Shown: positions 1-62,153, counted from the first letter of the stretch. The stretch: DNA of 62,153 bases from an uncultured Gammaproteobacteria bacterium (GCA_964404855.1 CAYOLO010000003.1:1-62153); one strand, 5' to 3'. Made by a program: numbers and translations. Notes: generated by a model from the sequence alone, not told the origin.

Positions 1-2
1 TT

Positions 3-149
3 GTAGCAGAAACTAAGGATACTAATAACATTAGTAGTCTCCGCCAAGAGGAGCAAATTAAAATACTCTCTGCACGGGCTATGTTTAAGGAGGTCATGCC
101 GGAGGTTATTTTCAAAGCTCCCGTAAGCGAGTTTAGCGACCTTGCATGA
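3..149 (+). CDS. 5'-truncated hypothetical protein (C-terminus only)
   Basis: Open frame from window edge (VAETKDTNNISSLRQEE...SEFSDLA*); TGA overlaps next ATG (ATGA). Confidence 0.5.
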   Translation, partial: VAETKDTNNISSLRQEEQIKILSARAMFKEVMPEVIFKAPVSEFSDLA

Positions 150-316
150 TAAGCAAAAAAAGTGCTGATAATCTGAAAAAGATATTTAAGGAGGAGTACA
201 AAGCCGACTTAACAGACGAGGAGGCAAAGGAAGCGGGTCAAAAGTTGGTTGACTACTTTAGTCTTTTAATTGAGATTGATAAGAAAGCCAAAATTGTAAG
301 AAAAAATGAAAAATGA
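146..316 (+). CDS. 56-aa small helical protein, not in ORF track
   Basis: MISKKSADNLKKIFKEEYKADLTDEEAKEAGQKLVDYFSLLIEIDKKAKIVRKNEK*; overlaps both neighbours; resembles small proteins I recall beside CPR recombinases. Confidence 0.7.
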   Translation: MISKKSADNLKKIFKEEYKADLTDEEAKEAGQKLVDYFSLLIEIDKKAKIVRKNEK

Positions 317-605
317 AGATGGAATTACTATTACGTGTCCTAAGTGTGGAAGAATAAAATTAGAAGCCTATCAAAACGAGGGCGTGCTTGCTGGCTTAGT
401 GCAGACTAAATGCGAAAGGTGTAAAACTATAACAGATTTTCTTATGCTCCAAGATAAAGTGTATATCTACGACGATAAATTAAGGAATAACCCTAAACGA
501 ATTAAGAAATTACTTAACGAGTTCAAAAACAAATTGCCTAACGATAGAAAAATTGATATACTAGAAGCAATAACGGAGACGTTATTAGGAAACGAAAAAT
601 CATAG
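306..605 (+). CDS. Com-like (phage Mu Com family) zinc-finger regulator
   Basis: TCPKCGRIKLE...VQTKCERCKT, CxxC-x24-CxxC, followed by a hairpin-rich leader. Confidence 0.65.
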   Translation: MKNEDGITITCPKCGRIKLEAYQNEGVLAGLVQTKCERCKTITDFLMLQDKVYIYDDKLRNNPKRIKKLLNEFKNKLPNDRKIDILEAITETLLGNEKS

Positions 606-638
606 CCATTGTCTTCTGGCTCTAAAGTTGAAGATTTG

Positions 639-688
639 AGGCTCACGAAGCCCTAACCAATTGCGAAATTGGTGGAGGGCTTTTTTTT
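639..688 (+). promoter_or_regulatory. Two-state terminator/antiterminator-like hairpin switch
   Basis: AGCCCT (650-655) can pair with AGGGCT 639-644 or AGGGCT 676-681; the latter forms a GCGA-loop hairpin followed by T8. Confidence 0.6.
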
Positions 689-708
689 ATGCCCCAAATC
701 AAAAAACT

Positions 709-960
709 ATGAGTACAATGACTATGAAAAATGAGCTTTATTCTACTTCTGATTTACCCCTTGTAGCGACGCTATCCCTCTATTTTCCCGTAGAGAAAAT
801 TGACACAACTAACCCACGTCGCACTTCTTTCTTATTTCTCCAAACCACCGAACTAAACGACTTGATAACCAAGTATTGGCGAAAGGAACTACGCATAGAA
901 CCCTTAGCCTTTTTTAATCAGTTAAAAACGGTCAAAACCATGCTTTATTCAAGAGTTTAG
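709..960 (+). CDS. DUF5659-like protein
   Basis: YSTSDLPLVATL...FLF...YWRKELRIEPLAFFNQLKTVK pattern; start probably ATG 709/718/724, not TTG 661 inside the hairpin. Confidence 0.7.
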   Translation: MSTMTMKNELYSTSDLPLVATLSLYFPVEKIDTTNPRRTSFLFLQTTELNDLITKYWRKELRIEPLAFFNQLKTVKTMLYSRV

Positions 961-971
961 CTATGTAACCT

Positions 972-1613
972 ATGAGAAATAATGAAGATGTAAATAAGAA
1001 ATTAGGAGGTTATTACCCCACTTATAGGGGCAAATTACTATTGCTTAAATCTAAGGCACTAACTTTTCAAGAGTATGTATTGTATGACGCTAGTATCGCA
1101 CTTGCTGACTGGGATAAAAAACATGGAGACCGCTACGGGACATTAAAACTATCGCAGGAGGAAATTGAGGTAGTGCTGGGATGTAGCAAAGGGTTTGTAT
1201 CCCGTCATGGAAAGGAGCTATATAAAAAGGGCTTCTGGGAAAAAGACGAGTATGGCAGAACTCGTGTAGTAGGCTTTGAGCTAATTGAAACTGGGCTACT
1301 TAAAACAATTACCAAAAAAGATAAGGTAGTAAATCTACAAAATTATATTGCAAATAAGCAAATCTATGACGCATTACTACAACAAGATATTGCAGAAAAG
1401 CAACTGATAAGCTCTAAAGAAGAGAGTACTTTTCAAGGCAAAAGTGTTGCAGATATACAACCTCCCCGTCCTATATCTGATTTAGTTTCCTCTAAGGGTG
1501 AATATAGTTTTAGAGATACTAGTACTGGTTTATCAGATGAAGATATTAGATTAATTGAGGAAAGTTTAGCCGAAAGTACGCAAGTTAAGGGTAAGGAGGG
1601 TGGCTATGATTAA
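972..1613 (+). CDS. Winged-HTH protein, phage/plasmid replication-initiator-like
   Basis: LSQEEIEVVLGCSKGFVSRHGKELYKKGF HTH-like segment; low-complexity C-terminus; position in element. Confidence 0.55.
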   Translation: MRNNEDVNKKLGGYYPTYRGKLLLLKSKALTFQEYVLYDASIALADWDKKHGDRYGTLKLSQEEIEVVLGCSKGFVSRHGKELYKKGFWEKDEYGRTRVVGFELIETGLLKTITKKDKVVNLQNYIANKQIYDALLQQDIAEKQLISSKEESTFQGKSVADIQPPRPISDLVSSKGEYSFRDTSTGLSDEDIRLIEESLAESTQVKGKEGGYD

Positions 1614-1800
1614 GCCGACACCTCCTGCTCCAACAACAACATTTTCCAAGGACGAAATTATTGAGCAGAAAATGAGGCTCTTGGCTAATTTTATGATTGA
1701 CCGAATTTTGGAAAACAAGGAAATTAAACCATCTATAGAAATCCCTAAAAATGCTATTATTAAAGTAACTCCATCTCGCAAGGATGGAACACAATTATGA
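1600..1800 (+). CDS. Small hypothetical protein
   Basis: 66 aa; overlaps upstream ORF and recombinase start (ATGA); GGAGG upstream. Confidence 0.6.
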   Translation: MAMIKPTPPAPTTTFSKDEIIEQKMRLLANFMIDRILENKEIKPSIEIPKNAIIKVTPSRKDGTQL

Positions 1801-3575
1801 GCATTACAATGAAAAAAGCTGTTATTGCAGTTAGGGTGTCTTCCACAAAGCAAGGCTTGGTTGGTGATAGTCCAGAAGACCAGAAAATGCTACTTGATAA
1901 GCTGGCGATTACTCTTAATGCAAAGGCTCTAAAAGTCTTCAAATTCGTGCAATCTGCCTCTGGCGATATACAGCCGAACCAAGAAGCCATAGATTATTGT
2001 AAAAACCATAAGGTAGATTACTTTCTAATCAAATCCATAGACCGCTTTACTCGTGGCGGAGCTTACCAATATGAGTTTTTGAAGTCTCAACTTACCAAAT
2101 ACGGTGTTCAGTTGGTTGACGCCTACGGTATCGTAGGTAGGCAATCCATCAATACGCTAGACCATTTAGATATTGAATATAAATGGTCTAGGTATAGCCC
2201 TACCAAGAACTCTGAAATACTAGAGGCAGAACGAGCAAAAGATGAAATAAGGGATATCTTAAGCCGTTTAATTGGAGCAGAAATACGTTATACACGGTTA
2301 GGCTACGCAGTATTTAATTCTCAATTTGGACTTATGAACAAAAAGGTGGAAACGGTACACGGCAAGCGAGTTATACGGGTAAAACATCCCAAAGAGGGCG
2401 AATGGGTAATAAAAATGTTTAATTTACGTGCTGAGGGGCGTCTAAAGGACTACGAAATTGTAAACGAACTAAACCTAGATGGCTTTAGAACCAGACAAAC
2501 TAAAATTAGAAGTAGTGAAAACCCAAACATAACAATTGGCTATAAGGATGGAAAACAACTTACGGTTAAAATGCTCCAAAATTATATAAAAAACCCAATT
2601 TATGCGGGAGTTATAGTTGGCAAGTGGACGAACGGACTACCTATTAAAGCGCAATTTGACGGCATAGTAGATATAGACACGTTTAATAAGGCTAACAGAG
2701 GCAAAATCACCTTAATAAAAGATGGTAACGAGATAACGATGTATAGAGGAAAAGTACCGCTCTGGCGAACCGCTAAAAATAGAGATAATCCATTATTTCC
2801 GTATAAAAACTATGTGCTTTGCCCTAGCTGTAAAAATCCATTTCTGGGGAGCGCACCTAGAAGCAAAAGTGGAAAACATATACCTATTTACCATTGTGGA
2901 AGCAAATCAAGCAGTATACGAAAGCACGATTATTTAGGCATAAACAAAAAAGAATTTGAGGAAACTATTAGTAATCTATTGGCTCACGTCCATTTTAATG
3001 ACGATTTTAAGCAAAAGTTTATAAACATATTTTTTGAAGAATGGGAGAAAAGACGCAAAGAGGCGTCCCAAAAGACCATAGATTATGGTAAGCAGATAAG
3101 TGATTTATCTATAGAAATTAACTCGTTAATTGAAAAAATCTCGCTACTATCCTTACCAGAGGCTATACAGTCCATAGAGGAAAAGATTGGTGAGAAGAAA
3201 GCACGAAAAGCACAACTTATCCAAGCACGAGATAAAGGCGAGGATGAAGAGCTAAAAATTGACGGTTTAATGAACCAAGCAAAATACTTTATGGAACACC
3301 TAGAAGAATTGTTGACTGGAGGCTCAAATCCTCTTGTTAATGGGGCTATATTTGGTCTGCTTTTTGATGAGCGACCAACCTACCAAGATTTACTTAATGG
3401 AACACCGAAATTATCGCCTCTATTCAAGCTAAACGATACTTTCGTCTCTTCAAAAGAAGAGTTTGTGACCCGACTGGGACTCGAACCCAGAACACCTCGC
3501 TTAAAAGGCGAGTGCTCTACCATTGAGCTATCGGGCCATAAAACTAATACGCGCGGGGTATTTTACTCTAAATAG
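1797..3575 (+). CDS. Large serine recombinase (resolvase + recombinase + Zn-ribbon/coiled coil)
   Basis: VRVSSTKQ catalytic Ser motif, SIDRFTR, CPSC...YHC ribbon, coiled coil; last ~36 codons run antisense through and past tRNA-Lys. Confidence 0.93.
   Translation: MSITMKKAVIAVRVSSTKQGLVGDSPEDQKMLLDKLAITLNAKALKVFKFVQSASGDIQPNQEAIDYCKNHKVDYFLIKSIDRFTRGGAYQYEFLKSQLTKYGVQLVDAYGIVGRQSINTLDHLDIEYKWSRYSPTKNSEILEAERAKDEIRDILSRLIGAEIRYTRLGYAVFNSQFGLMNKKVETVHGKRVIRVKHPKEGEWVIKMFNLRAEGRLKDYEIVNELNLDGFRTRQTKIRSSENPNITIGYKDGKQLTVKMLQNYIKNPIYAGVIVGKWTNGLPIKAQFDGIVDIDTFNKANRGKITLIKDGNEITMYRGKVPLWRTAKNRDNPLFPYKNYVLCPSCKNPFLGSAPRSKSGKHIPIYHCGSKSSSIRKHDYLGINKKEFEETISNLLAHVHFNDDFKQKFINIFFEEWEKRRKEASQKTIDYGKQISDLSIEINSLIEKISLLSLPEAIQSIEEKIGEKKARKAQLIQARDKGEDEELKIDGLMNQAKYFMEHLEELLTGGSNPLVNGAIFGLLFDERPTYQDLLNGTPKLSPLFKLNDTFVSSKEEFVTRLGLEPRTPRLKGECSTIELSGHKTNTRGVFYSK
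3466..3537 (-). tRNA. tRNA-Lys(TTT)
   Basis: GGCCCGA/TCGGGTC acceptor, CTCGC-CTTTTAA-GCGAG anticodon arm, GGTTCGAGTCC T arm; CCA not encoded. Confidence 0.97.
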
Positions 3576-3744
3576 AAAGGCTAAGACAAGCGTAATTTTA
3601 AATATAGTTTTGACTAACAATTATATAATGGTAAGGCTTGTTGGCTAGTACCTTAAAAAGCCGCCACCTCTTAAGTTCCCCACCCGCCAAACCACTCCTT
3701 GTTCGTGACCCCCAATCAAACAGAAGGACAAAAAAGTAACCACA

Positions 3745-4146
3745 ATGAAACTCTTTCGCGTCGTTCCGACCGAGGGTGATGGAGAATAGTGGGGAATACT
3801 GGTGCTGGCTGAAACTGAGGTTGATGCCACCACTGACCCCTGCCTGAGCCTCAATCGTCCGTCCAATCGCAATGGCCGAGGCAAGCTCTGCTACCAAGCA
3901 ACCGAACTGACAACGGCCAGAAAAACGGATGTCGAAGCCGCTCATCACTGCCCTAAATACATCTGGGCTTTTGATGACAGCTCAAACTTGGGCCGAGACT
4001 TCTTGGCTCTAGAACTTAAGCGCAGGCACGAGCACAGGCCAATGGCCGAGCTTAGGCTTCCGCGAATCGTCGGCAAGGTGTCGAGCGCCAAGCCAAGATC
4101 AAGGGTAAGGGAGTCAGGCGAACAGCCTGAAAGTATCGCGAGCTGA
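3745..4146 (+). pseudogene. Orphan ORF interrupted by one in-frame TAG (codon 15)
   Basis: ATG 3745 with upstream AAGGA is in frame with track ORF 3802-4146: MKLFRVVPTEGDGE*WGILVLAETEV... Confidence 0.45.
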
Positions 4147-4186
4147 CCCTCTGGCAGAGGTCTCTCCACTAGCAGGCAAGCACAAC

Positions 4187-4223
4187 ACCCCCTGCGACTA
4201 AAAATCAAAGGGGGGTTTTCTTT
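4187..4223 (+). terminator. Rho-independent terminator
   Basis: ACCCCCT...AGGGGGGT followed by TTTTCTTT. Confidence 0.6.
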
Positions 4224-4239
4224 AACAAGGACAAAAACC

Positions 4240-4452
4240 GTGCGCAAGAACTACCGAGTGTACTGCACTCGCGGAGTGCACCCCTACGAACCAATCGTTA
4301 CTGCTGGAAGTCCAGACGAGGCAATAGCCAAAGTCAAAGACAGTTTCAGCCGACTGTACGGCAAGAAAATGAAAGGCGAAGAAGGTTGTCGGAAATCAGG
4401 AGAAGATTGCAGTTTGTCTGCAGTCCAAACAGCCAAAAAAGCTGAAAGTTAA
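4240..4452 (+). CDS. Orphan hypothetical protein (70 aa)
   Basis: GTG start with AAGGA upstream; terminator follows stop. Confidence 0.55.
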   Translation: MRKNYRVYCTRGVHPYEPIVTAGSPDEAIAKVKDSFSRLYGKKMKGEEGCRKSGEDCSLSAVQTAKKAES

Positions 4453-4454
4453 CT

Positions 4455-4488
4455 ATCCCCTTTTGTGTAATAAGAAAAGGGGATTTTT
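4455..4488 (+). terminator. Rho-independent terminator
   Basis: ATCCCCTTTT...AAAAGGGGAT then T-run. Confidence 0.7.
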
Positions 4489-4558
4489 GTGTAAATATTT
4501 AGAATCGGGACAAACAACGATTTTTTTGCTAAAATTCGCAAGCTATTACTGTAGTCAC

Positions 4559-4632
4559 GGCCCCGTCGTCTAGTGGCCTAGGACACTTGGTTTTCATCCA
4601 AGAGATCAGGGGTTCGACTCCCCTCGGGGCTA
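4559..4632 (+). tRNA. tRNA-Glu(TTC)
   Basis: GGCCCCG/CGGGGCT acceptor, CTTGG-TTTTCAT-CCAAG anticodon arm, GGTTCGACTCC T arm. Confidence 0.97.
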
Positions 4633-4645
4633 CAAAATACAAAAT

Positions 4646-4678
4646 GTCGTTTATTTTTTGAAATAAGCGGCTTTTTTT
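4646..4678 (+). terminator. tRNA-Glu terminator
   Basis: GTCGTTTATTT/AAATAAGCGGC stem plus T7. Confidence 0.7.
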
Positions 4679-4720
4679 GTATGAAAAAGCCCCGTCTCAC
4701 AAATGAATGGAAAGCGGGGC
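4675..4720 (-). repeat. 46-bp terminator repeat, copy 1
   Basis: TTTTGTATGAAAAAGCCCCG..CAAATGAATG..CGGGGC; 39/46 identical to 5028-5073; GCCCCG/CGGGGC stem with U-tract on minus strand. Confidence 0.85.
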
Positions 4721-4741
4721 GGTTCGACAACCATGAGATAA

Positions 4742-4954
4742 TCAATGGTCTGCGACAGGTGGCTTGGTCCGAACGATGAAGGTGGCCATAATGTATGTCT
4801 CCTTTTCATCCTCTTGGTTGCGCCAAGTGTAAGGGGTGTACTTTGTTTCGACCAGTTCGGCGTCTTCACCGAGTTCAGCCAACCATTCATTGATGTCGTT
4901 TTCCTTGTTATCAGGGTTCGCCCCATCGATGTCGAATATCTTGATCTTAAGCAA
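4742..4954 (-). CDS. Orphan 70-aa protein (weak resemblance to Cse60/DUF2758-like)
   Basis: TTG start with AGGAGAAGG SD, own promoter and terminator; IKIFD...ENDINEWL. Confidence 0.7.
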   Translation of the reverse strand: MLKIKIFDIDGANPDNKENDINEWLAELGEDAELVETKYTPYTWRNQEDEKETYIMATFIVRTKPPVADH

Positions 4955-4982
4955 GTGACCTTCTCCTAAAAGTGCTTAGGCG

Positions 4983-5011
4983 ATTCTATACTATAGGGTT
5001 AATAATTTCAA
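4983..5011 (-). promoter_or_regulatory. Sigma70-type promoter of the 70-aa orphan
   Basis: TTGAAA-17-TAGAAT. Confidence 0.7.
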
Positions 5012-5373
5012 GAAGATGGGTGAGTAGTTTTGTATGAAAAAGCCCCGCAATGCAAATGAATGCAAAACGGGGCAAGTGACGTTTCGGCCAAAACTAGGCT
5101 TACACCCATCTTGTTCCGATAACGAGTCGCCATTTCGATTGCTGTTTCGGCACTGACAGCTCTGCTGGCTTGGATGACTTTGTAGTCAGTGCCTAGGGCG
5201 AGCTTGGATAAGCCCGAGTAGGCAACGACACTGCTGTCAAACCAAGCGGAAGCGCCTGCGACGGAGGTAATGCTGTGAGCAATTCCTCCACCAGCGGCTG
5301 TTTCGACAATAGCCACTTTGAGGTTCTTAGCAAGACAAACTTTCTTTATCTTGCCCACTAATCTCTTGTTCAT
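5008..5373 (-). pseudogene. pncC: PncC/CinA-C NMN deamidase, 3'-truncated
   Basis: KVAIVETAAGGG, GASAWFDSSVVAYS..K, AVSAETAIEMA; homology ends at LAETSLA (GIAGP region) where the frame runs into the terminator repeat. Confidence 0.75.
5028..5073 (-). repeat. 46-bp terminator repeat, copy 2 (inside pncC frame)
   Basis: 39/46 identity to 4675-4720. Confidence 0.85.
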
Positions 5374-5516
5374 TTCTTGATTCCTTTCGTGTCTTTTGTA
5401 CGCTATCTATCGGTTAAAAAAATAAATGAAGGTTGCCCAAACATTTAAGGTTTTGATATCGAATAGAAGTGAAACTTTTAGGACACTTCTTACTTTTTTT
5501 TGTTTTTAACGAGCTA

Positions 5517-5535
5517 TGGTGTAATTATTACACTA
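5517..5535. promoter_or_regulatory. Putative NrtR operator upstream of pncC
   Basis: Palindrome GTGTAATTATTACAC overlapping the -10 region of a minus-strand TTGACA promoter (5547-5552). Confidence 0.7.
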
Positions 5536-5574
5536 AGTCTTAAAAATGTCAAGTACTTAAAATAACTAGGAAAA

Positions 5575-6264
5575 TTAGTTGAAGAATTCGAGATCGGTAC
5601 TGCGGAATCTGAAGAGCTCTGCTGGTCTGTGGGCAGAGTCTGCTCTTTTCTTCTTGGTACTGGTTAGCAGTTTGGTAGCGAGCATTTTTTTGCGAAAATT
5701 ACGCTTGTCAATTGTGGTACCGAGAATTACTTCGTAGACTTTTTGAAGTTCAGTCAATGTAAATTCTTTAGGTAATAGTCCGTAAGCGATATTGGAATAC
5801 TGAATTTTACTTTTGAGTCTTTTGATACCAAATTTGATAATTTCTTTATGGTCAAAAGCTATTTCAGTTGGAAGTTTTTTGACATCAAAGAGTTGAGAAT
5901 CAGTTACAGACTCACTTGTAACGGAGCGATAATTATCAGCACTAGTTAGAGCAAAATAGACTACTGTAATAACTCTGGTTCTTGGGTCGCGTTTAGGATC
6001 ACCAAAGGTTGCAAGCTGTTCCAGGTAAAGATTTTCATAGCCAGCTTTTAATGATAATTTGCGCTTAACTGTTTCTTCTAAGGTTTCTTTCATGTCGATA
6101 AAACCACCTGGAAGAGCCCAGTAATCCTTAAACGGCTCACTTGCTCTTTTGACAAGAGCGACTTTTAAAACATCATCAACAATCGTAAACACTAGTGCAT
6201 CAACGGTCACTGACGGCCTGTCGAAGGTTTTGGGGTCGTATTTTGGCGTTGGCTTTTTGTTCAT
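5575..6264 (-). CDS. nrtR: NrtR transcriptional regulator (Nudix + wHTH)
   Basis: RPSVTVD, WALPGGF, EQLATFGDPKRDPRTRVITVVY, LAFDH-like IAFDHKEI, FTLTELQKVYE...DKRNFRKKM, HRPAELF. Confidence 0.92.
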   Translation of the reverse strand: MNKKPTPKYDPKTFDRPSVTVDALVFTIVDDVLKVALVKRASEPFKDYWALPGGFIDMKETLEETVKRKLSLKAGYENLYLEQLATFGDPKRDPRTRVITVVYFALTSADNYRSVTSESVTDSQLFDVKKLPTEIAFDHKEIIKFGIKRLKSKIQYSNIAYGLLPKEFTLTELQKVYEVILGTTIDKRNFRKKMLATKLLTSTKKKRADSAHRPAELFRFRSTDLEFFN

Positions 6265-7273
6265 AGTTATCTTTAATTATAGTGTTAATTTTTCTCGAGG
6301 CAATTTTTAACCTTTGTTCGGGAGTACCCTCCACTAGTATGTATGGCAATTTGCGAAGGTTAAGTTGGCGAATAAACTTTTTTTGCATATCGTGTCTTAT
6401 GTCTTCCCCGTCGCGAGTTCCATCCTGAACAAATGGGATTTCATCACCTGTAACGATATACAGGTCAGGCTTGGGGTGAGTATTAAGAAATCTTTCAATC
6501 GATCTAGAGTAACTTCCCATATATCTGTGGTGCCAAAGTGCAGTAGCGAAAGCGTCAGTATCTAGTATCAAAACCTTGTTGGCGATTTGGGCAAGTTTGT
6601 CTTCAAAGCTGGTTTGTGATTTGGCGATAAAATTAAACTCGTCTGTTTGCCAGTTAGCATTAAGATTGGTCATTTTGCCCTCTGAATACATTCTGCCAAA
6701 CTCAGGCACCCAAGCTGTTTGATATTTCTTGGCAAGAGCCGTGGCTAATGTTGTGGTCCCTGTTGATTCAGCGCCAACTATGGCGATTCTTTTGACGAAG
6801 TAAGAACGAACTATTGGGTGAAGAAAATCAAGAGCTTCAAGTGGGTTTTGTCTGACAATGGTGCCAGAAATTGGAATTGTAGCGCGTTTTTTGTCGACTA
6901 GAAAATGTTTGCAGCCCATTGCTTTGGCCCATGGGTCGCCATAATCTTCAGATGTAAAACAGGCATCTGGTACATATCCAAGCCAGTTGATAGTAGCTTT
7001 GGCCCAACCTTCAGTGTCATCATCATCTAGTTCGTCGTCATTAATAAGAATGACTCTGGCTTTTGGATGAATCTGCTTAATCCACTGGTAACGAAGCTTT
7101 GGATCAATCCACTGATTGGATCTACCACAAACAATAACCGTTAATTTTTCACTATTTTCTAAAGCCGTATCGATTAAGAACTTGTGCCCGAGGTGTGGCG
7201 GATAGAATTTACCGATAACAACTGCAGTTTTATAAAGTTTTTTAGGTGAGTTCATTTGAGTGATTTTTGCCAT
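6200..7273 (-). CDS. nadR: NadR-like NMN adenylyltransferase / ribosylnicotinamide kinase, no HTH
   Basis: GKFYPPHLGH, FTSEDYG, ISGT; kinase half GAESTGTTT, EFGRMY, DTDAFAT, FVQDGTR. Confidence 0.88.
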   Translation of the reverse strand: MAKITQMNSPKKLYKTAVVIGKFYPPHLGHKFLIDTALENSEKLTVIVCGRSNQWIDPKLRYQWIKQIHPKARVILINDDELDDDDTEGWAKATINWLGYVPDACFTSEDYGDPWAKAMGCKHFLVDKKRATIPISGTIVRQNPLEALDFLHPIVRSYFVKRIAIVGAESTGTTTLATALAKKYQTAWVPEFGRMYSEGKMTNLNANWQTDEFNFIAKSQTSFEDKLAQIANKVLILDTDAFATALWHHRYMGSYSRSIERFLNTHPKPDLYIVTGDEIPFVQDGTRDGEDIRHDMQKKFIRQLNLRKLPYILVEGTPEQRLKIASRKINTIIKDNYEQKANAKIRPQNLRQAVSDR

Positions 7274-7881
7274 TTAATGAGTCCGACAATACACATTGTC
7301 ATAAAGACTGCGTAAAGTGCGGCGGTTAACGATAGGCCTCTGGAAAAATATAAGTAGATATAGAGAACATCGGCCGTAATCCAGAAGTACCAGTTTTGAA
7401 TGTATTTTTTGGTTAGCAAGAATTGTGCAGCTAAGCTAAGAACAGTTGTGACAGCATCGAGAAATGGTGCCGAGTCATTGACTCTTATTAATATTTGAGT
7501 CAGAACAGCTGTTGCAATTACACAAATAGCGATTAACCAAATCATGGTTTGTTTAGGAGTATTGGCGACTTTTAATTTTGTTTTATTTTTGCCGCCTTTT
7601 AGCCACCAGTACCAACCTAAAAGCCCAAGAACAATATAAACGACTTGGAGTGCGGTGTCTGCAAAAAGTCTGGCTTGAAGAAATAGAACAATAAAAAATA
7701 TGTTATTCAAAATTCCAATTGGCCAATTCCAAATATTTTCTTTAACCACTAGCCATACACATATTCCACCTGTAATAAAACCTGCTACCTCAGTAAGCGA
7801 AAATGGCAGAATCGAGAAATAAGATAAACCAAAAAGGCTTGCACTAATAATTGTGGCTAAGAATATTTCTGTTTTTTTCAT
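7252..7881 (-). CDS. pnuC: Nicotinamide riboside transporter PnuC
   Basis: Multi-TM; ENIWNWPIGI, PFLDAVTT, AQFLLTKKYIQNWYFW. Confidence 0.93.
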   Translation of the reverse strand: MKKTEIFLATIISASLFGLSYFSILPFSLTEVAGFITGGICVWLVVKENIWNWPIGILNNIFFIVLFLQARLFADTALQVVYIVLGLLGWYWWLKGGKNKTKLKVANTPKQTMIWLIAICVIATAVLTQILIRVNDSAPFLDAVTTVLSLAAQFLLTKKYIQNWYFWITADVLYIYLYFSRGLSLTAALYAVFMTMCIVGLIKWQKSLK

Positions 7882-7930
7882 ATTTAATTATTGTTTTATA
7901 TACACTAACTAAATACATTTTACATAATAT

Positions 7931-7949
7931 TCGTGTAATGTCAACACTA
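7931..7949. promoter_or_regulatory. Putative NrtR operator upstream of pnuC
   Basis: GTGTAATGTCAACAC, same GTGTAAT..ACAC frame as 5519-5533; contains the -35 of minus-strand TTGACA-16-TAAAAT. Confidence 0.7.
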
Positions 7950-8009
7950 TGTATTGTTATTAGATTTGAATCTGATAGAATTTGCACCTCGTCTTCAATC
8001 ATAAGGAGT

Positions 8010-8216
8010 TTAACCTGCAATGAAGATTTTGTACTGGATTTCGAAAACTTTTCGGAGCAAGCCAATCAAGTGCGATAAGCGCTCCAAGTTTTCGCAAGAA
8101 GTTGAAATGGCGGCAGCAAACCGCCTCAAATCCGGAGGACAACACATTGCCTCACGCCCTCGAAGTGAGTCTGAATAAGTCTCCTCAAAGCGATCCAAAG
8201 CCGTATCAGTTAACAC
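8010..8216 (-). CDS. Orphan hypothetical protein
   Basis: 68-aa ORF, GC-richer, divergent from 8322. Confidence 0.4.
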   Translation of the reverse strand: MLTDTALDRFEETYSDSLRGREAMCCPPDLRRFAAAISTSCENLERLSHLIGLLRKVFEIQYKIFIAG

Positions 8217-8321
8217 TGGTACGGCTTTTTACTATTTAAGCCCTATAGTTTATAATTTGCACTAATCGGAGCGATCCGAAACCATTGCACTTTTATAGAG
8301 CAGAAAGGTAACCAACAACCG

Positions 8322-8846
8322 ATGTGGGTTTTCGACACAGTCCGCTCACTGGTTGACGTGATTATCATTTGCTTGATGATTGTGGTGCTATATAGTTTGG
8401 CTTTCGGGCACAACAAGCACTTCATTGTTTCTGCAAACCGACAAATCCGTCACGCCATAAATACGACCAAGCGCCGCGAGTTCGTCACAATTTTCGACGC
8501 AGACCCTGCATTTGAAGATGAAGAGTTTCGACGACAAACTCAGGCTCGCGTTGACCAAAAGCTGAATGTTGTAGCTAGCTTAGTCAGTGAATACGACGAA
8601 AGGATCAGAAACTTCAAAGCTGATCTGACTAAAGGCTTTACTGACCACGACAGCCAGTTGCAGCTTACCAACCTGATTAACAACGCCAATAGCCATCGGC
8701 GCGCTTTTTGGAACGCACACGAGGTGGCCAAAAGCTGCGGGTACACTGTTCGTCCTTCAATTTTCGATTATGTCTTACAGGCAGAAATCGAATCTGACTC
8801 TGATGAGGGTCCAAACAATATCCTGACACTTGAAAGGGACAGGTAG
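8322..8846 (+). CDS. Orphan membrane-anchored coiled-coil protein
   Basis: N-terminal TM; AGAAAGG SD; TATAAT at 8251. Confidence 0.7.
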   Translation: MWVFDTVRSLVDVIIICLMIVVLYSLAFGHNKHFIVSANRQIRHAINTTKRREFVTIFDADPAFEDEEFRRQTQARVDQKLNVVASLVSEYDERIRNFKADLTKGFTDHDSQLQLTNLINNANSHRRAFWNAHEVAKSCGYTVRPSIFDYVLQAEIESDSDEGPNNILTLERDR

Positions 8847-8859
8847 AGAATTAAACCCA

Positions 8860-9432
8860 ATGACACTTGCGGCCAAAATTTTTATCGTCAGTGGACCAAG
8901 CGGCTGCGGCAAAACCACACTCGCTAAGTTCATTACCGACACGGTCCCGAATTGTGTTTTCTCCAAGTCGATGACAACGAGACCGATTCGGGATGGCGAA
9001 ATCGATGACAACTACGACCATGTTGGTCCGGACGAGTTCCGCAGACTGATTAACGAAGACTACTTCTTGGAATACGAGGAGGTCTATCGCGACAGATACT
9101 ACGGAACACCCCGAAGACCGATTGAGGAAGCACTTAATTACGGCAGAAATGTCGTGATGGAAATTGATGTGCTTGGCGCCGCCCGAGTCAAACAAGTGTA
9201 CCCCGAGCAATCGACATCAATCTTCGTTTATCCCCCGTCGCTTGAAGTCTTGAAAAACAGATTGACAAGAAGAGGGAAAATGAGCGAAGCCGATATCCAA
9301 GAACGGCTTAGTCGAGCCGTCATGGAAATGCTTGCCTCAAGTGACTATGACTACGTCGTCGTTAACGATGATTTGGTCAAAGCCTTAGCTGAGGTAACAC
9401 AAATCATCAACAATCATGTTCCGCACACCTAA
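8860..9432 (+). CDS. gmk: Guanylate kinase
   Basis: SGPSGCGKTT, SMTTRPIRDGE, LEYEEVY..RYYGT, EIDVLGA; ATG 8860 preferred start. Confidence 0.95.
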   Translation: MTLAAKIFIVSGPSGCGKTTLAKFITDTVPNCVFSKSMTTRPIRDGEIDDNYDHVGPDEFRRLINEDYFLEYEEVYRDRYYGTPRRPIEEALNYGRNVVMEIDVLGAARVKQVYPEQSTSIFVYPPSLEVLKNRLTRRGKMSEADIQERLSRAVMEMLASSDYDYVVVNDDLVKALAEVTQIINNHVPHT

Positions 9433-9437
9433 AAGGA

Positions 9438-9656
9438 GTGAAAGTCGTGCTGGATGAGTTGATCTGGTTTGCCATTGGAGGCGTTGCCTTGGTGGTGGGT
9501 TTAGGACTAGGTGCTGCCTACCTGCTCACCATGAGCGGAGTCCTTTCGCTCGAGAGCCAAGTCCTAGCACCAGTCAAATGGCTGGTGGATGTTACCTACC
9601 GTTTTGACGGGTGGCTTGAAAAAATCACGTTCGGCCACAAGTCTGACGATGCCTAA
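9438..9656 (+). CDS. Small membrane protein
   Basis: AAAGGA before GTG; one TM; terminator follows. Confidence 0.6.
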   Translation: MKVVLDELIWFAIGGVALVVGLGLGAAYLLTMSGVLSLESQVLAPVKWLVDVTYRFDGWLEKITFGHKSDDA

Positions 9657-9667
9657 GCCTCGACCAT

Positions 9668-9705
9668 AGCCGGCCGTAAGATTAACCTCTTGCGACCGGC
9701 TTTTT
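9668..9705 (+). terminator. Rho-independent terminator
   Basis: AGCCGG-CGTAAG/CTTGCG-CCGGCT plus T-run. Confidence 0.7.
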
Positions 9706-10074
9706 AGCAGTTAAAACAGTATTGTGATAATTTTTTGAGACTTGAATTATTAAATTTATAATTTAAATAGCCTTAGTTATTCTAAATTACAGTCGATACA
9801 CAAGATATTGGAGTTTGTTGTTTTTGTGAACACAATTTTTGTATCTGTGTATGGATACAGCCGATAATCGTAATAATTAATATTAATACTTAAGCAAAGG
9901 TTGGACTTGGAAGTGAGCGCGAATTATTTTACTCAAGCTAATTTGCCGACTTAAAATAAAGTTAGTATAAAATTCAATTATCTAAAAGGTTGAATTATAA
10001 ATTGACTTATAGTGTGAAAAGTGGTAAATATAGACCAGATTTATAAATCCCCTGCCTAAAGAAAAATATATTAA

Positions 10075-10695
10075 ATGAAAAACAAATTTTTGGTTAGAAG
10101 TGGTGCGATTAATTTGCCAGTTCTCATTGGTGGTGTAGTTGCAATAGCTGTTGTAGTTTTATTGTCAGCACTAATAATTAATGCGTTAACTAAAGATAAG
10201 CCAAAAGATGAAGAGATTGCCGAAGGTCCAATTCCTTCAGCAACCATAACCCCTGTTACGACAGTTACTCCAACTCCAGCTAAGTCAGTACAAGGCGTAA
10301 ACACACAAGGAACCACAACTCAAACGACTCAGCAAGTAGCTCCAAAACAAACTGTTCAAACACAGCCTCAAACAACTGTTAGAACAACTACAACCGAGGA
10401 AGTAATTGTTAAGCTTAACCCGAGATGCACCAAAATGAGAGCAAGATGGAATCCTGAAGATCCATATCAAGTTTCATTCACAACTGAAGGATCAGCTGAT
10501 GGAGCATCGATTGTTAACTACCAATGGGATTTTGACGGTAACGGAAGCTGGGACAGCGAAGAAGGTCGAGTTGAAAACAGTATCGGCTACCGATATTCAG
10601 AAAAGAAAGTTTATACAGTCAAAAGCCGAGTTAGAGATTCTCAAGGCCGCTGGTCCGAATCCTGCGAAATCGGAATTGACCTAAACTCCAACTAA
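10075..10695 (+). CDS. Membrane-anchored PKD-domain protein
   Basis: N-terminal TM, Thr/Pro/Gln linker, YQWDFDGNGSWD and YTVKSRVRD PKD motifs. Confidence 0.8.
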   Translation: MKNKFLVRSGAINLPVLIGGVVAIAVVVLLSALIINALTKDKPKDEEIAEGPIPSATITPVTTVTPTPAKSVQGVNTQGTTTQTTQQVAPKQTVQTQPQTTVRTTTTEEVIVKLNPRCTKMRARWNPEDPYQVSFTTEGSADGASIVNYQWDFDGNGSWDSEEGRVENSIGYRYSEKKVYTVKSRVRDSQGRWSESCEIGIDLNSN

Positions 10696-11054
10696 ACAGA
10701 AATAGCCTTGTAGTGTTCGATGGTTTCGAAACCGCGTGCTTTATCGAAGCAGACGGCATCGAAGCGCATGGTGATGAATTTCCCTACTGTATTTTGATAA
10801 ACGAGAGCTGATTTGTGGATTTTTTCCATTTTTTTGTGATTGATTTTGTCGACAGCCGAGCCAAAGACTGAAGTTTGGGAGGATTTCACCTCGACAAAAA
10901 CATATTCGCCTGTTTTGTGATCTGACATTATCAGGTCAATCTCACCATAAGGTGTTAGATAGTTGCGCTCAATTAACTCATACCCTAGGTCCTCTAAGTA
11001 TTTAAGAGCTTTGTCTTCGAATGTGTTACCGATTTGGCGTTTAGCTGAAAACAT
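10692..11054 (-). CDS. yraN: YraN family endonuclease-like protein
   Basis: GNTFEDKALKYL..GYELIERNY...GEIDLI...FVEVK...RFDAV. Confidence 0.9.
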   Translation of the reverse strand: MFSAKRQIGNTFEDKALKYLEDLGYELIERNYLTPYGEIDLIMSDHKTGEYVFVEVKSSQTSVFGSAVDKINHKKMEKIHKSALVYQNTVGKFITMRFDAVCFDKARGFETIEHYKAISV

Positions 11055-11661
11055 TGTGTTTGGTTAAGAATGATAAACGATGTAGGGCACAAGGTCCAAA
11101 TTCTTGTAGTTTTTCTCTGTGATATTTGGTTCCGTATCCTTTGTGTTGTTCAAAGCCATAACTAGGATAAGTTTTAGCAAGGTTAATCATTAAATTATCT
11201 CGATATACTTTGGCGATAATTGAAGCTGCAGCAACTGAAGCTGACAACGTATCCCCTTTTATCACAGCTTCTTGTTTTATGGGTATGCTATTTCTCAAGG
11301 GTCTACCGTCGAGAACTATGCCATCTATGGGTTGAGTTAACCTGCGAATAGCTTTGTCAAAAGCGTATTCAAGACTTTTGGTGATACCGACAGTATCAAT
11401 TAAAACGTTTTCAATTCTGACAACTGAATATTCAATAGCGTTAACTTTAAAAAATTTAGCGACTTCAGTTCGGTATGGTTCTTTAAGCGCTTTGGAATCA
11501 CCAAATGGTACTGGTAGGGTGAGGTTTGAAGGAAGAATAACAGCAGCAACAACTAATGGACCCGCAAAACAACCACGACCAACCTCATCAAAACCGGCGA
11601 TTAATTTGGCTTTAGGAAAGAGATTATTATCAAACTCTTGGCTGGGAGGAACCAGCGACAT
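11041..11661 (-). CDS. rnhB: Ribonuclease HII
   Basis: GFDEVGRGCFAGP, DSK, IKGD, SIIAKVYRD, HKGYGT, HRLSF. Confidence 0.96.
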   Translation of the reverse strand: MSLVPPSQEFDNNLFPKAKLIAGFDEVGRGCFAGPLVVAAVILPSNLTLPVPFGDSKALKEPYRTEVAKFFKVNAIEYSVVRIENVLIDTVGITKSLEYAFDKAIRRLTQPIDGIVLDGRPLRNSIPIKQEAVIKGDTLSASVAAASIIAKVYRDNLMINLAKTYPSYGFEQHKGYGTKYHREKLQEFGPCALHRLSFLTKHNVFS

Positions 11662-11672
11662 AAGTTGTTTAC

Positions 11673-11978
11673 TTAGATGGTTTTTGCGGCCGAACCTTTT
11701 AGTTTGCGCATATAAAATAACTTTGCGCGACGAATTGGTTTGGATGGAGATTTGACGACTTCGACTTTAGCGATTGATGGTGAATTAACTGGCCAAATAC
11801 GTTCAACGGCAACATCACCAACGGCAATCTTGCGAACCATGAAAGTTTGACTGTCTTTTTGACCACGAATTGACAAAACTATGCCCTGAAAAATCTGGAC
11901 ACGTTCCTTGTTTCCTTCTTTAATTTTGACGTGGACTTTGACTGTATCGCCCACTGAAAAATTTTCTGTTCTTATCAT
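11673..11978 (-). CDS. rplS: 50S ribosomal protein L19
   Basis: FSVGDTVKVH, RVQIFQGIV, VERIWP, RRAKLFYMR; ATG 11978 preferred start. Confidence 0.96.
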   Translation of the reverse strand: MIRTENFSVGDTVKVHVKIKEGNKERVQIFQGIVLSIRGQKDSQTFMVRKIAVGDVAVERIWPVNSPSIAKVEVVKSPSKPIRRAKLFYMRKLKGSAAKTI

Positions 11979-11991
11979 TTTTTTTTGCGGG

Positions 11992-14900
11992 CTAGATATT
12001 AACACTTAAGGCTTCGACTTTGCAACCAAGAAGCGAAAGATCACTTATAAGATTATCACTCAGTTCGGCGCCAAATGGAACAGGCACATTGCGGGTTTGC
12101 CCGTCTGTACCTTCGAGAAGAAGATAAGTTTGTTTTTGGCCTGGGAACTTTTTGAGAATTTCGTAGATTGAATGGAGGGTCTGGCGTGAGGCCATTTTGG
12201 GAATAATAATACCAATTCCCTCTGGAGTTGAAGGTGAGTGAGGAATATGACTACTAGCTGAAGCCATCACATTCGTCGGTGTGACATCAGGTAGAATCGA
12301 CAAATCTGTAATTATTTCAGCCAAAATTGCGCTTTCTTCTTCACGCGAGTCTAGTTTGCCTTCAAGAATTACAATTGCGTCTTCGTTGAGTACACTCTTA
12401 AATTGTGAGAATGTTTTTGGAAAAACGACAATATCCATCGTACCCGTCTCGTCCTCGATTTTGATAAAAGCCATTTCTTCACCCTTGGCCTTGGTAAAAG
12501 TTCGTCTCATGCTGGAAATAATTCCTCCAATTTTGACTTTGGAACCCGGCTGGTAGTCTTCTTTGAGGTTGATGATTTTGTGTGTGGCGTAGTGGTTAAG
12601 TTTTGTTTGCGAACCTGAAATAGGATGACGCGTGAGATAAAGACCCAAAAATTCTTTTTCCCAAGCCAAAAGTTCTTTTTCACCAGCTTCTTTGCCGTTT
12701 TTGAGACTTTCGGTAAGCGGAGAGTCATCAAGTGAAGGGTTTTTGATTTCTAGATCAGCTTCTTCAAACAGCATGCCCTGTCCTTCAGAAACTTTTTGAC
12801 TTAAAGACTGCCCTGTCGCTCTTAGGGCATCAATAATATCCAGCATTGCTTGACGTTTACCAAAAAGATCCATGGCTCCAGCTTTGATAAGGCTTTCGAA
12901 GGTTTTTTTGTTGACGGTTCTAAGATTAACTCGGCGACAAAAGTCATTAAGAGAGCTAAAGTCTGATTCTTCTCTGGCTTCCAATATGGAGTGAATTGCA
13001 GCTTCGCCAACATTTTTGATTGCTGATAAACCAAATCTAATCGCCCTTTTGTCTTTTTCGTCGGTTTCAATTGTAAAACCAATATCAGAACGATTGATAT
13101 CTGGACTGAGAACTTCGATACCAAGACGCTCACACTCAGCGACGGCTTGAGCGATTTTTTCAGTGTCGCCTGATTCGGCAGTCATAACAGCACACATAAA
13201 TTCGACCGTAAAGTTGGCTTTCATATAAGCTGTTTGATAAGCAACAACGGCGTATGAAGCAGCGTGGGCTTTGTTAAAACCATAGCCTGTAAACGGTTCA
13301 ATTAGAGCAAAAAGTGCCTTAGCGCGAGCTTCGGACAAACCATGTTCAATTGCACCATTAATAAACTTGTCTTTTTGTTTAGCCATTTCTTCAGGAATTT
13401 TTTTACCAATGGCTTTTCGGAATTTGTCGACCTCTTCCCAGTTGTAACCTGCGATGTTAATGGCAGTTAACAAAACATCATCTTGATAAGTAATAACTCC
13501 ATAGCTTTCTTTGAGGAATTCCTCCATGCGGGGATCAAAATATTTGATTTTAGTCGCATCATGTTTACGTTCAATAAATTCTGGAATAGAAGCCATAGGA
13601 CCCGGCCTAAAAAGCGAAATCATAGCCATAATATCGAAAATGTTCGTCGGCTTAAGCTCTTTTAAGTATCTTGTCATTCCTGAGCCGCCGAGCTGAAATA
13701 ATCCCATAGTCTCGCCTCTAGCCATCATCTCATAGGCCTTAACATCATCGAATGGTAATTTTTCTAGTTCGATTTTTATACCTTTTTCGCGTTCAACAAT
13801 TTCGACGGCGTTACCCAAAATAGATAAGTTTCTTATACCCAAGAAATCCATTTTGACAAGGCCGGCATCTTCAACTCCATGCATATCATATTGTGTAGAA
13901 ATTACTTCACCCTTACTCTCTTTGAGAAGCGGAGTGAAGTTAGTCACTGGACCTGGAGCAATGACAACGCCAGCAGCGTGAACACTGGTGTGTCTAGCAA
14001 GACCTTCGATTTGCATGGCTGTATCAAGTAGTTCTTTGGTTTCGGTATCAGTTTTGTATAGTTCACCAAGTTCTGGGGTAACTTCAATGGCTTTTTTGAT
14101 TGTCATCGGAAAGCCTTGTTTGCCAAGGGGTATTAGTTTGGAAATACGGTCAGCTTTGGAATATGGCCAACCAAGGGCACGCGCAACGTCACGGACAGCA
14201 CCTTTGGCCATCATTGTTCCTAGTGTGCCAATTTGAGCGACTTTTTCTGCACCGTATTTTTCTTTGACGTAATTAATAACATCGTCGCGGCGCGAGTCAG
14301 CAATATCGACATCAATATCAGGTAGAGACGGCCTGAACGGATTAAGAAATCTTTCAAACGGCAATTTGAAAAAGAGTGGGTTAACGGTGGTTATTCCTAG
14401 GCCGTAAGAGACTAGCGAGCCTGCCGCAGAACCACGAGTAGTTGAAACGATGCCTTGTTTTTTGGCAGCTCTAATAAAGTCAGCCACGACTAAAAAGTAG
14501 GTAGAATAACCTTTGTCGATAATGACTTTGAGCTCGTACTCAAATCTTTCCATGACTTTTTCGTCGACGGGGCTGATTTTTTCCTTGATACCTTTTAGTG
14601 ATTCTTCTCTTAAAAACACCTCAGGTTTTTCGCCACCTGGGACTTCAAATAATGGGAAGTGATACTGACCGAGGGGAATTTCGATATTTATTTTGTTTGC
14701 AATTTTGACGGAGTTTTCTAAAAATTCTGGGTTATCGGGAAATAATGACGCCATTTCTTCGCCTGACTTGAGGTAATAGACAGGCGCATCGACCATACGC
14801 AGACGATTGACTTCGTTGACTGTTTTGCCTGTTTGAATACAGACCAAAACGTCCTGAGCAAAAGCATCAGTTGGCTCAATGTAGTGCAAATCACCCGTAG

Positions 14901-15582
14901 CCACTGCTGGAATGTCGAGTTCTTTGGATAGTTTGGTCAGACCTTCGAAAGCTTTTTTTGTGTTTTGCGACAAGCGAAGCAGATCGTTATAGATATCGCT
15001 ACCAACAGCATGAGCGGGCAGATATTTATCAAATTCATGATTGTAAACTTCGATATAAAAATTATCTTTTGGAAAAATATCTTGATACTCTAGTAGTGCC
15101 TTTTTAGCTTTGTCGTACTGCCCATCGATTAAATACCGACCTGCTTCAGACGACATACAACCACTAAGCCCAATCAGGCCTTTGGAATATTTTTTGAGGA
15201 GTGCTTTGTCGACACGTGGGCGGTAATAAAATCCGTTAATTGAAGCTTCTGATAAGAGCTTCATTAGATTTTGGTAACCTTCAAAATCCTGAGCAAGCAG
15301 CGTTAAATGGTCAGTTTCGTTACCATTATCAAAGTTTTTTTGAGTGTAGTCTTTACGAGCAACATATATTTCTGCACCAATTATGGGCTTAACTTCTTTT
15401 TCAACACAGGTTTTATAAAATTCGATTGCACCATGGAGATTGCCATGGTCTGTAATAGCTATGGCGTTTTGACCAAGAGTTTTGGCTTTTTCGACAAGCT
15501 GAGGAATACGACTTAATCCGTCGAGCAGGGAAAACTGCGTGTGAACATGTAAGTGGACAAAATCAGGCTTTGTAGACATCAA
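11992..15582 (-). CDS. dnaE: DNA polymerase III alpha subunit
   Basis: FVHLHVHTQFSLLDG PHP, RGSAAGS, PDIDVD, KMDFLG, GYGFNKAHA, OB fold; no intein seen. Confidence 0.98.
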   Translation of the reverse strand: MMSTKPDFVHLHVHTQFSLLDGLSRIPQLVEKAKTLGQNAIAITDHGNLHGAIEFYKTCVEKEVKPIIGAEIYVARKDYTQKNFDNGNETDHLTLLAQDFEGYQNLMKLLSEASINGFYYRPRVDKALLKKYSKGLIGLSGCMSSEAGRYLIDGQYDKAKKALLEYQDIFPKDNFYIEVYNHEFDKYLPAHAVGSDIYNDLLRLSQNTKKAFEGLTKLSKELDIPAVATGDLHYIEPTDAFAQDVLVCIQTGKTVNEVNRLRMVDAPVYYLKSGEEMASLFPDNPEFLENSVKIANKINIEIPLGQYHFPLFEVPGGEKPEVFLREESLKGIKEKISPVDEKVMERFEYELKVIIDKGYSTYFLVVADFIRAAKKQGIVSTTRGSAAGSLVSYGLGITTVNPLFFKLPFERFLNPFRPSLPDIDVDIADSRRDDVINYVKEKYGAEKVAQIGTLGTMMAKGAVRDVARALGWPYSKADRISKLIPLGKQGFPMTIKKAIEVTPELGELYKTDTETKELLDTAMQIEGLARHTSVHAAGVVIAPGPVTNFTPLLKESKGEVISTQYDMHGVEDAGLVKMDFLGIRNLSILGNAVEIVEREKGIKIELEKLPFDDVKAYEMMARGETMGLFQLGGSGMTRYLKELKPTNIFDIMAMISLFRPGPMASIPEFIERKHDATKIKYFDPRMEEFLKESYGVITYQDDVLLTAINIAGYNWEEVDKFRKAIGKKIPEEMAKQKDKFINGAIEHGLSEARAKALFALIEPFTGYGFNKAHAASYAVVAYQTAYMKANFTVEFMCAVMTAESGDTEKIAQAVAECERLGIEVLSPDINRSDIGFTIETDEKDKRAIRFGLSAIKNVGEAAIHSILEAREESDFSSLNDFCRRVNLRTVNKKTFESLIKAGAMDLFGKRQAMLDIIDALRATGQSLSQKVSEGQGMLFEEADLEIKNPSLDDSPLTESLKNGKEAGEKELLAWEKEFLGLYLTRHPISGSQTKLNHYATHKIINLKEDYQPGSKVKIGGIISSMRRTFTKAKGEEMAFIKIEDETGTMDIVVFPKTFSQFKSVLNEDAIVILEGKLDSREEESAILAEIITDLSILPDVTPTNVMASASSHIPHSPSTPEGIGIIIPKMASRQTLHSIYEILKKFPGQKQTYLLLEGTDGQTRNVPVPFGAELSDNLISDLSLLGCKVEALSVNI

Positions 15583-15651
15583 GGAATAATCTTATGGTCA
15601 AAGTATACCAAAGAAATGGTGATTAAAAACGATAATTACCCTTAAACAAAA

Positions 15652-16110
15652 CTACTTAACGCCGAGTAATTCGACATCGAAAATAAGGGTAGAGTTAGGT
15701 GGAATAGAGGCGCCTGCTCCGCGTTCACCGTAGGCCATATCGGAAGGAATTGTTAGTTTGCGCTTACCGCCAACTTTCATACCCGCAAAACCTTTGTCCC
15801 ATCCTTCGATAACTTCACCGGCACCGAGGTTAAATGTAAACGGTTCACCACGGTCAACTGAACTGTCGAACTTGGTTCCGTCAGTTAGCGTGCCTGTATA
15901 GTGTACTGTTACTTCTTTACCAGAAACGGCTTCTGCACCTGTACCAACGACTGTATCTTCAATTTTTAGTTCTTCCATATTATTTGTTTGAGCGCTGCTT
16001 GTAGATTGATTGTCTAAAGGGTTGGTAACCTGCGCCTGTTCAATACATCCTGTGAGGATAACTGACAAAGCTAAAACCGTAACTATTGTTCCAAATCTGT
16101 TTTTAGACAT
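15652..16110 (-). CDS. FKBP-type peptidyl-prolyl isomerase, lipoprotein
   Basis: LTGC lipobox; VHYTGTL.DG.KFDSS, VIEGWD, AYG..G...[13 protein letters not shown]. Confidence 0.95.
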
Positions 16111-16151
16111 ATCTAAAATTTAACACAAATTAACTTTTATGCAAAAGTTTC

Positions 16152-16190
16152 AAAAAAAATACCGAGCGACAGAAAAACTGCCACTCGGTA
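16152..16190 (-). terminator. Rho-independent terminator
   Basis: TACCGAG/CTCGGTA stem with A8 on plus strand. Confidence 0.7.
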
Positions 16191-16223
16191 AGACCACCTC
16201 AAGTTTGGATTGTGCAGACAATA

Positions 16224-16493
16224 TTAGTCTGCGTATTCGTCGAGCACCTTCTTGACGGCTTCGTCTTTTGCGGCTGCAGAGTCGCGAAGTTCATCGATGA
16301 TAGCCAAGCGAAACTGCTCAGGAGTCAGCCTGCCATCAGCAAGTGCTTCCTTAAGGTTCTCCATTCGAAGGTCGTAAGCACGAGACGCCTCCCGAATTGC
16401 TTCGCCTACCCGTGCCATTGAAGCAATTGGGTCCCATGGCAACTTGGCGCCTTGATTGCCATCTCCAACAGTCTGAGACAATCTGTCCTCCAA
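16224..16493 (-). CDS. Orphan helical protein
   Basis: 89-aa GC-richer ORF with own terminator; start uncertain. Confidence 0.6.
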   Translation of the reverse strand: MEDRLSQTVGDGNQGAKLPWDPIASMARVGEAIREASRAYDLRMENLKEALADGRLTPEQFRLAIIDELRDSAAAKDEAVKKVLDEYAD

Positions 16494-16549
16494 AAAATTG
16501 TTAACTTTGGTTTGGATATATTAACAAATCTTATAGTAATTAAAAAGAA

Positions 16550-17986
16550 TTACTTAAGCTTGTGTTCAAAAAGTTGTTTGGTCAACTGAGGGTCAGCCTT
16601 ACCTTTGGTCTGAGCCATAGCTAGACCTATTAAGTACTGCAAAACGGTTAATTTGCCATTCCTGTAATCATCGACGACTTTTGGGTTAGCCTTAATAATT
16701 GCATCAATGACTGGTTCAAGTTCACCTTTATCAGATAGAACTGAAAAACCATCCTTCTCGACAATTGCTTGTGGCATACGACCGTCAGTAAGCATGATTT
16801 CATAAACCTCTTTGGCTTGAGTTGAGCTAATACGTTTTTGGTCCAACAAATAAACTAATTCGGCAATTGAAGCAGGTGTGATTTTGAGATCAAAAAGCGT
16901 TAAGCTTTTTTCTTTGAGAGTAAATAACACGGTTGAGGCTAACCAGTTAGCAATTCTTACCGCGTGAGCAGATTGGGATTTGGCAAAAGTCTTTTCATAA
17001 TCACTTACCGCTGTTTTGAAAAAAGCCAATATTTCTGGTCGGTCAACAAAATCCGAAGCCATTGATTTTTCGATACCGAATTTCGTAACCAAATCATTTC
17101 TTTCTTCCTCAGGTAATACAGGAATTAAAGCCTTGATTGCGTCCGTGTCGGCCTTGGTTATTGCAATAACAGGAATATCAGGCTCCGGAAAGTATCGGTA
17201 GTCATGTGCAGACTCTTTTGACCTTTGTGAATAGGTCTGGTTCTTCTCTTGGGAAAACCCGCGAGTTTCTTGAAATATTTTTTCCTTTTTATCTAAGGCT
17301 TCAGATTGTCTGACTATTTCGTATTCAATCGCAGCTTTGAGACTACGGAAGGAGTTAAGGTTTTTGACTTCGACTTTGGTTCCTAAGATGCGCGCCTTGT
17401 CAGAGACAGAGACGTTGGCATCAAATCGCATTTGGCCTTTTTCCATATCGGCATCAGAAATACCTAAATATCTAACAACTCTCTGGATTTCTTGTGCGTA
17501 GGCAACAGCCTCATCGGAAGAAAAAATATCAGGCTCAGAGACTATTTCAACCAAAGGTACACCTGAACGATTAAAATCAATTAAAGTAAGTCCTTCTGCG
17601 TGAGTGAGTTTGGCAGTATCTTCTTCCATATGAGCGCGCTCGATTTTGATGACTCTTTCGCCGACTTTGAGCCTAAGAGCTGATGTAAACGGCAAATCAA
17701 ACTGCGAAATCTGATAACCCTTTGGCAAGTCGGGGTAAAAATAGTTTTTACGATCAAATTTTGACTTATCGGGGATTTTGCCACCTAAAGCAAGACCGAG
17801 TGTGATTAGCGACTTAATCGCCTGCTGATTAGGTACAGGAATTGCCCCAGGTAAGCCAAGACAGACAGGGCAAGTGTGGGTGTTAGGTGCAAGACCAAAA
17901 TATTTGGCCGAGCAGTTGCAGAACATTTTGCTATTGGTATTGAGTTCAACGTGGATTTCGAGCCCAATGGTTGGTTTATATTTCAT
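16550..17986 (-). CDS. gatB: Asp/Glu-tRNA amidotransferase subunit B
   Basis: IGLEIHVEL, FDRKNYFYPDLPKGYQISQ, HMEED, RSGVPLVEIV, YRYFPEPD. Confidence 0.98.
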   Translation of the reverse strand: MKYKPTIGLEIHVELNTNSKMFCNCSAKYFGLAPNTHTCPVCLGLPGAIPVPNQQAIKSLITLGLALGGKIPDKSKFDRKNYFYPDLPKGYQISQFDLPFTSALRLKVGERVIKIERAHMEEDTAKLTHAEGLTLIDFNRSGVPLVEIVSEPDIFSSDEAVAYAQEIQRVVRYLGISDADMEKGQMRFDANVSVSDKARILGTKVEVKNLNSFRSLKAAIEYEIVRQSEALDKKEKIFQETRGFSQEKNQTYSQRSKESAHDYRYFPEPDIPVIAITKADTDAIKALIPVLPEEERNDLVTKFGIEKSMASDFVDRPEILAFFKTAVSDYEKTFAKSQSAHAVRIANWLASTVLFTLKEKSLTLFDLKITPASIAELVYLLDQKRISSTQAKEVYEIMLTDGRMPQAIVEKDGFSVLSDKGELEPVIDAIIKANPKVVDDYRNGKLTVLQYLIGLAMAQTKGKADPQLTKQLFEHKLK

Positions 17987-19343
17987 ATTTTTCTACTTCG
18001 CGACCAATTTTAAATAGCAAATCTTCGCGTCCGAAGCCTGCTGTAAAGTGCAAACTAAGTGGCATTTTCCCTTCTGTGCCAAATGGAACTGAAACAGCCG
18101 GCAAAGAAGTCACGTTAGCTGTAACTGTGAATAAATCAGATAGATACATCTCTAATGGATCGGTGACTGAGCCGATATCCCAAGCACTGGTCGCTGTGGT
18201 TGGGGTAACAATAAGGTCGTATTTTTCAAATACTTCGTTATATTTTTCGCTTAGGTAACTTTTTGCTTGAAGCGCTTTTTTGTAATAAGCGTCGTAATAA
18301 CCGCTACTTAGAGCGAATGTGCCTAAAATTATTCTTCTTTTGACCTCAGTACCAAACGATTTGCGGCTTTTACCAAACCTCACCCCATCAAACCTCGAAA
18401 GATTGGAAGAAACTTCTGACGGCATGAGCACGTAATAAACAGCAAGAGCCAAATCTGGATCTGGCAAGTCGATTTCGGTTATTTCGTGCGTATCGCTTAG
18501 TTTTTTGAGTCCTAATTCAAAGTTAGCCTTTACTGCTGGACTAAGTTTGCTAACGATACCCTTTGGAACTGCAATTTTGAGCCTATCCTTGGGCTTGTAA
18601 TCGGCTTGGAACTCACGAGTAGTGGAATCATAAGGATCGACACCTGAGAGGAGCTTAAAGACGGCCTCAGAGTCATCGATATCTTTGGTAAATGGACCAG
18701 CCTGATCCAGTGAGCTTGCCATGGCTATTAGCCCATAACGACTGACTCTGCCGTAGCTTGGTTTGAGACCAACTACCCCGCAGAGCGCGGCAGGCTGTCT
18801 AATCGAACCACCTGTATCGGTACCAATTGATAATAAAGATTGATTATCGGCTACAGCGGCAGCTGATCCTCCGGAAGAACCTCCAGGGATTTTTTTGAGA
18901 TTGTGAGGATTTTTGGTGAGAAAGTATGCAGAATTCTCGGTCGAACTGCCCATGGCGAATTCATCACAGTTGTTTTTGCCTAAAATCACTCCACCTTGCT
19001 GGCGAATTTTAGAGACGACTGTTGCGTCGTACGGAGGAATGTAATTTTCAAGTATTTTTGAACCAGCCGTTGTTCGCAGATTTTTTGTGGAAATAACATC
19101 TTTTATCGAAACCGGAATACCCATTAAAAGTGGTGTATTTTTAGGAGAATTATCGGCTAAAAACTTGTCAGCATTTTTGGCTTGTTCCAAAGCTCCTGCA
19201 TGATCGACAGTAATAAAAGCACCAACGGATTGGCGCGCACTAATTCTTTCGAGAACCGACTTGGTTAATTCGGTTGAACTAATCTGGCCTGCCGAAAGCA
19301 TTTTGTGAGCCTCAAGTATGGTTAGTGATTTAAGGTCTGACAT
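17976..19343 (-). CDS. gatA: Asp/Glu-tRNA amidotransferase subunit A
   Basis: IKD, DEFAMGSSTE, PGGSSGGSAAAV, GTDTGGSIRQPA. Confidence 0.98.
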   Translation of the reverse strand: MSDLKSLTILEAHKMLSAGQISSTELTKSVLERISARQSVGAFITVDHAGALEQAKNADKFLADNSPKNTPLLMGIPVSIKDVISTKNLRTTAGSKILENYIPPYDATVVSKIRQQGGVILGKNNCDEFAMGSSTENSAYFLTKNPHNLKKIPGGSSGGSAAAVADNQSLLSIGTDTGGSIRQPAALCGVVGLKPSYGRVSRYGLIAMASSLDQAGPFTKDIDDSEAVFKLLSGVDPYDSTTREFQADYKPKDRLKIAVPKGIVSKLSPAVKANFELGLKKLSDTHEITEIDLPDPDLALAVYYVLMPSEVSSNLSRFDGVRFGKSRKSFGTEVKRRIILGTFALSSGYYDAYYKKALQAKSYLSEKYNEVFEKYDLIVTPTTATSAWDIGSVTDPLEMYLSDLFTVTANVTSLPAVSVPFGTEGKMPLSLHFTAGFGREDLLFKIGREVEKYEI

Positions 19344-19630
19344 TATTCAAAAATCCCCTTTACTACAAAAGAGCTCCCGTCGTGCGTACTAGTGTTTTTA
19401 AGGGCTTCTTCGGCGGTTAAGCTGCGTTCAGAGTTGGCTTCATCAGGACGTAACTGAGCAATCTGGTCGACATGACTATTTTTCTCCACTTTTTGGTATG
19501 GAATATTCGATACTTGTTCGACAAAACCCAAAATGCTTTCAAGTTGAGGTTGTAAAGTTTTTATTTCCTTGTCTGTCAGTGGTATTTGGGCAAGTGCGCT
19601 TATTTTTTTGAGATCGATTTTGATAGCCAT
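19343..19630 (-). CDS. gatC: Asp/Glu-tRNA amidotransferase subunit C
   Basis: 95 aa upstream of gatA; LRPDE, FVVKGIFE. Confidence 0.9.
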   Translation of the reverse strand: MAIKIDLKKISALAQIPLTDKEIKTLQPQLESILGFVEQVSNIPYQKVEKNSHVDQIAQLRPDEANSERSLTAEEALKNTSTHDGSSFVVKGIFE

Positions 19631-19633
19631 TTT

Positions 19634-20554
19634 TTACATTTCTCTTAAGATTTTTATGCGTTCCTCAACAGGTGGATGGGTAGAAAAAAGATTGGCAAAT
19701 GATTTTTTGAAATGACCTGTGCCAAGCGGATTAGCAATGTAGAGATGCGCCGTAGCTGGAGTTGCGCTTTTGACAGGCCTTTGATAAGCAGCGATTTTTT
19801 CTAGAGCGTCAGCAAGTCCGTCAGGGTAACGAGTTAAAAGTGAGCCTGTAGCGTCAGCTAAAAATTCTCTTTTTCGCGATACGGCTAGCTGAATCAGTTG
19901 AGCGGCAATTGGGGCAAGAATTGCTGCAAGAATACCAAGCACGATAAATAGGCTGTTTTTTGAATCCCTATCGTCATCGCCACCACCAAAGAACATAAAG
20001 TGTCCAAAAAAGTCGGCAAGCATGGCAATTATTCCAACCAAAATAACCACGACTGTCATAAGTCTGGTGTCGTAGTTGCCAATGTGGCTTAGTTCGTGAG
20101 CAAGAACCCCTTCCAGCTCAGTTTTGTTCATAATCGCAATTAGTCCAGTTGTTGCAGCAATTGAAGCATGTTTTGGATCTCTGCCGGTTGCAAAAGCGTT
20201 GGGAGCTTCGTCAGGAATTATGTAAATTTTGGGCATCGGCAAACCGGAGCCGATTGAGAGATTTTCGACAGTTTTGTAAAGCTGGGGGTTAGTTTTGGCA
20301 TCGACCAGTTGGGCGCCGGCCATTTTCATCACCATTTTGTCAGAATTGTAGTATGCGACAAAATTCATAACTCCAGTTACAACTAGAGCAATACCTACGA
20401 AAAAAAGTCCTGAGCTTGATTGATAGCCTAAAGCCTGAGTAAAAATATGTACAACAGCGGTAATAAAAACCGTAAAAACTGCCATTAAAAATACAGTTTT
20501 AATTCTGTTTGCACCGATTTGAGAATAGATTGTTTTTTCTGATTCGAATTTCAT
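19634..20554 (-). CDS. htpX: M48 zinc metalloprotease HtpX
   Basis: PNAFATG, AHELSH, SRKREFLADA, FSTHPP; ATG 20554 preferred start. Confidence 0.95.
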   Translation of the reverse strand: MKFESEKTIYSQIGANRIKTVFLMAVFTVFITAVVHIFTQALGYQSSSGLFFVGIALVVTGVMNFVAYYNSDKMVMKMAGAQLVDAKTNPQLYKTVENLSIGSGLPMPKIYIIPDEAPNAFATGRDPKHASIAATTGLIAIMNKTELEGVLAHELSHIGNYDTRLMTVVVILVGIIAMLADFFGHFMFFGGGDDDRDSKNSLFIVLGILAAILAPIAAQLIQLAVSRKREFLADATGSLLTRYPDGLADALEKIAAYQRPVKSATPATAHLYIANPLGTGHFKKSFANLFSTHPPVEERIKILREM

Positions 20555-20604
20555 TTTATTTATTAAGGGTTTGATTATACCAACTGCTAACAAAATTAAG
20601 CATG

Positions 20605-20637
20605 AAAAAGACCCAGCCTCTTGAAAGAGACTGGGTC
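20605..20637 (-). terminator. Rho-independent terminator
   Basis: GACCCAG/CTGGGTC stem; minus strand ends TTTTTCAT like the 46-bp repeats. Confidence 0.75.
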
Positions 20638-20664
20638 GTGGTCGTAATGAACTGGTGACACTTT

Positions 20665-22104
20665 TTATCGAGGACGGAATGGATTGTGGCCTCTATCTCC
20701 AGATCCTGGTATTGAAGTTGGACTCGTCGGACCTGGAGTACCGGGATTGATTGGCGGAAGTTTGTTGGACATCCCACTTTGAGCCTTACGCAGGACTCGC
20801 CGAAGAATGAAGAAAACGACAGCCAACATGACCACGATTGCGACAATCGAGCCAATAACGAGCGGCGTCCAGCTGGAAGAGCCAGAGTCGGTCGATTGGC
20901 TAGTGCCAGTTGGTTGAGGTTGATTGCCAACTTGCGGAACTTGCGGACGATTCGGCACTACTTCGTTGGGGTCAACAGGTGTTGGTGCGAAAGCGCCACC
21001 TGAACCGACAGCACTCACGGGCGAACCGATCTTGTAGGTCGGCGCCAAAAGCTTCAGTGGCGAAACAGTGATATCTGCCGGACTCGTGATATTGAGGCGA
21101 ATAACCTCGTTACTAACTACTCCGTAGAAGACATTGTCTTTGCCCTTGTTATAGCCAGTGATTGCCGAAATCGGCTTTGATGCGCCGAACTTGGCGGTTA
21201 CATCGACGAGCGTCGAGAATGCTTTGTTTGGAGTTTTTGGCATCATCCAGACCTTTTGCTCAGTCAGGATGAGATGGTATTCGAAATCACCCACTATGAG
21301 CACATCTACAACCGGACTGTCGAGCTCGATGCTCGTTAGAGATTCCGGAGAGAAATCGTGCACATAGGTCAAATTTTTGCGATCAGAGGCCTGAGGATGT
21401 CGAGGTCCTGAGTATAGGTACTGCGCGGGACCAAGAGCCGGAGTTGATTCGTAGTCACCAATCGCACCTTCTAGCAGACTTGCTTTTGCAAGACTTCCAT
21501 TAGGCGAGACCAGCGCTAGCGGACCGCTCGTGGTCGGAATTAGATTCTTTCCGACTGTACTAACTGGCTTGGTGAAGCTGGTTCTCTCGGGCAAGCTCGC
21601 TCCTAGCGACTTGAACGAGTTATCAGCTCCTGCCTTGCCTGTGAGGACTTCGCCTTTTGTGCCGATAATGGTCAAATTACCTTCGGCGCTGACGGTGAAA
21701 TCGTAGATTCCCGAAGCTGAGTCGAGACCGAGATCTTTAGCTGTCAACTCCTTCCAGACGGTGTTTTTGCCATCCGTTTGGGTGTAGAAGACAGAAAGGT
21801 CGGATACTTGACCTGAGCCTTTGGAGGCTGGCGACAAGAGGTACAAGTTGCCAGCACGGTCTGATTGAGGACGAATGTAGGTTTTGTACTTCAGCTGACT
21901 GGTATCAACTTCGGTAACGAATTCTTTGGAGCCACTGGCGATATAGAGCTTGTCACCAACAGTGACGAAGCGCCATCCGTCGGCGTTGACCGGAGGGGTC
22001 TGAGCTGACACAGTGACTATCGAGAACGACATTGTCAGGAGGATGATGGTCGAAACCAACAACCACCTAAGGAGGCTTCTTTTGCCTTTGATGAGGCTGT
22101 GCAT
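20665..22104 (-). CDS. Orphan secreted, C-terminally anchored surface protein (beta-rich)
   Basis: Signal peptide (...VTVSA), beta-strand-rich body, P/Q/S/T linker, TM, Pro-rich tail. Confidence 0.8.
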   Translation of the reverse strand: MHSLIKGKRSLLRWLLVSTIILLTMSFSIVTVSAQTPPVNADGWRFVTVGDKLYIASGSKEFVTEVDTSQLKYKTYIRPQSDRAGNLYLLSPASKGSGQVSDLSVFYTQTDGKNTVWKELTAKDLGLDSASGIYDFTVSAEGNLTIIGTKGEVLTGKAGADNSFKSLGASLPERTSFTKPVSTVGKNLIPTTSGPLALVSPNGSLAKASLLEGAIGDYESTPALGPAQYLYSGPRHPQASDRKNLTYVHDFSPESLTSIELDSPVVDVLIVGDFEYHLILTEQKVWMMPKTPNKAFSTLVDVTAKFGASKPISAITGYNKGKDNVFYGVVSNEVIRLNITSPADITVSPLKLLAPTYKIGSPVSAVGSGGAFAPTPVDPNEVVPNRPQVPQVGNQPQPTGTSQSTDSGSSSWTPLVIGSIVAIVVMLAVVFFILRRVLRKAQSGMSNKLPPINPGTPGPTSPTSIPGSGDRGHNPFRPR

Positions 22105-22137
22105 GGCGTGAAAATACTCCGTGAAATATTGCTCGCA

Positions 22138-22278
22138 TTACTGCGGCGGTGGGGCGGAACGGCCGAGATTCGCAAAAGCTCTGGCGAGCCTCTCGATAAA
22201 CTGCGTGAGCTTACCGGAGGTTGTCCAAGACTTTTTTGCGTACTTCTTGCCGTACTTGGAGGAGTTGCGCTTGAGCAT
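22138..22278 (-). CDS. 46-aa Lys-rich small ORF upstream of the surface protein
   Basis: MLKRNSSKYGKKYAKKSWTTSGKLTQFIERLARAFANLGRSAPPPQ*; purine-rich upstream. Confidence 0.35.
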   Translation of the reverse strand: MLKRNSSKYGKKYAKKSWTTSGKLTQFIERLARAFANLGRSAPPPQ

Positions 22279-22418
22279 AGCTCTTCTCGCAGGGGTCAAA
22301 AGGGCTTACCTTCTCTTTCTTGAGGCTTTTTGGAATTTTGGGCGTATGTTGTGGTTAAGGTGCCACTTTGTCAGGTCCGTTAAGGACAGGGCGACCTGTT
22401 GACTTGAATTGTATCATT

Positions 22419-22594
22419 ATTGAGACTGGAAGTAAATACTACAGGATAGTTTGCGAAGCAAGCTATCCTGTAGGACGTAGTGAGGATTTATGAAATAACG
22501 AGCTTTACCGAAGTTATGAATAAAAACGAGCGAGTAACTATAAAATCCTGCGTTAAGAGTGAATTTATAAATTCACTCTCTCATTGAGACAGGA
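22419..22594. repeat. Hairpin-rich intergenic element bounded by 12-bp direct repeats (MITE/REP-like)
   Basis: ATTGAGAC(T/A)GGA at both ends; 16-bp hairpin 22439-22473; 24-bp perfect palindrome 22556-22579. Confidence 0.6.
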
Positions 22595-22653
22595 TACCTG
22601 ATTCTAAGGCAAGTTTAGATATATGTTGTCACTTTGAGTAGGGTTTTTCCTTC

Positions 22654-22684
22654 AAAAAAAGCCCCGTATTTTTGGTACGGGGCT
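22654..22684 (-). terminator. Rho-independent terminator
   Basis: AGCCCCGTA/TACGGGGCT stem with A7; same AAAAAGCCCCG word as the 46-bp repeats. Confidence 0.8.
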
Positions 22685-22690
22685 AAAAAA

Positions 22691-24448
22691 TTATTCCTTT
22701 CTCGACTTTGCCATGAGTCGAATTGTATCGAAGAGAAAAACTCTATCACTCAAGATTGGATCATCGTCTGACATGGGTATGTCAAAATCCTTTGAGTGTA
22801 CAGCTTCTTCGAGGAGGATATATCTGACTGACCTTGTAACCGAAACATCCAGCCGCGTATCAGAATACGAAACTAGGCCATCGTTACCCTCAATAATTGG
22901 TGCCCAATGGCCGGTGCCGTAAATGACAGTGACTGGAATACTTTCGGGAATCGATCTGGAGTTTAGATTTTTGATTTGCGGACTGTAGGGAGTGAGTGAT
23001 GAAGACTGAAGCCCTTTGAATAGGTCTGCAAATCCAACGAAAGGTCCAGACAGCCCTGCTGCGAATGAACCATTGTTCGGCACAGCAATCAAAAGCAACT
23101 CATCGACCGAATTGTCATAAGGGTAAGCGGCTACCAGATTTTCAACGAAACACCGGGACAGCAACCCACCCATAGAGTACCCAATCAGATCGACTTTTTG
23201 ACTGTTAGTGCGCAGGCGAATATAGTCAATCGACCGTCCAACGACTTCTGCAACTAGGCAAATATCGCTAGTTAGATATGATTCGAAGGTAAGAAAATAC
23301 CCCTTTTGTCCAGTAGCCCAGATTGAGTAACTCAATGTGAACTCCAGTCCAGAATAGGTCACGAGACTTATTTTTTCAGGGTTTTTACCTTCCCAATAGA
23401 GATCTCCTTGGCTTCCTCCGCCAAGCCCTGAGACGAAGAGCGCCGGATTGGGCTGCTCCAAAGCTGACCTAGTCAAAAGAGTTACGGTTCCAGAGTAAAC
23501 TCCCTCTGAGGCCGAAAGCTTAATAGGCAGGGTTTGACTTAGATCGCTTCCGCATGAAAGATGCGACTCAGTTAGTACGAAGAGGCAGTTTTTGGCGAGA
23601 CTGTAGCCAAGGACAGACTGGTCGTAATTTAGTTCGTCTTTCAACTGTAATAAGTTGTCGCGAACCTCGTAATAACCAGACTCTGTGTTGTAGATGACGA
23701 GTCCATCTGCCGACAAATAGGCTGGGCCAAATTTGCCGTTTTGATATGCTGCGACTCTGCCTTGGTCAGGAGAATACAGTATCAACCCGTCTTTGTGGCC
23801 AACTAGAAGATTCTCACCCAAAACGCCGGAAAGATAGATTTCTCCTTGTGTGGTCAAATTCTCTTCGAGACTGATAGTCTCAGTCGTTAGGTCGACTAAA
23901 TCGACTTTTACGATTTGACTGCCCGAGTTTCGGTCAGTTGTCGACATGAAAAGATTATCCCCAATCACGGCAAGCGAACTTGACGAAGATTTGAGACTAA
24001 TTTGTCGCCAACTGCTGTTGGGTTTTTTGACCAAAATCTGCCCAAACCCGACGTCGGCAACAAGTATTTTAGAGTCTGTTACCCAAAAATACCCAAAATT
24101 AAGAGCTGCAGTTGAGTCTGGATTTTTGTACCCAGTTTGTGATGGATGAATTGTTTCCCAAGTTTTGCCGAAATCAAACGAAATCGAGACTGAGTTTTGA
24201 AGGTTGGATTTTGTGGCTTGATGTAGCACAAAGAGCGCGTGCGACTGTGGGTTGTAGTTGAGGGAGGTGACTACAGGAAATCCCTCGACTTTTGTTAGTT
24301 TGTCGCTTGACCAGTCGGATAAAAATAACCCTTGATCTGTGCCAAGCAAAACCATCTGCTGGTTTTGAGCGGAAGTTGGGGAGGCCTGATTAGAGGGTAA
24401 ACCAATCCAAATCAAGCCGAAGAACAAGGCTGCGATTGCCTTATACAA
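22691..24448 (-). CDS. Secreted beta-propeller-like + alpha/beta-hydrolase (lipase/PGAP1-like) fusion
   Basis: Signal peptide, Asp-box SFDFGKTW, FVSGLGG, GYSMGG, AVPNNGS, NDGLV, VHS. Confidence 0.8.
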   Translation of the reverse strand: MYKAIAALFFGLIWIGLPSNQASPTSAQNQQMVLLGTDQGLFLSDWSSDKLTKVEGFPVVTSLNYNPQSHALFVLHQATKSNLQNSVSISFDFGKTWETIHPSQTGYKNPDSTAALNFGYFWVTDSKILVADVGFGQILVKKPNSSWRQISLKSSSSSLAVIGDNLFMSTTDRNSGSQIVKVDLVDLTTETISLEENLTTQGEIYLSGVLGENLLVGHKDGLILYSPDQGRVAAYQNGKFGPAYLSADGLVIYNTESGYYEVRDNLLQLKDELNYDQSVLGYSLAKNCLFVLTESHLSCGSDLSQTLPIKLSASEGVYSGTVTLLTRSALEQPNPALFVSGLGGGSQGDLYWEGKNPEKISLVTYSGLEFTLSYSIWATGQKGYFLTFESYLTSDICLVAEVVGRSIDYIRLRTNSQKVDLIGYSMGGLLSRCFVENLVAAYPYDNSVDELLLIAVPNNGSFAAGLSGPFVGFADLFKGLQSSSLTPYSPQIKNLNSRSIPESIPVTVIYGTGHWAPIIEGNDGLVSYSDTRLDVSVTRSVRYILLEEAVHSKDFDIPMSDDDPILSDRVFLFDTIRLMAKSRKE

Positions 24449-24516
24449 CAGTCTACCTCGATATGCGTATTTTTAAAGTTCCCTATGAGATATAGGGCAG
24501 GCCTCAAGTTGTGAGA

Positions 24517-24546
24517 ATTTTAGTCCTGAATGTGAATAACTGTCAA
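24517..24546 (-). promoter_or_regulatory. Sigma70-type promoter of the hydrolase gene
   Basis: TTGACA-18-TAAAAT. Confidence 0.6.
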
Positions 24547-24627
24547 TATACTAGAGGATATTTCTCCATTAAAATTTGCGGAAAAAATAGAACTATTTAA
24601 AAAAAACTAGATTTTGGGGAAAGATGT

Positions 24628-25197
24628 TTACTTCTCGAAATCGACTTTGACGGCTTTGCGTTCCTCGTCTACAGCTTCAAAAAACTCTTCTTCCTTGAAA
24701 CCAAACATACCAGCGAGTAATACATTAGGGAATGTCGCAATCTTGGTATTGTAGTCACGAACATTAGCGTTATAGAACTGGCGTGAGTAAGCAATTTTTG
24801 ATTCAGTGTCGGATAGTTCATCCTGAAGCTGTTTGAAATTCTCAGAAGCTTGTAGTTTTGGATATGCCTCAGCTACTGCAAACAAGGACTTAAGTGTGCT
24901 TGATAGCATGTTCTCTGCTTGAGCTTTTTCCTGTGGTCCGCTTGCAGATAACATCGCGGCTCGAGCCTTAGTAACGTTTTCAAAAACTGATTTTTCGTGT
25001 TTTGCGTAACCTTTGACTGTTTCGACTAAATTAGGGATAAGATCAGCCCGTCTCTTAAGCTGGACATCAATACCAGACCATGCTTCTTTGACTCTAATTC
25101 TGAGCCTGATAAGGCTGTTATAGAGAAATAGCATGAACAAAAATAGAATACCGACGATTATTAGTGTGACTGTGAGTGGATTCATAATTAACTGCAA
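24628..25197 (-). CDS. lemA: LemA family protein
   Basis: [45 protein letters not shown]. Confidence 0.96.
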
Positions 25198-25207
25198 TTA
25201 TAGCAGA

Positions 25208-26953
25208 CTATTCAAAATTTTTGAGAAACTTCATTAGTTTATCTTGTGGCCAAGTATTAATGATGTCTTTTGGTTCCAAGCCTCCCCGACGCGCAACGTC
25301 AACTCCATAATGCAGTAATTCTAGACTCGCAATGTCGTGAGTATCGGTATTAATCATAAAAATACAACCTTTTGATTTAGCGACTCTAACTAGGGCTTCT
25401 GTTAAGTCGAGTCTGTCTACCGAGGCGTTAATTTCTAATACTTTTTGGTTTGAACTACAAAAATCAAATATTTGGTCCCAATCAGCATCATAACCTTCTC
25501 TTTTATCAATAAGTCTGCCTGTCGGATGTGACATTCCAAAGACTTTTGGGTTTGAAAGCCCTTTAATAATCCTTTGAGTCATCTGTTCTTTGGGCTGTGA
25601 AAAGACGGAGTGAACGCCGGCAATAAAAGCGTCGTAATATTTGTAATACTCTAATGGAAATTTAATATCCCCACTGCTTGAAATATCAACTTCGAGTAAA
25701 TTAATTACTCTTGGATATTTTTTGTGTTCATTTATATTATTTATTATTGTTCTGTGAGCTTTTATTTCTTTAATTGTTTGTATATTAGTCCAGCTTTTCT
25801 CTGCTGGAGGATGGTCAGAGATGCCAAAATACTCGTACTTTTTGGCTTTTGCAGCTTCAACTAGCTCAATAATTGAAGATGAGCCAAAGTCGTGCATAGA
25901 AGTCGTGAAAAAATTCGAGTGGATGTGAAAATCGCCTTTTATATCCGAAAGTGTCACTAGTTTGGGAAGTTTGTTATTTTTGGCAAGCTCTATCTCTCCC
26001 GTATCCTCGCGTAGCTCAGGTGGAACAAAACTTAGACCTAAATATTTATAAAACTCCTCTTCAGAAGCGAATTTCTTAAGTTTGCCATTTTTAAGCTTAA
26101 TTCCTTTTTCTGATAACGATAATCCTTTTTTGACAGCAAGCGTTCGCAAAGCAATATTGTGCTCGCGTGAGCCTGTGAAATGTTGTAGCAAGCTACCGTA
26201 ACTATCTGGTTCAGCTACAAGTAGATCCAATTGAAGACCAGTGCCTTTTAGAGTAATTGTTGCAGAAGCTGGCCCTTTTTCGACGATATTTTCGATTAAT
26301 GGATAGGACAAGAACCTATCGACTGCTGCCTGAGTATCTTTACTTGTTGCGGCAAAATCTAAGTCTCCAACGCTATTGAGTCTTCTGCGAAAGCTACCGA
26401 GAGCTTCGAATTTGGTAATTTTGGGGTCATCTAGCATCCATTTGGTTACTTCGCGCACAACAGGATCGACAACCCAAATAGGAGTTCGGTGTGATTTGGC
26501 TACAACTCGGTTGAGGTTGTTGGCTATTTGCTCCTGACTCTTCTGTCCAAATCTCGGAAGTGTTGCTACAAGATTATTGTTAATGGCTTTTTTGAGATCC
26601 TCAATTGAATGAATATTTAGCTTAGTTGCTAATTCAAAGGCTTTTTTGGGTCCGATACTGGGTACTGTCAGTAACTCAAAAAACCCTTCTGGAGCGACTT
26701 TATACATATTTTCGAAGTGCTGGACTTTGCCTGTTTCGAAATATTCAGTCATATAACCCAAAAGTGCTCTCCCAAGGCCTGGAACAGTATCTAGTGAGCC
26801 GTTTTTCCATAATTGCCTAAGATCAGAAGTTGATTGCTCGACCGAGTCTGCGGCACGCTTGTAGGCGGCTATTTCAAAAAAACTCTTACCCATTATTTCG
26901 TAGACGGCTGCAATATTGCGTAGGATTTGGGCTAACTGCCTGTTTTCGTTCAT
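25208..26953 (-). CDS. polX: DNA polymerase X / PHP exonuclease
   Basis: AYKRAA, HhH repeats, GSFRR..GDLD, HFTGS..HN, HIHS, SDH, HPTGR, NTDTH. Confidence 0.95.
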   Translation of the reverse strand: MNENRQLAQILRNIAAVYEIMGKSFFEIAAYKRAADSVEQSTSDLRQLWKNGSLDTVPGLGRALLGYMTEYFETGKVQHFENMYKVAPEGFFELLTVPSIGPKKAFELATKLNIHSIEDLKKAINNNLVATLPRFGQKSQEQIANNLNRVVAKSHRTPIWVVDPVVREVTKWMLDDPKITKFEALGSFRRRLNSVGDLDFAATSKDTQAAVDRFLSYPLIENIVEKGPASATITLKGTGLQLDLLVAEPDSYGSLLQHFTGSREHNIALRTLAVKKGLSLSEKGIKLKNGKLKKFASEEEFYKYLGLSFVPPELREDTGEIELAKNNKLPKLVTLSDIKGDFHIHSNFFTTSMHDFGSSSIIELVEAAKAKKYEYFGISDHPPAEKSWTNIQTIKEIKAHRTIINNINEHKKYPRVINLLEVDISSSGDIKFPLEYYKYYDAFIAGVHSVFSQPKEQMTQRIIKGLSNPKVFGMSHPTGRLIDKREGYDADWDQIFDFCSSNQKVLEINASVDRLDLTEALVRVAKSKGCIFMINTDTHDIASLELLHYGVDVARRGGLEPKDIINTWPQDKLMKFLKNFE

Positions 26954-26984
26954 TAGTTTATTTTACAAGAAATCTGATATCAAG

Positions 26985-27018
26985 AAAAAAGCCCAGACCT
27001 TGTAAGTGGTCTGGGCTT
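26985..27018 (-). terminator. Rho-independent terminator
   Basis: AAGCCCAGACC/GGTCTGGGCTT stem with A-run. Confidence 0.8.
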
Positions 27019-27045
27019 GAAGTGAGAATCAGCTCAAATTGAGCT

Positions 27046-27606
27046 TTAGGTTGTCGCCGCCTCGAGAAGATGACGACCAAAGGTCATGTCGCACCGAGCA
27101 CAAGTCAGCGCTTCCCCGTCGTCGTAGAGGTAGGCGGGGTCGTTTTGCGACTGAGGACAGTGTGGGCAACGCCGATCGGTGGTGAAGCACGGATCGAGCG
27201 TGAACATGGCGATATTGATGAGCTGAACTGTCTGAAGAACCTTTTCGGGATCGTGGGCCAGTCCGAAGCTGAATCCTTTGAGGTCGTCACTGTGCCGTCT
27301 GCGTTCATCTCCGAGTCCTCGTTCAGCGATTGAGTTGCGGAGCCATGTGATAACCCGCGGCCCATTCTGGAACGGGAAATTGAGGCTGAATACTCCAATC
27401 TCATGCGGAGTGACTCCGGCTGAAACGTCGGTCTGTGTTAGGCGAACTGAAAAGGTATCTTTCCAGCCACAACTAACGTGACAGACGATATTTGGCCGAA
27501 TGACGATGCCGTAGTTTTGGTGGAGCACATCGGCGAACATCATAGCCAACTTGACCGATTCTGCCTCCCTTCTTTGCTTGAATTCGCCAGTTGTAATTGC
27601 GAGCAT
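27046..27606 (-). CDS. Orphan protein with C-terminal Zn-ribbon
   Basis: CPHC...CARC; AAAGGGG SD; own promoter and terminator. Confidence 0.75.
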   Translation of the reverse strand: MLAITTGEFKQRREAESVKLAMMFADVLHQNYGIVIRPNIVCHVSCGWKDTFSVRLTQTDVSAGVTPHEIGVFSLNFPFQNGPRVITWLRNSIAERGLGDERRRHSDDLKGFSFGLAHDPEKVLQTVQLINIAMFTLDPCFTTDRRCPHCPQSQNDPAYLYDDGEALTCARCDMTFGRHLLEAATT

Positions 27607-27645
27607 GTTTCTTAAATCCCCTTTGAAAAGTAAAGTGCTGGAACG

Positions 27646-27674
27646 GTTATAGCAAAAATATTATAGGATGTCGA
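27646..27674 (-). promoter_or_regulatory. Sigma70-type promoter of the Zn-ribbon orphan
   Basis: TCGACA-17-TATAAC. Confidence 0.55.
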
Positions 27675-27683
27675 TGGTTGGGA

Positions 27684-27711
27684 TTGACAATACGAAGTAA
27701 GTTGTTATACT
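27684..27711 (+). promoter_or_regulatory. Promoter of tRNA-Asp
   Basis: TTGACA-16-TATACT with extended TG. Confidence 0.7.
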
Positions 27712-27790
27712 TTTTAGGTTAATACGAGTGCTTGGATTTGAGCCTGTAAAAGGCGACCGATGCGATCTGGCAAGCGAATTGACTCCGGAA

Positions 27791-27865
27791 GGACCCGTGG
27801 TGTAGCCGGCCTAACACGCTTCCCTGTCACGGAAGAGATCGACGGTTCGAATCCGTTCGGGTCCG
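27791..27865 (+). tRNA. tRNA-Asp(GTC)
   Basis: GGACCCG/CGGGTCC, CTTCC-CTGTCAC-GGAAG, GGTTCGAATCC. Confidence 0.97.
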
Positions 27866-27958
27866 CACAAATATTTTAATAATCCCCCTGCCCAAAACTT
27901 AAAAGAATAATTTAGCTTGCAAATTATGCTGAGCTGAGAAAGGAATCAATAGGAGTTT

Positions 27959-28612
27959 ATGGCAAGGCCAAAAAAATCCAATAAATCAGTTAAAACCTCA
28001 AGCGTTAAGAATGAGGTAAAAAGTTCAAATAAAAACAGTAAGTTCGTTTGGAAAGAAAATTACGCAGGATTTATTCTTGGCGCAATTATTCTTGTCGCAA
28101 TTGGAATATTAGTTGCGAATTATTTTGTAAAAAGCACTAACACTGTTTCGGATATCAAAACCGACATCAGCAATGTTAAACAAGTAAAAACCGTAACAGT
28201 TGAAAAAGGTGAGTCTTTATCCTCAATTGCTAAAAGAGAATTAGGAGATGCAGATTTGTGGCCAAAACTTGTTGAAGAAAATAAACTTAAAAGTTCAACA
28301 GTTGAAGTAGGGCAAAAATTAATAATCCCTGTGATTGCTACGCCAAGCACTGTTACTGCTATAGATACAAAGACTAGTCCAGCTCCAGTAACAACCAAAG
28401 CTCCTGACGTCAAGATTTCAACTCCAGCTGAAAAAGTTCAGCCAAAATCAGGAGAATACCAAGTAGTCGAAGGTGATACCCTTTGGGAAATCGCACAGGC
28501 TCAATATGGTGACCCAAGTATGTGGAAAGAAATTGCCTCAATTAATGGAGTTAAGAACAACTCGCTCGGCAATCCGCTTATCTACGCAGGAACAATCATT
28601 AAGCTCCCTTAA
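27959..28612 (+). CDS. Membrane-anchored tandem LysM protein
   Basis: One TM; VEKGESLSSIA...LW and VVEGDTLWEIA..YGDPSMW LysM motifs. Confidence 0.92.
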   Translation: MARPKKSNKSVKTSSVKNEVKSSNKNSKFVWKENYAGFILGAIILVAIGILVANYFVKSTNTVSDIKTDISNVKQVKTVTVEKGESLSSIAKRELGDADLWPKLVEENKLKSSTVEVGQKLIIPVIATPSTVTAIDTKTSPAPVTTKAPDVKISTPAEKVQPKSGEYQVVEGDTLWEIAQAQYGDPSMWKEIASINGVKNNSLGNPLIYAGTIIKLP

Positions 28613-28697
28613 ATTACTAACCGCTTAAATTAAGTTTTGGTTTGATAGAATACGAAATAGCTAACTGTAAAAGGTTAGCTTTTTCGTAAGAAAAAAT

Positions 28698-28771
28698 GCG
28701 GGTATGGTACAGCGGTAGCATGCGGCCTTCCCAAGGCTGAGACAGGGGTTCGACTCCCCTTACCCGCTCCA
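28698..28771 (+). tRNA. tRNA-Gly(CCC)
   Basis: GCGGGTA/TACCCGC, CGGCC-TTCCCAA-GGCTG, T arm, encoded CCA. Confidence 0.97.
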
Positions 28772-28801
28772 CAATCGCTACGATAAAAACAACTAAAACA
28801 A

Positions 28802-29521
28802 ATGGAAAAAAGACCACTACTTTTGGGGCTAAGGTCACTTAAAATTATTCCTGTATCTCAAAATGAGTCGGTTAGTAATAGAAACCGCAACCTAATCGGC
28901 AGGAGAGCTTGTGGAATTGCCTGTATTGCGATGTTATTAAAATTTTTTGATAAATATCCCAAGGATAAAAATCTGCGCAATATTGAGTGGTTGATTTTGG
29001 AAATATCGAAATTACACAAGAATGGTGTATCCAGCCTAAAACAAAAAATAACGCTCGACAACAAATCAACTTGGATTACGGTTGATATAGCAGGTGAGAA
29101 TACCAAAGTTGCGGCAAGTCAAAAAATATTTCAACCCGACTCTACATATTTTCCGAGTTTTAGTTTAGTTCGAGGACTCGATCATAGGGCGGCAAGTGTA
29201 ATTTTTGACAAATATAATCTAAACGCTGGAATGTTTGAAAGTATCTCAATTGATGAGGTTAAACAAATGTTAATGGAGGGCAAGTTTGTTATTTTGTCAA
29301 TTAAACCTAAGCGAAAGATTGCCCAAAAAATTGCAGGCGAAGAAGCGTTTGAAGGACATCTTGTATTAATTACTGATTACGATTCTAATGGAGATAAATT
29401 TTATGTGGCTGATCCTGATTTTGACCTCAAACTAGGACTATTACCAAAATACGAAATTAGGGCGGGAGATTTGGCAAAAATTAGTAATTACAAAGGGACT
29501 TGGGTGAAAGGAGATAAATAG
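28802..29521 (+). CDS. C39-like cysteine peptidase
   Basis: SQ...ACGIACIAM, GHLVLITDYD, YVADP. Confidence 0.8.
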   Translation: MEKRPLLLGLRSLKIIPVSQNESVSNRNRNLIGRRACGIACIAMLLKFFDKYPKDKNLRNIEWLILEISKLHKNGVSSLKQKITLDNKSTWITVDIAGENTKVAASQKIFQPDSTYFPSFSLVRGLDHRAASVIFDKYNLNAGMFESISIDEVKQMLMEGKFVILSIKPKRKIAQKIAGEEAFEGHLVLITDYDSNGDKFYVADPDFDLKLGLLPKYEIRAGDLAKISNYKGTWVKGDK

Positions 29522-29534
29522 CTATAATCTTACT

Positions 29535-29735
29535 CCTGTAGCACTTGCCGAGGTGGATTGTGAGGGAAGCAAAGCATGCCTTCCTTTGAGATAATTGCGG
29601 CTGTTGTGTAAACACCAGTTTTGTCGATTCGACCTTTTTTTACCCACCTTGAAGATTAAGGGTACTCTGGTCGATCAATAGAATTGTTATTAATATTACT
29701 AGATAAACGAATTCCATCTCACCCTGAGTATTAGA
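29535..29735 (+). ncRNA. Candidate ~200-nt rod-shaped ncRNA with some 6S-like words
   Basis: TATAAT 29523-29528 upstream; five nested helices with G.U pairs favouring plus strand; no ORF. Confidence 0.45.
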
Positions 29736-29865
29736 ACTCCTTTAGTATTTTCATAGACGTTATTTTTTTCACGAAAAATTTCTTCATCAATTAGGTTCAA
29801 TTTACTTTTACGACGCTTGCGAATTGTTTCACGATTGACTATTATTTATAGTACCCGAGTTATTT

Positions 29866-32800
29866 TTGTCTGTTTTTTTAATTATGTTCCAAAGACTTTC
29901 GCCCGGCTCACCGATTAAAATTGACGAAGAGAATAAATGGTCTTCTCGCCTTCTTTTAAATCTCATTTTAATTTTTACATTATTTCTCCTAAACTCCATA
30001 GTATTAGTTACATCTGCACGAGCAGAGACTTTACTTTCTGACGACTTTACAGGCACCACGATTAACTCCTCAAATTGGACCGAAGTGGACGCTGGTGGGG
30101 TGGGTGGCACTATTGGTAATATTCAACAAAATGGATCCCTGACTGCGACAGGTTCTGGAACATGGGGAGCAAATTATGTTGTCACTGATACTACATTCGA
30201 CAGAAGTGATGGGGGCTTAGAAATGGAAGTAGATATCACTTGTGTTTCTGGATCTATTGTTGGTGTTGGATATGGTGATCCTGGAGTTTTGACTGGTGGT
30301 GGTCAGTCTTATACATTGTATTCTTTTGGTAGTGCAATTTACTTTTCACGTCAAAATGCAAATACTAACGCAGAAAATACATCTTCCGGATTCTCTTGTA
30401 CAACGGGTGTGACATTTCATGCGCGCATTACAATAGGCACTACTACTGGAGCGGCACTTTATATAAATGGTAGTGGTTCTCCTGCGGTTACTTTAACAGG
30501 TGGCACTTTTAATAACAAAGGGTTTTTTTTAACAGGGCATTCGGGTACAGCTACCACGTTAGATAATTTTGTAGTGAATGGTGCTGCTAATACAGCGCCT
30601 GATGCTCCGACAGATTTGATAGCTACCCCAACAAGCACGCAGATGGCACTTACTTGGACCGCTCCAGTAGACAACGGTGGTTCAGCTATCACTGACTATA
30701 TTGTTGAATACAAACTCTCTTCAGAGCCAACCACTTGGACAACTTTTTCTGATGGTATATCTACGAGTACTAGTGCAGTCGTGACGGGTCTTACAAATGG
30801 ATCACTTTATAATTTTAGAGTTAAAGCTGTGAATTCTGTAGGAACAGGCTCGGCTTCGAGTACTGTAAATGCAACTCCTGCCTTAAGTACCCCATCTGCT
30901 CCACAAAGTCTATCTGCCACAAATAATGAAAGTAATCAATCAACTCTAACTTGGTCTGCACCGCTTAGTGATGGCGGTACATCTATTACGGATTATGTTA
31001 TTGAATATAAATTAAATTCAGAGCCAACCACTTGGACAACTTTTTCTGATGGTATATCTACGAGTACTAGTGCAGTCGTGACGGGTCTTACAAATGGATC
31101 ACTTTATAATTTTAGAGTTAAAGCTGTGAATTCTGTAGGAACAGGCTCGGCTTCGAGTACTGTAAATGCAACTCCTGCTTTTGTGACCTTTTCTGACGAC
31201 TTTACTGGAACGACTATTGATACCGATAAATGGGACGAAGATGATGCGGATGGTTTGGGTGGAACTATCGGTAGTGTAGCTCAAGATGATACTCTTGATA
31301 TTACGCCTAACAATGGATCATGGTCTTCGCAAGATGGTGTGAGCACTGTTGATACATTTGATCGTACAGAAGGCGATGTTAGCATGACGGTATCTGTCAG
31401 TCGTAATTCCTGTGGTAGTGGAGTAGGGCCTGTTGCTTTTGGATATGGTGATATTAACTTTACCACAGCTGGGTCGTCTTCTTATATTTTACTTTCAAAT
31501 GGTGCGAGTTGGGAGATTTATTATTGGAATAATGGAGGTAATCAATCAGGTTCCCCGCAGACTATTGTTGGACTTTCTTCGTGCACTAATGGTGTACCGA
31601 TTACATTTGAATTAGTGGCATTACAGGCAGGTGGAGCAAAAGTGTATGTTAATGGTTCTGATACTGCTTCTGCAACCATTGCTGGAGGGACTTTTACCAA
31701 TAAATCTTTTTGGATCGGAGGATATCAATCTGGTGGTGTCGTAAGTTACGATGATGTTTCTATTATCGAACCAGCAACAGGCCCACTTGCTCCTACTGGG
31801 CTTTCTGGTACAGCTGGTGAAGGACAAGTATCACTTTCTTGGACATCAGGCGGAGATAATGGTGATCCTATTACTGATTATGTTGTAGAATACAAACTAA
31901 GCACTGCGGGGTCTTGGTCTACTTTTGCTGATGGGACTTCGGCTACTACCAGTGCAATTGTCACAGGACTTACAAATGGATCACTTTATAATTTTAGAGT
32001 TAAAGCTGTAAATGGCAATGGCACTAGTGACCCTTCTAGCACCGCAAATGCTACACCTGTATCTGCTACACCTGCAGCACCAACTGCGAGCTCCGTATCG
32101 ATAACTGGTTCTGCGTCTTTAGGAGAATTATTGACTGGAACTTATACTTACAATGACGCTAATGGAAATACTGAGGCAACTTCAACTTTTCGTTGGCTTC
32201 GAGCTGATAGCGCCGATGGCTCTTATTCATCTATACCGAGCGCAACAAGTATAAACTATACAGTTACATCTAATGATCTTACGAAATATTTAAAATTTGA
32301 AGTTACACCAGTTTCTAATACAAGTCCAGCGACCGGTGATCCAGCTTTGAGTTCGGCTACTTCCCAAGTTTCAGAAATTGATTATATTAATCAAATTTTA
32401 TCTACTGGCCAAAGTCTTTCTGTGGGTGTCGCCTCAACACCAGCACTAACCACAACCCAACCGTATAGTAACTTAATGCTTTCAGGTGGAGTTGGCGGGC
32501 TTGGTACAGGTACGAGTTTTACTCCACTACTAGAAAGTTCAGTTGAAACGATCAGCAGTGCGATGGCAAATACTATTACAGCAAACGATATAGGAAATGA
32601 TTTCGATGTTGCTGTAGGGCTACATGGGGTAAGTGGTTATACATATTCTCAGCTAAAAAAAGGTACAGGACCTTACTCAAATGGTATGACGCAGGTCACT
32701 AACACAAAGAATGCTGCAAACGCTCTAGGAAGAACATCACGCGTTATCGGCGTGACAACCATACATGGCGAGACGGACAATTTAAACGGTGTAACCGGAC

Positions 32801-35265
32801 CAACTTATCAAGGCTATTTAGAAGAGTGGCAAAATGATTATGATACTGACGTAAAAGCAATTACTGGACAAAGTAATGAGGTTATTTTATTCCTTGACCA
32901 AATGAGTTCATATATGTCTTCTTATGCAAATGATGCAACATCAGAGATACCAATTTATCAGCTTTACGCAGCCGAAGATAATCCAGGGGAAATTGCCTTG
33001 GTTGCACCAAAATATTTCTTTAATTATTCTGATCGTCACCATTTGACCGGCGCAAGTTCCAGATGGCTTGGAGAATACTACGGAAAAGTTATGAAGCAAG
33101 TAGTAATAGATCATGAAGACTGGAGACCACTATCTCCAGATGTAGTTACCCGAAGTGGAAATATTATTTATGCAGACTTTCATGTACCTGAAGGAGAACT
33201 GGCTTTTGATACAACATTGGTTAGTCCGCGTACTAACTATGGATTTGAGTACTATGACACCACATCTTCTTCGACTATTAGCTCTGTGGAACTTCTTGAT
33301 TCAGACACGGTCAAGGTTACATTATCGGGTACCCCGACAGGTTCTAATCAAAGATTGAGGTATGCATATACAGGAGTTCCTGGAACTAATACAGGGGCAC
33401 AAAATGCAGGCTCGGCAGCTGGAAATCTGAGGGATACAGACCCATTTCCATCTTTGTACGGTAATACGCTTTATAACTGGTCTGTGCATTTTGACGAACC
33501 AATTATTGCTGATGCAACTGGACCTTCCAATTCAGGAATATCCACTACACCATCGATTAATAGTGTATCCATAGATTGGACGACAGACGAGAACGGAACG
33601 TCAATAGTCGATTATGGTTTGACTAATGCTTATTCAGTTTCGACCGCTGAAACAGACACAATCACTCGCGTGACTTCACATTCAAAATCTATCTCAAGCC
33701 TATTACCTTGTACCACATATCATTATCGGGTTCGTTCAAAAGACTCAGCACAAAATGAAGGTACTAGTTCTGATAACACATTTACCACTGCTGGATGTAC
33801 GGGGTCTGCGAGCGTAGAGTCTCAAACAGCTTCAACCGTTACAACTGGATCTGGTGGAACAATAGATTTACTTGATGATAGTAAAGGAATTACTTTGACT
33901 GTCCCAGCTTCTTTTGCAGGATCCGACGCTAATTTTCAAATAAAACTCCTTAATAAGACTGCAACAATTAATTCTACCTCCACACCAGCCGGTTATTCTA
34001 CAGTTGGCTCATACCTCTATGATTTGAGCGCTTTAAGTGGGGTTTCAACCACTATTTCGACTTTTGATAATCCATTAACGGTTGCTATGGCTTACGGCAC
34101 CTCTGATGTTTCAGGAATGGATGAATCTAGTCTAAAAATTTTCCGTTGGGACGGCAGTAGTTGGCACGAATTATCAGGTTGTGACGTAAATACGACAACA
34201 AAAACTGTCTCATGTACGACTACTGCTTTCTCTGTTTTTGGTCTTTTTGGACAAACAAACAATAGCTCTACCTCATCTAGTTCATCTTCTAACGGGAATT
34301 CTTCTACATCAGCAACAACTTGTGGAGATCAAGCACCTGGTTCTAAAGCGCCTTGGTTATATGGTGCTATAGCTGAAGATTCCAAAGTGTTGCTGTACTT
34401 TACTGAGGCTGATACCCCAGTAAATAAATATGTATTACAGTATGGAATAAAGTCGGGTGAATATCCATTTGGCGTTCAAGATATGGGTGTGAATTCCAGA
34501 GGCCAAATGACATTTTTAGTTAAGTCGTTGTCTCCGAACACAACTTATTATTTTAGAGTTCGAGGTGGAAATGGTTGCGCTGTAGGCTCTTGGTCTAACG
34601 AAATTTCAACTAAAACTAAGGGTGTTATTTCTTTTAATCAATTAGAAATTACAGACTCAGAATTAAATATAGCTGAACAATCAAAACCAACAGAGCCTTG
34701 TCAAACATATATTGTTAAATCCAACGATAGTTTATGGTCGATTGCTAAAAATGTGTTAGGGAATGGCAGTAGATATAAAGAAATTATTGAACAGAACAAG
34801 GATGAGTATAAATCACTTGCTACTTCAAACAGCTTAACGGTTGGCTGGAAATTGAAAGTCAATTGTGTAAAGCAAACATCCAAGAGTGACGATCAGAAAA
34901 CTGGCGAAAAAATGGAGAATGGTTATGAGCTAAAAATTAAAGTAGTCGACATAAATAAAAACGCCATTGAAGGTGCAAAGATTACAATCCATTCAAATAT
35001 ACAGGAAGCAATAACTGATAAGTACGGACTTGTTCACTTTAAAAATCTTGAGGCTGGAAATCATAAAGTTTTGATCGCTTATAAAGATTTTGAAGGCAAT
35101 CAAGTAATTAATTTAACTGGGGAGAATAATTTGTTTGATTTGACTGTAACCATACAAGAAAAACCTTTCACACTATCACCTCTAGCCTATGGAATTATCG
35201 TAGTTTTGGGCGTGATAATAGTTTTATTAACAATTCAGCTAGCAAAACTAAGAAGAAAGAAATAA
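29866..35265 (+). CDS. Large multidomain surface protein (FN3 repeats, SGNH/SASA acetylesterase-like, LysM, C-terminal TM)
   Basis: Signal-like segment, FN3 (WTAP..GG..ITDY...YNFRVKAVN), GQS...HGETD...DRHH, YIVKSNDSLWSIA, C-terminal TM plus KLRRKK; true start probably slightly downstream. Confidence 0.9.
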   Translation: MSVFLIMFQRLSPGSPIKIDEENKWSSRLLLNLILIFTLFLLNSIVLVTSARAETLLSDDFTGTTINSSNWTEVDAGGVGGTIGNIQQNGSLTATGSGTWGANYVVTDTTFDRSDGGLEMEVDITCVSGSIVGVGYGDPGVLTGGGQSYTLYSFGSAIYFSRQNANTNAENTSSGFSCTTGVTFHARITIGTTTGAALYINGSGSPAVTLTGGTFNNKGFFLTGHSGTATTLDNFVVNGAANTAPDAPTDLIATPTSTQMALTWTAPVDNGGSAITDYIVEYKLSSEPTTWTTFSDGISTSTSAVVTGLTNGSLYNFRVKAVNSVGTGSASSTVNATPALSTPSAPQSLSATNNESNQSTLTWSAPLSDGGTSITDYVIEYKLNSEPTTWTTFSDGISTSTSAVVTGLTNGSLYNFRVKAVNSVGTGSASSTVNATPAFVTFSDDFTGTTIDTDKWDEDDADGLGGTIGSVAQDDTLDITPNNGSWSSQDGVSTVDTFDRTEGDVSMTVSVSRNSCGSGVGPVAFGYGDINFTTAGSSSYILLSNGASWEIYYWNNGGNQSGSPQTIVGLSSCTNGVPITFELVALQAGGAKVYVNGSDTASATIAGGTFTNKSFWIGGYQSGGVVSYDDVSIIEPATGPLAPTGLSGTAGEGQVSLSWTSGGDNGDPITDYVVEYKLSTAGSWSTFADGTSATTSAIVTGLTNGSLYNFRVKAVNGNGTSDPSSTANATPVSATPAAPTASSVSITGSASLGELLTGTYTYNDANGNTEATSTFRWLRADSADGSYSSIPSATSINYTVTSNDLTKYLKFEVTPVSNTSPATGDPALSSATSQVSEIDYINQILSTGQSLSVGVASTPALTTTQPYSNLMLSGGVGGLGTGTSFTPLLESSVETISSAMANTITANDIGNDFDVAVGLHGVSGYTYSQLKKGTGPYSNGMTQVTNTKNAANALGRTSRVIGVTTIHGETDNLNGVTGPTYQGYLEEWQNDYDTDVKAITGQSNEVILFLDQMSSYMSSYANDATSEIPIYQLYAAEDNPGEIALVAPKYFFNYSDRHHLTGASSRWLGEYYGKVMKQVVIDHEDWRPLSPDVVTRSGNIIYADFHVPEGELAFDTTLVSPRTNYGFEYYDTTSSSTISSVELLDSDTVKVTLSGTPTGSNQRLRYAYTGVPGTNTGAQNAGSAAGNLRDTDPFPSLYGNTLYNWSVHFDEPIIADATGPSNSGISTTPSINSVSIDWTTDENGTSIVDYGLTNAYSVSTAETDTITRVTSHSKSISSLLPCTTYHYRVRSKDSAQNEGTSSDNTFTTAGCTGSASVESQTASTVTTGSGGTIDLLDDSKGITLTVPASFAGSDANFQIKLLNKTATINSTSTPAGYSTVGSYLYDLSALSGVSTTISTFDNPLTVAMAYGTSDVSGMDESSLKIFRWDGSSWHELSGCDVNTTTKTVSCTTTAFSVFGLFGQTNNSSTSSSSSSNGNSSTSATTCGDQAPGSKAPWLYGAIAEDSKVLLYFTEADTPVNKYVLQYGIKSGEYPFGVQDMGVNSRGQMTFLVKSLSPNTTYYFRVRGGNGCAVGSWSNEISTKTKGVISFNQLEITDSELNIAEQSKPTEPCQTYIVKSNDSLWSIAKNVLGNGSRYKEIIEQNKDEYKSLATSNSLTVGWKLKVNCVKQTSKSDDQKTGEKMENGYELKIKVVDINKNAIEGAKITIHSNIQEAITDKYGLVHFKNLEAGNHKVLIAYKDFEGNQVINLTGENNLFDLTVTIQEKPFTLSPLAYGIIVVLGVIIVLLTIQLAKLRRKK
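30721..31178 (+). repeat. 161-bp exact intragenic duplication (30721-30881 and 31018-31178)
   Basis: Identical by eye, offset 297 nt (99 codons); third 41-bp copy 31969-32009. Confidence 0.9.
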
Positions 35266-35304
35266 TTCGATAATAAATATAGGCTATAATTCGCTCAATA
35301 ATTT

Positions 35305-35376
35305 GCCGAGGTGGCTCAGTGGTAGAGCGGCTGTTTCGTAAACAGTAGGTCGTGAGTCCGATTCTCACCCTCGGCT
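35305..35376 (+). tRNA. tRNA-Thr(CGT), non-canonical T loop TCCGATT
   Basis: GCCGAGG/CCTCGGC, GCTGT-TTCGTAA-ACAGT; TATAAT upstream. Confidence 0.93.
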
Positions 35377-35390
35377 CTCAACAGTAAAAC

Positions 35391-35470
35391 AAACAGTAGG
35401 TCGTGAGTTCGATCCTGAAAGGAAAAGGGTGAAGGTGCCAATTTGAAGCACTTATTCTCACCTTCGACTC
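35391..35470 (+). pseudogene. Degenerate copy of tRNA-Thr 3' half with ~40-nt insertion in the T loop
   Basis: 35391-35413 matches 35340-35362 (22/23); 35454-35470 matches 35361-35377 (15/17). Confidence 0.75.
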
Positions 35471-35510
35471 AGACGCGAAGTACAAATAAGATTGAGGTAT
35501 AATTTCACTA

Positions 35511-36233
35511 ATGAAAAAATATAGAAACCGAAGAGTAAGTAATGTTCAAGAAAAGGCCATCTATAGGAAGTTTTTTCTGACAATTATTGCGTCGGTAGTT
35601 ATTTTGGTCGTACTGGTAATGTTCGGCGTACCAGTACTAGCAAAGCTTGCTAGTCTAATTAATGGAAACGATACTTCTCTAGGTAACACCACAGGCAAGT
35701 TTGACAATATTTCCCCAAGCTCACCTTCATTTGACTATGTAAACAACGCAACTAATTCTGCTAGTTTGGATCTTACTGGTATTGCAGAGGCAGGTAGCAC
35801 AATTGTATTGTCGCTAAACGGCAAGGAAACTGAAAAATTGACAGATTCTAGTGGAAATTTTGAATTTTTGAACTTTAAGATTCTTGAGGGCAAAAACAAT
35901 ATTATTGGCTATGCTCGCGACGAGTCAGAGAATAAATCAAGCGAAAAGGCTATTTCGGTTTTATTGGATACAAAACCACCAAAATTGGAGATAATTTCAC
36001 CTGATTCAGCTGAAAAACAAATTACAGGCGGTGAGGCAAAAATTGAAATCAAAGGTAAGACCGACGAAATAACTAGCGTAAAACTTAACTTACTTAGAAC
36101 ATCTGTGGATGATAATGGCGAGTTTACCTATAAATATCCGCTCAAAGAAGGCGATAACGAAATCAAAATATCAGTTGAGGATCAGGCTGGAAATAAAACA
36201 GAAAAAATATTTAAGATTAACTACCGCAAGTAG
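35511..36233 (+). CDS. Membrane-anchored Ig-like domain protein
   Basis: N-terminal TM; two Ig-like repeats (LDTKPPKLEI, LKEGDNEIKISVEDQAGN). Confidence 0.8.
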   Translation: MKKYRNRRVSNVQEKAIYRKFFLTIIASVVILVVLVMFGVPVLAKLASLINGNDTSLGNTTGKFDNISPSSPSFDYVNNATNSASLDLTGIAEAGSTIVLSLNGKETEKLTDSSGNFEFLNFKILEGKNNIIGYARDESENKSSEKAISVLLDTKPPKLEIISPDSAEKQITGGEAKIEIKGKTDEITSVKLNLLRTSVDDNGEFTYKYPLKEGDNEIKISVEDQAGNKTEKIFKINYRK

Positions 36234-36236
36234 GAA

Positions 36237-37289
36237 TTAAAAAATCCAATAACCCGAAACAAATAGGCTCAAAAAAACAGCTTGTAAAAAAATTACAACT
36301 GGCAGATAAACATATTTTACCTTTGGTAATTGAATTAAGTAAGTAATTAGTACAAAAAATGGATAGGCTGAAAGCAAATATCTAGGATAACTATCCAAAC
36401 TTCCAGTAAAAATCGGAAAGATTAATAAAATAAGCAGATAGTACTTATCAAAAGTGTTTAGTTTGTGCCTAAAATACTTAAATATTACCAAGGCAAAAAC
36501 TGCGAAAACTAAATTATTAATTGCCACAAATCCAAGGTAGTCAAATTGAAGCGTAAGTTTTGGAACTTGAAACCTTTGCCAAAAAACTTGAGCTTCGACA
36601 AAACCCAAATAGCTCCCAAAATAGATTTTTTGTATTGCCAAAAACATTAATATTGGCACTAACGATGACATGGATAGGGTTAATTTTTGTATTAAACTCA
36701 TCCGAAGCCTTACTGTCCAAATAATAATTAGGATTAAAAATATAATCCCCTGCGCCCGAGTAACAGAAGCAAGTGAAGCGAAAACAACGGCGGGAAAATA
36801 TTCGCGTCTTACAAAAAATAAATAAGCTGACCCGCAAGTCAGAGCTAGAAATAAACTTTCTGGATATAAACACACAAAAATAAAAGCACTCGGGAAGGTC
36901 AAAACAGATAATGATATTATTTTCTCTTGTTTTACATAACTGACTCTGCAGTATTTTTGTAAAAAATGTAAAAACAGCACTAAAAAAACAAAACTAAAAC
37001 TGATTCCCAAAAAAACTGGATTAATTATTATTGAAAAAGTCTTTATTAATCCTGGATAAAGTGGGAAAAATGCGAACAAATGCTCATAGATATAACCATT
37101 TTGAATAATCTGAAGATAGTTTCCTCCATCCCACTGCGAAAGCATCGCTGCAAACTGAAAGATAATTGACTGATTGTTGTTTGTGAAAAAAATTCCCCCA
37201 TTGTCTCGGTAGTTAGATGTTAAATAAATTAAAATTAAAGCGCAAAATAACCCAGAAACCCAAAAAAATAATAGCTTACTTTCTTTCAT
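36237..37289 (-). CDS. GT-C mannosyltransferase (PIG-V-like)
   Basis: QWDGGNYLQI, AFFPLYP, YPESLFL, SYPRY; multi-TM. Confidence 0.8.
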   Translation of the reverse strand: MKESKLLFFWVSGLFCALILIYLTSNYRDNGGIFFTNNNQSIIFQFAAMLSQWDGGNYLQIIQNGYIYEHLFAFFPLYPGLIKTFSIIINPVFLGISFSFVFLVLFLHFLQKYCRVSYVKQEKIISLSVLTFPSAFIFVCLYPESLFLALTCGSAYLFFVRREYFPAVVFASLASVTRAQGIIFLILIIIWTVRLRMSLIQKLTLSMSSLVPILMFLAIQKIYFGSYLGFVEAQVFWQRFQVPKLTLQFDYLGFVAINNLVFAVFALVIFKYFRHKLNTFDKYYLLILLIFPIFTGSLDSYPRYLLSAYPFFVLITYLIQLPKVKYVYLPVVIFLQAVFLSLFVSGYWIF

Positions 37290-38508
37290 TAATGATCGCC
37301 AAAACGACTAAATAACAAGGAATAATTAATGGATAAAGAAGCAGATTATTAAAGTTCGAACCAATGATTAAGGCCAGTATTATTGATGAAAAAATATAAC
37401 TTTCTTTAGTTTTTCTTCGAAAACCTTTTATTATTGAGTAAATAAACAACCCAATAAAACTAATTAGTCCTAATATTCCAGTTGTTGAAAAGATTAATAG
37501 AATAGACGAATCTGCTCCAAATGAAGAATTTTTTTGTTCTATATTATTTACGTTATTTTTGTAATATGAGTAATTATTATATCCAATTCCAATAATTGGG
37601 CTTTTTGCACCAATCTTAATTGACTCTGACCAAGAAATTAACCTTGCACTCGCGGTGATATCGGGATTAATAATTCCTAAGAGACGGACTCTAATTGGTG
37701 CAAATGAAAGTGCGACAATTACCATTGCCAACATCGAAACTATTAGTGTTTTACGGTAAAAACGAATTCCAACCAAAAATACCAAAACCGCTAAACTTAC
37801 TAAGCCCGAACGAGAAAATGTTAGTAATATTCCAAAAACAATAATAGTTAATAAGCTTATTTGGGCGATTTTTCGATCTTTGGAATTAAGCTTGCTGTTT
37901 AATTGTGATAAAAGTGCTGCGAGACTAATAATTAGAAATCCAGACAGGAAGTTAGGGTCTAACCATGTTGAGACCATGCGATTTCGGTGCGGATCCCACC
38001 CATATTGAGCCAAAAATCCAATATCTGGGATTACAATTAGTTGAATAAATCCCAAAACTGAGATAAACCCACCGACGAGCACGATAATATCGATTAACTT
38101 AGCCTTAGAAACTTTTTGAATAAATAGATAGACGCTTGGGTACAGACCAAAATAAATTAACAGCCGTAAAAAATGAATTAGCCCAGTTAAAACCTCTAAT
38201 TTGAGGCTAAAATAGCTAACGGTTAGAGAAACCAAGTTCACCAAAACAAAAATTAAGAATATTTTTATAGGAAAACTACTAAATAGTTTGGAGGGAAAAA
38301 CAAACAGACTAGAAATTACTGTAAAAACCACAATAATATCCAATATTCTGATGCTGCCAAAACCATTGATGGACAGACGTGGAATCTCGCCTAGTGTAAG
38401 CACGAAAAAGCACAAAATTAATAGGATGTGATTTGTAAGATAAATTTTATCTTTAAGAGTAGGAACCTTTGCCATAGTTTTTGTTAAAAAAATCTTTCCA
38501 AGCGACAA
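37276..38508 (-). CDS. O-antigen ligase/polymerase family protein
   Basis: RMVSTWLDPNFLSGFL, LTFSRSG, RLISW, PIIGIGYNNY. Confidence 0.85.
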   Translation of the reverse strand: MSLGKIFLTKTMAKVPTLKDKIYLTNHILLILCFFVLTLGEIPRLSINGFGSIRILDIIVVFTVISSLFVFPSKLFSSFPIKIFLIFVLVNLVSLTVSYFSLKLEVLTGLIHFLRLLIYFGLYPSVYLFIQKVSKAKLIDIIVLVGGFISVLGFIQLIVIPDIGFLAQYGWDPHRNRMVSTWLDPNFLSGFLIISLAALLSQLNSKLNSKDRKIAQISLLTIIVFGILLTFSRSGLVSLAVLVFLVGIRFYRKTLIVSMLAMVIVALSFAPIRVRLLGIINPDITASARLISWSESIKIGAKSPIIGIGYNNYSYYKNNVNNIEQKNSSFGADSSILLIFSTTGILGLISFIGLFIYSIIKGFRRKTKESYIFSSIILALIIGSNFNNLLLYPLIIPCYLVVLAIINERK

Positions 38509-39319
38509 GCAACATTTTGAATGCCATTCTCTTGCGTGGTGATGGTTTTGTTATTAAATTAAGACTTCTTTTTAGTGATAGTAGTAGCATATAGATAATA
38601 TTGAGCCTAAGTTGGTGTAGTTTTTGGGCGAGATAAAGATTGTTTCTGGTTTGGAAATATATTTGAACTGGTCCATTATCGTGACCAGTAGTAGAGTGAG
38701 CGTAGTGCATAATTTTTAAACGAGGTTCAACAAACAAATCCATACTCACTGCTGCCCTAATTGACCAATCTACATCTTCATAATAAAGAAAATAATTTTC
38801 ATCAAACCCACCAGATTTAATCCAATTTTTGGCCGAAATAATGATGCAACAACCAGTTAAAAATTCGCTTTTTACTCGACTGTTAATGTTTTTTTGTAAG
38901 GTTTCTGGCCTACAAATGCGTCTATTAAAAGTAGCACCAGAAAACCAAATTGATCGCTTCTCGTCGATAATTAGCGGACAGAGGGCAATATTTTTTTCAA
39001 AGTCCAGTTTAATTTTTACTAAGTTCTTAATAAATTTTGGCTCAAGAACTGTGTCGTTATTAAGAAAAATTAAATTTTTGCTAGATTTTGCTGCAACATT
39101 GGCTAAATAGTTGCAGGCAGTGGCAAAACCTGAGTTTATACCTGTACCAAAAACCTTTGCCTTCTTATCATATTTTGAAAGCTTGGGAGAGTTGTCATAG
39201 ACAAATATTTCTATTTTTAATGACGAAACTGCGGCCTGCTTTATAATCGACTGAATACACCGATTGGTGTCTTTGGGATTTTTGTATGTGACTAATAAAA
39301 ATGCAAAATCGTTTTTCAT
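38453..39319 (-). CDS. GT2 family glycosyltransferase
   Basis: VYDNS, NSGFATACN, FLNNDT, TGCC, FDENYFLYYEDVDW. Confidence 0.92.
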   Translation of the reverse strand: MKNDFAFLLVTYKNPKDTNRCIQSIIKQAAVSSLKIEIFVYDNSPKLSKYDKKAKVFGTGINSGFATACNYLANVAAKSSKNLIFLNNDTVLEPKFIKNLVKIKLDFEKNIALCPLIIDEKRSIWFSGATFNRRICRPETLQKNINSRVKSEFLTGCCIIISAKNWIKSGGFDENYFLYYEDVDWSIRAAVSMDLFVEPRLKIMHYAHSTTGHDNGPVQIYFQTRNNLYLAQKLHQLRLNIIYMLLLSLKRSLNLITKPSPRKRMAFKMLLVAWKDFFNKNYGKGSYS

Positions 39320-39396
39320 TACTGTGATTATATAGTTTGTATGTTGTGAATATTATGGTCATTATATGGATAGGCTATTTTTGCTAAAATCAACTA

Positions 39397-39969
39397 ATGA
39401 GTCAGCAGACCCTTAACGCTATTTTGGCTTTTCTAAGAGACATTATTGAAACCGTAATAATTGCAGCAGTAATTTTCTTTATATTGAACCTGTTTATTAT
39501 CCAACCACATAGAATCAAGGGTGCTTCGATGGAGCCTAATTTTCATGATGGTGAATTAATACTTACTCAAAAGATTTCATACTTGTTTGGCAAACCAGAG
39601 TCTGGCGATGTCGTGGTTTTTAAGGCGCCGAAAGCTCCAAAGTTTGATTTTATTAAAAGAATCGTTGGTACACCGAACCAAAAAATATTATTGCAAGATG
39701 GTAAAGTGTTTGTAGATAGTCATGAGATCGACCTGACAAAGTTTACCGACAAGCCGGCTTTAACATTAAAGGAAGGTTTTATTAAAGAAGGTCAGGAATA
39801 CGTGATTCCTGAGGGGGAGTATTTTGTACTTGGAGATAATCGCGACCACAGTTCTGATTCTCGTGATTGGGGAACAGTCAAAGAAAGTGAAATTAGCGGA
39901 AAAGCGTGGGTCGTATACTGGCCACTATTTAAGTCAGAATTATTTGCCGGCCTTAGACTGGTGAAATAA
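39397..39969 (+). CDS. lepB: Signal peptidase I
   Basis: GASMEPNF, FIKRIVG, FVLGDNRDHSSDSRDWG. Confidence 0.96.
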   Translation: MSQQTLNAILAFLRDIIETVIIAAVIFFILNLFIIQPHRIKGASMEPNFHDGELILTQKISYLFGKPESGDVVVFKAPKAPKFDFIKRIVGTPNQKILLQDGKVFVDSHEIDLTKFTDKPALTLKEGFIKEGQEYVIPEGEYFVLGDNRDHSSDSRDWGTVKESEISGKAWVVYWPLFKSELFAGLRLVK

Positions 39970-39973
39970 AAAA

Positions 39974-40810
39974 TTAGGAAATCTTTAAAATCGCATCGGA
40001 GATACGGCTCAGTACGTCGGATGTAAGATCGGTTTTACCCTTAATAACAATTTGGATTCTAGCCTCAACTCTACTTTGAGTTAGTTTGACCTTGGCTTTG
40101 GAGCTACTTAGATTAACAAGTTTTTCGGTAAGATTGGCCTGAAGTGTTTCTATTTCGTCTGAGTGTCTGGCAGCGATTGATGTGCGTGTTTTGGGCTCGA
40201 TACTATTATCGGCTTTTAGCTTGCGTGTAAGCTCCTCTGTAGCGCGAACAGAGAGGTTTTTGGCAAGGACTTGGCGATAGGCCTCAATAATCAAATGAGA
40301 ATCCTCCAAAGAAGCCAAAGCTCTTGCATGGCCTTCTGTGGTTGCTCCACTAGCTAAAGCGTCTTTTAGCGCATCTGGAAGGCTTAAAAGTCGTATTGTG
40401 TTACTGATATAGGAGGGAGATTTACCGACTCTTTTGGCTATCTCTTGATTACTTAAGTTAAACTCTTCCATTAGGCGCATATAAGCCTTAGATCTCTCGA
40501 GAGGATTAAGGTCGATTCTTTGAACATTCTCAACAATCGCCATTTCCAACATTCCTTGAGGGGTGGTGATTTTGATACTAACTGGAACCTGAGCTAAACC
40601 TGCAATTTTTGATGCCCGCCAACGTCTTTCTCCGGCAATAATTTGATAACCAGCTGGTGTTTGTGCCACGATTATTGGCTCAAGTACACCATGCTCACGA
40701 ATAGAATCAACGAGTTCGACCAGTGATTCTGGAGTAATGATTCCGCGGGGTTGTAGTGGATTAGGTTGAAGAAGGTTGATGTCTAGCTCGGTCTGGTTCG
40801 ACTCTGCCAT
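39974..40810 (-). CDS. parB: ParB/Spo0J partition protein
   Basis: PNPLQPR, IIAGERRWRA, ENVQRIDLNPLE, HTH. Confidence 0.95.
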   Translation of the reverse strand: MAESNQTELDINLLQPNPLQPRGIITPESLVELVDSIREHGVLEPIIVAQTPAGYQIIAGERRWRASKIAGLAQVPVSIKITTPQGMLEMAIVENVQRIDLNPLERSKAYMRLMEEFNLSNQEIAKRVGKSPSYISNTIRLLSLPDALKDALASGATTEGHARALASLEDSHLIIEAYRQVLAKNLSVRATEELTRKLKADNSIEPKTRTSIAARHSDEIETLQANLTEKLVNLSSSKAKVKLTQSRVEARIQIVIKGKTDLTSDVLSRISDAILKIS

Positions 40811-40811
40811 A

Positions 40812-41081
40812 TTAATTCTTGCTTACTACGGCTTTTTCAATGACGCTAACTAATTTGCGCCCACGACGGACTGAAAAGTTAACTACACCTGATGTTAATG
40901 CATAAAGTGTAAAGTCATTACCAACACCAACATTAAGTCCAGGGTGAAACTTAGTGCCTTTTTGTCTGACAAGAATATTGCCGGATATTACCTGTTGCCC
41001 ACCATACCTCTTAACTCCAAGTCTTTTAGAGATACTGTCCTTATTTCCTCTGGTTGTTCCGCCGCCTTTTTTGTGTGCCAT
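40812..41081 (-). CDS. rpmA: 50S ribosomal protein L27
   Basis: [24 protein letters not shown]. Confidence 0.98.
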
Positions 41082-41132
41082 ATGTTGTTTGAAATTTTAG
41101 TTTCTTTTCACGCCTTTAGTCAAGTGTGAAAA

Positions 41133-41441
41133 TTATGAAATTTTGGTGACTTTTAATAATGTTTTTGGCTGTCTGTGCCCATTACGCCTGCGATATCTTG
41201 CTTTTGAACGAAATTTCAAAACCAAAACCTTATTTTCTTTAAATTGTTTAACAACTTCGACTTCTACGGAAGCATCTTTAATAAAAGGTGTGCCAAAAGT
41301 ATATTTTTGACCATCAGAGACTGCTAAAACTTCTGTTAGTTTTAGATTTTTCTCTTTTGTGTCTATTTTTTCAGATTTTATAGTGTCTCCGACAGAAACC
41401 AAAAACTGCTTACCGCCGGTAATAATTACTGCTTTTTGCAT
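41133..41441 (-). CDS. rplU: 50S ribosomal protein L21
   Basis: AVIITGGKQFLV, GHRQ; start ATG 41441 because track start lies within the promoter. Confidence 0.96.
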   Translation of the reverse strand: MQKAVIITGGKQFLVSVGDTIKSEKIDTKEKNLKLTEVLAVSDGQKYTFGTPFIKDASVEVEVVKQFKENKVLVLKFRSKARYRRRNGHRQPKTLLKVTKIS

Positions 41442-41461
41442 AATAATTGTAACGAGAGGGT

Positions 41462-41490
41462 ATTTTAGTGTAGACACAATTGTGTGTCAA
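41462..41490 (-). promoter_or_regulatory. rplU-rpmA promoter with palindromic spacer
   Basis: TTGACA-17-TAAAAT; ACACAATTGTGT palindrome. Confidence 0.75.
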
Positions 41491-41506
41491 GGCTAAAAAT
41501 ATTGAC

Positions 41507-42571
41507 CTAGGCCTTTGTTAGTCTATTTTGGATGATTATTCCATTAATTACTCCAAGAATTAATGAAAGACTAAGGACGGAAGATCCGCCGTAGGAAATA
41601 AAAGGCAAAGTTATTCCTGTAACAGGCAAAATTCCTAAATTCATTCCAATTGCGATAAAAAACTGAAAAAGTATTAAGCTTGCGCCGGCAACTAACACTA
41701 AAACTGAAAAGGTGTTGATAGCTTTGGATGCATAATAAAAAAGTGAAGAAACTAGGGTCAAAAATGACAGTAATATTACAAATGACCCAATAAAACCAAC
41801 CTCCTCAGCTATTGAGGCGAACACAAAATCTGTGTGTTTTTCTGGCAAAAAATTCAACTGACTTTGAGTACCCCTACTTAGTCCTTTGCCAAAGATTTCC
41901 CCAGAACCAATTGAGATTTGCGATTGAATTACCGCATAGCCTGCACCGAGTGGATCTTGGGTTGGATTAAGAAAAGTATTGACACGTTCTTTTTGATATG
42001 GAGCCAAAAGCATCCAAACAACAGGTAAGGAAATAATAGAAAAGATTAACAAAAATAAAATATATCTCGTCTGCAAACCTTTAATAAAAATCATTGAAAA
42101 CCAAATTAAAAGGATTGGCATTGCAGAACCCAAATCCGGTTCTATAAAAATTAATACAAAAGGAATTAGTGCGATTATTAGGCTTGTAAATATCTGCAAC
42201 TTTCTGGAAATATTGTCTGCAGCTGACATAAAGGCGGCTAAAAAGAAAATTGTCGCAGATTTGGCAAGCTCTGAAGGTTGAAACCTAAACGACCCAAAGT
42301 CGAACCATCTAATGGATCCCCTGACATTTTCTCCAAATACTAAAACGGCAATTAAAAAAATAACGACAAGTATGAAAAAATATGGCGAGAATTTTTTGAT
42401 TAAGCTTGAGTCGACAAAGGTGAAAAAGAAAATTATTGCCAAGGCTAAGACGTAATAGGTAATTTGATTGGGTAAAAGTTCTGGTTCGGTACTGGCAACT
42501 CCCAATACACCGAGTAATAATATGGCCACAAAAGGTAAGAGTGTGGTGAAAATATATCTAATGGATAGCAT
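41507..42571 (-). CDS. rodA: Rod shape-determining protein RodA (SEDS)
   Basis: RWFDFG..FQPSELAK, EPDLG, DPLGAGY..IQS, LPEKHTDF, EEVG, PFISYGGSS. Confidence 0.93.
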   Translation of the reverse strand: MLSIRYIFTTLLPFVAILLLGVLGVASTEPELLPNQITYYVLALAIIFFFTFVDSSLIKKFSPYFFILVVIFLIAVLVFGENVRGSIRWFDFGSFRFQPSELAKSATIFFLAAFMSAADNISRKLQIFTSLIIALIPFVLIFIEPDLGSAMPILLIWFSMIFIKGLQTRYILFLLIFSIISLPVVWMLLAPYQKERVNTFLNPTQDPLGAGYAVIQSQISIGSGEIFGKGLSRGTQSQLNFLPEKHTDFVFASIAEEVGFIGSFVILLSFLTLVSSLFYYASKAINTFSVLVLVAGASLILFQFFIAIGMNLGILPVTGITLPFISYGGSSVLSLSLILGVINGIIIQNRLTKA

Positions 42572-42580
42572 TTGCCTACT

Positions 42581-45391
42581 CTAAATAAGTTCGATTTTTA
42601 ACTCATCGCCGAGACTGATTGAATCAGCAGAGGTTGCAGTCAGGATTGAGTCGGTTTGGTCTTCGGGCCAAGTAGAGGCAGTTATTTTTATTCGCTGATC
42701 TTTGGTGAGACGAAGATTTTTTCTTAAGGTTTGAATCTCTCTAATTAAATCTCTGGCAAGACCGAGTGAGATTAGTTCTTTGTCTGTTTTGTAATTATCG
42801 TTAATTTTTACTCCAATTTCGTTACTTGGCGAGTAGGAAAGATGGCGGATATTAAGTTCAGCGGACAACATTTCTTCATATATTGGATCAAGTTTGGCTT
42901 TTACTTGATACTCTGCATCTACTGTCTGGCGAACCTTTACACCCAAGCTTTTTCTAAGTGAATGTCCAAATTCCACCAAACTTCTGGTAAGAATAATATT
43001 TTGATTGATTTCACTAGCTTTATTTGTGGTCTTACTTTCACTTGGCCAATCGGCTAGCAAAACAGACTCATTATCAGAGGTAAGTTGGTAAATTTTTTCT
43101 GAGATAAAAGGCGCAAATGGTGAAAAAATTATCGAAAGGCTTGTAAAAACCTGATTGAGTGTGGTGAGTACGTCTGTTGAAGTATCTGGGTTTTCAGCTC
43201 TTTTTCTGGATAATCTGATATACCAACCAGAAAGATCGTTGACTACAAATTTTTCGATTAATTTAATAGCTGATGCGGAGTCATATTTTTCTAAATAATT
43301 TTTACAATTGTTGGTTAAAGCATCTAGTTGAGACAAGATCCACACATCTAATATACTGTCGGAGACATGACCTTTTTTGGCTGCCTGTTCATTGTTGTAA
43401 TAGAAGAGAAAGGAGTTCCAGAGAATCAGATAGAATCGTCTTTTGATGTCAGAAGCGTTTTTGTAACCAAACTTAAGATTAAGTTCTGGATTACTTAAGG
43501 AATACATAACTCGCATTATGTCTGAACCCATTTCTTCAGCTGCGTCGTCGAACCAAATAGCATTACCTGAACTTTTGTGCATTTCTTTTCCAAACTCGTC
43601 CTGAACATTACCGTGACCAAGCAGATTCTTAAAAGGAGATTTGCCAGTTAAAACTGTCGACATGGCAAGAAGTGAATAAAACCAGTTTTTAAATTGACCA
43701 GGGAATCCTTCAACCACAAAGTCAGCTGGGAACCATTTTTCAAAGTATTCTTTGTCGGAGTCATATTTCAAGGTGGCCATTGGAACGATTCCTGCGTCAA
43801 GCCAAGGATTGCCGACATCGGGAATTCTTTTAATGGGGTTGCCACATTTTGTACAACTGATTTGGACTTTATCAATATATGGACGGTGCGGAGTATTGCC
43901 CTCAAAATCACTCCAACCTGAAACTGATTTTTGCTGTAATTCATCTTTTGAACCAACCACTTCAAAACTATCACAAGACGAACATTCATAAATCGGTAGA
44001 GCCAAACCCCAGTATCTTTTTTTGGAAATCAACCAATCATGCATATTCTTGAGCCAGTCTAGTTCACGATACAGACCCCACTCCGGCATCCAATGCGCCA
44101 GCTTGGTACTTTCTACTATTTGTTCGCGGAAAGTTTTGCCTGATTGATCAGGAGTATCCATTGAGATGTACCACTCGTCGACAACTCTAAAAACTAACTC
44201 GGTTTTGCATCTCCAACAGTTAGGATATCTGTGGGTGTAATCTAGAGTTTTGAACAAAAATCCCCTATCGGTTAATAACTCAATTATTAACTCGGGGTTT
44301 TCTTTAGCATTTTTGCCGCTTAGATAATCAAGGTCAGAATTATAAATCGCATCTTCACCAATAAGATTAATGACTGGGAGATCAAGTTGTTTGCTAAGCG
44401 CAAAGTCTTCCATTCCAGCGCCAGGGGCAATATGAACAAGCCCTGTACCCTCTGTTTCAGTGACTAAATCTGGAGCAGGAATTATTTTATGGGTAACTCC
44501 GGTTAAAAGTTTAAGATCTTCGAATGGTGCAGAGTACTCAAGATCAATTAATTCTTTCCCTTTTAGCTCCTTTGTTACCTTGTGGTTGGGGATTATTTTG
44601 TTAGCTAATTTTTTGGAAACGATATAAATTGTACCCTCAAATTCTGCTTCAATATAGTCAAGATCGGGATGGACTGCAACAGCGACATTACCTGGAATAG
44701 TCCAAGGCGTGGTCGTCCAAACCAGCAGTTTTTTATTCTCGTTTTTGATTGGAAGTACAAAAAATATCGATTTGTGAGTAACGTTTTGATATTCTTCGGA
44801 TAATATTTCGTGCTGAGAAATGGCAGTTCCACAGCGAGGACACCAAGGCACAGCATCACGCCCTTTATAAATCCACCCTTTTTCATTACAAACTTTTAAG
44901 AAATTCCAAATCGCGTAATTGTTCTCCTCAGACATAGTGAAATAAGAGTTTTCCCAATCCATTAAATATCCCAGTCTTTTACTCTGTTCTGTGATTGTAT
45001 GAGCGTATTTAATTACTCTCTCTTTACATTTTTCTACAAAATTATCGATACCGTAGGCCTCAATATCTTTTTTGTTCTTAAAACCTAACTCTTTTTCCAC
45101 CTCGACTTCGACCCACAAACCTTGACAGTCAAATCCGTTTTGATATCTCTGGGCGTGACCAAGGAGAGTATGAAATCTCTGAAAAACATCTTTATATGTT
45201 CTACCCCATCCGTGATGGACGCCCATTTTGTTGTTGGCCGTGATTGGACCGTCAATAAATGAAAACGTTTGACTGGATGAGTCGTTTTTGTGAAGGTATT
45301 TGTCAATAATTCCGAATTTGTACCAAAAATCTAAAACTTCTTTTTCTAACTCAATAAAGTTTTGGTTGGATGGCAGTTTGGATTTCTTCAT
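42581..45391 (-). CDS. ileS: Isoleucyl-tRNA synthetase (type 2-like)
   Basis: DGPITAN..GVHHGW, GFDCQGL, WTTTPWT, GTGLVHIAP, DWLISKKRYWG, EMHKS.GN. Confidence 0.95.
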   Translation of the reverse strand: MKKSKLPSNQNFIELEKEVLDFWYKFGIIDKYLHKNDSSSQTFSFIDGPITANNKMGVHHGWGRTYKDVFQRFHTLLGHAQRYQNGFDCQGLWVEVEVEKELGFKNKKDIEAYGIDNFVEKCKERVIKYAHTITEQSKRLGYLMDWENSYFTMSEENNYAIWNFLKVCNEKGWIYKGRDAVPWCPRCGTAISQHEILSEEYQNVTHKSIFFVLPIKNENKKLLVWTTTPWTIPGNVAVAVHPDLDYIEAEFEGTIYIVSKKLANKIIPNHKVTKELKGKELIDLEYSAPFEDLKLLTGVTHKIIPAPDLVTETEGTGLVHIAPGAGMEDFALSKQLDLPVINLIGEDAIYNSDLDYLSGKNAKENPELIIELLTDRGFLFKTLDYTHRYPNCWRCKTELVFRVVDEWYISMDTPDQSGKTFREQIVESTKLAHWMPEWGLYRELDWLKNMHDWLISKKRYWGLALPIYECSSCDSFEVVGSKDELQQKSVSGWSDFEGNTPHRPYIDKVQISCTKCGNPIKRIPDVGNPWLDAGIVPMATLKYDSDKEYFEKWFPADFVVEGFPGQFKNWFYSLLAMSTVLTGKSPFKNLLGHGNVQDEFGKEMHKSSGNAIWFDDAAEEMGSDIMRVMYSLSNPELNLKFGYKNASDIKRRFYLILWNSFLFYYNNEQAAKKGHVSDSILDVWILSQLDALTNNCKNYLEKYDSASAIKLIEKFVVNDLSGWYIRLSRKRAENPDTSTDVLTTLNQVFTSLSIIFSPFAPFISEKIYQLTSDNESVLLADWPSESKTTNKASEINQNIILTRSLVEFGHSLRKSLGVKVRQTVDAEYQVKAKLDPIYEEMLSAELNIRHLSYSPSNEIGVKINDNYKTDKELISLGLARDLIREIQTLRKNLRLTKDQRIKITASTWPEDQTDSILTATSADSISLGDELKIELI

Positions 45392-45464
45392 TAATTAAAT
45401 TGGTTTGGTTACTTTGGTGTGTGGCTGATTATGCCAAAAATTTGGCCAAAATTACAATCGGATT

Positions 45465-47096
45465 TTATTTAATCGCTGATTTTATAAAACCTACAAACAT
45501 TGGATGAGGCGAAAGCGGCCTCGATAATAGCTCTGGGTGAAATTGGCTTGCAATAAAAAATGGATGGGTTGGAATTTCGATAATTTCAACAAGCCCTGTC
45601 TCAGGATTAACTCCACTAACCTCAAGACCGGCTTTGGTGAATTTGTTGACGTAAGAGTTGTTGACTTCATACCTGTGTCTGTGACGCTCAAAAATTATGC
45701 CTTTGTTATAAAGTTTTTTAGCAAGACTTGATGGGGATAATTTACACTTGTACAAACCTAATCTCATTGAGTTTCCCATTTCAGCCTTAGCAAGTTTGCT
45801 TTTTTGACTTTCCATAATATCAATCACAGGATTTTTGGTATTGGGACTTATTTCTGTTGTGTCGGCGTCACTAATACCTAAAACATTTCTACAAAATTCT
45901 ACAACAGCCAAATGAAGTCCGTAACAAAGACCAAGATAGGGAACGTTCTCTGTTCGGGCATACTTTATCGCTCTAATTATTCCATCCACACCTCGTACGC
46001 CGAAACCACCTGGTACTACAATCCCGCTAAATTCAGAAAGAACCTCTATGGTTTTTTTGTCCGAATCGAGAGTTTGTGAGTCAATCCAAGAAAGTTTAAC
46101 AGCAACAGAGTTGGCAACTCCGGCGTGTTTAATTGCTTCGATTACTGAGATGTACGAATCAGACAAGTTGAAATCTCCGGTATTAAAATATTTTCCGACG
46201 ACGGCAATGTTAATGGTTTTTTTGGGATTTTTGGTTTTTTGTACATATTTTTCCCAAGCGGTAATCTTGGCATTTTTCTTTTTTAAGAATAATTTTTTAA
46301 GTATTTGATTACAAAATTTTTGAGAGTTGAGAATCATCGGAATATCATAAATTGATTCAACGTCGGGATTGGAAATAATATTTTCTGGAGTCATGTTGCA
46401 AAAAAGTGAAAGCTTGTCCTTGCGTTTTTGATCCATGGGGAATTCTGACCTGCAAATCAAAAAGTCTGGCTGAAGTCCAAAGGAATTAAGCATTCGTACT
46501 GATTGCTGAATTGGTTTTGACTTCATTTCACCAATCGACTTGGGGGTAGGTAGATATCCAACGTGAATATGTACAACATCTTTGGGGTGCAGAAGTTTAA
46601 GTATTCTATTGGCTTCTAAAAAAAGCGTGTTTTGATATTCACCGACCGTACCACCTATTTCAATAACTACAATATCAGCCTTAGACTTGTCAGCAAGCAG
46701 GTCAATTTGGCTAATAATTTGATTTGGTACGTCAGGTACAACCTCAACACAACGACCTTCAAATTCTAGTCTGCGTTCTCTGGCTATGATTTCTGAATAA
46801 ACCTTTCCTGTCGTTGTAAAATTCAGCTTGGATAAATTTTCATTTAAGAATCTTTCGTAGTTGCCAAGATCCTGATCTGTTTCGGCGCCGTCATCTGTGA
46901 CAAACACCTCACCATGTTCGGTGGGGTTCATAGTGCCGGCGTCAACATTAATATATGGATCGCATTTGAATGGGGAAACTTTATAACCGTGACTTTTGAG
47001 AAGTAAACTGATTGAAGCGGTCGTTATACCTTTTCCGACTCCGGAAATAACACCACCAGAAACAAAAATGTATTTTCTAGGTTTTTTGACCACCAA
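45465..47096 (-). CDS. pyrG: CTP synthase
   Basis: SGGVISGVGKG, DPYINVDAGTM, GLCYG, ERHRHRYE, QFHPE. Confidence 0.98.
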   Translation of the reverse strand: MVVKKPRKYIFVSGGVISGVGKGITTASISLLLKSHGYKVSPFKCDPYINVDAGTMNPTEHGEVFVTDDGAETDQDLGNYERFLNENLSKLNFTTTGKVYSEIIARERRLEFEGRCVEVVPDVPNQIISQIDLLADKSKADIVVIEIGGTVGEYQNTLFLEANRILKLLHPKDVVHIHVGYLPTPKSIGEMKSKPIQQSVRMLNSFGLQPDFLICRSEFPMDQKRKDKLSLFCNMTPENIISNPDVESIYDIPMILNSQKFCNQILKKLFLKKKNAKITAWEKYVQKTKNPKKTINIAVVGKYFNTGDFNLSDSYISVIEAIKHAGVANSVAVKLSWIDSQTLDSDKKTIEVLSEFSGIVVPGGFGVRGVDGIIRAIKYARTENVPYLGLCYGLHLAVVEFCRNVLGISDADTTEISPNTKNPVIDIMESQKSKLAKAEMGNSMRLGLYKCKLSPSSLAKKLYNKGIIFERHRHRYEVNNSYVNKFTKAGLEVSGVNPETGLVEIIEIPTHPFFIASQFHPELLSRPLSPHPMFVGFIKSAIK

Positions 47097-47132
47097 TTTA
47101 TTTTTATTTTAATTTTCTGTATCTATGTTAGC

Positions 47133-48350
47133 CTAATTTCTTTGGCGAAGAAAGGCTGGAACATCCCACTCGTCCTCTTCGACGAATTCCTCTTTATTTT
47201 CGGTAGAGGATTTTATGGTTTCGTTAGATTGTTCAAAATCCCGAGTTTCGTTCTGATGACTTGATGCGTGAATGTTTGGACGAGAATATGGTTGTTCTTC
47301 AGTGTCTTCGGTTTTATCCTCTTCTTCATCGTCGTGATAACTGACAGGCCTCGGAGCGTATGAAGAGCTAGTAGCATAACCACCACCCAGTTTAATCTCG
47401 TCATCAAATCCTGTTGCTACAACTGTAATTTTTATCTGATCGACCATGTTTTCGTCGATTGTGTAACCATAAATTATCTGCGCGTCTGGATCAGCTGGTT
47501 TGGTAATAACTTGAGCAGCTTCATCAACCTCAGTTAGTGACAAGTCTGGTCCGCCAGTAATATTGAACAGAAGTCCTTTGGCGCCTTCAATTGAAACATC
47601 AAGAAGTGGAGAAACAACAGCTTGGCGTGCAGCATTAATTGCACGATTCTCTCCTGAAGCAATACCCATACCCATAAGTGCTGACCCTGAATCTTTCATG
47701 ACAGCTTTGACGTCGGCAAAATCAACGTTGATGTTGCCTGAGACGGTAATCAGATCAGAAATTCCTTGAACGCCGTTGGTAAGAATTGTGTCTGACAATT
47801 TAAACGCGTCGATTAGTGAAACTTTTTTATCAACTACCTCAATAAGCCTTTGGTTGGGGATAACAATTAAAGTGTCTACGTTATCTCGAAGGTTTGCGAT
47901 ACCCTCTTCGGCAATCAACATTCTTCGGGTTCCCTCGAAAGCAAAAGGTTTGGTTACGACTGCAACTGTAAGAATGCCTAATTTTTTAGCTATTGAAGCT
48001 ACAACAGGCCCTGCTCCAGTACCAGTTCCACCACCACCTCCATAGGTGACAAAAACCATATCTGACCCTTCGAGCACTTCTTGAATTTTATCAATAGATT
48101 CTTCAGCTGCTTGGCGACCAATTTCTGGATCAGCACCAGCACCAAGCCCTTTGGTAAGTTGATCACCCAGTTGGACCTTAACTGGAGCAAGAGAAGAAAG
48201 TAATTGCTGTGCATCGGTGTTGATAACCACGAAATCGACATCGTGAATCGTATTGCCAGCGATCATGGAATTAATGGCGTTTCCACCACCACCCCCCACG
48301 CCTATGACTTTAATTTTTGCGAAATTTGTTACTTCGGGTTTTACAAGCAT
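47133..48350 (-). CDS. ftsZ: Cell division protein FtsZ
   Basis: [24 protein letters not shown]-terminal DVPAFLR. Confidence 0.99.
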
Positions 48351-48497
48351 TTTATGTCAAAATGAACACTTTTTTTAATCATTTTGCAATTTAGCCTCGT
48401 TAATATTTCTTATGGCAGGGAAAGAATTTAGACTAAATTGTCTAGTCGAACTCTAACAAATTATATAACTTTATTCAAGTTATTTTTTTGTCTATTT

Positions 48498-49775
48498 TTA
48501 GGGGAGTAAAGACTTTACCCAATTAACTGCTTTTGTCACACTCTCTTTGATTTCGACTCTGCCAACAATTGGCATCCTTGAGTCTTCGTATGTATCAGTC
48601 TTAAGAGCGAAAAGAATTAACCCTAAAGATGCAGCAAATTCTGGAGTTGAAATTTCATCAATTAGACCTTTAGCGTATTGTGGTTTACCTTGCCTAACTG
48701 GCATACCAAGTTCTCTTTTGGCGTGCTCGACTATACCAATAGTTTGCGCTCCCCCACCGGTAAGTACGACACCAGCAGGTGTGAGTGAGCCAAAGCCGGA
48801 TTTTTTAATCTCGTCCTTAACCATTTTTAGTATTTCGTTTACTCTCGGCTTAATAAAACCATCAGTCAACATTTTGAACGAAGCTTTTTCGACTGGTTCG
48901 TCTAGACGCAGACTCGACAAATCTAAATAATCATCTTTTTTGTGAGTTGGTTTTTCGGATTGTGGCTTTAAAAACTTTAAGGCAGACGGCTTGGAAAGAT
49001 GAAGTTTGATTTTTTCTGCTGACTCAAGACTAATTCTTTGACCAATTGCGATATCGTTGGTAATGTTTTTAGCTCCAACTGGCAAAACAGCAGAATAGGC
49101 AACTGCGCCATCGACATAAATCACCACGTCTGTTGTGCCACCGCCAATATCGACAACAACAACGCCAAGTTCTTTCTCTGTGTCAGACAAAACTGCCTCT
49201 GCTGCTGCAAGTCCAGAAAAAACCATTGATTCAACACCAACGCCAACGGTTTGGACACATTTTCCTAAATTCCTAATTGCAGTGGTCGCTCCGGTAATCA
49301 AATGAGTTTCTACTTCTAATCTGACTCCTGTCATTCCAACCGGATCCTTAATGCCGGTTTGAGAGTCGATTGAGAAGTGTCTTGGAATAACGTGCAGTAC
49401 TTCACGAGAAGAAGGCAAAGAGACTGCTCTGGCGGCCTCTATGACTCTGTTAATATCAGCATGATCGACTTCACTGCTTGAACTACTAATAGCAACGACC
49501 CCTTTTGAATTCTGACACTCAATATGTGTCCCACCAATTAAGACAAAGGCGCTTCCAGCAGAAAAACCCGCCATTCTTTCAGCGGCTTCGATTGATTTTG
49601 TTACAGCTCCGACTGATTCCTCAATATCGATTATCTGGCCTTTTCTAATGCCCTTTGATGGCATAGAAGAAACTCCAATAATGTGAGGAATTTGATCTTC
49701 GTCGATAGTCGAAATAATTGTACAAATCTTAGATGATCCGATGTCTATACCAACAATAACTCTGTCTTTTGCCAT
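48498..49775 (-). CDS. ftsA: Cell division protein FtsA
   Basis: GIDIGSSKI, DIGGGTTD, VLTGGGA. Confidence 0.97.
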   Translation of the reverse strand: MAKDRVIVGIDIGSSKICTIISTIDEDQIPHIIGVSSMPSKGIRKGQIIDIEESVGAVTKSIEAAERMAGFSAGSAFVLIGGTHIECQNSKGVVAISSSSSEVDHADINRVIEAARAVSLPSSREVLHVIPRHFSIDSQTGIKDPVGMTGVRLEVETHLITGATTAIRNLGKCVQTVGVGVESMVFSGLAAAEAVLSDTEKELGVVVVDIGGGTTDVVIYVDGAVAYSAVLPVGAKNITNDIAIGQRISLESAEKIKLHLSKPSALKFLKPQSEKPTHKKDDYLDLSSLRLDEPVEKASFKMLTDGFIKPRVNEILKMVKDEIKKSGFGSLTPAGVVLTGGGAQTIGIVEHAKRELGMPVRQGKPQYAKGLIDEISTPEFAASLGLILFALKTDTYEDSRMPIVGRVEIKESVTKAVNWVKSLLP

Positions 49776-49791
49776 AAATTAAAGGTTAAAT

Positions 49792-50646
49792 TTATTTTTT
49801 TATGTTTACAACTGGATCCTTAAATCTTAGATCAATTGAATCTAGCTTGATACCATCTATTGTACTTTTTTGAATTATTTCTTGCAAAGCTGGACAAAAC
49901 TTTTCGTTTATAGTATTTGGACTGACAAATAATTTGGCATCGAGAGTCGTAAATCCATTATTAACATTTATAAAATAAATATTTAAGTTTTGGTTAATAA
50001 TTAAAAAAGAAGTTGTCTGAATAAGATTATCTGTTAAGCAATCGAGAACATTTTTGATTTTGTAATCTACATAGTTATCACTTTTTTTGTTTTCGGGGAT
50101 GACGAATCTTGGCAAAGATGACTCAGTAGATACTCTATTTTGTAAAAGCAAACGACTATTAAGATCCTTATTTGTGTCAATTAGCTGGGATGATTCTAGG
50201 ATTGCTGAAACTGTTGCAGATCTAAGATCGACACTTGAAGTTGCAATTTTGTCTATTTCTTCTAGTTTTGGACTTATAAATAAATTTGCGATCGGACGAG
50301 CCTGTGTAATCGTAATGTTTAAAACCCTATTTGGTGAGAGTTCAACAAATGCGCTTTCAATACATGGGTTTTTTTCGATTTCTTCCTCTAGTTTTCGAGT
50401 GTTGAATAATATAATTGACTGGCCTGTTTGGTCATAACTATTAAAAGACTCGACCGAAGAGCAATTAAAATTACTAGGGAAATTAAACTTAGACGACTGA
50501 ATTTTTAAAAGATTGGCAAACATTATTCCCCAAACTAAACCAATAACAACACAAAAAAATGTGAAATATTTAAGTAGTTTTTTTTTATTTAAATTTAATG
50601 GCTTTCTCGGAGTTTTGAGTCTGTGATGCCTTGATGAATACTTCAC
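49792..50646 (-). CDS. ftsQ: FtsQ/DivIB-like protein
   Basis: Single TM, IDLRFKDPVV C-terminus, dcw position. Confidence 0.75.
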   Translation of the reverse strand: MKYSSRHHRLKTPRKPLNLNKKKLLKYFTFFCVVIGLVWGIMFANLLKIQSSKFNFPSNFNCSSVESFNSYDQTGQSIILFNTRKLEEEIEKNPCIESAFVELSPNRVLNITITQARPIANLFISPKLEEIDKIATSSVDLRSATVSAILESSQLIDTNKDLNSRLLLQNRVSTESSLPRFVIPENKKSDNYVDYKIKNVLDCLTDNLIQTTSFLIINQNLNIYFINVNNGFTTLDAKLFVSPNTINEKFCPALQEIIQKSTIDGIKLDSIDLRFKDPVVNIKK

Positions 50647-51782
50647 TTTATATCTGAAATACTTTTGACTTGTTTGGCGAGCTTGTTCTCTAAATCAATT
50701 TTTATTTCCTCGTTTAATTGTGTAAATGATTTTGAATCAAAGGATTTGAGTAGGGCGATCAGCGAATTAGAAAAGGATGTGAAGTTAAGATCTTTGGCTT
50801 TAATAATTTTGGCGAGATTTTTGTCTGTTAAAAGCTGAGCATTTTGTAACTGTTCTGAACCAGCTGCAATATCAAGAGGAACGAGAATTGAAGGTATCTG
50901 ATGATAAACAATCTCTGTAATGGTGTTGGCACCTGATCTGCCAAAAATAATTGGTTTTTTATTTAATATTGCACCTACCTCGCTAGTCCTTAGGTGTTCA
51001 ATGATAAATATTTTTTGTTTCAAATTATCCTGAAGAGACTTTTTGAACTTGAGGTCAGAGTAGCTTTTGGCATTATTAAGACTACCCGTTTGAATGATAA
51101 ATCTATAAGGCGTTTTTATTATTTCATCAAAATTATTAACCATAAAATCATTAATTAATTTGGAGCCTTGTCCGCCGCCGGTTACATATAATAATGGTCC
51201 TTGTAGTTCTAAAAACTTTTTTAATTCTGAGTTATTTAAATCGCTAGGTTTGATAATTTCATCCCTTAATAAATTACCCGAAAAAATAACTTTTTGATAG
51301 TCAAAAAATTTTGAAGAAGACCTAAACGAAATAAAAATTTTCTTAGCAAGTTTACCTGTAATTTGGGTTGATAAGCCTGGTATTGAAGTTTGTTCGTGAA
51401 CAAAAATTGGAATTCTTAATATATATGAACTGATAATGACAGGAACTGATAAATATCCACCAAAACCAACAACTAAGTTCGGTTTAATTTTTATTAAATA
51501 AAATAAAGACTGTAAAAATCCAAACGGAATTTTTAACAATGACGGAATTGTGTATTTTGTAAACTTTCTCTGTAGCCTTCCTGTTGTAATAGAATAAAAT
51601 TTTATCGATTTTCTATTTGATAATAGTTTGTACTCGAGTGATTGTGCATTATCCCCTTCGGTCGATTTTTTTCTACCAAAAAAATAAATTTCGATATTTT
51701 TTTCTTTCTCCAGGTTGTCAATTAGGGCGATGGCTGGCGTTGGGTGCCCTCCAATTATTACGACTTTTTTTATTTTTTCCAT
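50643..51782 (-). CDS. murG: MurG glycosyltransferase
   Basis: GGHPTP, GFGGYLS, HEQ, SGN, TGGGQGS, RSGANT. Confidence 0.92.
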   Translation of the reverse strand: MEKIKKVVIIGGHPTPAIALIDNLEKEKNIEIYFFGRKKSTEGDNAQSLEYKLLSNRKSIKFYSITTGRLQRKFTKYTIPSLLKIPFGFLQSLFYLIKIKPNLVVGFGGYLSVPVIISSYILRIPIFVHEQTSIPGLSTQITGKLAKKIFISFRSSSKFFDYQKVIFSGNLLRDEIIKPSDLNNSELKKFLELQGPLLYVTGGGQGSKLINDFMVNNFDEIIKTPYRFIIQTGSLNNAKSYSDLKFKKSLQDNLKQKIFIIEHLRTSEVGAILNKKPIIFGRSGANTITEIVYHQIPSILVPLDIAAGSEQLQNAQLLTDKNLAKIIKAKDLNFTSFSNSLIALLKSFDSKSFTQLNEEIKIDLENKLAKQVKSISDIK

Positions 51783-52927
51783 TTTCTTTTTCTTGAACGA
51801 TAAATATTTACTCTAGGTTCAGTTTGATTTTTGGATATATTAATAAGAATACCAATTGACGACATTGCCATGATTAGAGAAGTTCCCCCGTATGACAAAA
51901 AAGGTAAAGGAATGCCTGTTAGCGGCAATAGTGAGACCATTGACGCTAAATTAATTATTATCTGTAAAGCAAGTGATGTTGTTATGCCAATAGCTAAAAG
52001 GCGAGCCACATTGTCTTTTGCTGAGCCAGCGACTGCAAAACAATTGAATAGTAAAAACCACAAAACACCAATAATAGTTAAAGCGCCAACAAACCCTAAT
52101 TCCTCTGCTGCGATTGCAAAAATACTATCTGTGGTTATTTCGGGAATAAACTCGAACTTCTGCCTTGATTGACCAAGCCCGACACCAAACCATCCGCCAT
52201 TACCAAGAGCAATTAATATTTGATTGATGTGATATGACGTGTTTTGTGTATCAGCTGTCGGATCAATAAATGTTTTAAGCCTGTCGATACGGTAACTTTG
52301 TGTAAATATTAAAAGCATGACACTGACTAAAAAAAGAGGTAGTAAAGAAAATAGTAATTTAGCTTTTACAGCACCAGAGACGTAATAAACAGTAATAGCA
52401 GTGGCAGCAATAATAATTGTTGATTTAAGGTCTGGCTCAAAAAATATAAGACCTAAAATTGGTCCCAATACTAATGCTAAGTTCGCATGTTGTGATTGAA
52501 AATATAGTTTTTTGGGAATTTTTGAACTCCCAAGCCATTGAGACAAGTAAATAATTACTGACAATTTTGCTGCTTCGGATGGTTGAAATTGCTGACCGGC
52601 AACAGTAATCCATCTTTTGGCACCATAGATACTATCAGCAACGCCTGGTATATATAGTGCAGCCAAAAGTGCTAGTGATCCGAAATAAAAGACTTTGGAA
52701 AAACTAATTAAAATTCGATAGTTAATAAACGACAATAAGAAAAGAGAAACAGTCCCCAGTAAAACTGATACTGCTTGTTTTTTAAGTAAATAGCTTTGGT
52801 CACCGAAGTCTCTAAGACTGGTAACGGCTGACGCGTTATAAATTAAAATGAGGCCAATTAATATTAATAAATAGGTTGTTGAAACGAGAGTAATAATATT
52901 TCTATTTTGTGTTGAAAAGATTTTCAT
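51770..52927 (-). CDS. ftsW: FtsW (SEDS)
   Basis: RWI..FQPSE, EPD, YHINQ..IALG.GG..G.G, TDSIFAIAAEELG, PFLSYGG. Confidence 0.93.
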   Translation of the reverse strand: MKIFSTQNRNIITLVSTTYLLILIGLILIYNASAVTSLRDFGDQSYLLKKQAVSVLLGTVSLFLLSFINYRILISFSKVFYFGSLALLAALYIPGVADSIYGAKRWITVAGQQFQPSEAAKLSVIIYLSQWLGSSKIPKKLYFQSQHANLALVLGPILGLIFFEPDLKSTIIIAATAITVYYVSGAVKAKLLFSLLPLFLVSVMLLIFTQSYRIDRLKTFIDPTADTQNTSYHINQILIALGNGGWFGVGLGQSRQKFEFIPEITTDSIFAIAAEELGFVGALTIIGVLWFLLFNCFAVAGSAKDNVARLLAIGITTSLALQIIINLASMVSLLPLTGIPLPFLSYGGTSLIMAMSSIGILINISKNQTEPRVNIYRSRKRKWKK

Positions 52928-54228
52928 TGAAGCTTAGAAACTAAGCTATTAAACTGTTCACCTCGGTCAAATTCGTTCAAGAACATACCAAACGAAGCCG
53001 CTGCGGGGGATAATATGACAAATTTTCCGTTTATGTTTTTTACAAAATCATAAGCATCTTCAATTGCTTTTTCGAATTGTGAGCAGTTTGAAATAATTAA
53101 ATCTTTACGAATATGCGATGAAAGTTTTTTCCCAACAGGCGAATCAAGTAAGACCACATGAAATTGTTTCTCATTTATAAACCTCGAAAGAATTAACAAA
53201 TCTAAATTTTTATCAGATCCACCAACAATAACAACTGATTCAGTGGAATTATAATTTTTAAGTGTTCCAACGGTTACAGTCGGATTGGTAGCAGTTGAGT
53301 CATTAATAAAAGAAATGTTTTTAATTGTACGAATTGTTTGGTTTCTAAATCTTGGCGGAGTGAGTGTGTTAATTTTAGGAAGTATTTTATCAACAGCAAA
53401 CTGAGTTGTACTAGACACAACGAGAAGGGCGGCGTTAAAGTTGAGAATATTTTGTGGTGTGTCGTTTTCAAGATTAATTTTAAAACTATCATCAAACTGA
53501 ACTGCAGTTTGTGAATCTAAATGCTTAATTTGCGGAAAGTTATTTTTTGGATAAACAATGGTACCGTCCGGTTTTAGATAATTAATTAACCTTAATTTTG
53601 ATTCTTGGTATTTGTTAAAAGTTCCATATCGGTTTAGATGGTCAGGGAAAATATTGGTGAATGCAATTGTGTCAAAATAAGGCATTTTTTTACCAAGATC
53701 GTCAATTTGAAACGAAGACAATTCAATGACTACATATTTATTTTTTTCATAACCCAAAGTATTAAGTGGTGATTTGCCGATATTACCTGCAAGAATATTT
53801 TCAATTTCTAATGAACTTAATATTTGGCTAATAAATGTAGTTGTTGTGCTTTTTCCTTTTGTTCCAGTCACTGCAATTATTTTTTTGGGAGTAGCTAAGT
53901 TTAGAAACACTTCTAAGTCAGAAGTAATGGTCGCCCCACTTTTTGATGCAATTTCTAGAAATTTTGAGGTTGGTGGAACCCCAGGGTTTTTAATAACAAT
54001 ATCTGTGTTACTAAAATCGCTTTCTAAATGGTGACCAAGATGATATTCGATTTCTGGACAACTTTTCAGTTGTTCAATTGTTGGTTTGAGAATTTCTTCA
54101 GATTGTAGGTCTGTAACGGTAATTTTGCCTCCAAGTTTATAAAAAAATTTAGCCGCCTCGAGTCCACCACCATTTAATCCCAGACCCATGATTAGAATTT
54201 TTTTATCTTTAAAATCAGATTTATCCAT
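52924..54228 (-). CDS. murD: MurD ligase
   Basis: GLGLNG, NPGVP, TGTKGKSTT, GNIG, ELSSFQ, DHLNRY, NDSTATN, LSPAAASF. Confidence 0.93.
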   Translation of the reverse strand: MDKSDFKDKKILIMGLGLNGGGLEAAKFFYKLGGKITVTDLQSEEILKPTIEQLKSCPEIEYHLGHHLESDFSNTDIVIKNPGVPPTSKFLEIASKSGATITSDLEVFLNLATPKKIIAVTGTKGKSTTTTFISQILSSLEIENILAGNIGKSPLNTLGYEKNKYVVIELSSFQIDDLGKKMPYFDTIAFTNIFPDHLNRYGTFNKYQESKLRLINYLKPDGTIVYPKNNFPQIKHLDSQTAVQFDDSFKINLENDTPQNILNFNAALLVVSSTTQFAVDKILPKINTLTPPRFRNQTIRTIKNISFINDSTATNPTVTVGTLKNYNSTESVVIVGGSDKNLDLLILSRFINEKQFHVVLLDSPVGKKLSSHIRKDLIISNCSQFEKAIEDAYDFVKNINGKFVILSPAAASFGMFLNEFDRGEQFNSLVSKLQ

Positions 54229-54262
54229 ACAAAAACTTCTCTTAAATGGAGAATACTATTAT

Positions 54263-55297
54263 TTAACCAATAAATGCGAGCAAAAGCCCCATTACGGCAA
54301 GTAAGATACCAGCTAACCAGTATCTCATAACAATTTTAGGCTCAGGCCAACCTTTGTGCTGGAGATATAAATTTAATGGTGCAGCCTCGATTAATTTGCG
54401 ATGAAAAAAACGCTTCGAAATCAACTGTAGCAAAGAAGAACTTACTTCGACAACAAACATCCCACAAATTATTGCTAGAGCTGGGGTTTTGCCTAATAAA
54501 AGTCCAGTAATTGCCAGACCCGCACCAAAACCTAAAGCCCCAGCGTCCCCCATCCAAATTCTGGCCGGATAGATATTAAAATATAAAAAGGCAATCAAAG
54601 CTCCTATCCATAAACCCAAGAAAGAAGAGAGTGTGGTATCTAGAATTGAAGATGAAATCATTAGAAATGCAATTAAGGCGATTAGAAGTAGTCCCCCAGC
54701 AAGACCGTCAAGACCGTCAGCAATATTTACTGCATTTACAAAACTAACAATTACGAACATTGCAAATGGAATAAACAAAGGACCGATATGAAAAACATCA
54801 ATAAATCTTAGGTTAACAATGTCAATTTTTAAGACAAAATATAGATAGCTTGAAATAAATGCCGCCAAAGCAACTTGAATTAAAAATTTTTGTCTGAATC
54901 TTAATCCAAAAAAGCTAGTTTTCTTTAATTGAAAAGTTTTTCGAACATCGTCAACTAAACCTAAAATCGCAAATGAAACTACGCTAAATAAAATAATAAA
55001 AACTTCCTGCGCGTACGGATAGACGGATGTAGATTCAATGTTAAAAACTTCGCGAAACAAACCAACCAGTAAAAACAGCACTACGACACTGAAGATAACT
55101 AATACACCACCGCCAAGTGGAGTACCTGCCTTGTGCGCGTGAAACTTGTCAAAAATTGGTGTCCTTTTGTTGAACATGTCACGAGTCTGTTGGTTTTGTC
55201 TTTGAAATTTAATCTTGTAAAGAAGATTAATAAAAGGAACCGACAAAATTGCGACGGTAAAAAAAGATATGAGTATTAGCAATAACAGCCCAATCAT
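54263..55297 (-). CDS. mraY: Phospho-MurNAc-pentapeptide transferase
   Basis: KAGTPLGGG, GLVDD, NAVNIADGLDGL, FNIYPARIWMGDAG. Confidence 0.95.
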   Translation of the reverse strand: MIGLLLLILISFFTVAILSVPFINLLYKIKFQRQNQQTRDMFNKRTPIFDKFHAHKAGTPLGGGVLVIFSVVVLFLLVGLFREVFNIESTSVYPYAQEVFIILFSVVSFAILGLVDDVRKTFQLKKTSFFGLRFRQKFLIQVALAAFISSYLYFVLKIDIVNLRFIDVFHIGPLFIPFAMFVIVSFVNAVNIADGLDGLAGGLLLIALIAFLMISSSILDTTLSSFLGLWIGALIAFLYFNIYPARIWMGDAGALGFGAGLAITGLLLGKTPALAIICGMFVVEVSSSLLQLISKRFFHRKLIEAAPLNLYLQHKGWPEPKIVMRYWLAGILLAVMGLLLAFIG

Positions 55298-55316
55298 AAT
55301 ATTTAATTATACAGTT

Positions 55317-56438
55317 TTAGGAGCTAAAAAAGTCCTCCATGTGCATCCCATGAGATCCTTTAACTAAGATTAATGTACTTTTATCGAATTTTTTTTGTTC
55401 TAATTTAAACGGTTTTTCTAAGTGCGTAAGTTTAAGTTTGGTATTTTTGCTCGACAGATATGAATAGATTTTTTGTGCTTCTTTCCCATAAGTAAAAACT
55501 TGATTAAAACTGGAATTTAGTAGTAGTTTGGCTATTTTAATATGTTCACTTTCCGACATCTTACCTAGTTCTAACATATCGCCGAGAATAGCTATCTTAG
55601 TTTTGTGTTTTTGTAAATTTACAAAATTAATTGCATTCGAGAGCGCAAGTGGCGAGGAATTATAAATATCTTTTATCACATCGGCGTTGGCAATTCTTGC
55701 GATATTAAATCTGTTAGCGGCAGATTTAGTTTTTGAAAGATTATTAATCAATACTTTATTATCAATTCCTAAAAAAGTGCCGACCGCAAAAGCCGCACAC
55801 AATGAAAGGCATTGATGTTGACCAATAAGAGATGTTGTTAAATTAAATTTTTCTCCTTGGGAGTAAATATTAATTTTTGTGTTTTTAAGATTTTGCGACT
55901 CTACAGACAATCTGACATCACAATCTTTAGAAAAACCATATTTAATTGACGGAATATTAAGTTTAGAAAATTTTTCTCTTAACAACTTATCGTCATAATT
56001 GTAAATCACAATTTTTGTTTTATTGGTAATTATTTTTGATTTTTCTGTAAATATTTTTCCCAAAGAAGATAGATACTGTGTATGAGCAGGAGAAATTTGA
56101 GTGAAAACGACTATATCGCTTGGAGCAATTGTACTATTAAATTCCATATCTTTGGGATATTGAACACCCATTTCTAGTACTAAATATTTGAATTTTTTAG
56201 ATTTGAGAACAGTAATTGGAATATTAAAAATTGAATCAAGATTTTCTGTGGTAGAAATCGCTTTCTTGCCTAATGCGGTACGAATTGCGTTTGTTGTTGT
56301 AGTTTTACCTACACTACCTGTCACGCCGACGATGGTTTTATTACTTAATAGCAAATAATATTTTGCGCTCAATGCGCGTGCAATGTGAAATGGTTTTTTA
56401 TGTGTTTTAACCTCTTTAAGGACTTTAAAATAATTCAT
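55317..56438 (-). CDS. murF: MurF ligase, short N-terminus
   Basis: GVTGSVGKTT, LEMG, DIYNSSP, LGDMLELG, LVKGS. Confidence 0.9.
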   Translation of the reverse strand: MNYFKVLKEVKTHKKPFHIARALSAKYYLLLSNKTIVGVTGSVGKTTTTNAIRTALGKKAISTTENLDSIFNIPITVLKSKKFKYLVLEMGVQYPKDMEFNSTIAPSDIVVFTQISPAHTQYLSSLGKIFTEKSKIITNKTKIVIYNYDDKLLREKFSKLNIPSIKYGFSKDCDVRLSVESQNLKNTKINIYSQGEKFNLTTSLIGQHQCLSLCAAFAVGTFLGIDNKVLINNLSKTKSAANRFNIARIANADVIKDIYNSSPLALSNAINFVNLQKHKTKIAILGDMLELGKMSESEHIKIAKLLLNSSFNQVFTYGKEAQKIYSYLSSKNTKLKLTHLEKPFKLEQKKFDKSTLILVKGSHGMHMEDFFSS

Positions 56439-57407
56439 TTATATTTTGTTAATAATATCTATCCGTGATTCTAATGTTAGTTTAAATTTATTTTTAATAT
56501 TACGTTTAATATAACGCATCATTCTGGCAATGTCTTCGGTTTTAAAATCGTTGTCTAAAATAAAAGTGTTTGGATCTTCGCTTGAAATCGTTACACCTCC
56601 AATTTTATAACCACCAATGTCTATTTGTCGTATTAAGTATGATGGCGAGAGTGTGAAATGTTTGGTTGATAGTCTAACTGCGTCTCTGTGTGAAATGTTT
56701 TTAAAAATTGGACCTGTAAGTGAATGATTAATTGCAACATCATTACTACCAGCTGACCATGGATTATTAGGTGAGGTTTTAGGTAACTTAAATACTGCTT
56801 TTATTACAATATCGTTAGTCTGTTGCAACTTAGACCGATCATAATCAAATTCAAAGTATGAATTGTCGACGAGTTTTTTTTCGCCTGTTTTGGCATCAAT
56901 TATTTCAGCGAGTGAAAGATAATTACCAATAATATTTTTTACTGTTGGCATAAGGGAAATATTATTTCTAATTCCTGCACCAACACTGCCGGGGATGTTT
57001 AATAGAAATCCTAATCCTTCAATTTTTTCATGTATGCAATATCTGGCTAGCATGGTTAGGGAGGCGCCAGAATCAACTTGTATTAGTACTTCAGGTACTG
57101 ATTTTTTTTCAATTATTAAGGTTCTAAATCCTTTGAGGATAATATTGTGAGATAGGTTTTTTATCAAAAAATATTCACTGTTTTCAGGTAGAAAGGTGTT
57201 TGCTCCTAGTCCTAAAACAATAAAGGGTATTTTATTTTTAATACAAGTTGAGACTGCTAATTCCAAATCTGAAGAATTAAGCGCCTCAAAATACATCCTT
57301 GATTTGGTTTCTTGATGGAAATATGTGTGCGATTTTAACTGTTCGTCAAAAAGAATTCTTTCGGTGCCAAGCGTACTGCTTATAATTTTAATTTGATCTT
57401 CATTCAT
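56439..57407 (-). CDS. murB: MurB-like protein with degenerate active site
   Basis: LGLGANT, VDSG..L, IPGSVG; catalytic motifs altered (FDYDRS, GPIFKN, LESRI). Confidence 0.75.
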   Translation of the reverse strand: MNEDQIKIISSTLGTERILFDEQLKSHTYFHQETKSRMYFEALNSSDLELAVSTCIKNKIPFIVLGLGANTFLPENSEYFLIKNLSHNIILKGFRTLIIEKKSVPEVLIQVDSGASLTMLARYCIHEKIEGLGFLLNIPGSVGAGIRNNISLMPTVKNIIGNYLSLAEIIDAKTGEKKLVDNSYFEFDYDRSKLQQTNDIVIKAVFKLPKTSPNNPWSAGSNDVAINHSLTGPIFKNISHRDAVRLSTKHFTLSPSYLIRQIDIGGYKIGGVTISSEDPNTFILDNDFKTEDIARMMRYIKRNIKNKFKLTLESRIDIINKI

Positions 57408-57418
57408 TTTTGTAAGAC

Positions 57419-58654
57419 TTATTTTCCTAAAGCCTTAGCTAAAACTTTTTGTTCATCCCAAGGTTTTTCGACCCCAGAAATATTCATTGATTTTTCATGG
57501 CCCTTACCAAAAAATAAACAAATAGTTTTGTTATTTGATAGCTCGACGCCTTTTTTGATTGCGGCTTGTCGGTCGTTAATGACTAAAATTTGATTTGATC
57601 GACTAAAGCTTTTGGGTATACCAGAAATTATTTCACTTGAGATTTTTTCTTGATTTTCCGTTCTTGGATCTTCACTTGTAATTATTATAATGTCGCTATA
57701 TTTGGAGGCAGCTTTGCCCATTAGCGGTCTTTTTGAATAATCTCTAAGTCCGGCCGCACCAAATACCGAAATAATTTTGTGATTTGGAGATTCTTTTTTG
57801 ATTGAAGATAGTGCGGATTCAAGAGCCTGTGGTGTGTGTCCAAAGTCAATAAAAAATAATTCTTTGTTTTTGCCTAAAAATTTTTCCATTCGACCTTTGG
57901 GAAGTTGAAACGACTTAAGTGCGGAATTTATCTTTTCATTATCAATACCCAACAAACTTACAGTACTTGCCGCCCCAACTAAGTTCTCTCTATTGTAATC
58001 ACCAATAATTTCTGGAAGTTTAAAGTTGGTTTTTGTAAAATCTGTATTTTTATTAAACGAATATGTGTGGAGATTAGATAAGTTTTTGCTCATATCATTA
58101 ATTGGGCCGCAATTTAAAGTAACAAGCTTGATTTTTGATCTTAGGAGCAATTTAAATTTTGATTTCGCGTAATTATCCATAGTTCCGTGATAATCAAGAT
58201 GCTCGTGACTTAAGTTAGTGACTAATCCAATCTGATAACTTACACCAAAGTCTCTATATTGATCTAAACCGATTGAAGTTATTTCTAGAACTAAATACTT
58301 ACACCCAGAGTTTATGGCAAGTTTGGCAAATTTTTGAATTTCGAAAGGTCCTGGGGTCGTAACGTGAAGCCCTGTTTCAATAAAATTCCCGTTTATTTCT
58401 GCACCAACAGTTGATATTAATGCAGCTTTTTCTCCCGATTTTCTTAATATGTGATAAATCGCACTAGAAACTGTTGTCTTTCCGTCGGTACCTGTAACAC
58501 CAATTACAATAAGTTTTTTGGTTGGAAACATGTAATAAATATTGGCAATAATGGCGTTTACTAGGTGCCAAATATTTTTTATTTTTTGCGAGTTCATTAT
58601 TGGATATTCTAATCTAAATTGGTTAGGACTTAAAGATTTGGAGGAATTGACCAA
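57419..58654 (-). CDS. murE: MurE ligase
   Basis: GVTGTDGKTT, HVTTP, TNLSHEHLDYH, DFGHTP, EDPRTE, GKGHE. Confidence 0.92.
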   Translation of the reverse strand: MVNSSKSLSPNQFRLEYPIMNSQKIKNIWHLVNAIIANIYYMFPTKKLIVIGVTGTDGKTTVSSAIYHILRKSGEKAALISTVGAEINGNFIETGLHVTTPGPFEIQKFAKLAINSGCKYLVLEITSIGLDQYRDFGVSYQIGLVTNLSHEHLDYHGTMDNYAKSKFKLLLRSKIKLVTLNCGPINDMSKNLSNLHTYSFNKNTDFTKTNFKLPEIIGDYNRENLVGAASTVSLLGIDNEKINSALKSFQLPKGRMEKFLGKNKELFFIDFGHTPQALESALSSIKKESPNHKIISVFGAAGLRDYSKRPLMGKAASKYSDIIIITSEDPRTENQEKISSEIISGIPKSFSRSNQILVINDRQAAIKKGVELSNNKTICLFFGKGHEKSMNISGVEKPWDEQKVLAKALGK

Positions 58655-60420
58655 AGTCTAAAAATTTCTGAAGAAATCCTAAAGAAGGTTGGTGCAGCTG
58701 TTTCTGAACCGTATGGTGAGCTTTTGGGCTCAGTAAACCGGACTAACATTACAAATTTTGGATTGGGTAGTGGACCAAACCCAACAAAGCTTGCGATTGT
58801 TTTGCTTGGGTCATAATGACCAGCAACAGGAATTTGTGCTGTTCCAGTTTTACCAGCTAAGGAGTAACCATCTGGAATTTTGTAATGAGCCTCCCCTGCC
58901 ACTACTGCTTTGGTCATCATTTCTGTAACTTTGTCAGCAGTTTCTTTGGTAATTATGGTTTTGAATGAATTGCTATCTGGAGAAACTTTTAGTGGATTAT
59001 CTCCGTCTATTATTTCTGAGACAAAGTGCGGAGTTGGGAGTTTTCCCCCGTTTGCTATAGCTGAGACGGCCTTAACCATTTGAATTGAGGTAACGGCAAT
59101 TCCTTGACCGAAAGATGCAGTCGCTAAATCTATTTCCCCCCAGTCTTTCTTTGGTCTTATTACTCCATATGTTTCGTCTTGAATATCGACACCAGTTAGA
59201 TCCCCAAAACCAAAATTTTTAAGATATTGATGAAATTTTTCGAACCCTAGTTTCTGGGACAAAAATACCATTCCCGTGTTGTCAGAGTTTTGAATCACTT
59301 CGGTCATGGTGGAATTGGGGTGATATTTATTATCCCAAGTCGAAATTTTATAACCGCTAATTTCTACTTGCCCATCACAGATTGTACAAATTGTCTCTGG
59401 TTGAATAACATTTTCGTTAATTCCTGCCGCCATAGCTAGAACTTTAAAAGTCGATCCAGGCTCGTAAGTCTCTGCTACCACTGGATTAACATAATTGGCG
59501 TTTGGGTATTTAGTGTAATTAGCGGGATCATAAGCGGGATATGCAGCTGAAGCTATAATTGCCCCTGTAGTAGGGTCCATTATCAAAACTTGACCAGCTT
59601 TGGCTTGGTAACTTTCTATTGAGCTAAGCAGCTCTTCTTCAACTACTTTTTGTACCGACCTATCTATTGTGAGCTTAAGAGTTCTGCCTGGATTTTCGCC
59701 AATTTGGCCGTAATCACCTAGTAAGATTGGATTACCTTTAGCATCTGTTTCTTCTTTTGTTACCCCTAAACGACCCTTAAGTTGCCTGTTATAAAAACCT
59801 TCTAGTCCAAAATAGCCAGTGTCGCGCCCAAAATCATCCAAGCCAACAAAACCCAATAGATGAGCAGACATTGAACCTTCAGGGTAATCGCGTGCAATCT
59901 CATCGCTAAAACCTAGACCATTAATGTTTAACTTTTCGATTTGCTCTTTTTGAATGTTGGTAAGTTTTCTACCGAGTAGTACCCAATCAAGATTGGTTTG
60001 AGTAATTTTTTCTGTTAAAGCAACTTGTCTTTCTTTTTGTTTAAGTTCCTGCTCTTTTTTATAAACATCTGGATTATATTCCGGCAAAAGTTCTGCGCTT
60101 ACTGTTGCAATATCACTAAGATCCAAAATCGGCTGGATTTTTTCTGCCACAGAGTTAGGGTCAGAAATTTCTTTTGGATTAGCATACATTAAGTATGCGG
60201 TTTGATTAGTAACTAATGGCGACCCATCTGATGCTAATATTTCTCCCCTTTTAGGAAAAAGCTCAATATCTCTCAAATACTGTTTTTCTGCTTTAGCCTG
60301 TAGTGAGTCGCGACTAATTACCTGCCAATAAAACAGTCTAAGAACAATTAAACTAAAAACTATCAAACAAGCAATATATACCAGCCTGATTTCTTTCATG
60401 ATTAATATATTATGGAACAA
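58630..60420 (-). CDS. ftsI: Class B penicillin-binding protein (FtsI)
   Basis: RGEI, YEPGSTFK (SxxK), SDN, KTGTAQ. Confidence 0.93.
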   Translation of the reverse strand: MFHNILIMKEIRLVYIACLIVFSLIVLRLFYWQVISRDSLQAKAEKQYLRDIELFPKRGEILASDGSPLVTNQTAYLMYANPKEISDPNSVAEKIQPILDLSDIATVSAELLPEYNPDVYKKEQELKQKERQVALTEKITQTNLDWVLLGRKLTNIQKEQIEKLNINGLGFSDEIARDYPEGSMSAHLLGFVGLDDFGRDTGYFGLEGFYNRQLKGRLGVTKEETDAKGNPILLGDYGQIGENPGRTLKLTIDRSVQKVVEEELLSSIESYQAKAGQVLIMDPTTGAIIASAAYPAYDPANYTKYPNANYVNPVVAETYEPGSTFKVLAMAAGINENVIQPETICTICDGQVEISGYKISTWDNKYHPNSTMTEVIQNSDNTGMVFLSQKLGFEKFHQYLKNFGFGDLTGVDIQDETYGVIRPKKDWGEIDLATASFGQGIAVTSIQMVKAVSAIANGGKLPTPHFVSEIIDGDNPLKVSPDSNSFKTIITKETADKVTEMMTKAVVAGEAHYKIPDGYSLAGKTGTAQIPVAGHYDPSKTIASFVGFGPLPNPKFVMLVRFTEPKSSPYGSETAAPTFFRISSEIFRLWSIPPNL

Positions 60421-60447
60421 AAACTAAATAGTTTTAAGTAAAACTTA

Positions 60448-60795
60448 TTAACGAGAGTAAGCAAACGCTGGATCCTTAACAAATATTTTACCTGAAGAAT
60501 TTTTTTGAAAACCTAAGTTTAAGGCTTTTTTCTCAATCTCAGCCAAAGACCCCAGCTCGGCAATTTCACTTTTAAGTACAATATTTTCTTTTTTTAAGGT
60601 TTCACTTTTTGACTTGAGGTCTGTAACAAGTTTGCCTTTAGTCGCAAGCGAGTTAGAAACAAACAAATTGCCCATTATTAAAATTGAGACAATTGTAAAG
60701 ATTGCAAAAATTAGTTTAGTACTATGAGGTAAGGTTTTGGCCGAAGGAGCCTGACGAGCAATTAAGATATTTGATTGTAGAACGGTCGCATTCAT
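60448..60795 (-). CDS. ftsL: FtsL-like protein
   Basis: TM plus coiled coil, IEKKALNLGF; between rsmH and ftsI. Confidence 0.7.
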   Translation of the reverse strand: MNATVLQSNILIARQAPSAKTLPHSTKLIFAIFTIVSILIMGNLFVSNSLATKGKLVTDLKSKSETLKKENIVLKSEIAELGSLAEIEKKALNLGFQKNSSGKIFVKDPAFAYSR

Positions 60796-60845
60796 TTTGA
60801 GCAGTTTATTAGGCTTTTAAATTAAAAACCGCTGCCCAGTTTTTG

Positions 60846-61724
60846 TTAAATTTTCCGCGCTGCCCGAAGCTTTGCACTTCGAGCACGTCTGTTTTGATGA
60901 ACTTCTAGACTATCGGGAATAATTGGTTTTGTTGTTAAGTTTTCCAACAAAAAATTATTACGAATAAAATTCTTTACGATTTTATCTTCCAATGAGTGAA
61001 ACGAGATCACTACCAAAACACCTCTTGGTTTTAGAAGTTCTACAGACTGTAAAAGAGCGGATTCCAGATTGTCCAGTTCGCTATTGATTGCGATTCTTAG
61101 TGACTGAAAAACCTTAGTCGCCGGATGAATCTTGTCACTATTCCTCCGAGGAATAACGTTCTCAACTATTTGGGCTAGTTGAGTAGTCGTTTCAATTGGT
61201 CTGACTAAACGGGCGCGGACAATAGCGTCAGCAATGACCCGAGCACGCTTTTCTTGACCATATTCGATAAATAATTCATATAACTGTTTTTCTGTTAATA
61301 CTTTTAATAAATCAGCAGCTGTTACACCTTGATTTACTGGATCCAATCTCATATCTAGAGGTCCTTCGTTTAAAAAACTGATTCCTTTTTCTGGATCTTG
61401 TAGTTGGGTTGAGGAATATCCAAGATCAAAAAGTATGCCGTCGACTTGAGCAAAATTATTGGCTTTGGCAAGATTGGCTAAATTGCAGAAATTTCCGTGA
61501 ACCGTTGTGAGGTGCTGAGAAATATTTTTTGCTTTATCGACATTTTTAAAGTCAGCATCAATCCCTAAAACCTCTGCTCCTTTTTCTAAAATTAGAGCGG
61601 TATGACCTGCATCACCAAGAGTTGCGTCAATGAATTTTTTATCCGTTGAGGGACTTAGTAATTCAATTGACTCTTTGGGTAATACCGGAATATGTTTATC
61701 AACGATTGTTAGAGTCGATTTCAT
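60846..61724 (-). CDS. rsmH: 16S rRNA m4C1402 methyltransferase
   Basis: HIPVL, DATLGDAGH, DLGYSS, PLDMR, FQSLRIAIN, SFHSLED, RARSAKLR. Confidence 0.97.
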   Translation of the reverse strand: MKSTLTIVDKHIPVLPKESIELLSPSTDKKFIDATLGDAGHTALILEKGAEVLGIDADFKNVDKAKNISQHLTTVHGNFCNLANLAKANNFAQVDGILFDLGYSSTQLQDPEKGISFLNEGPLDMRLDPVNQGVTAADLLKVLTEKQLYELFIEYGQEKRARVIADAIVRARLVRPIETTTQLAQIVENVIPRRNSDKIHPATKVFQSLRIAINSELDNLESALLQSVELLKPRGVLVVISFHSLEDKIVKNFIRNNFLLENLTTKPIIPDSLEVHQNRRARSAKLRAARKI

Positions 61725-62103
61725 TTATTTTTTGTTGCCATTTGTCAGTTGCCCATATTTCGAAATGATCTCCTGCACCAATTACGGTAACGGAATCAGA
61801 AATATTTGCATAATCGATTAAGGTTTTTGGGATAACCATTCTGCCTTGTGTGTCAAAATCTACTTCTTCTGAAGCTGAAAATATAAATCTTCTTAGATCT
61901 CGACTTTGGACGTCTGAGATTGGGTTTTCAAGGTGCTTAGCGCTTTGCGCCTCCCAGCCTTCAGCCGAATAGCCGAAAATACACTGATCAAAACCTTTTG
62001 AAAGGATTACTTTCCCTTTCGCTAGACTTGACCGGAGCTTAACCGGAATAGAAAGCCTCTTAGATGAGGAGGAAAATTGTGGTTCAAATTGTCCTAAAAA
62101 CAT
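61699..62103 (-). CDS. mraZ: Transcriptional regulator MraZ
   Basis: MFLGQFE, RLSIP, DTQGRMVIP, GAGDHFEIW. Confidence 0.96.
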   Translation of the reverse strand: MFLGQFEPQFSSSSKRLSIPVKLRSSLAKGKVILSKGFDQCIFGYSAEGWEAQSAKHLENPISDVQSRDLRRFIFSASEEVDFDTQGRMVIPKTLIDYANISDSVTVIGAGDHFEIWATDKWQQKINEIDSNNR

Positions 62104-62150
62104 CTGCCCTAAGTTGCCCTAAATCACCATTTATTACCATCTGTAACCAT
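62104..62150 (-). promoter_or_regulatory. MraZ operator: direct repeats at 10-bp spacing
   Basis: Minus strand ATGGT x3 then AGGGC x2 at exact 10-nt period up to the ATG. Confidence 0.8.
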
Positions 62151-62153
62151 TAT

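Follow-up and report, generated by a model that had tools for sequence, protein, structure and literature searches.

A conserved cassette of predicted promoter, leader RNA, and terminator between a zinc-ribbon gene and the serine recombinase module of an integrated mobile element

The window analysed here is a stretch of 62,153 nucleotides from an uncultured Gammaproteobacteria bacterium (GCA_964404855.1 CAYOLO010000003.1:1-62153), and its first 3.5 kb make up the right end of a mobile element that has integrated there. At this end, the genes are arranged in the order of the end of a restriction enzyme gene, a 56-aa ORF, a zinc-ribbon gene, a DUF5659 gene, a gene for a 213-aa protein, a gene for a 64-aa protein, and the gene of a large serine recombinase (Table 1). 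In the integrated copy, the recombinase ORF reaches into a tRNA-Lys gene on the other strand. The identity of the window to unintegrated-type copies stops at 3471/3472, within the 3' end of the tRNA, and the crossover site of the recombinase is at its own 3' end. In identical copies from other assemblies, the recombinase gene is followed by an HTH gene and type IV secretion genes (TrbC, TrbL, VirB4-like, and TraG-like), and a type III restriction-modification system is situated upstream. The element is integrative, and probably conjugative too. Other relatives adjoin greA, and the samples are sludge and wastewater. A genome bin labelled as uncultured Gammaproteobacteria holds one identical copy.

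Table 1. Positions of the features at the element's right end, counted from the first letter of the window, and predicted promoter hexamers of each class
Feature	Position	Strand	Description
56-aa ORF	146–316		11-nt overlap with the start of the zinc-ribbon gene
Zinc-ribbon gene	306–605	+	99 aa; Cys11, 14, 36, 39; TAG stop 603–605
Predicted sigma-70 promoter in the ORF	534–562	+	-35 TTGCCT 534–539, 17-nt spacer, -10 TATACT 557–562
Leader 5' hairpin	569–586	+	AAUAACG-GAGA-CGUUAUU; GNRA loop; W class only
Predicted extended read-through hairpin	600–727	+	~130 nt; terminator at its tip; W class
Stop-codon hairpin	604–621	+	AGCCA 604–608 / UGGCU 617–621; -5.7 kcal/mol
Conserved block GAGRCUCNNGAAGYCCU	638–654	+	Contains the mini-hairpin and the terminator 5' arm
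Predicted intrinsic terminator	647–689	+	8-bp outer stem, 7-bp inner stem, GCGA loop, U8
DUF5659 gene	718–960	+	First gene past the terminator; PF18903, 31.4 bits
213-aa gene	972–1613	+	Without family assignment
64-aa gene	1606–1800	+	Strong Shine-Dalgarno AAGGAGG 1592–1598; overlaps the start of the recombinase gene
Large serine recombinase gene	1797–3575	+	Pfam Resolvase, Recombinase, Zn_ribbon_recom; phrog_95
Predicted promoter, W class			-35 TTGCCT; -10 TATACT (with TG)
Predicted promoter, P13			-35 TTGACA; -10 TATACT
Predicted promoter, P9 / P17			-35 TTGACA; -10 TATATT
Predicted promoter, L022			-35 TTGCCT; -10 TATAAT
Predicted promoter, L024			-35 TTGAAA; -10 TATAAT

The DUF5659 gene starts at AUG718 or AUG724; AUG709 is not kept among relatives, and a stop codon is located there in locus L014. 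A literature search for DUF5659 found no papers. The 213-aa gene had been labelled 'rep-like' in the first-pass annotation, a label that gains no support from any family in the family scans.

The zinc-ribbon family falls into five classes, named W (the class of the window), P13/P9, P17, L022, and L024, and the four cysteines C11, C14, C36, and C39 (CxxC...CxxC) are invariant in 12/12 sequences across all of them. The protein consists of a Com-type N-terminal ribbon and a C-terminal helical part; the family members are 79–103 aa in length, and the helical part is conserved. The AF2 model (pLDDT 77) contains five strands and three helices. Compared with the PDB, the model has no match at E ≤ 0.001, and a PDB sequence search yields weak generic zinc ribbons and nothing else. 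In hhalign, the family profile aligns with a PF10122-bearing protein over 34 columns covering the ribbon (98% probability, E = 2e-13). The window protein itself has no match to PF10122 at E ≤ 0.1, the best relative (P0010) reaches 21.0 bits, below the Pfam cut-off of 22.9, and NF047912 scores 23.9 bits against the window protein, also below its cut-off. The earlier description of a Com-like Zn finger is borne out at the profile level, whereas the PF10122 threshold is missed by every class; judged from these comparisons, 'Com-like' is supported as a relationship of fold, and family membership is not supported. The family is very small, with 16 clusters among 5.8 billion proteins, and an exhaustive HMMER search enlarges it by three distant small proteins and nothing else. 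No match was obtained by tblastn in annotated plasmids and phages, nor in viral contigs scanned with the zinc ribbon and with DUF5659.

All five classes share one layout, including the zinc-ribbon gene, a hairpin at its stop codon or immediately behind it, a hairpin followed by U7-8, and a run of genes ending in a serine recombinase gene; in every relative found, the terminator sits between the zinc-ribbon gene and the recombinase module. The hairpin directly after the stop codon also occurs in L022, L023/L026, L113, and L024. The intervening genes differ between classes: DUF5659 in W, a ParB-N6/N4 methylase gene in P13 and P17, and an uncalled 61-aa ORF in L024. In P13 and P17, the zinc-ribbon gene opens its transcription unit, divergent from an HTH_17 gene; since it is the first gene, all genes from the ParB-methylase through the recombinase lie behind the terminator. 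Within the W class, positions 586–645 are 97–100% identical, compared with 77–87% for most of the coding sequence, and between classes the core is 66–76% identical, compared with 50–53% for coding sequence. In locus L019, the zinc-ribbon ORF is truncated and the leader is intact. The conservation of the leader goes further than promoter or terminator would require.

A sigma-70 promoter is predicted within the last codons of the zinc-ribbon gene, with a TG at 554–555 and a transcription start near A569. When the final 160 nt of every zinc-ribbon gene are scanned together with the spacer to the next start, exactly one sigma-70-like site per class is found in all five classes, always with a 17-nt spacer and with 9–11/12 hexamer matches, at a background density of equally good sites in these sequences of 5e-5 to 3e-4 per nt. 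In L026 and L024, the internal promoter is the sole site in the locus with at least 11/12 matches; the copy in the window is the weakest (9/12 plus TG). The distance from the -10 end to the end of the stop codon is exactly 19 nt in four classes and 43 nt in W, and in the non-W classes the predicted start precedes the stop codon by ~9 nt. In the reading frame, the hexamers coincide with an invariant Leu and an invariant Ile. All classes use the Leu codon TTG and the Ile codon ATA, preceded by a codon ending in T, though TTG accounts for 12–20% of Leu and ATA for 15–46% of Ile. Among W-class loci, the spacer varies while neither the hexamers nor the TG do. Because the synonymous sites at the hexamers are under selection, the predicted promoter is taken as functional. 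No second promoter-like site was found between the zinc-ribbon gene and the next start in any class; the module therefore appears to need read-through, and the 'gating' of the downstream genes, as it was put in the first-pass annotation, is a fair description, no other promoter having been found for them. The region is thus predicted to give a promoter-proximal leader or a short RNA of ~120 nt ending at the terminator. Across classes, the predicted transcript spans 70–120 nt from its start to the terminator end and carries two or three hairpins before the terminator. The module is covered by metatranscriptome contigs from related elements; depth is low, and one contig runs across the terminator from 504 to 743, consistent with some read-through, DNA carry-over being possible.

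The terminator is formed by two stacked stems. The outer stem pairs GAAGCCCU (647–654) with AGGGCUUU (676–683), and the inner stem pairs ACCAAUU (656–662) with AAUUGGU (667–673) around the loop at 663–666, with the T8 run at 682–689. Folded alone, it reaches -20.3 kcal/mol, and the surrounding 596–712 folds better than 200/200 shuffles (z = -4.5). In an alignment of 11 distinct sequences from W, P13, and P17, every cell of the 14 pairs has a standard pair; at three inner pairs, both sides have changed (C:G/U:A, C:G/G:C, and U:A/C:G), and pair 651:679 occurs as C:G, U:G, and U:A. The score is reached by 0/500 shuffles, controls with slid partners collapse, and the RNAalifold consensus is the same structure. 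The GCGA-loop hairpin plus T8, which had been described as terminator-like, is confirmed as such by these compensatory changes in related elements. Positions 647–689 are an intrinsic terminator supported by covariation, with RNA ends predicted from sequence. The next gene starts 28 nt after the end of the U-run. A pattern scan with the outer stem gave 74 metagenome and 5 viral-contig matches, among which only L064, L080, and L097 are relatives; 70/74 metagenome matches are unrelated terminators behind tRNA, rRNA, and other genes.

Upstream of the terminator, the leader of the W class opens with a 5' hairpin in which a G:C pair has become C:G, by compensatory change, in L017 and L019, the loops being GAGA, GAAA, and GCAA. 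The stop-codon hairpin follows; as had been proposed, it overlaps the TAG and folds at the listed energy. It competes with a longer local hairpin (604–607/640–643 plus inner helices) and with a long-range base helix. The first-pass annotation further envisaged a two-state switch in which AGCCCT pairs either with the terminator 3' arm or with a 6-nt partner at 639–644. The motif is indeed present with two mutually exclusive pairings, but it sits at 649–654, one base to the left of the 650–655 assigned to it, and the proposed 6-bp partner is reduced to GGCU 640–643 with AGCC 649–652, a mini-hairpin of 4 bp with a 5-nt loop. This mini-hairpin is worth -4.3 kcal/mol against the -20.3 of the terminator, and its ensemble probability is ~1e-5 compared with at least 0.86 for the terminator pairs. 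It pairs in 11/11 sequences of W, P13, and P17, where three pairs are invariant and one runs A:U, G:U, G:C; in the covariation check, 285/500 shuffles score as well, and the two-state helix gains nothing from it. The helix is absent from L022 and has only 3 bp in L024. Such a weak pairing could matter only if something stabilises the helix. The block at 638–654 occurs as one exact copy per locus in W, P13, and P17 and nowhere else. Because it is conserved between classes whose proteins are ~30% identical, once per locus, the block is considered to be under sequence selection. The outer helix 633–642/691–700 and the hairpin 604–621 were rejected as cross-class features, with 83% of cells pairing and the pairing lost in P17.

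Covariance model R1 sets the leaders of W, P13, and P17 (108–142 bits) apart from everything else. L022 and L024 score 27 and 20.5 bits under this model, the same range as generic terminators, so that RNA-level homology of their leaders to those of W, P13, and P17 is not claimed on these scores. Rfam scans with gathering and permissive thresholds gave at best 18.8 bits in 560–760, compared with thresholds of 39–70, and tRNAs only in the whole window.

In addition, the W-class read-through RNA is predicted to form an extended hairpin through six helices (600–605/722–727, 607–612/715–720, 619–622/711–714, 626–629/705–708, 633–638/695–700, and 640–642/691–693). At its base, UCAUAG 600–605 pairs with CUAUGA 722–727, and CAUUGU 607–612 with ACAAUG 715–720. 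This is the minimum-energy fold in the window, L006, and L014, and it is mutually exclusive with the small hairpin 604–621. The fold buries AUG718 and AUG724 against the UAG stop region of the zinc-ribbon gene. The flank duplex 597–646/690–730 reaches -29.5 kcal/mol, compared with -10.8 ± 2.7 for shuffled flanks (z = -6.9, 0/300 shuffles). All pairs of the extended hairpin are invariant in the W class and thus give no covariation, and its middle tier, as seen in L014, is no better than random; the support for the hairpin is therefore statistical and not evolutionary. The different 3' flank of L014 was considered as compensatory evidence and rejected, 12–14% of random segments equalling it. Flank pairing is not significant in P13, P17, and L022, and a weaker version occurs in L024, where UUGGCACAA is paired to UUGUGCCAA and covers the next ORF's GUG (z = -3.1). 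Neither the pairing that hides the start codon nor the promoter inside the ORF was part of the earlier reading; both are new here.

The cassette is real, conserved, and previously undescribed. In outline (Com-like gene, terminator, gate), the first-pass annotation holds, and its specific switch is unsupported. Positions 534–717 would act as a compact regulatory cassette heading the module of DUF5659, 213-aa, 64-aa, and large serine recombinase genes. By default, a short RNA of ~120 nt would be produced from the start near 569, and the recombination module would be transcribed through read-through only, keeping recombinase expression low. Binding of the zinc-ribbon protein to the conserved leader would then raise read-through, or the use of the read-through RNA. 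The protein is proposed as effector since it is the sole conserved neighbour and a relative of an RNA-hairpin binder; its candidate sites are the block 638–654, overlapping the terminator 5' arm, and the stop-codon hairpin. In the W class, the read-through RNA would form the 130-nt hairpin, in which the DUF5659 starts lie paired against the stop region; it would have to be opened by a ribosome terminating at the UAG, or by the protein in the manner of Com on mom mRNA. The likeliest reading, given about an even chance, is that the cassette gates the recombinase module as an attenuator and that its probable effector is the zinc-ribbon protein, the effector step being the inferred part. The narrower proposal, that a Com-type protein acts here as an RNA-binding antiterminator rather than as a translational activator, recognising the conserved leader block that overlaps the terminator 5' arm, so that a transcript constitutively kept short is extended through the whole recombinase module, is put forward tentatively, as a possibility with the balance against it.

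One rival explanation is an ordinary unregulated terminator that ends the cargo/zinc-ribbon operon and insulates the module with a fixed trickle of read-through, the protein having an unrelated role. Its shape is generic, as the many unrelated pattern matches (70/74 in metagenomes) indicate, and insulating terminators such as T1 of Tn916 are known in conjugative elements (PMC11658703). This explanation leaves unaccounted for the near-consensus promoter held by synonymous codons 70–120 nt upstream, the conserved unpaired 5' flank 638–646 between classes with proteins ~30% identical, and the flank pairing, and it is rather unlikely. Of similarly low probability is the explanation that the short RNA itself is the product, an sRNA from the ORF-internal promoter pairing with the module's own start regions. 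In all classes, the layout runs from a predicted promoter over two or three hairpins to a terminator with U7-8, within 70–120 nt, the leader is the best-conserved stretch, and leader 600–612 complements the DUF5659 start region. Furthermore, leader 598–617 complements the Shine-Dalgarno and AUG of the 64-aa gene (1594–1611, -22 to -25 kcal/mol) throughout the W class; as target evidence, this complementarity was set aside, being real yet not beyond chance, for chance would give an 11-nt complement about once per 20 kb, and host DNA contains two more copies. No comparable target was found for the P13 leader, and the downstream genes would still be without a promoter, so that read-through would be needed regardless.

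The exact helix swap of the first-pass annotation, in which the protein stabilises GGCU-CNNGA-AGYC (640–652), which takes the terminator 5' arm so that polymerase reads through, accords with the mutual exclusivity of the two helices and with a block conserved in W, P13, and P17 whose variable pair runs G:C, G:U, and A:U. Protein-dependent antiterminator hairpins, as in the BglG/LicT systems, are expected to be weak on their own, and the equivalent in L024 is a short hairpin with a 6-nt loop carrying the Mu Com motif CC(N)3GAG. Against these points, the helix has 4 bp only and a large energy deficit (-4.3 vs -20.3 kcal/mol), covaries like shuffles (285/500), and is absent from L022; GGCU 640–643 pairs with AGCC 604–607 in the predicted short RNA, and the L024 motif is expected by chance in an estimated 20–35% of leaders of such length. 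This swap is improbable. Still unlikely, though somewhat less so, is a purely translational, Com-like control, in which termination is constitutive and partial and the long hairpin is opened by the protein at 604–621 or by ribosomes of the zinc-ribbon ORF. The flank duplex covering AUG718 and AUG724 (z = -6.9), the L024 pairing over the GUG (z = -3.1), and the documented mode of action of Com (PMC6483171) speak for it. The lack of significant pairing in P13, P17, and L022 and the invariance of the pairs, without covariation, speak against it. Moreover, ribosomes do not translate through the stop codon on transcripts that begin at the internal promoter, and ribosome coupling would therefore be possible on longer transcripts only. 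A DNA-level element, with the 13-bp inverted repeat 600–612/715–727 flanking an invertible or protein-bound segment that orients the terminator, is scarcely credible. The repeat has one mismatch, a serine recombinase is encoded nearby, and a terminator acts in one direction only; however, a single orientation occurs in 21/21 W-class loci and four DNA runs (contigs can hide rare variants), no strand-switch joints exist in DNA contigs, the segment is complementary in nested fashion over its entire length, like an RNA hairpin, and the recombinase has its crossover site at its own 3' end.

The attenuator reading bears on a general need, as the integrases of mobile elements must be nearly silent yet inducible. 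To our knowledge, the controls of large serine recombinases in conjugative elements are largely unknown. In the present cassette, promoter, leader RNA, and terminator are packed within ~190 nt, partly coding, with a putative RNA-binding regulator next to them. Should the terminator be under the protein's control, the Com fold would have a new role here, and the terminator would be small, portable, and responsive to a protein; under the antiterminator proposal, the Com fold would have been re-used for termination control, and the last codons of the gene would double as the promoter of its own protein's RNA target. A short RNA acting as the effector would count as a new sRNA encoded by the element. 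Whichever reading holds, the promoter held by synonymous codons would be a clean example of dual coding.

Compared with known systems, the cassette is not a member of any, each failing at least one tested defining feature, and the likenesses differ from case to case. Com proteins bind short RNA hairpins beside a structure hiding a start codon, and the RNA motif selected for Mu Com is CC(N)2-3GAG in a loop (PMC6483171). As in Mu com-mom, the regulated gene is directly preceded by a small gene for a four-Cys zinc ribbon, the N-terminal ribbons are related at the profile level, and the W-class structure hides the start codon of the next gene. Genes for DNA methylases are often found behind com homologues, examples being FluMu, Pnm1, and B3 (PMC3299994), and the next gene in the P13/P17 relatives is likewise a DNA methylase gene. 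In contrast to Mu Com, the protein described here is longer (79–103 aa), has a conserved helical C-terminal part, and falls below the Pfam threshold; the two genes are separated by an intrinsic terminator and a predicted internal promoter; and the element is integrative with a serine recombinase, not a transposable phage. The leaders of W, P13, and P17 lack the Com RNA motif; L022 and L024 have it, at a high chance expectation.

In the conAn system of pLS20-type plasmids, conAn2 has 260–600 nt, contains no terminator, and acts on terminators downstream (PMC8191782). The likeness consists in a small protein gene with a cis-acting RNA region directly behind it, which inverted repeats delimit and which heads a long operon of a conjugative element; conAn was described in Gram-positive plasmids, and ConAn1 is not described as a zinc protein (PMC8191782). 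In Tn916, T1 insulates the replication and recombination functions and is to be overcome before the element acts, and canT is a 452-bp cis-acting RNA elsewhere in the element with no protein partner known (PMC11658703). The present terminator resembles T1 as an insulator of the functions of an integrated element, without sequence relation.

In RAT/terminator attenuators of the BglG/LicT and ANTAR types, the terminator 5' arm can join a small upstream hairpin. The cassette likewise has a promoter-proximal terminator whose 5' arm has an alternative upstream hairpin, although this hairpin has 4 bp, instead of a ~29-nt structure, and is statistically unsupported, and neither a CAT/PRD nor an ANTAR domain was revealed by the Pfam scan. 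MicL, DapZ, and other type I 3'-UTR-derived sRNAs arise from an ORF-internal promoter near the gene end and share the terminator of the mRNA, and both traits are predicted here; unlike in those cases, the next gene follows 28 nt past the terminator and lacks its own promoter. The P1 c4 RNA and the P4 CI RNA have target sites further down their own operon, and the leader described here is similarly complementary to start regions further down the operon. In the lambda Q/PR'/tR' switch (6S RNA), a regulator gene is followed by a strong promoter, a short terminated transcript, and a long operon that depends on read-through. The Pfam scan gave no similarity to Q proteins, no -10-like pause element is seen in the first transcribed bases, and the promoter spacer, which would correspond to the Q site, varies within the W class. 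The cassette follows the same layout logic, with the difference that its conservation resides in the transcribed leader, pointing to recognition of RNA rather than DNA.

In the window, the leader segment AAUCAUAGCCAUUGUCUUCU is complementary to the translation start (Shine–Dalgarno site plus AUG) of the 64-aa gene, which overlaps the start of the recombinase gene. The pairing has an energy of -25 kcal/mol and is retained throughout the W class, the window's own class of zinc-ribbon loci. A leader-complementary 11-mer is expected by chance approximately once per 20 kb, and two further complementary copies are situated in the host DNA.

Coordinates of the features in the window and in loci bearing related elements
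Feature	Sequence	Coordinates
Leader segment	window	598-617
Complementary start region, 64-aa gene	window	1594-1611
Further complementary copies	window, host DNA	13617-13629; 46781-46792
3' end of recombinase gene	window	3465-3575
GC-rich stretch	window	3700-4300
Region of shortened zinc-ribbon ORF end	L019	770-845
Second terminator	L022	6372-6445
Uncalled 61-aa ORF	L024	4777-4965
Upstream cargo	L001	1-9850
Upstream cargo	L026	1-4910

Among the relatives, the L019 locus carries changes close to the end of the zinc-ribbon ORF that shorten it to 94 aa, and the sequence from this shortened end up to the terminator is retained; this pattern fits selection on the RNA, not on the protein. In L022, which represents another class, a second terminator is located downstream of the first, and its arms are interleaved with those of another 10-bp hairpin in the order a1 b1 a2 b2; hence, the two structures are mutually exclusive unless a pseudoknot is formed.

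Behind the terminator of L024, a third class, an uncalled ORF begins with GUG directly after the T-run and shares 8 nt with the start of the recombinase gene; this 61-aa ORF is the positional counterpart of the 64-aa gene in the window. In several wastewater metatranscriptome contigs, the sequence preceding a close DUF5659 relative differs from that of the window up to the joint at window position 715 (...AACTCTTGTTAGTTTAACTATGAAAA); therefore, the DUF5659 module is also found behind other leaders. Furthermore, the DNA assembly of sequencing run X6 breaks just past the T-run, with one contig ending at 704 and another beginning at 689 (window coordinates); variation in the length of the T-run or a mosaic junction may be the cause.

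Most copies carry defence-related cargo upstream of the zinc-ribbon gene: restriction-modification of type III or type I, GmrSD/SLFN-AlbA proteins, and an MmeI-like enzyme together with an SNF2/PLD protein. Between tRNA-Lys and tRNA-Glu, a stretch of 53–58% GC stands against a 39% GC background; its ORFs gave no Pfam match, the stretch gave no Rfam match, permissive thresholds included, and its fold z-scores were only -1.9 and -1.3.

The crossover site of the element is located within the recombinase gene that the element itself carries, inside the 3' end, which in the window overlaps tRNA-Lys. The recombinase ORF is 592 aa long in the window, where it reads through tRNA-Lys, compared with 573 aa in copies of the unintegrated type and 568 aa beside greA. 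Identity between the window and the unintegrated-type copies L001 and L025 ends at 3471/3472, which means that the final bases of the tRNA come from the element.
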